Part shown: piece by piece, positions 1-18,284 of the stretch | Position numbering within the stretch: the stretch's first letter is position 1 | Layout: every line of letters begins with the position of its first letter | Assembly: GCA_038217285.1 (NCBI GenBank) | Contig: JBBQPO010000113.1 | Coordinates: forward strand, 1 to 18,284 | Direction: 5' to 3' | Length of the DNA: 18,284 nt | DNA from: Chthonomonadales bacterium | GTDB lineage: Bacteria > Armatimonadota > Chthonomonadetes > Chthonomonadales > Chthonomonadaceae | Notes under the pieces: generated by a model | The model's database searches: none | Seen by the model: the letters and a program-made list of their open reading frames with translations, nothing else | Told to the model about the DNA's origin: nothing | Made by a program: the position numbers and the translations under genes

Positions 1-996
1 GATGCCGAGTGGCTCGCGACTGGTGGCCAGAATGGTCAGTTGAGGACAGGTCTTGAGGAGACTATCCGCCAGAGAGGCGCAGGCGCCGAGGAGGTGTTCG
101 CAGTTGTCGAGGAGGAGCAGAAGTTGTCGCTCCCGCAGATAGTCCTGAAGAGTCTGCAGCAGGGAACGGTTCGGCTCCTCACGCAGCCCTAACGCGGCTG
201 TCACTGCTTGGGACACTAGGTTTGGATCGGAGAGGGCCGCCAATTCCACCAGCCACACCCCTTCCTTGTAGTGGTCCAGCACGTCGGCTCCTACCTGCAA
301 AGCCAGGCGGGTCTTGCCCCCACCGCCACTTCCCAGCAGCGTCAGCAGTGGTGTGAAAGGCAGAAGCCGCTTCATCTCCGCCATCTCCTGGTCGCGACCG
401 ATGAAGGAGGTCATCTGGCGTGGCAAGTTGGTGGGCAGATAGTTCAGCGACTTGAGCGGTGGGAACGTGAGGGGAAGAGCAGCGTGCTGTAGCTGCCAAA
501 CCTGTTCGGGAGCCAGTAGGTCTTTGAGGGAGTGCTGCCCCATAGCCAACAGTGTCACTTCTGCAGGCAGGTTTTGATACACAAGCTGGTATGTGGTATG
601 GGACAGGAGGGTCTGTTGTCCATGCCCGATGGCTTGCAAGCGCGCCACACGATTGAGGGTGGGGCCGAAGTAGTCGCCGTCGCGTTCGTGGGCTTCCCCA
701 GTATGCAGTCCCATGCGCACCCGCAACGGCCCGGTCTCGACCCACTCCTCGTTGAGCAGAAGCAGATGGGAGGTAAGCGCGGCCTTCAGAGCGTCGGTAG
801 CAGTCGCGAAGACGGCACAGAAGGCATCGCCGACGGTCTTGAAGACGACGCCCCTATTTTCCTCGATCGCTTGGCGCAGCAGCGTGTCATGCCGTTCCAG
901 AGCCAGACGCATCGCCTCGGGGCGAGTTTCCCACAGTTTGGTCGAGCCTTCGATGTCAGTAAAAAGAAAGGTGACGGTTCCCGAGGGTAGGAACAT
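1..996 (-). CDS. Class III adenylate/guanylate cyclase domain fused to a STAND/NB-ARC-like ATPase (5' part; continues beyond the left edge)
   Basis: Manual translation from ATG at 996 (GGAGG RBS upstream) is open to position 1: MFLPSGTVTFLFTDIEGSTKLWE...FKTVGDAFCAVF...RVRMGLHTG...DYFGPTLNRVARL (cyclase), then NLPRQMTSFIGR...LLTLLGSGGGGKTRLA (Walker A), LLLLLDNCEHL (Walker B), ILATSREPL. Confidence 0.93.
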   Translation of the reverse strand, partial: MFLPSGTVTFLFTDIEGSTKLWETRPEAMRLALERHDTLLRQAIEENRGVVFKTVGDAFCAVFATATDALKAALTSHLLLLNEEWVETGPLRVRMGLHTGEAHERDGDYFGPTLNRVARLQAIGHGQQTLLSHTTYQLVYQNLPAEVTLLAMGQHSLKDLLAPEQVWQLQHAALPLTFPPLKSLNYLPTNLPRQMTSFIGRDQEMAEMKRLLPFTPLLTLLGSGGGGKTRLALQVGADVLDHYKEGVWLVELAALSDPNLVSQAVTAALGLREEPNRSLLQTLQDYLRERQLLLLLDNCEHLLGACASLADSLLKTCPQLTILATSREPLGI

Positions 997-1146
997 AGTG
1001 AACCTCCAGGCAGCGTTCGAAGATCACAATAGGATCGTCTTGAAGTTCGCCAAGCAACAAGGCTTCTCCTACCAATGTGTGGGAAAGCCACAGGGTGCCC
1101 TCATGATCCGTAAGTCTATGTCGTCATGATGACCTTTAAGATAAAG

Positions 1147-1461
1147 TCAGTCGGCCTCCAACTGCGGGGCGGGAGGAAAGAAGAAGTTGTTCTCGTTATC
1201 TTCGATTTCTGCGGAAAACCGTGAGGTTGCAAGGAGAACGCCGGCCAGTATCTGCCCCAAGTGGAGTGCCTGCATTGAGTCCTCGCCAAACGCAGCGAGC
1301 ACCTCGTCATTCTCAATTCCGAGAACCTGAACGGTGCAATACCAGGCTTGGCCGTCATCATTGACATGGAGTATAGGCGTTCCGAGACGCGCCTCTACCA
1401 CGGAAGTCGTTCCATTTTGTTTTGTGCGCGTAAGCTCCCGTGTTGCGATAACGGCTGACAT
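1147..1461 (-). CDS. Small hypothetical protein, DUF6968-like
   Basis: MSAVIATREL...ARLGTP...WYCTVQVLG...AFGEDSMQALHL fits the IAxRxL / WxC / GxDSxQAL pattern as recalled for DUF6968. Start taken at ATG 1461 within ORF 1147..1530. Confidence 0.65.
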   Translation of the reverse strand: MSAVIATRELTRTKQNGTTSVVEARLGTPILHVNDDGQAWYCTVQVLGIENDEVLAAFGEDSMQALHLGQILAGVLLATSRFSAEIEDNENNFFFPPAPQLEAD

Positions 1462-1729
1462 CGTGTAATCCACAGTAATCTTCTCCTCGCAGAAATGATC
1501 GGTAATCGTCGTTGCCTTCGACTTTAGCACAAACAGGTGGCTCGGCGATATGATAGGGGACGGAACCCATCTCCATTTTACCTTTCGATTGTATCGCGAA
1601 AGAGGAACCGCATGGCTGCTTCATTATGGAAACTGCTCGTATCCATCTACAACGAAGTCTCGATCTGGTAAGCTCTTACCAGCCTTTCGATGCACTGGGC
1701 GAAATATACCGAGAGAGGGTCTGAACACG

Positions 1730-2197
1730 ATGCGCAAAATAGGAATACTCATCACTCTGGGACAGGTGGTAGCGCTTCTCTTCGCAATACTTGCTATCGT
1801 TCTCGTGTTTCGATTTCCACCCTATGAGACCGATGCCAGCTTGATAGGCGGCGATGCGTACTTTGTTTCGGGCATGCCGCCCACTGAAAGCGCGGGTATG
1901 TGGAGCCTGAACAACTCCCTCCTACGCTGGGAACTGGTATTCATCGGTCTGACCCTATGCGCGGCACTGATAGCGTTCGGTCGAGGAGCCGGAAAGAGCC
2001 AGAGGCACTGCATGCTTATCGGCCTCGCTCTGGAAGCCGCTTTTTTAGGAGGCAGTCTGCCCTCGATCAACAACTTCATGGGGCCGGAATTTACCTGGTT
2101 CGTGCTGAATATGCTGGCGGTTGCGGTGCTGTTCCTGGTCTTCATAGCAGAAATTGACCGCTGTTTAGGTTCTGCGAGAGGCCCGTCGAGGTCTTAG
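1730..2197 (+). CDS. Hypothetical integral membrane protein (~4 TM helices)
   Basis: ATG at 1730 after purine-rich GAGAGAGGG. MRKIGILITLGQVVALLFAILAIVLVF is followed by three more hydrophobic segments. Confidence 0.7.
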   Translation: MRKIGILITLGQVVALLFAILAIVLVFRFPPYETDASLIGGDAYFVSGMPPTESAGMWSLNNSLLRWELVFIGLTLCAALIAFGRGAGKSQRHCMLIGLALEAAFLGGSLPSINNFMGPEFTWFVLNMLAVAVLFLVFIAEIDRCLGSARGPSRS

Positions 2198-2246
2198 CGT
2201 ATGTTTTCGTTCCGATGATGATCCTGTTGGCGAATTCCCAAGTGCT

Positions 2247-2858
2247 TTGTTTTGGCCCTTCCTGGCGAGAGTGAGGAAGTATTCTAAAAGTAACTTGAAC
2301 GCCTCAGAATGGATTCGAAGAGAAGCCATTTTGCGAACGACGCAAAACGAGAGCAATCTGCTGGTTTCGACCATGACCGATGGTCCGAACTTCCTGATCG
2401 GCGGTCGCATCATCCATTTGCCGAGTCCTGGCCCCGCCGCAAGTTACCCCAGTATGACGCTGCGGTCGTTTCGCATCGCGCAGCCGGGTGTCGTTCAACA
2501 AACCTGGCAGGCTCAAGTCCCGAAAGATATAGAGTTCGGAACCGCCATTGCCTCCCCTGACAACAGACTTCTGCTCTGGTCGTGCAGCACCTCTCGGCAT
2601 ACCTCCCTGAGTGAATGGCTACATCGGCTGTTTTCGGAGCGCAAAATCGTTACCGTGGTCAAGACAAACTGGTTTCTGAGCGACTTGCAGGGCAAGAATA
2701 TGCATCCGATCCTGGAAGATGTTATCGGCAACGATGCTCTCTTCCAGGAAGACGACGGCAGAACGGACAGCCCTACGCTCTCTTTTAGCTGGACTCCAGA
2801 CAGCAAACATCTGAGTTTCCTCTACAAACGCCAACTCTACTTTGTTCCTGTCGATTGA
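2247..2858 (+). CDS. Hypothetical protein with a C-terminal TolB/PD40-like beta-propeller repeat; possibly 5'-truncated
   Basis: Propeller-like motifs IASPDNRLLLW and FSWTPDSKHLSFLYKRQLYFVPV. No convincing RBS or start; the frame is open only back to 2169. Confidence 0.5.
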   Translation: MFWPFLARVRKYSKSNLNASEWIRREAILRTTQNESNLLVSTMTDGPNFLIGGRIIHLPSPGPAASYPSMTLRSFRIAQPGVVQQTWQAQVPKDIEFGTAIASPDNRLLLWSCSTSRHTSLSEWLHRLFSERKIVTVVKTNWFLSDLQGKNMHPILEDVIGNDALFQEDDGRTDSPTLSFSWTPDSKHLSFLYKRQLYFVPVD

Positions 2859-2879
2859 GGCATTGTGCATAGCGAACTA

Positions 2880-2909
2880 TTGACACCAGCACACGTAGTG
2901 AGTTATTAT
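2880..2909 (+). promoter_or_regulatory. Sigma70-type promoter of imuB-dnaE2
   Basis: TTGACA (2880-2885), 18-nt spacer, TATTAT (2904-2909), in an AT-rich gap ~40 nt before the imuB ATG. Confidence 0.7.
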
Positions 2910-2950
2910 AGGATACAGATTTACACTTCTCTTTGTCGGGTTTACTCTCT

Positions 2951-4363
2951 ATGATCGCCTGTTTCTATATGCCGCAGATCGCTATCGCCACCGAACGCAT
3001 TCGCGCTCTATCGCTCTGGGGGCAGCCACTGGCCCTGGTCGGAGAGGACGATGCCCTTGTCTGTGTCTCCGAGGAGGCTGCGACGGCGGGTGTCAAGCCG
3101 GGACAGGCCGCAGGCGGTGCGCGGGCGCTCTGCAAACGACTAGTCGTGCTGCCTTATGACCTGGCCGCTTACGAAGCGGCGGCGCAGGTCGTCTGGGAGG
3201 CCCTGGCGGTCGAGAGTTCCCTCGTGGAGCCGGTCGCGCCGGAGATCTGTTATGTACAGTTCGACGGCAGCCAGATCGTTTTGCGGGTGCGGGATCTGCT
3301 GCGGCGACTGGTGGCCGCAACGCGATTCTCGCTGCAGGTGGGGCTGGCCGAGAGTAAGATCGTGGCCTATCATGCGGCGAGGCAGACGGATATTGATACG
3401 GTCTCTCGGGTGGATCGCCTGCCGGAGGAGATTCTGCAGGAAGTATCGCTGGCGTCATGGCCGCTGCTGGGGGAGGTGCCGCAGCGGCAGTTGGCAAAGC
3501 TCGGGATCCGTACCTTTGGGGAGCTGGCCCGCCTGCCGGAGCGAGAGCTGCAGCGTCGCCTGGGGACGCTGGCAGCACACCTCTCCCGCCTCGCCCAAGG
3601 ACACGACAGCGATCCTGTCCGGGCGAAATGGCCTCCGCCCGTGCTCTGCGAACAGGAGATATTGGAGTACGAGGTGACCGACATCACGGTCATCGAGGCG
3701 GCTCTGCAGCGCTGTGCCGCTGGGCTGGCGCGGCGTCTGCGCGGGCGGCGGGAGTTCTGTCGTTCTCTGGCGGTCTGTCTGACCCTGGAAGATCAGAACC
3801 AGTTGCGGCAGCAGGAGCGGCTGGCCGACCCGATCGATCTGGAAGCCTCTCTGTTCCGCGCGGCGCGCCGACTGCTTGTGCGGATGCAGCCGACGATAGA
3901 CCGGCCGGTGGTGGAAATCGCTCTGCAAGCGGGGGAGTTGGGAGCGGGCTCCGGAATCCAACTGGAGCTGATGGACCTGTATGCCAATCCGATGCCGCAC
4001 TTGCGCCTACAGCGACTGCGCACCACGATAGGCCACTTGCAGCAGCGCTTTGGGCTGGGCTGCGTGGTGACGGCGCGCACCCTCTGGCAGGCGCGCCGGA
4101 TCGATCTCTGGACCTACCCGCTCTGTCATCAGGTTCGGGAAGCGGTGCAGGTCATCACCAGTTCTGCCGGAGTGCCGGTGCGCTTCCTGCGGCGTGGAGA
4201 GGTCTATCACGTAGAGACGGTGCATCGCGACTGGCGGGAGGCGGAGTGGGAGTGGGATGAGTTGAGCCTCCATGTTGTCTATCGTATCGAGACGCATCCC
4301 CCAGGGCTGTATGAGCTGCGTCTTACCGGCCGCCACTGGCTGCTCTGCGGCATTGCGGACTGA
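2951..4363 (+). CDS. imuB: ImuB-like, catalytically inactive Y-family polymerase homolog with a C-terminal ImuB-C/DUF6504-like domain
   Basis: Y-family motifs (SEEAATAGVKPGQ, LQVGLAESKIVA, LAKLGIRTFGELARLP) without the catalytic Asp/Asp-Glu (IACFYMP; EPVAPEICY). Clamp-binding-like QLELM, then LQQRFG, then a Trp-rich tail PVRFLRRG...WREAEWEWD...WLLCGIAD. Lies directly upstream of dnaE2. Confidence 0.88.
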   Translation: MIACFYMPQIAIATERIRALSLWGQPLALVGEDDALVCVSEEAATAGVKPGQAAGGARALCKRLVVLPYDLAAYEAAAQVVWEALAVESSLVEPVAPEICYVQFDGSQIVLRVRDLLRRLVAATRFSLQVGLAESKIVAYHAARQTDIDTVSRVDRLPEEILQEVSLASWPLLGEVPQRQLAKLGIRTFGELARLPERELQRRLGTLAAHLSRLAQGHDSDPVRAKWPPPVLCEQEILEYEVTDITVIEAALQRCAAGLARRLRGRREFCRSLAVCLTLEDQNQLRQQERLADPIDLEASLFRAARRLLVRMQPTIDRPVVEIALQAGELGAGSGIQLELMDLYANPMPHLRLQRLRTTIGHLQQRFGLGCVVTARTLWQARRIDLWTYPLCHQVREAVQVITSSAGVPVRFLRRGEVYHVETVHRDWREAEWEWDELSLHVVYRIETHPPGLYELRLTGRHWLLCGIAD

Positions 4364-4376
4364 GGAGAGAAGCGCC

Positions 4377-7300
4377 CTGTTTATCCATCTTCATACCCAT
4401 AGCCCCTATTCGTTCCTGGACGGAGCGTCGAGCCTCGAGGATCTGGTCCGGGCGGCGGCGCAGCACGGCATGCCCGCGCTGGCGCTGACCGATCACAACT
4501 CCCTGGCCGCCGCCGTCAAGTTCGTGGTCTGCTGTCAGGAGTACGGCGTCCTGCCGATCTTGGGCAGTGAGGTGACGATGGAGGACGGTTCTCACCTGAC
4601 CCTGCTGGCGAAAAATAGGGTGGGCTATGGAAATCTATGCCGCCTGATAACGGCCGGTTACGCGCATGGCGGAAGACTGAGTCCCCGGTCGCCCTGGCAG
4701 GCTCTGGAAGTCTGCACGGAGGACGTTCTCTGCCTGACCGGGTGCCGGAAAGGGCGCCTCCCTGCCTTGATACGGTCCCACCGTTATGCGGAGGCGCGGG
4801 CCGAGGCAGAGAGGCTGCGCGGTCTTTTTGCAGGGGGAAACCTCTATCTGGAGCTTCAGGAGGATTTCGACCCCGACTCGCATCAGACCTGTCTGGATCT
4901 GGCGGAACTCGGGCGGGAACTTGGGCTGCCGGTGGTGGCGACCAACAACGTCCACTATGTGCGCCGCGCCGACTATATCACCCACGATGTCCTGCGCGCC
5001 ATCGCCACTCTCACAGACCACGACGCCATTCATGCCGACCGGCCCCTGAATGCGGAACGCTCGCTGAAATCACCGGCGAAAATGGCGGATATCTTCGCCT
5101 GGCACCCGGAGGCGGTGCGGAATACCGTCGTGATCGCGGAGCAGTGTACCCTGGCCCTGCCAAACAAAGAAGATATCACCCCGCGCTACGCGCTGCGGGA
5201 AGGGTGGGACGCGCCGGGCTACCTGCGGCATCTGGCTTTCAAGGGCGCCGAGTTTCGTTATCGGGGAGTGACGCCCATCGTGCGCGCCCGTCTCGAACAC
5301 GAACTCGCCCTAATCACCGATCTGGGCTACGCCGACTACTTCCTGATGGTCTGGGAGATCGTGCGGTGGGCGCGCAAAAACGGTATCCGGGCCACCGGGC
5401 GGGGCAGCGCCGCCGACAGTTGCGTGGCTTATGCGCTGACACTCACCGATGTGGAGGTGATTACGCGGGATCTGCCGTTCGCACGGTTTCTGGTGCCCGG
5501 CAAGACCCCGGATATCGACATGGACTTTCCCAGCGAGCGCCGCGACGACGTGTTCCGCTACATTCTGCAGCAGTATGGAGAGGCGCATGTGGGCATGGCC
5601 TGCACGTTCCATACCTACTGGTCCCGCTCGGCGGTGCGCGACATCGGCAAGGCGCTCGCCCTCGCTCCGGATGTGCTGGAGGCGGTATCCCGGCATCTCA
5701 ACGGGTTCATTCGGGCCGATCAGATCGATCAGGCGTTCGAACGATTCGCGGAGCTGAGGCCCTATGTGAAATATAAGGAGCGATTTCGTCTGCTCTTCAC
5801 GCTCTGCGCCCGCATCGCGGGCTTTCCCCGCCATATTGGAACGCATAGCTCCGGCATCGTGATCGCGCGCGTACCGCTGGCGACCCTCGCGCCGCTGGTT
5901 CCCTCCGCACGGGGCCTGACGCAGATCTGGACGCTCGACAAGGACGACGCCGAAGAGCTGGGAGCTATCAAGTTCGATGTGCTCAGCCTGCGCACCCTCT
6001 CCGCCGTCGGAGATGCCGAGCGGGCGATCCAGACGACGCAGCCGCGCTGGCGCTATAATCGCCTTCCGCTCGACGATCCCGCGACCTATGCGCTGATGCA
6101 GGCCGGGCAGTCGGTGGGAGTGTTCCAGTTTGAAAGTCCGGCCCAGATCGCGCTGGCCGGTTCGCTGACACCGGAGCATTTCGAGGATCTGGTGGCGAGC
6201 GTCGCGCTGATCCGTCCCGGCCCGATCCGGGGCAACGGCGTCAGCCGGTTCGTGGCGGCCCGCAACGGCTGGGTGCGCGCCGACTGCCTGCATCCGGCCC
6301 TGCAGCAGATCCTGGGCAAGACCTACGGCGTCCTTGTCTTCCAGGAGCAGGTGGTGCAGGTCTTCGCCGCCATGACCGGCTGCTCGGAAGCGGAGGCCGA
6401 CAAGATCCGCAAGGGGCTGCTGCGCCACAACAAGATGGGGACGATGGAGGCAGCGAGAACCACGTTCTTGCGCGCCGCCATGACCCTGCACCGCGACCTG
6501 ACGCTGGCGCGAGGGAATCTGCTGTTCGACCAACTGGCGGCCTGGTGCGGTTACGGTTTTACGGAGGGGCATGCAGCCTCCTTCGCGCTAACGGGCTATA
6601 AGACCGCCTACCTGTCGGTGCATCATCCGGCGGCCTATTTCGCCGGACTGATGAACCATCAGCCGATGGGCTACTACAGCGCCAACAGTCTGGCGGCGGA
6701 GGCCCGGCGCCGGGGCGTTCAGATCCTGCCTGTCGACATCAATGAGAGCGAAGATCGCTGCCGTCCAGTCGGCGAAGAGGCTATTCGCCTCGGCTTTCGG
6801 CTGGTGGCGGAGATGCGGGAGGCCGACATCAAAGCGACCGTAGTGGGGCGGAGTGGAGAGCCTTTCCGGTCGCTGCTGGAGTTCTGCTGCCGGGTTCCCC
6901 TGCCTCGCCGCCTGCTGGAGAACCTGATCCTGTGCGGCGCTTTCGACCTCCTGCACGAGCATCGGCGCGGCCTGACGTGGCGTCTGGAAGAGACGCAGGG
7001 GCTGGCGGCAGCTTACCGGGCCGAAGAGGCCGACTCGCCCCAGTCCGCGCTGCGCTTCGGCTCTGCGCGGGAGGTTCCGACCCCCATAGCCGATACCATC
7101 GACGACTTCTCTCTTTGGGACAAGTTTATCTGGACCTGGCGGCTGACGGGCGTCTGTGCAGAGTGCCATGTCTTCACGCATCTGCGCTCGCAACTCGACC
7201 GGTGCCGGGTACTGACAACGGCGGAGGCGATGCAGCAGGCGGCGGGCACACGCGTCACGGTGGCCGGCCTGAATGTCCGACCGCATCGCCCGCCGACCCG

Positions 7301-7598
7301 CAGCGGCAAGCCGGTCCTGTTCACCAGCGTCGAGGACGAGATGGGTCTGCTTCAGATCGTCTGCTTCGGCGCGGAGATCGCAACGCTGACGCCTGTCTTC
7401 CTGACGGCTCCAGCGGTTCTGGTGCGCGGCGTCGTCGAGCGCAAAGGGCGGTCTGTGAGTCTGCGCGCAGAGAAAGCCAAGTTCCTGAGGATGGAAGATA
7501 TCACCACCCGCCTGCCAAAGATCCCAAGCGCGCCTCCCCTCGAAATCGAGGCCGTACTGGGCGAGATGCCTCACCAGGTGGAAGTCTTCGGGCGCTGA
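4377..7598 (+). CDS. dnaE2: Error-prone DNA polymerase III alpha subunit (DnaE2/ImuC type)
   Basis: PHP domain HLHTHSPYSFLDG and LALTDHN; GRGSAADS; catalytic PDIDMDF and KFDVLSL; VGVFQFES; YGFTEGHAASFA; HQPMGYYS; OB-fold HRPPTRSG. Start placed at CTG 4377 behind GAGGAG; alternatives are TTG 4353 and ATG 4311/4272. Confidence 0.93.
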   Translation: MFIHLHTHSPYSFLDGASSLEDLVRAAAQHGMPALALTDHNSLAAAVKFVVCCQEYGVLPILGSEVTMEDGSHLTLLAKNRVGYGNLCRLITAGYAHGGRLSPRSPWQALEVCTEDVLCLTGCRKGRLPALIRSHRYAEARAEAERLRGLFAGGNLYLELQEDFDPDSHQTCLDLAELGRELGLPVVATNNVHYVRRADYITHDVLRAIATLTDHDAIHADRPLNAERSLKSPAKMADIFAWHPEAVRNTVVIAEQCTLALPNKEDITPRYALREGWDAPGYLRHLAFKGAEFRYRGVTPIVRARLEHELALITDLGYADYFLMVWEIVRWARKNGIRATGRGSAADSCVAYALTLTDVEVITRDLPFARFLVPGKTPDIDMDFPSERRDDVFRYILQQYGEAHVGMACTFHTYWSRSAVRDIGKALALAPDVLEAVSRHLNGFIRADQIDQAFERFAELRPYVKYKERFRLLFTLCARIAGFPRHIGTHSSGIVIARVPLATLAPLVPSARGLTQIWTLDKDDAEELGAIKFDVLSLRTLSAVGDAERAIQTTQPRWRYNRLPLDDPATYALMQAGQSVGVFQFESPAQIALAGSLTPEHFEDLVASVALIRPGPIRGNGVSRFVAARNGWVRADCLHPALQQILGKTYGVLVFQEQVVQVFAAMTGCSEAEADKIRKGLLRHNKMGTMEAARTTFLRAAMTLHRDLTLARGNLLFDQLAAWCGYGFTEGHAASFALTGYKTAYLSVHHPAAYFAGLMNHQPMGYYSANSLAAEARRRGVQILPVDINESEDRCRPVGEEAIRLGFRLVAEMREADIKATVVGRSGEPFRSLLEFCCRVPLPRRLLENLILCGAFDLLHEHRRGLTWRLEETQGLAAAYRAEEADSPQSALRFGSAREVPTPIADTIDDFSLWDKFIWTWRLTGVCAECHVFTHLRSQLDRCRVLTTAEAMQQAAGTRVTVAGLNVRPHRPPTRSGKPVLFTSVEDEMGLLQIVCFGAEIATLTPVFLTAPAVLVRGVVERKGRSVSLRAEKAKFLRMEDITTRLPKIPSAPPLEIEAVLGEMPHQVEVFGR

Positions 7599-7622
7599 AA
7601 CTCGCACTGGTCACAGATTTCT

Positions 7623-9236
7623 TCAGTCGGTGGCCTCGCATCCGTGTCGCAACACACGCGCGCCGCCCTCTGCTTCCGGCGCGATCACCGCCGTGATGCG
7701 GACGTGGGCCTCCAGGCGCGTTGTGGCCGTTGGGATCCACTCTCTGCCGCCCTCCCGAAAGTTTACCAGGATGCAGCCTGCGGGCAGCCCTAACTCTCGT
7801 ACCTCGCGCCCCTCGAAGGGAGAGCCGGGCTCCACTTCCAGTTCCAGTACCATCGGTTCCGTGGGATCGGGCGGCGCTCCGCCGCGCCGCAGGTCGCGCT
7901 CCAGCAGCTCTTCATAGATAGGGAGTTGCCCCAGGCCTTCCGCGACAATATAGGCGCAGAAACAGGCTACCAGCAGAGGCAGCATCTGCGCATAGTTGCC
8001 TGTCATCTCGATGATCAGCACGATCCCCGTCAGCGGAGCGCGCACGATGGCCGTGAAATAAGCGGCCATGCCGACGACCGCGAAGATCGCCGGATTCGGA
8101 ACCAGATGCGGCACGAGCAGATGAGTCGTCTCCCCGCAGCCCAGGCCGATCAGCGCTCCCAGCACCAGCAGCGGCGCGAAGATGCCCCCCGGTGCTCCGG
8201 TGCCGTAGCTCGCCATCGACAGGACAAACCGCAGTGCAAACCAGGCTGGGATCATCGCGAGCGCCGTACGGCCGTCCAGAAACCGCTCTGCCAGATCGTG
8301 CCCGCCGCCGACCGCCGCAGGCGAGAACCAGGCGACACCTCCCACGACAGCGCCGACGGCACCGGCCGCCAGAATCGCGAGACGCGGCGGCACTCTTGCA
8401 AAGAGTTGAATCGTTGCGATCAGGCTCCGGTTATAGACGACGCCCAGCAGACCGCAGAGGAGCCCCAGCACAATAAAGGCGGGCAGGACCGTGAGATTGG
8501 GAACGGGATAGGTCGGAACCCGAAACACGGGAAACTGCCCCGATGCGAACCGCGCCACGATGTCCGCCGTCGCCGCCGCGAGGAAGGCCGCGCCGAATAC
8601 AGCCTGTCGGAAATCCTTCTGGACCTCTTCGAGCACAAAGATCAAACCGGCGAGCGGCGCATTGAAAGCGGCTGCCAGCCCTGCACCTGCTCCTGCAGCG
8701 ATCAGGACCAGACGGTCGCGGCGGCTGACCTGAAGCCACTCCGAGACGGCGGCCCCCACGGCGCCGCCCATCTGCACCGTCGGCCCTTCGCGCCCCAGCA
8801 CCAGTCCACTGCTGAGCGCCAGCGCCCCACCGCAAAACTTGACGCCCAGCACCCGTTTCCACTCCAGGGTTCGATAGCGATGGAGCACCGCCTCCAGATG
8901 CGGGATTCCGCTGCCGGAAGCCTCTGGTGCGATGTGGCGGACGAGAAAGACCGATAAGGCCGCTCCACCCCCTCCGAAGAGCAGGGCAAAGATCCACCCG
9001 AAAACAGGATGGAGATGCGCCCAGGCGAGCATCGCATTCCGCAGACTGTCCCCCCAGGCAAGAACAATCCGAAAAGCGACCGCGAGCAGTCCCGCCAGCA
9101 ACCCTACCAGCGCGGCACGCGGAAAAAGTCTGCGCCGTGTCTGCCGGACGTGCAGATACTCCTGCACCTCGGAGCGTACCTGCGAATCTTTCAACGGATC
9201 TATCACAGGAGTCGTCTCTTCACGAACCTCATCCAT
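7623..9236 (-). CDS. clcA: ClC-family H+/Cl- exchange transporter with a C-terminal TrkA-C/RCK-C domain
   Basis: Signature motifs GSGIP, GREGP (gating Glu), FVLEEV (proton Glu), GGIFAP and PIYE. Tail ELEVEPGSPFEGREVRELGLPAGCILV is RCK-C-like. Confidence 0.93.
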   Translation of the reverse strand: MDEVREETTPVIDPLKDSQVRSEVQEYLHVRQTRRRLFPRAALVGLLAGLLAVAFRIVLAWGDSLRNAMLAWAHLHPVFGWIFALLFGGGGAALSVFLVRHIAPEASGSGIPHLEAVLHRYRTLEWKRVLGVKFCGGALALSSGLVLGREGPTVQMGGAVGAAVSEWLQVSRRDRLVLIAAGAGAGLAAAFNAPLAGLIFVLEEVQKDFRQAVFGAAFLAAATADIVARFASGQFPVFRVPTYPVPNLTVLPAFIVLGLLCGLLGVVYNRSLIATIQLFARVPPRLAILAAGAVGAVVGGVAWFSPAAVGGGHDLAERFLDGRTALAMIPAWFALRFVLSMASYGTGAPGGIFAPLLVLGALIGLGCGETTHLLVPHLVPNPAIFAVVGMAAYFTAIVRAPLTGIVLIIEMTGNYAQMLPLLVACFCAYIVAEGLGQLPIYEELLERDLRRGGAPPDPTEPMVLELEVEPGSPFEGREVRELGLPAGCILVNFREGGREWIPTATTRLEAHVRITAVIAPEAEGGARVLRHGCEATD

Positions 9237-9552
9237 CTACGTCTTCCCTATCTTCCTTCTCAGTCGGATCCTCCGCAACACCTTACAGTGTACACCCCAC
9301 GCAGACCTACTTGATCAGATCAAGAATAGGGCGGATGCGGGAACCCTAACCCTCCTAGATACGGAAATCAGTCTATTGTGTCGCAGTAACGGCGATATCG
9401 AAGGAGAGCAGGACCGCCAGGGGAGGAACGGGGGCTGCGAATGAGGGAACATAGAGAAGAATTTGAACGTCCGTCCCGGTACTATCTGAGAAACGAGAAA
9501 CGGATCCTTGAACAAACTTGCGAAACTCGCGGGAGAAAGTACAGCGGCCATT

Positions 9553-9780
9553 ATGATATCCGACCACCAGATGTTTATGCTGTTGCTCAACTCCATCGGC
9601 CTGGGCATTATTCTCGTCATCGCCACTTTCTATGAGGTCAAATATCTCAGTGAATATGCCGGACTGGATGTCCTTGAGGCTGAGGATGCCGACGACAAAG
9701 ACGGCTCGCCCGAGAGCATCAAGCCGAAACCGCATAAGAAGAAGATCGTCTCCAATAAGGAGACAGCGTGGAGCTATTAG
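9553..9780 (+). CDS. Small single-TM hypothetical protein (~75 aa)
   Basis: MISDHQMFMLLLNSIGLGIILVIATFYEVKYL followed by a charged tail. Its 3' end overlaps the PLD gene start. Start uncertain. Confidence 0.5.
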   Translation: MISDHQMFMLLLNSIGLGIILVIATFYEVKYLSEYAGLDVLEAEDADDKDGSPESIKPKPHKKKIVSNKETAWSY

Positions 9781-10292
9781 TACAACCTGGCACTGGAATC
9801 AAGCCGTTGCTGGACGGGATCGACAAGGCCGAGCATACCATTCAGATAGTTATTTTTCGGTTTGATCGCGGTGAGATCGAGGCCGCTCTCACACGTGCCG
9901 CCCGGCGCGGTGTCTTCGTGCATGCCCTGGTCGCCTTTACGAGCCAGGGACAGGGGGGCGAACAGACGCTGCGCAGCCTGGAGATGCGCCTGCTCGCGGA
10001 TGGCGTCAGCGTGGCCCGCACCGCGACCGACCTGGTGCGTTACCACGACAAGCTGATGATGATCGACCAGAAGACCCTCTACATGCTGGGCTTCAACTAT
10101 ACCTACATCGATATCGAGCGCAGCCGCAGTTTCGGCATCGTCACGCAGAAACCGGAGTGGGTGAAAGAGGCGATCAAGAGCGCGATTTTGGAAGCCATCG
10201 AAGAGTCCCCGTCTGCGAAGCTTGTCAAGGAAGTGGTGAAGGAGGCGGCGCGGGAAGCCGTGCGCGAAGTCACCCAGCAGCCCGTTCCATGA
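9768..10292 (+). CDS. Phospholipase D-like protein with a single HKD motif; probably internally deleted
   Basis: AAGGAG RBS with GTG start. IDKAEHTIQIVIFRF, AARRGVFV and HDKLMMID (HxKxxxxD)...LGFNYT, followed by a low-complexity VKEA-repeat tail. Confidence 0.8.
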   Translation: MELLVQPGTGIKPLLDGIDKAEHTIQIVIFRFDRGEIEAALTRAARRGVFVHALVAFTSQGQGGEQTLRSLEMRLLADGVSVARTATDLVRYHDKLMMIDQKTLYMLGFNYTYIDIERSRSFGIVTQKPEWVKEAIKSAILEAIEESPSAKLVKEVVKEAAREAVREVTQQPVP

Positions 10293-11359
10293 GGGTGAGG
10301 AGGCTCCATCGGATTATGACCCACGGCCCAGAAAAACGTCGTCAGTTCGCTTTCATACCGGCGGCACTGCTCCTGGTGATGCTGCTTCTGAGCATCCGGC
10401 TCTTCGGCAAACCTCCGCAGAGCGGAAGCCATCCTGTTGCGGAAGCACAGAACAGCGGCAACGTCGGGGTGGTGGAGATCCCGGACGTCTCCGGTTTCCA
10501 GCAGGTGGTGGCCCTCAGCGACCCGCACGGTATGGCCGACAACCTGACGCATCTCCTCGCCGCCTGCAAACTCATCACCTCCGACGACCACTGGCTTGCC
10601 GACCGTACCCTGCTGCTGGTCGTCGGCGACTCCATCGACAAAGGCCCCCAGAGCCTGGAAGTTCTCGACCTGTGGCGGACCTTGAGCCTGGAAGCGCCCC
10701 ACAGTGGCAGCCGTATCGTCGTGCTGCTGGGCAACCACGAGGCCGAGTTCCTCGCCGATCCCACCAATAAAAAAGCGGCGACTCTACGGGATGAGTTGCA
10801 GGCAAAGGGGATGGATATACGGGAACTGATCGATCCCTCACGCCCCCGCGCCCGGTTCCTGCGCGATATGCCCCTGGCGGCCCGCGTCGGCAAGCACTGG
10901 CTCTTCTGCCACGCCGGCTGGATACCCTCCATGCCCTACGCCGACTTTGTCGCAAAAGCGCAGTCGGTGCTTCGGGCGGGCGACTACGGCAACGATTTTC
11001 TCATCGGCCCGGAATCGATCCTCGAAAAGCGCAGTGGCCGCGACGGGCAGAAGTGGTGGGAAGACGACGCAGATGTGCAGGATTTGGAAGGCCGACTCAC
11101 CAAAGACGGACTCTACGGCGTCGTTTTCGGGCATCAGCCGGAAGCCTTCGGCCTCACCGGAGCGATCGGACCCTTCAGCCCAAAAGACGTCCGCCTCCTT
11201 AAAATCGACAGCGGAATGGCCCCGGAAGCCGGCGGCTATCCCGGCCACCTCCTGCAGTTCACGGTCCCGGACGAACTGACCCATGATAAACGCCCGGCAC
11301 ACATCTTCTCCTCAGGTTTTGATCGCGACCATCCCGAACTCCGAACCATTTCTCTTTAA
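10289..11359 (+). CDS. Calcineurin-like metallophosphoesterase (Shewanella-like/ApaH-related) with an N-terminal signal or anchor
   Basis: SDPHG, GDSIDKG, GNHE, CHAG, VFGH and KIDSG motifs; hydrophobic N-terminal segment. ATGA overlap with the PLD stop; alternative start at ATG 10316. Confidence 0.88.
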   Translation: MRVRRLHRIMTHGPEKRRQFAFIPAALLLVMLLLSIRLFGKPPQSGSHPVAEAQNSGNVGVVEIPDVSGFQQVVALSDPHGMADNLTHLLAACKLITSDDHWLADRTLLLVVGDSIDKGPQSLEVLDLWRTLSLEAPHSGSRIVVLLGNHEAEFLADPTNKKAATLRDELQAKGMDIRELIDPSRPRARFLRDMPLAARVGKHWLFCHAGWIPSMPYADFVAKAQSVLRAGDYGNDFLIGPESILEKRSGRDGQKWWEDDADVQDLEGRLTKDGLYGVVFGHQPEAFGLTGAIGPFSPKDVRLLKIDSGMAPEAGGYPGHLLQFTVPDELTHDKRPAHIFSSGFDRDHPELRTISL

Positions 11360-11585
11360 CACATTTGAAGGTATACTGACTCATGGTACGTCGATCATGT
11401 CTGCCGCCGCTTACAGGCGGGCCGCAGACCTTCCACGTAGCCGCTCCTTGTGCATGGATCAGATACTCGACGACGAGGCAGACGTAACATTCCTTTAGTA
11501 TGGCTCCTTGTACGGATATAGGAGCACGGTTCTTCAACCTGGCAGAACGCAACCAATGCCAATTCACCTCGGAAGGATTGAAAGA

Positions 11586-12431
11586 ATGATTTCGGACCCC
11601 CGCCACTCTCGGAGTAGACACGCGTTCACGCTTATCGAACTGCTTGTCGTCATCGCCATCATCGCTATTCTTGCTGCCATCCTCTTCCCTGTCTTCGCGC
11701 AGGCGCGTGAAAAGGCCCGACAGACCTCCTGTCTTAGCAACCTCAAGCAGATCGGCATCGCACTGACGATGTATCAGTCGGACTACGACAGTATGTATCC
11801 GCCGTCGCAGTTGGGGACTGGTACGAACATCGTCTCCTGGCCAACCATGATTCAGCCGTATATCAAGAACGAACAGGTATTCGTCTGCCCGTCTACCTCT
11901 CCGGGGACTTTTGGCGTTGACACCAACTTCATGGTCACTTCCACGAAGCAGTACACCGGCCGGACGAGAACGGCCGTCTCGTTCGGGATTCTAACTGCTG
12001 GAGACGGTACCAACGCTCAACCCTTCCTGGTAAATGCGCTCTCCTACGGGCGCAACCTCATCCCCGACACGACAGCCGCCTGGAAAACCCCCAACTTCAA
12101 AACGGTGAATAATTCGAAAAGCGGCTTCGTGACGACAGGAACGACGCTTTCCGTCATCGAGGCTCAGATTGAAGAACCATCGAACACGATTCATATCTGC
12201 GATTCGATGACTGGCAGCGCCGGCGGCGATCCTACGGTGCAGGGAAACAGCATTCGGGGTATTCAGAGTGAAGATCGCACCGACCATTTCAAGACTGATA
12301 CCGCTTCCAAAGTCTCCTACCGGCATGCAGGCGGGTTCGAGGCGCTCTTCGGAGACGGTCACGCCAAATACCGCAAATGGGGGTCTACCACCCCCTGCGA
12401 GTGGACCATTCAGGCCGACACCTGCCCCTGA
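11586..12431 (+). CDS. Prepilin-type N-terminal cleavage/methylation protein with a DUF1559-like region and H-X9-DG C-terminal motif
   Basis: [75 protein letters not shown] upstream of ATG 11586. Confidence 0.92.
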
Positions 12432-12456
12432 TTTCAGGGAAGAGGTTGGAGTTCAA

Positions 12457-12491
12457 AAAGGCGAGGGGAGGACTATCCTTCCCTCGCCTTT
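12457..12491 (+). terminator. Intrinsic terminator-like hairpin after the prepilin-type gene (possibly bidirectional)
   Basis: AAAGGCGAGGGGAGGA-cta-TCCTTCCCTCGCCTTT inverted repeat ~25 nt after the stop codon. Confidence 0.75.
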
Positions 12492-12557
12492 GCCTGTCCG
12501 GTGCGAAAGGAAAACTCCGGCACTCAAAAATATTTTCAAAATAGTGGGGGAAACCCC

Positions 12558-12586
12558 TTGTCAAGTCTGCCTAGACATGTTATAAT
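12558..12586 (+). promoter_or_regulatory. Near-consensus sigma70 promoter with extended -10
   Basis: TTGTCA (12558-12563), 17-nt spacer, TGt-TATAAT (12578-12586), preceded by an AT-rich UP-like tract (AAAAATATTTTCAAAAT). Confidence 0.85.
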
Positions 12587-12905
12587 AGATCTATGCACGG
12601 AGAGACTTGTAGTTGGCGGCAATTCGTTCTTGTAAACCCGCGTTCTCGTGCCTTTCGTAGAGTTTGACGTTCTGAGAGAGCCGCCGTTGTAATTTCTTCT
12701 CTGTCGGCATTGTGCAGTAAAATTTATTTTGTCTAGTGTGAACATACAGAGCGTTGAGCCCGTCTAATGAAGTAGGATCGGAAAATTCGCCGCTCTCACC
12801 CACAAAATTTAAAGTTGTGTTACACCGGCGCGGGGGGCGTACGGGTAGCCAATCCGGACAGACACTACGCAAGTACTGGGCAACCAGCGTCTCGAAGGAA
12901 AAACC

Positions 12906-12948
12906 GGGCGGAGCAACTCTGGGGGGATGTTGCTCCGCCCACCATTTT
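12906..12948 (+). terminator. 12-bp GC-rich hairpin with a short U-tract (terminator, attenuator or internal RNA domain)
   Basis: GGGCGGAGCAAC-N11-GTTGCTCCGCCC followed by ACCATTTT. Confidence 0.55.
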
Positions 12949-12965
12949 GTCTGGCCGAAGATGCG

Positions 12966-13020
12966 ATTACCTACGCGAGGTGGAAAAGGAATTTCTACCT
13001 CGCGTAGGTAATTTCTAATT
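12966..13020 (+). terminator. 21-bp inverted repeat followed by a T-rich tract
   Basis: ATTACCTACGCGAGGTGGAAA-aggaa-TTTCTACCTCGCGTAGGTAAT (one G-U pair), then TTCTAATTT. Confidence 0.65.
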
Positions 13021-13041
13021 TGGCGGAGGAGACAAGAGACA

Positions 13042-14046
13042 ATGACAATCGCAAATGCGCGTGCAATAGATCTGGCAGAGCTGCCGATGCGTATCGCCGT
13101 CGGGCAGTTCAACGATCTGACGGAGGAGCACCTTGCCTTCGCCCGACAGGTCGGAGCCGAGGATCTGCAGTTGAATACGCCCAGGTTGCCGGGCGAAGAG
13201 CGCTGGGAGTTCGAGGATCTGCGGGCGCTGCGAGAGCGCGCCGAAGCGTCCGATCTGCGCCTTATCGCGCTGGAGAACGTACCAGTGCGCTTCTACGATA
13301 AGATCATGACGGGGGCAGAGGGCCGTGAGAAGCAGTTGGACAACATGATCGCCACGATCCGCAATATGGGGAAGGCGGGCATTCCAATTCTGGGTTATCA
13401 CTGGATGCCGAATGGCGTCTGGCGCACCTCGTTCGAGACGAAGGTGCGGGGTGGAGCGGTCTCTAATGAGTTTGTGTACGAGGAGGTCAAAGACGCGCCT
13501 TTCACGCACGGACGATTGTATACTGCCGAGGAGATGTGGGCGAACTACGACTGGTACATGACGCGCATCCTGCCCGCCTGCGAGGAGGCCGGTGTGCGGA
13601 TGGCCCTGCATCCCGACGATCCGCCCGTGCCGATGCTGGGAGGGGTGGCCCGTCTGTTCACGAATTTCGAGGGATTTCGACGCGCCATGGAGACGCACCC
13701 GAGCCCCATGCATGGCCTGGATTTCTGTCACGGCTGCTGGTCGGAGATGCGAGGCGGCGAGGGCGTTCTCGAAGCCATCGAATGGTTCGGTGCCCGCGGA
13801 CGGCTTTTCTATGTCCACCTGCGCGATGTGCAGGGCTGCGCCACAGATTTCGAGGAATGTTTCGTCGACGAGGGGAACAGCGACATCGTCGCCGTCATCA
13901 AGCAACTGCGCGCCGTAGGCTTTCAGGGCTTCCTTCTGGACGATCATGTGCCGCATCTCGTGAACGATTCGCCGTATGGTCATCGTGGACGCGCCTATGC
14001 CATCGGCTATATTCGCGGCCTTCTCCGTGCGATTCCCGCCGACTGA
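13042..14046 (+). CDS. uxuA: Mannonate dehydratase (UxuA) family protein
   Basis: GGAGGAG RBS. IRNMGKAGIPILGYHWMP, MALHPDDPP, GLDFCHGC, YVHLRDV, DDHVP and YAIGYIRGLL are characteristic of UxuA. Confidence 0.88.
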   Translation: MTIANARAIDLAELPMRIAVGQFNDLTEEHLAFARQVGAEDLQLNTPRLPGEERWEFEDLRALRERAEASDLRLIALENVPVRFYDKIMTGAEGREKQLDNMIATIRNMGKAGIPILGYHWMPNGVWRTSFETKVRGGAVSNEFVYEEVKDAPFTHGRLYTAEEMWANYDWYMTRILPACEEAGVRMALHPDDPPVPMLGGVARLFTNFEGFRRAMETHPSPMHGLDFCHGCWSEMRGGEGVLEAIEWFGARGRLFYVHLRDVQGCATDFEECFVDEGNSDIVAVIKQLRAVGFQGFLLDDHVPHLVNDSPYGHRGRAYAIGYIRGLLRAIPAD

Positions 14047-14072
14047 CGTGTCCAAAGGACTGCCAGACTGGG

Positions 14073-14264
14073 TCAGCGGCGCAGGCCGAGGCCTGAGAAC
14101 AGGCATACGAGGCCGATGATAAGGCAGATGACGGCGTTTTCCGTCGCGCCGTTCAGACCCTGCGGCATGGTACCGAGTAGATTGCTCGTGACCGATAAAA
14201 CGATGCCGATCACCAGGAAGACGGCTCCGAGGACAAGCAGCAACTTCGCCAGAGTGTTGGACAT
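14073..14264 (-). CDS. Small 2-TM membrane protein (63 aa)
   Basis: AAGGAG RBS; MSNTLAKLLLVLGAVFLVIGIVLSV...AVICLIIGLVCLFSGLGLRR. Confidence 0.75.
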   Translation of the reverse strand: MSNTLAKLLLVLGAVFLVIGIVLSVTSNLLGTMPQGLNGATENAVICLIIGLVCLFSGLGLRR

Positions 14265-14399
14265 CGTATGATTTCTCCTTACGGACAGTGCAGTATTCCC
14301 TGGTAACATTCGTCTTCTGCGCCAAAACTCCTCTGCCTATCGCCGCTTTCCCTGTAAGAACACCTCTGGAACTTCTTCGAGATGCCGGCTTAAGGGGCT

Positions 14400-15326
14400 C
14401 TAACGCAGGAGGCGGGATAGATTCCACCCGACGACGGCGATGACGGCGACGATAAGCAGCATCAGAATGAACCGTAGAGAGCGGTTGGGAAGGGTGTGCG
14501 TGGTGAGGGCGCCGAGTTGTGTGCCTATGGAGGAGCCCGCCAGAATTACCATGGCCAGTTTCAGGCTCACGTAGCCGTGCAGGGCCTGCTCGAAGGTGCC
14601 CAGAGCCACAGTGAAAAAGAGAAGCAGAATGCCTGTTCCCGCCGCATTGCGTGCAGAAAGGCCAAATCCATACATTAGGATCGGCGTGAAGAGAACCCCG
14701 CCGCCGATGCCCATGGTGCCGGAAGCCACCCCGAGAACAAAGCCCAGGTAACACATCATGGGAACCGAAACCTGCGTGAGCTGCACATTCGGGAGATCGA
14801 TATACGGCGGGATGCGAATGCGGGTCACCAGCGGGCCGGGAACGGTGACATCGCCGCGTGGCTGCAACTGGCGTCGTGTCTGCCAGACGTCGCGTAGAAT
14901 GAACAGCGCGGTACACGACAACAGCAGGATAAACAGCACATCCAGGACCACCTGGACGGCCGGGACCGCCGCTCCGTGGCCGATCCTCCAGCGACCCAGA
15001 TGATTGAGATAGCCCAGAATGCGCGTTCCGGCATCAACACCCAGCAGGCTGCCGCCCAGCATCACGAGATCGATGCGCGGCTCGCCTCGCTTTAGATGAC
15101 GATACCGCAGAAAGGAGGCAATAGAGGTGCCGCACGTCTGGCACAGTGCGGACCCGACCGCGATGGGGGCGGGAACTCCAAACCCATACATCAGCGTCGG
15201 CGTCAGGAGAAAGCCGCCTCCCATACCGAACATTCCCGCAATGAAGCCGACGATAAGTCCGACTAGCCCGAGTGTTGGGAGAGAAACCGCATGGCCTAAC
15301 CCGATGCCAAGTCTTGCTTCGAGCAA
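14400..15326 (-). CDS. Sulfite exporter TauE/SafE (TSUP) family permease
   Basis: Duplicated motifs GFIAGMFGMGGGFLLTP and GVASGTMGIGGGVLFTP, with AVGSAL/AAGTG. AGGAG RBS before the TTG start. Confidence 0.92.
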   Translation of the reverse strand: MLEARLGIGLGHAVSLPTLGLVGLIVGFIAGMFGMGGGFLLTPTLMYGFGVPAPIAVGSALCQTCGTSIASFLRYRHLKRGEPRIDLVMLGGSLLGVDAGTRILGYLNHLGRWRIGHGAAVPAVQVVLDVLFILLLSCTALFILRDVWQTRRQLQPRGDVTVPGPLVTRIRIPPYIDLPNVQLTQVSVPMMCYLGFVLGVASGTMGIGGGVLFTPILMYGFGLSARNAAGTGILLLFFTVALGTFEQALHGYVSLKLAMVILAGSSIGTQLGALTTHTLPNRSLRFILMLLIVAVIAVVGWNLSRLLR

Positions 15327-15350
15327 ACTGTACTCTCCTGCGTTTCCCGC

Positions 15351-15521
15351 CTAAATGTGATAGTCGATCGGGGGGGAAGGCGTCACCTCGGCGTCCGGAG
15401 ATCCGATGCGACGCTTCTGAACCAGGCGTTCCACGCGATTGGCGGCCCACACCACGAGCAGTCCCCAGACGACCGGAGTCACGACGCATGCCACGGCATA
15501 ACCGATGAGCTTCCACTGCAT
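15351..15521 (-). CDS. Small single-TM protein (56 aa), not in the ORF track
   Basis: GAGGAGGAGAGGGA directly before ATG; MQWKLIGYAVACVVTPVVWGLLVVWAANRVERLVQKRRIGSPDAEVTPSPPIDYHI*. Ends 24 nt before the TauE start. Confidence 0.75.
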   Translation of the reverse strand: MQWKLIGYAVACVVTPVVWGLLVVWAANRVERLVQKRRIGSPDAEVTPSPPIDYHI

Positions 15522-15692
15522 TCCCTCTCCTCCTCGCCCTATGATTTTTCACCTTTCAGTTTGGCATGGATTGTGCAATTTTTAAGTCTTGGGAGTGAAC
15601 TTGTGGTTCCTATGTGCGGACGGCCAATTCGGAGTTTCGTAAAGAATCTGAACGTCACTGGCCCTCTGTTTCCCAAAAAGGAGATTTACTAC

Positions 15693-16514
15693 GTGGTACG
15701 ATTTCACAACGCTTTTGTTGCCTGCGCTCTCTTCAGCGTAACGCTGGGCGCGCAATCCGCTTTCGCCCAAGCACCGGCGGCGACCTATCTGTTCAATAAC
15801 ACGTTTGCCGCTGTCGAAGCCGGTAAACCGGCGTTGGTGCCTGTCGACCCGCAAAGCACCAGTGTGTTCGAAAACGATACGGTGTTCGGGCAGTCACGCA
15901 CGGTCTATCACTTCATCGGCACGACCACACCGGCGAATCAGGCTGGCCTTACTCTCAACACTACCGGCCTGGTCACCCCCAATAACTACTCTGCCGAACT
16001 TGTCTTCGAACTCTTCGATAGGACGAATGCGTACCGGCGGCTTCTGGATGTGCAGAACCGGCAGTCGGATAACGGCTTCTATGTCAACCCTTCCAACAAC
16101 CTGGAGCTCTTTCCTGTGTCGGGCGGCAGCGGGGGTTTTACCACGAGCGTCTATCATCACGTGGTTCTGACCGATGCCAGTGACAACACGGTGAAAGCCT
16201 ATCTGGATGGCAGTCTGGCATTTACAGCGACAGCTTCGCTCATGCATCTCGACAGCGATCTGGCGAACAACCCGAATCACTTACTCACTTTCTTCCTCGA
16301 CAATACTGCCGGTGGTGGACAGGGAGAGTACTCGACCGGCAGAATCGCTCTGGCGCGTGTTTATGATGGGGTCCTGACTGGGCAGCAGGTGTCCAGTCTC
16401 GCGAGCAACCCATTTGCCGCACCCTCCACCCCGGAACCTGGCAGCATCGCCCTGCTTACCGGCCTATTCCTCTCCGGCAGTGTATTCGTAGGGCGCCGCC
16501 GTCGCCGCAAATAG
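15693..16514 (+). CDS. PEP-CTERM sorting domain protein with a LamG/concanavalin A-like beta-sandwich
   Basis: AAGGAG RBS with GTG at 15693; signal peptide ending AFA-Q; YHHVVLT...KAYLDG...RVYDGVLT (LamG-like); C-terminal TPEPGSIALL-TM-RRRRRK. Confidence 0.88.
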   Translation: MVRFHNAFVACALFSVTLGAQSAFAQAPAATYLFNNTFAAVEAGKPALVPVDPQSTSVFENDTVFGQSRTVYHFIGTTTPANQAGLTLNTTGLVTPNNYSAELVFELFDRTNAYRRLLDVQNRQSDNGFYVNPSNNLELFPVSGGSGGFTTSVYHHVVLTDASDNTVKAYLDGSLAFTATASLMHLDSDLANNPNHLLTFFLDNTAGGGQGEYSTGRIALARVYDGVLTGQQVSSLASNPFAAPSTPEPGSIALLTGLFLSGSVFVGRRRRRK

Positions 16515-16537
16515 TCCCAGGCCCACCGATCCCTTTT

Positions 16538-16566
16538 GCCTCCAGCCCTTCTGCTGGAGGCTTTTT
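16538..16566 (+). terminator. Rho-independent terminator
   Basis: GCCTCCAGC-ccttct-GCTGGAGGC-TTTTT, 23 nt after the stop codon. Confidence 0.85.
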
Positions 16567-16896
16567 AACGATTCTATGTCGCCGTGACCAGCTCCTCATT
16601 TCATTAAGTGATGCCTGCCGCGACCGTTGAGTCATGGTCTGTGTCGAGAAGCCGCCCGTCTCGTGATGCATAGCGCCAGAGACCACAAGAGGTCGGTGCC
16701 GTAACAGGGCTGTCCGGTCCCCCTGCCCACGTTGCGGAGAATAGATCCATTTTACCACTTATGGAGGACAAGACGATGCAGGCGACGTATTGAGCGGTAG
16801 GCCAGATCGGCTAGCGCATCAGGCACCGCCCAGGATTCCCGGTGGCTCAACCCTTCGCCTGCCTTTCTCGATCCCACGAAATAATGAGGACAAGCA

Positions 16897-17883
16897 ATGG
16901 AAACGATGAATCTAGGCAAGACCGGACTAAAGGTGTCGCGCATCTGTCTGGGCTGCATGAGTTATGGGGTCGCGGAGCGTGGGGCGCACCTCTGGACACT
17001 TGACGAGGAGCAGAGCCGCCCGTTCCTCAAACGCTCTCTGGAGCTGGGCATCAACTTTTTCGACACAGCCAACGTCTACTCCGACGGCACCAGCGAAGAG
17101 ATCCTCGGACGAGCCGTTCGGGACTTTGCCAGACGCGACGAACTGGTCATTGCAACCAAGGTGCATGGCCGCATGCATTCCGACGTCAACGGCGCAGGTC
17201 TCTCCCGCAAAGCCATCATGACGGAGATCGACGCCAGCCTGCTACGCCTCGGCATGGACTATGTGGACCTCTACCAGATTCACCGCTGGGACCACTCTAC
17301 CCCCATCGAGGAGACACTGGAAGCCCTGCACGACGTCGTCAAGGCCGGTAAGGCGCGCTATATTGGCGCCTCCTCCATGTACGCCTGGCAGTTCTGCAAA
17401 GCCCTTCATCTGGCGGACACGCACGGATGGACCCGCTTCGTCTCCATGCAGAACCACTATAACATGCTCTACCGCGAAGAAGAGCGGGAGATGATGGGGC
17501 TGTGCCAGACCGAGGGAGTCGGAGTCATCCCCTGGAGCCCATTGGCGCGGGGGCGGCTGGCACGGCCCTGGGAGACAGAACCCGGCACGGATCGAGCCAA
17601 AACCGACGAGTTCGGCAAGACCCTCTACAACAAGATGGAAGCCGCAGATCGAAGCGTCGTGGAGGCGGTCGGCGCTATCGCGCAGGCGCATGGAGTGTCC
17701 CGGGCGCAGATCGCTCTGGCCTGGCTGCTTTCGAAGCCAGGAGTGACCTCTCCCATTGTCGGGGCCACCAAACCGCATCACCTGGAGGATGCGGTCGCCG
17801 CGCTCAGCGTCAAGCTCTCACCCGCCGACATCGCCGCTCTGGAAACGCCCTACCAGCCGCATCCGGTCGGCGGGTTTTCTTAA
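16897..17883 (+). CDS. Aldo/keto reductase (YajO-like)
   Basis: LGKTGLKVSRICLGCM, FFDTANVYSDG, IATKV, YVDLYQIHRWD, GKARYIGAS, PWSPLARG, PIVGATK; GAGGA RBS. Confidence 0.95.
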   Translation: METMNLGKTGLKVSRICLGCMSYGVAERGAHLWTLDEEQSRPFLKRSLELGINFFDTANVYSDGTSEEILGRAVRDFARRDELVIATKVHGRMHSDVNGAGLSRKAIMTEIDASLLRLGMDYVDLYQIHRWDHSTPIEETLEALHDVVKAGKARYIGASSMYAWQFCKALHLADTHGWTRFVSMQNHYNMLYREEEREMMGLCQTEGVGVIPWSPLARGRLARPWETEPGTDRAKTDEFGKTLYNKMEAADRSVVEAVGAIAQAHGVSRAQIALAWLLSKPGVTSPIVGATKPHHLEDAVAALSVKLSPADIAALETPYQPHPVGGFS

Positions 17884-17935
17884 GGCGCTCAGCGTTCACC
17901 CGGATCGATGGAATGGGTGCCACAACCAGGAGATA

Positions 17936-17965
17936 TTGACAGGCGTGCAACCAAAATGATACAAT
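17936..17965 (+). promoter_or_regulatory. Sigma70-type promoter
   Basis: TTGACA (17936-17941), 18-nt spacer, TGa-TACAAT (17957-17965). The palindrome AAGCGGCCGCTT lies downstream at 17985-17996. Confidence 0.7.
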
Positions 17966-18101
17966 CGACTAAATAAGCCGATGTAAGCGGCCGCTTCTAT
18001 TTGCGCGTTTTTCAAATTCGGCTGATTTTCCCTTGCCCATCGGGCAGGAGATATTCGTTCCTTAAGATGTGAACGCCCCTGCGTTCAGAAAGAGTACGCA
18101 A

Positions 18102-18284
18102 ATGACAACGCAATCCACCTCGGCCAACCGTAAGGCCCTCCTGACGCACCTGACCGTCGCTGGCGGCGCGGCTCTGATCAGCACCACCGCCAATGCTCAA
18201 ATCATGAAGGTGCTTGTCAACCAGGACGTCGGCTACGCACCTGGAGATCTAGAAGCGCGGCCGAAAAGTCGCCTTCCAAACCAA
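18102..18284 (+). CDS. N-terminus of a probable secreted protein (partial or interrupted)
   Basis: MTTQSTSANRKALLTHLTVAGGAALISTTANA-QIMKVLVNQDVGYAPGDL: signal peptide with an ANA cleavage site; open to the window end. Confidence 0.6.
   Translation, partial: MTTQSTSANRKALLTHLTVAGGAALISTTANAQIMKVLVNQDVGYAPGDLEARPKSRLPNQ

Follow-up and report, generated by a model that had tools for sequence, protein, structure and literature searches.

Results

The locus

The window is the whole 18,284-nt stretch of DNA that was analysed, by which all positions are numbered, and it carries a conserved RNA gene on its + strand. The features are the following.

12524..12552, + strand: A/T-rich, UP-like tract upstream of promoter P1, with similar tracts 5′ of P1 at other loci
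12558..12586, + strand: P1, with TTGTCA (12558-12563), a 17-nt spacer, TG (12578-12579) and TATAAT (12581-12586)
12593..12716, + strand: inter-promoter stretch, the earlier domain 1, a non-conserved gap between P1 and P2
12717..12954, + strand: tract near-identical in and common to both copies of the genome, comprising P2, leader and core
12731..12767, + strand: P2, an ECF-sigma-like promoter module, with GTCTAG (12731-12736), GAAC (12740-12743), a 17-nt spacer and CGTCTAA (12761-12767, CGTC at 12761-12764)
12814..12853, + strand: H1, a two-part hairpin whose inner stem carries an invariant G6 loop (12832-12837)
12853..12899, + strand: H2, a variable central hairpin domain, by per-sequence folds here AGAC/GTCT around two GCAA-capped hairpins
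12899..12905, + strand: linker, A-rich and single-stranded by the alignments
12906..12940, + strand: H3, a 12-bp GC-rich hairpin with an invariant G6 and then A in its loop (12921-12927)
12941..12957, + strand: U-containing tail 3′ of H3, the end of the conserved unit
12966..13022, + strand: local hairpin of ~20-21 bp (12966-13012) with a T-rich tail
13042..14046, + strand: downstream uxuA-like gene for a UxuA-like or xylose-isomerase-like TIM-barrel protein, outside the RNA

An earlier note on this DNA had described a structured RNA of ~430 nt with three domains, lying behind a promoter in 12593-13020 where it saw no credible gene. The absence of a gene is upheld. ORFs overlapping 12593-13020 have no Pfam match, and the 35 homologous core rows, 115–152 nt in length, fall into all three mod-3 classes (9/15/11). 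Coding potential for 12593-13020 was rejected on the Pfam null and the non-triplet length variation, which argue against it.

The RNA matches no Rfam family either, as the earlier reading had anticipated. Rfam 15 with its 4227 models gave no match at the gathering score over the whole window. At E up to 10, it gave 12 sub-threshold matches in 12400-13100, and the best of them reached 25.4 bits against a cut-off of 80 and lay on the - strand. Other RNA genes of the same genome, namely a 6S candidate, the SRP RNA and cobalamin riboswitches, were mapped off this locus.

Taken as one piece, the 428-nt stretch 12593-13020 folds better than its shuffles on the + strand (-157 kcal/mol, z -4.44), and the - strand gives a weaker fold (-138.4 kcal/mol, z -3.39). 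Segment-wise folding confines the signal to 12814-12957 (z -3.49) and 12958-13020 (z -9.73). The two preceding segments fold no better than shuffles, with z of 0.02 at 12593-12716, where 93 of 200 shuffles are equally stable, and z of -0.98 at 12717-12813. The three-domain RNA of ~430 nt is thus not supported. What remains is an undescribed ncRNA of smaller size, without an Rfam match and with covariation.

The conserved core

The conserved and covarying unit is the ~145 nt of 12814-12957 plus a ~40-nt leader on the + strand. The earlier domain 3 is the real RNA, and its hairpins and the 12-bp hairpin after it all exist in the folds.

Covariation among the homologs is strong. In 31 aligned copies, 96.3% of the cells pair, and both sides have changed in 21 of the 29 pairs. 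No shuffle out of 500 matches any of five covariation measures, and slid controls are 32–56% paired. The 31-copy alignment is model-fitted and so favours the structure, but the MAFFT-based result is independent. There, MAFFT and RNAalifold on 15 full copies gave the same two helices, with compensatory change in 12 of 28 pairs.

The strand is also settled. Alternations of G-U with A-U and of U-G with C-G are frequent among the 31 copies and would be A-C mismatches on the opposite strand, so the RNA strand is +. The earlier claim that the G-U pairs favour the + strand is confirmed by these alternations and by the better + strand fold.

The two helices are H1 and H3. Of the 14 pairs of H1 (helix 1), eight are changed on both sides, and 94% of the cells are paired; for H3 (helix 2), the figures are 13 of 15 pairs and 98.5%. 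Both G6 runs occur in 35 of 35 rows, which represent 34 copies as the window's own copy was entered under two names. The base next to the run is C in 33 of the 35 rows at H1, and at H3 the run (12921-12926) is followed by A in every row.

The central domain is more variable. By per-sequence folds, H2 is closed in most genera by a pyrimidine run paired with a GAAGG-like run. The motif GGGAGA lies within the domain in 15 of 35 rows, by eye at the H2 tip, and in the window's genus the tip holds two GCAA-capped hairpins instead. Two closures had been offered for domain 3 here. AGAC/GTCT agrees with the family consensus, whereas CCGGACAGA/TTTGTCTGG is found in the single-sequence fold only and is not kept in other genera.

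Downstream of H3, a canonical U-tract is missing at many loci. The 3′ end of the RNA is uncertain and read-through is possible.

Flanking segments and a second copy

The segments outside the core fare differently. The long G-U stem that had been drawn as domain 1 (12597-12704) lies in the segment with z of 0.02, and even the ortholog does not preserve it. Neither the paralog nor the positional ortholog, which belongs to another species of the same genus, aligns with the stretch 12593-12716. This stretch is unconserved filler; were transcription from P1 to read through, it would extend a long isoform at its 5′ end.

The nested rod of domain 2 (12736-12825) dissolves as well. With z of -0.98, it largely coincides with the P2 module, and one of its arms is the 5′ strand of H1, which is paired differently in the family consensus.

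The final 21-bp hairpin with its T-tract does exist, but it is locus-specific and outside the conserved RNA unit. Neither L005, the ortholog, nor L002, the paralog, has it, and several other loci carry unrelated additional hairpins at the equivalent place. The hairpin is likely a local terminator that insulates the uxuA-like gene, and probably marks the actual 3′ end at this locus.

The same assembly holds a second copy at C308:4668-4904, which is 98% identical over 238 nt and has unrelated flanks. The near-identical tract starts ~25 nt upstream of the P2 GAAC and ends just past H3, and it omits P1 and the inter-promoter stretch. Paralogs within a genome are 95–96% identical, as against ~85% between positional orthologs of two species. 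The UxuA-like and ABC ATPase contexts are nonetheless both common to the two species. An old duplication thus appears to have been homogenised by gene conversion, since the paralogs are closer than the positional orthologs although the contexts are shared. This indicates that the two copies have probably evolved in concert.

Two promoter modules

P1 matches 11 of the 12 consensus positions and is the sole such site within 12000-13500, with a predicted transcription start at ~12593. The earlier description of a sigma70 promoter with an extended -10 and an UP-like tract was right in each part, including the A/T-rich tract upstream. P1 with its spacer is conserved in 28 of the 31 loci. Within the spacer, the -35 hexamer recurs in inverted orientation (TTGTCA ... 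TGACA-like), and this repeat is likely to be an operator.

A position weight matrix derived from the P1 sites of the 28 loci was run on the 6.2-Mb assembly of this genome. The two RNA loci scored 40.8 and 32.1 bits and the next best site 22.3 bits. Hence, P1 is not a generic strong promoter, as it scores highly at only the two RNA loci of the genome. It lies 41–100 nt 5′ of the core in 12 loci and 149–272 nt 5′ of it in 16, including the one in the window.

P2 lies between P1 and the core, with a predicted transcription start at ~12771-12777. The pattern GAAC-N16-18-CGTC was found in 16 of the 31 loci, 51–96 nt before the core, as compared with a mean of 0.075 loci in shuffles. Fourteen of the 16 have a far-upstream P1, and the other two (L005 and L047) have no P1 detected by the regular expression, that of L005 having an 18-nt spacer. 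P2 is absent from all loci whose P1 is within 100 nt of the core.

GAAC and CGTC spaced by 16–18 nt correspond to a -35/-10 arrangement that is common for ECF sigma factors, and P2 was named ECF-like on that basis. As judged from this consensus, P2 would be an ECF-sigma-like promoter module. Its weight matrix gives 29.2 bits at both RNA loci of the genome and 22.0 bits at the next best site. Among the few genes looked at near P2-like sites, no ECF sigma gene was found. That next best site lies upstream of a glutathione peroxidase ORF.

Dedicated promoters conserved together with the RNA give it, on sequence grounds, a transcription unit of its own.

Distribution across genomes

Homologs of the BLAST type were found in 14 of 61 related genomes. 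A covariance model (R1) extended this to 33 of the 42 Chthonomonadaceae genomes, with none in 26 genomes of two sister families. A second model (R2), rebuilt with divergent members from g12 and g4 that R1 had missed, found the RNA in 37 of the 42. The five misses are four genomes of 67–79% completeness and one copy cut by a contig end.

R2 found nothing in the 26 sister-family genomes. Nor did it find the RNA in other families of a 151-genome phylum sample, apart from one 32-bit match (G096) that was rejected on inspection as an ordinary terminator. A pattern scan of named-species genomes yielded at least 118 stretches, 80 of which were scored by the model. Eleven of these 80 loci were confirmed, the named ones being Chthonomonadaceae, Chthonomonadales or Chthonomonas MAGs, and no other locus among the 80 exceeded 21.2 bits. 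The best DNA match for the RNA region came from a sediment metagenome.

By R2, 32 of the 37 positive genomes are single-copy. Multiple matches are seen in the genus g1, with 2–4 per genome, and in one g12 genome with a second, weak match. The g12 version is compact; it is encoded on the other strand, flanked by the regulator gene and the ABC gene. The g4 version is divergent and occurs, among others, in a complete 3.4-Mb genome; the g4-type copy lies on the minus strand at L179:1330-1478. The divergent g4 and g12 members all have P1 and the two G runs. According to these searches, the RNA is specific to Chthonomonadaceae, a family of soil bacteria in Armatimonadota, and is present in almost every genome of it.

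Expression

Metatranscriptome data hint at transcription of the core. Four runs from four studies (soil, ice, freshwater and soil) gave one short contig each, of 183, 262, 151 and 201 nt at a depth of 2–2.8. The contigs come from relatives, with 4–10 mismatches over 110–153 aligned nt, and their ends and strand are not readable and carried-over DNA is possible. They cover 12804-12956 only, with nothing on 12400-12803 and 12957-13200, which is not evidence of absence. One contig extends from the predicted P2 start to just past H3, and one runs on into an ABC-type neighbour.

Neighbouring genes

The genes around 30 loci were assigned by Pfam, and those of the window's locus separately. The commonest downstream neighbour on the same strand is an ABC ATPase, at 14 of the 30 loci by Pfam and additionally at L031 by reading. 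ThuA follows on the same strand at four loci and a UxuA-like gene at two, and there are further neighbours of other kinds. Upstream, an ArsR-type HTH regulator with a CarH-like B12-binding module is present at ten of the 30. The earlier note had reasoned that a constant uxuA would imply action in cis and variable neighbours action in trans, and the neighbours do vary.

The principal alternative is that the RNA is a cis leader or riboswitch-like element, which would control, through termination at H3, the gene that follows it: ancestrally a corrinoid- or haem-type ABC ATPase, and in this window the uxuA-like gene. The frequent ABC ATPase and the B12-binding regulator speak for it. In NCBIfam, the ATPase comes closest to 'corrinoid ABC transporter ATPase', scoring 331 bits where the cut-off is 537. 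Moreover, at L005 (UxuA-like, in a sister species) and in two or more of the four ThuA loci, the gap that separates the RNA from the following gene shows neither a promoter nor a terminator. These loci may be subject to read-through or to a cis effect.

Several observations weigh against it. Fourteen of the 15 ABC genes have a TATAAT-like hexamer 5–10 nt before the ATG and 30–250 nt from the RNA, so that they look leaderless, each with a putative promoter of its own. The RNA ends against a convergent ORF in g4 and is convergent with the regulator gene in g12. The downstream gene families are mutually unrelated. An invariant loop within the supposed terminator is unneeded by an expression platform. 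Furthermore, the cobalamin model of Rfam detects two ordinary riboswitches elsewhere in the genome but not this RNA.

Hence, a cis leader is improbable as the general role in view of the convergent neighbours, the ABC genes' own -10 elements and the varied neighbourhoods. We regard it as unlikely, and the cis-regulatory option of the earlier interpretation is accordingly disfavoured. The RNA is probably a free-standing, trans-acting regulator.

The B12-binding regulator was considered as a partner of the RNA. A single query at E 1e-20 detected it in 25 of 41 genomes of the family and in 10 of 24 genomes of a sister family, and a regulator-RNA link was rejected since these distributions do not match that of the RNA. 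The P1 inverted repeat was not found upstream of eight regulator genes (up to 200 nt each), and no analogous RNA lies downstream of regulator homologs at four sister-family loci. The idea that the regulator controls P1 is thus unsupported. The portion of the literature available to us held no report in which a B12 photoreceptor module is combined with an ArsR-type domain.

Discussion

A probable free-standing small RNA and its possible action

We consider it reasonably probable that the locus is one of two copies of a free-standing, family-specific sRNA gene of ~150–250 nt. The RNA would act in trans. Its G-rich loops may be the business end, either pairing with C/U-rich target RNAs or docking a protein. 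Its output may be set by two inputs, one a factor on the P1 inverted repeat and the other an alternative sigma factor at P2.

To look for targets, the same genome was scanned for sequences exactly complementary to the loop regions. The 27 and 55 matches of 11-mers formed no pattern. They include the RNA's own two loci and lie mostly inside ORFs by eye.

Possible titration of a protein

The docked protein might be CsrA, with the RNA as a sponge or decoy that titrates it by GGA-bearing hairpin loops. The G run followed by A in all 35 rows puts a GGA into the H3 hairpin loop, and the GGGAGA of 15 rows, apparently at the H2 tip, would supply another. A CsrA gene (PF02599) is over the cut-off in 39 of the 42 family genomes, including this one. 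This near-universality, however, gives no specific link to the RNA, and two RNA-bearing genomes have no CsrA match, namely G012 (70% complete) and G016 (98% complete).

The number and placement of the sites are also a problem. Known sponges have many GGA sites, and this RNA has two or three. Although invariant, the H1 loop has no GGA, with C as the next base in 33 of 35 rows. A classical sponge is therefore not favoured, because the most conserved loop lacks the motif, and we hold titration of CsrA to be distinctly improbable.

Less likely readings

The small, free-standing RNA must also be set against the single large RNA of ~430 nt with three functional domains. P1 points into the whole stretch, which folds better than shuffles. 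Its domains 1 and 2, however, do not (z 0.02 and -0.98), and neither paralogs nor orthologs can be aligned over domain 1. Moreover, the 12 loci with P1 at 41–100 nt before the core imply that the extra 180 nt are dispensable. The large RNA is very improbable.

A more speculative form of trans action is that the invariant G6 loops of H1 and H3 meet, for example as an inter-loop G-quartet platform, where a corrinoid or haem tetrapyrrole, or a protein loaded with one, would bind. The RNA would then be ligand-responsive in trans. If true, this would explain its ancestral home between a B12-binding regulator and a corrinoid- or haem-type ABC ATPase. We give it a very small chance.

The two 98% identical copies in this genome and the partial copies, as many as four, that lie at the ends of contigs in a sister species might suggest a mobile or selfish MITE-like repeat rather than a gene, which is hardly credible, as the RNA is single-copy in 32 of the 37 positive genomes, both contexts are common to two species so that the duplication is old and the copies homogenised, and the base pairs are kept via compensatory change.

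Significance

With the free-standing RNA, Armatimonadota gain an sRNA that is specific to one family, is nearly universal in it and has a well-supported structure. The literature, as far as it was accessible to us, contained nothing on regulatory RNA from Armatimonadota or Chthonomonadaceae. The RNA combines unusual features, which are the invariant G-only loops, a promoter conserved in its spacer, the two-promoter design and the concerted evolution of paralogs. Binding of CsrA or a tetrapyrrole by the G loops, if true, would add a novel type of regulation beyond the model phyla. The complete 3.4-Mb g4 genome with the RNA offers an experimental handle. At present, this is a good candidate family and not yet an explained mechanism.

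Comparison with known systems

The RsmY/RsmZ/CsrB-type sRNAs of Proteobacteria share several traits with this RNA. These are a stand-alone gene, a conserved regulatory sequence in the promoter, several hairpins with G-rich loop motifs, a terminal hairpin and sometimes paralogs, and a CsrA gene is present in the family. CsrB/RsmZ-type sponges, however, carry many GGA motifs in hairpin loops or linkers. The RNA here has 2–3 GGA sites, a pure G6 in the H1 loop and no Rfam match, and it belongs to another phylum.

The cobalamin riboswitch (RF00174) comes to mind from the B12-related neighbourhood, with its B12-binding regulator and corrinoid-type ABC ATPase, and so do Rli55 and EutX, which are sRNAs containing a B12 riboswitch. 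The H2 loop also has some likeness to the B12 box. In contrast to the two canonical cobalamin riboswitches elsewhere in the genome (40.5 and 35.9 bits), this RNA has no match to RF00174 at E up to 10. A diverged cobalamin riboswitch was rejected, as the covariance model does not match.

6S RNA is likewise near-universal, single-copy in the family and ~150–200 nt long with a strong promoter. It differs in being a rod with a central bubble, whereas three separate hairpins are found here. Identity with 6S was rejected because the consensus structure differs and a 6S candidate lies elsewhere, at C75, where the RF00013 model scores 44.9 bits, just under the cut-off of 46.4.

MicA, RybB and MicL of enterobacteria are ECF-sigma-dependent sRNAs. 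They have no kinship in sequence or structure with the RNA here, which has a housekeeping-type P1 too and whose ECF dependence would follow from the motif. The likeness lies in a promoter of the -35 GAAC and -10 CGTC type directly upstream (here at 16 of 31 loci) and in a terminator hairpin.

The CcsR ('cuckoo') RNAs of Rhodobacter and RoxS/RsaE of Firmicutes use C-rich loops to pair with G-rich ribosome-binding sites, and some of them are multi-copy and stress-linked. They are not homologous, and with G-rich loops in the present RNA any target would be C/U-rich. Nevertheless, these RNAs and the present one are alike in their short hairpins and in an invariant, homopolymer-like loop motif that is reused within one RNA.

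Sequences around the RNA copies

In genus g1 of the Chthonomonadaceae, an ATG lies 6–10 nt past the -10 element of P1, the sigma-70-type promoter of the RNA, and opens short ORFs of roughly 24–47 codons, both as judged by eye (window 12593-12668 and its equivalents at L005, the positional ortholog in a second g1 species, the own-genome paralog L002, and L018). Their peptides show no conservation from locus to locus, so these ORFs are probably not genes.

GTCTAG/CTAGAC half-sites recur around the RNA promoters (window 12731-12736 and the upstream regions of L036, L040, L034 and L037), are perfect palindromes in some cases and may constitute a further operator there. Some RNA copies are flanked by short tandem 7–8-nt repeats and by long hairpins of repeated GGTGTCA-like units:

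L023, 5′ of P1: such repeats or hairpins
L036 and L047, 3′ of the RNA: such repeats or hairpins

The highest-scoring site outside the RNA loci that resembles P2, the ECF-sigma-like promoter module, reaches 22.0 bits at own genome C40:2288 (L185:89-). A glutathione peroxidase ORF lies downstream of this site, which may hint at P2 being part of an oxidative-stress regulon.

Elsewhere in the window, an ImuB-like gene (IMS/IMS_C) precedes one for a second, DnaE2-like alpha subunit of DNA polymerase III (2933-7598); the two make up the usual damage-inducible mutagenesis cassette. In one minus-strand ORF (1-996), an NB-ARC-type NTPase is combined with the catalytic domain of an adenylate/guanylate cyclase.

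Neighbouring genes and the upstream regulator

Downstream of the RNA, the corrinoid/haem-type ABC ATPase genes carry a TATAAT-like hexamer 5–10 nt 5′ of their ATG (L002:1735-1770 and 13 other loci), and this spacing suggests leaderless mRNAs in the family. Upstream, at ten loci, stands a regulator gene, and in genus g12 the RNA is inverted between the two genes:

L002:278-1339 (own genome C308:3445-4506): regulator with ArsR/SmtB-type HTH, B12-binding_2 and B12-binding domains
L177:1152-1350, minus strand: P1-RNA unit of genus g12, inverted between regulator gene and ABC gene

The third core hairpin of the inverted g12 RNA, H3, also serves as the regulator gene's terminator, and a degenerate P1-like second copy lies opposite the unit, facing it.

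The same regulator occurs at nine further RNA loci besides L002 and is present in 25 of 41 family genomes. The B12-binding_2 plus B12-binding module is characteristic of the CarH-like light sensors, whose HTH is normally MerR-type. The term 'ArsR' is not mentioned in the portions of CarH papers available through a literature search on CarH. Compared with these sensors, the own-genome regulator has the same B12-binding_2 plus B12-binding module but an ArsR/SmtB-type HTH instead of the MerR-type.
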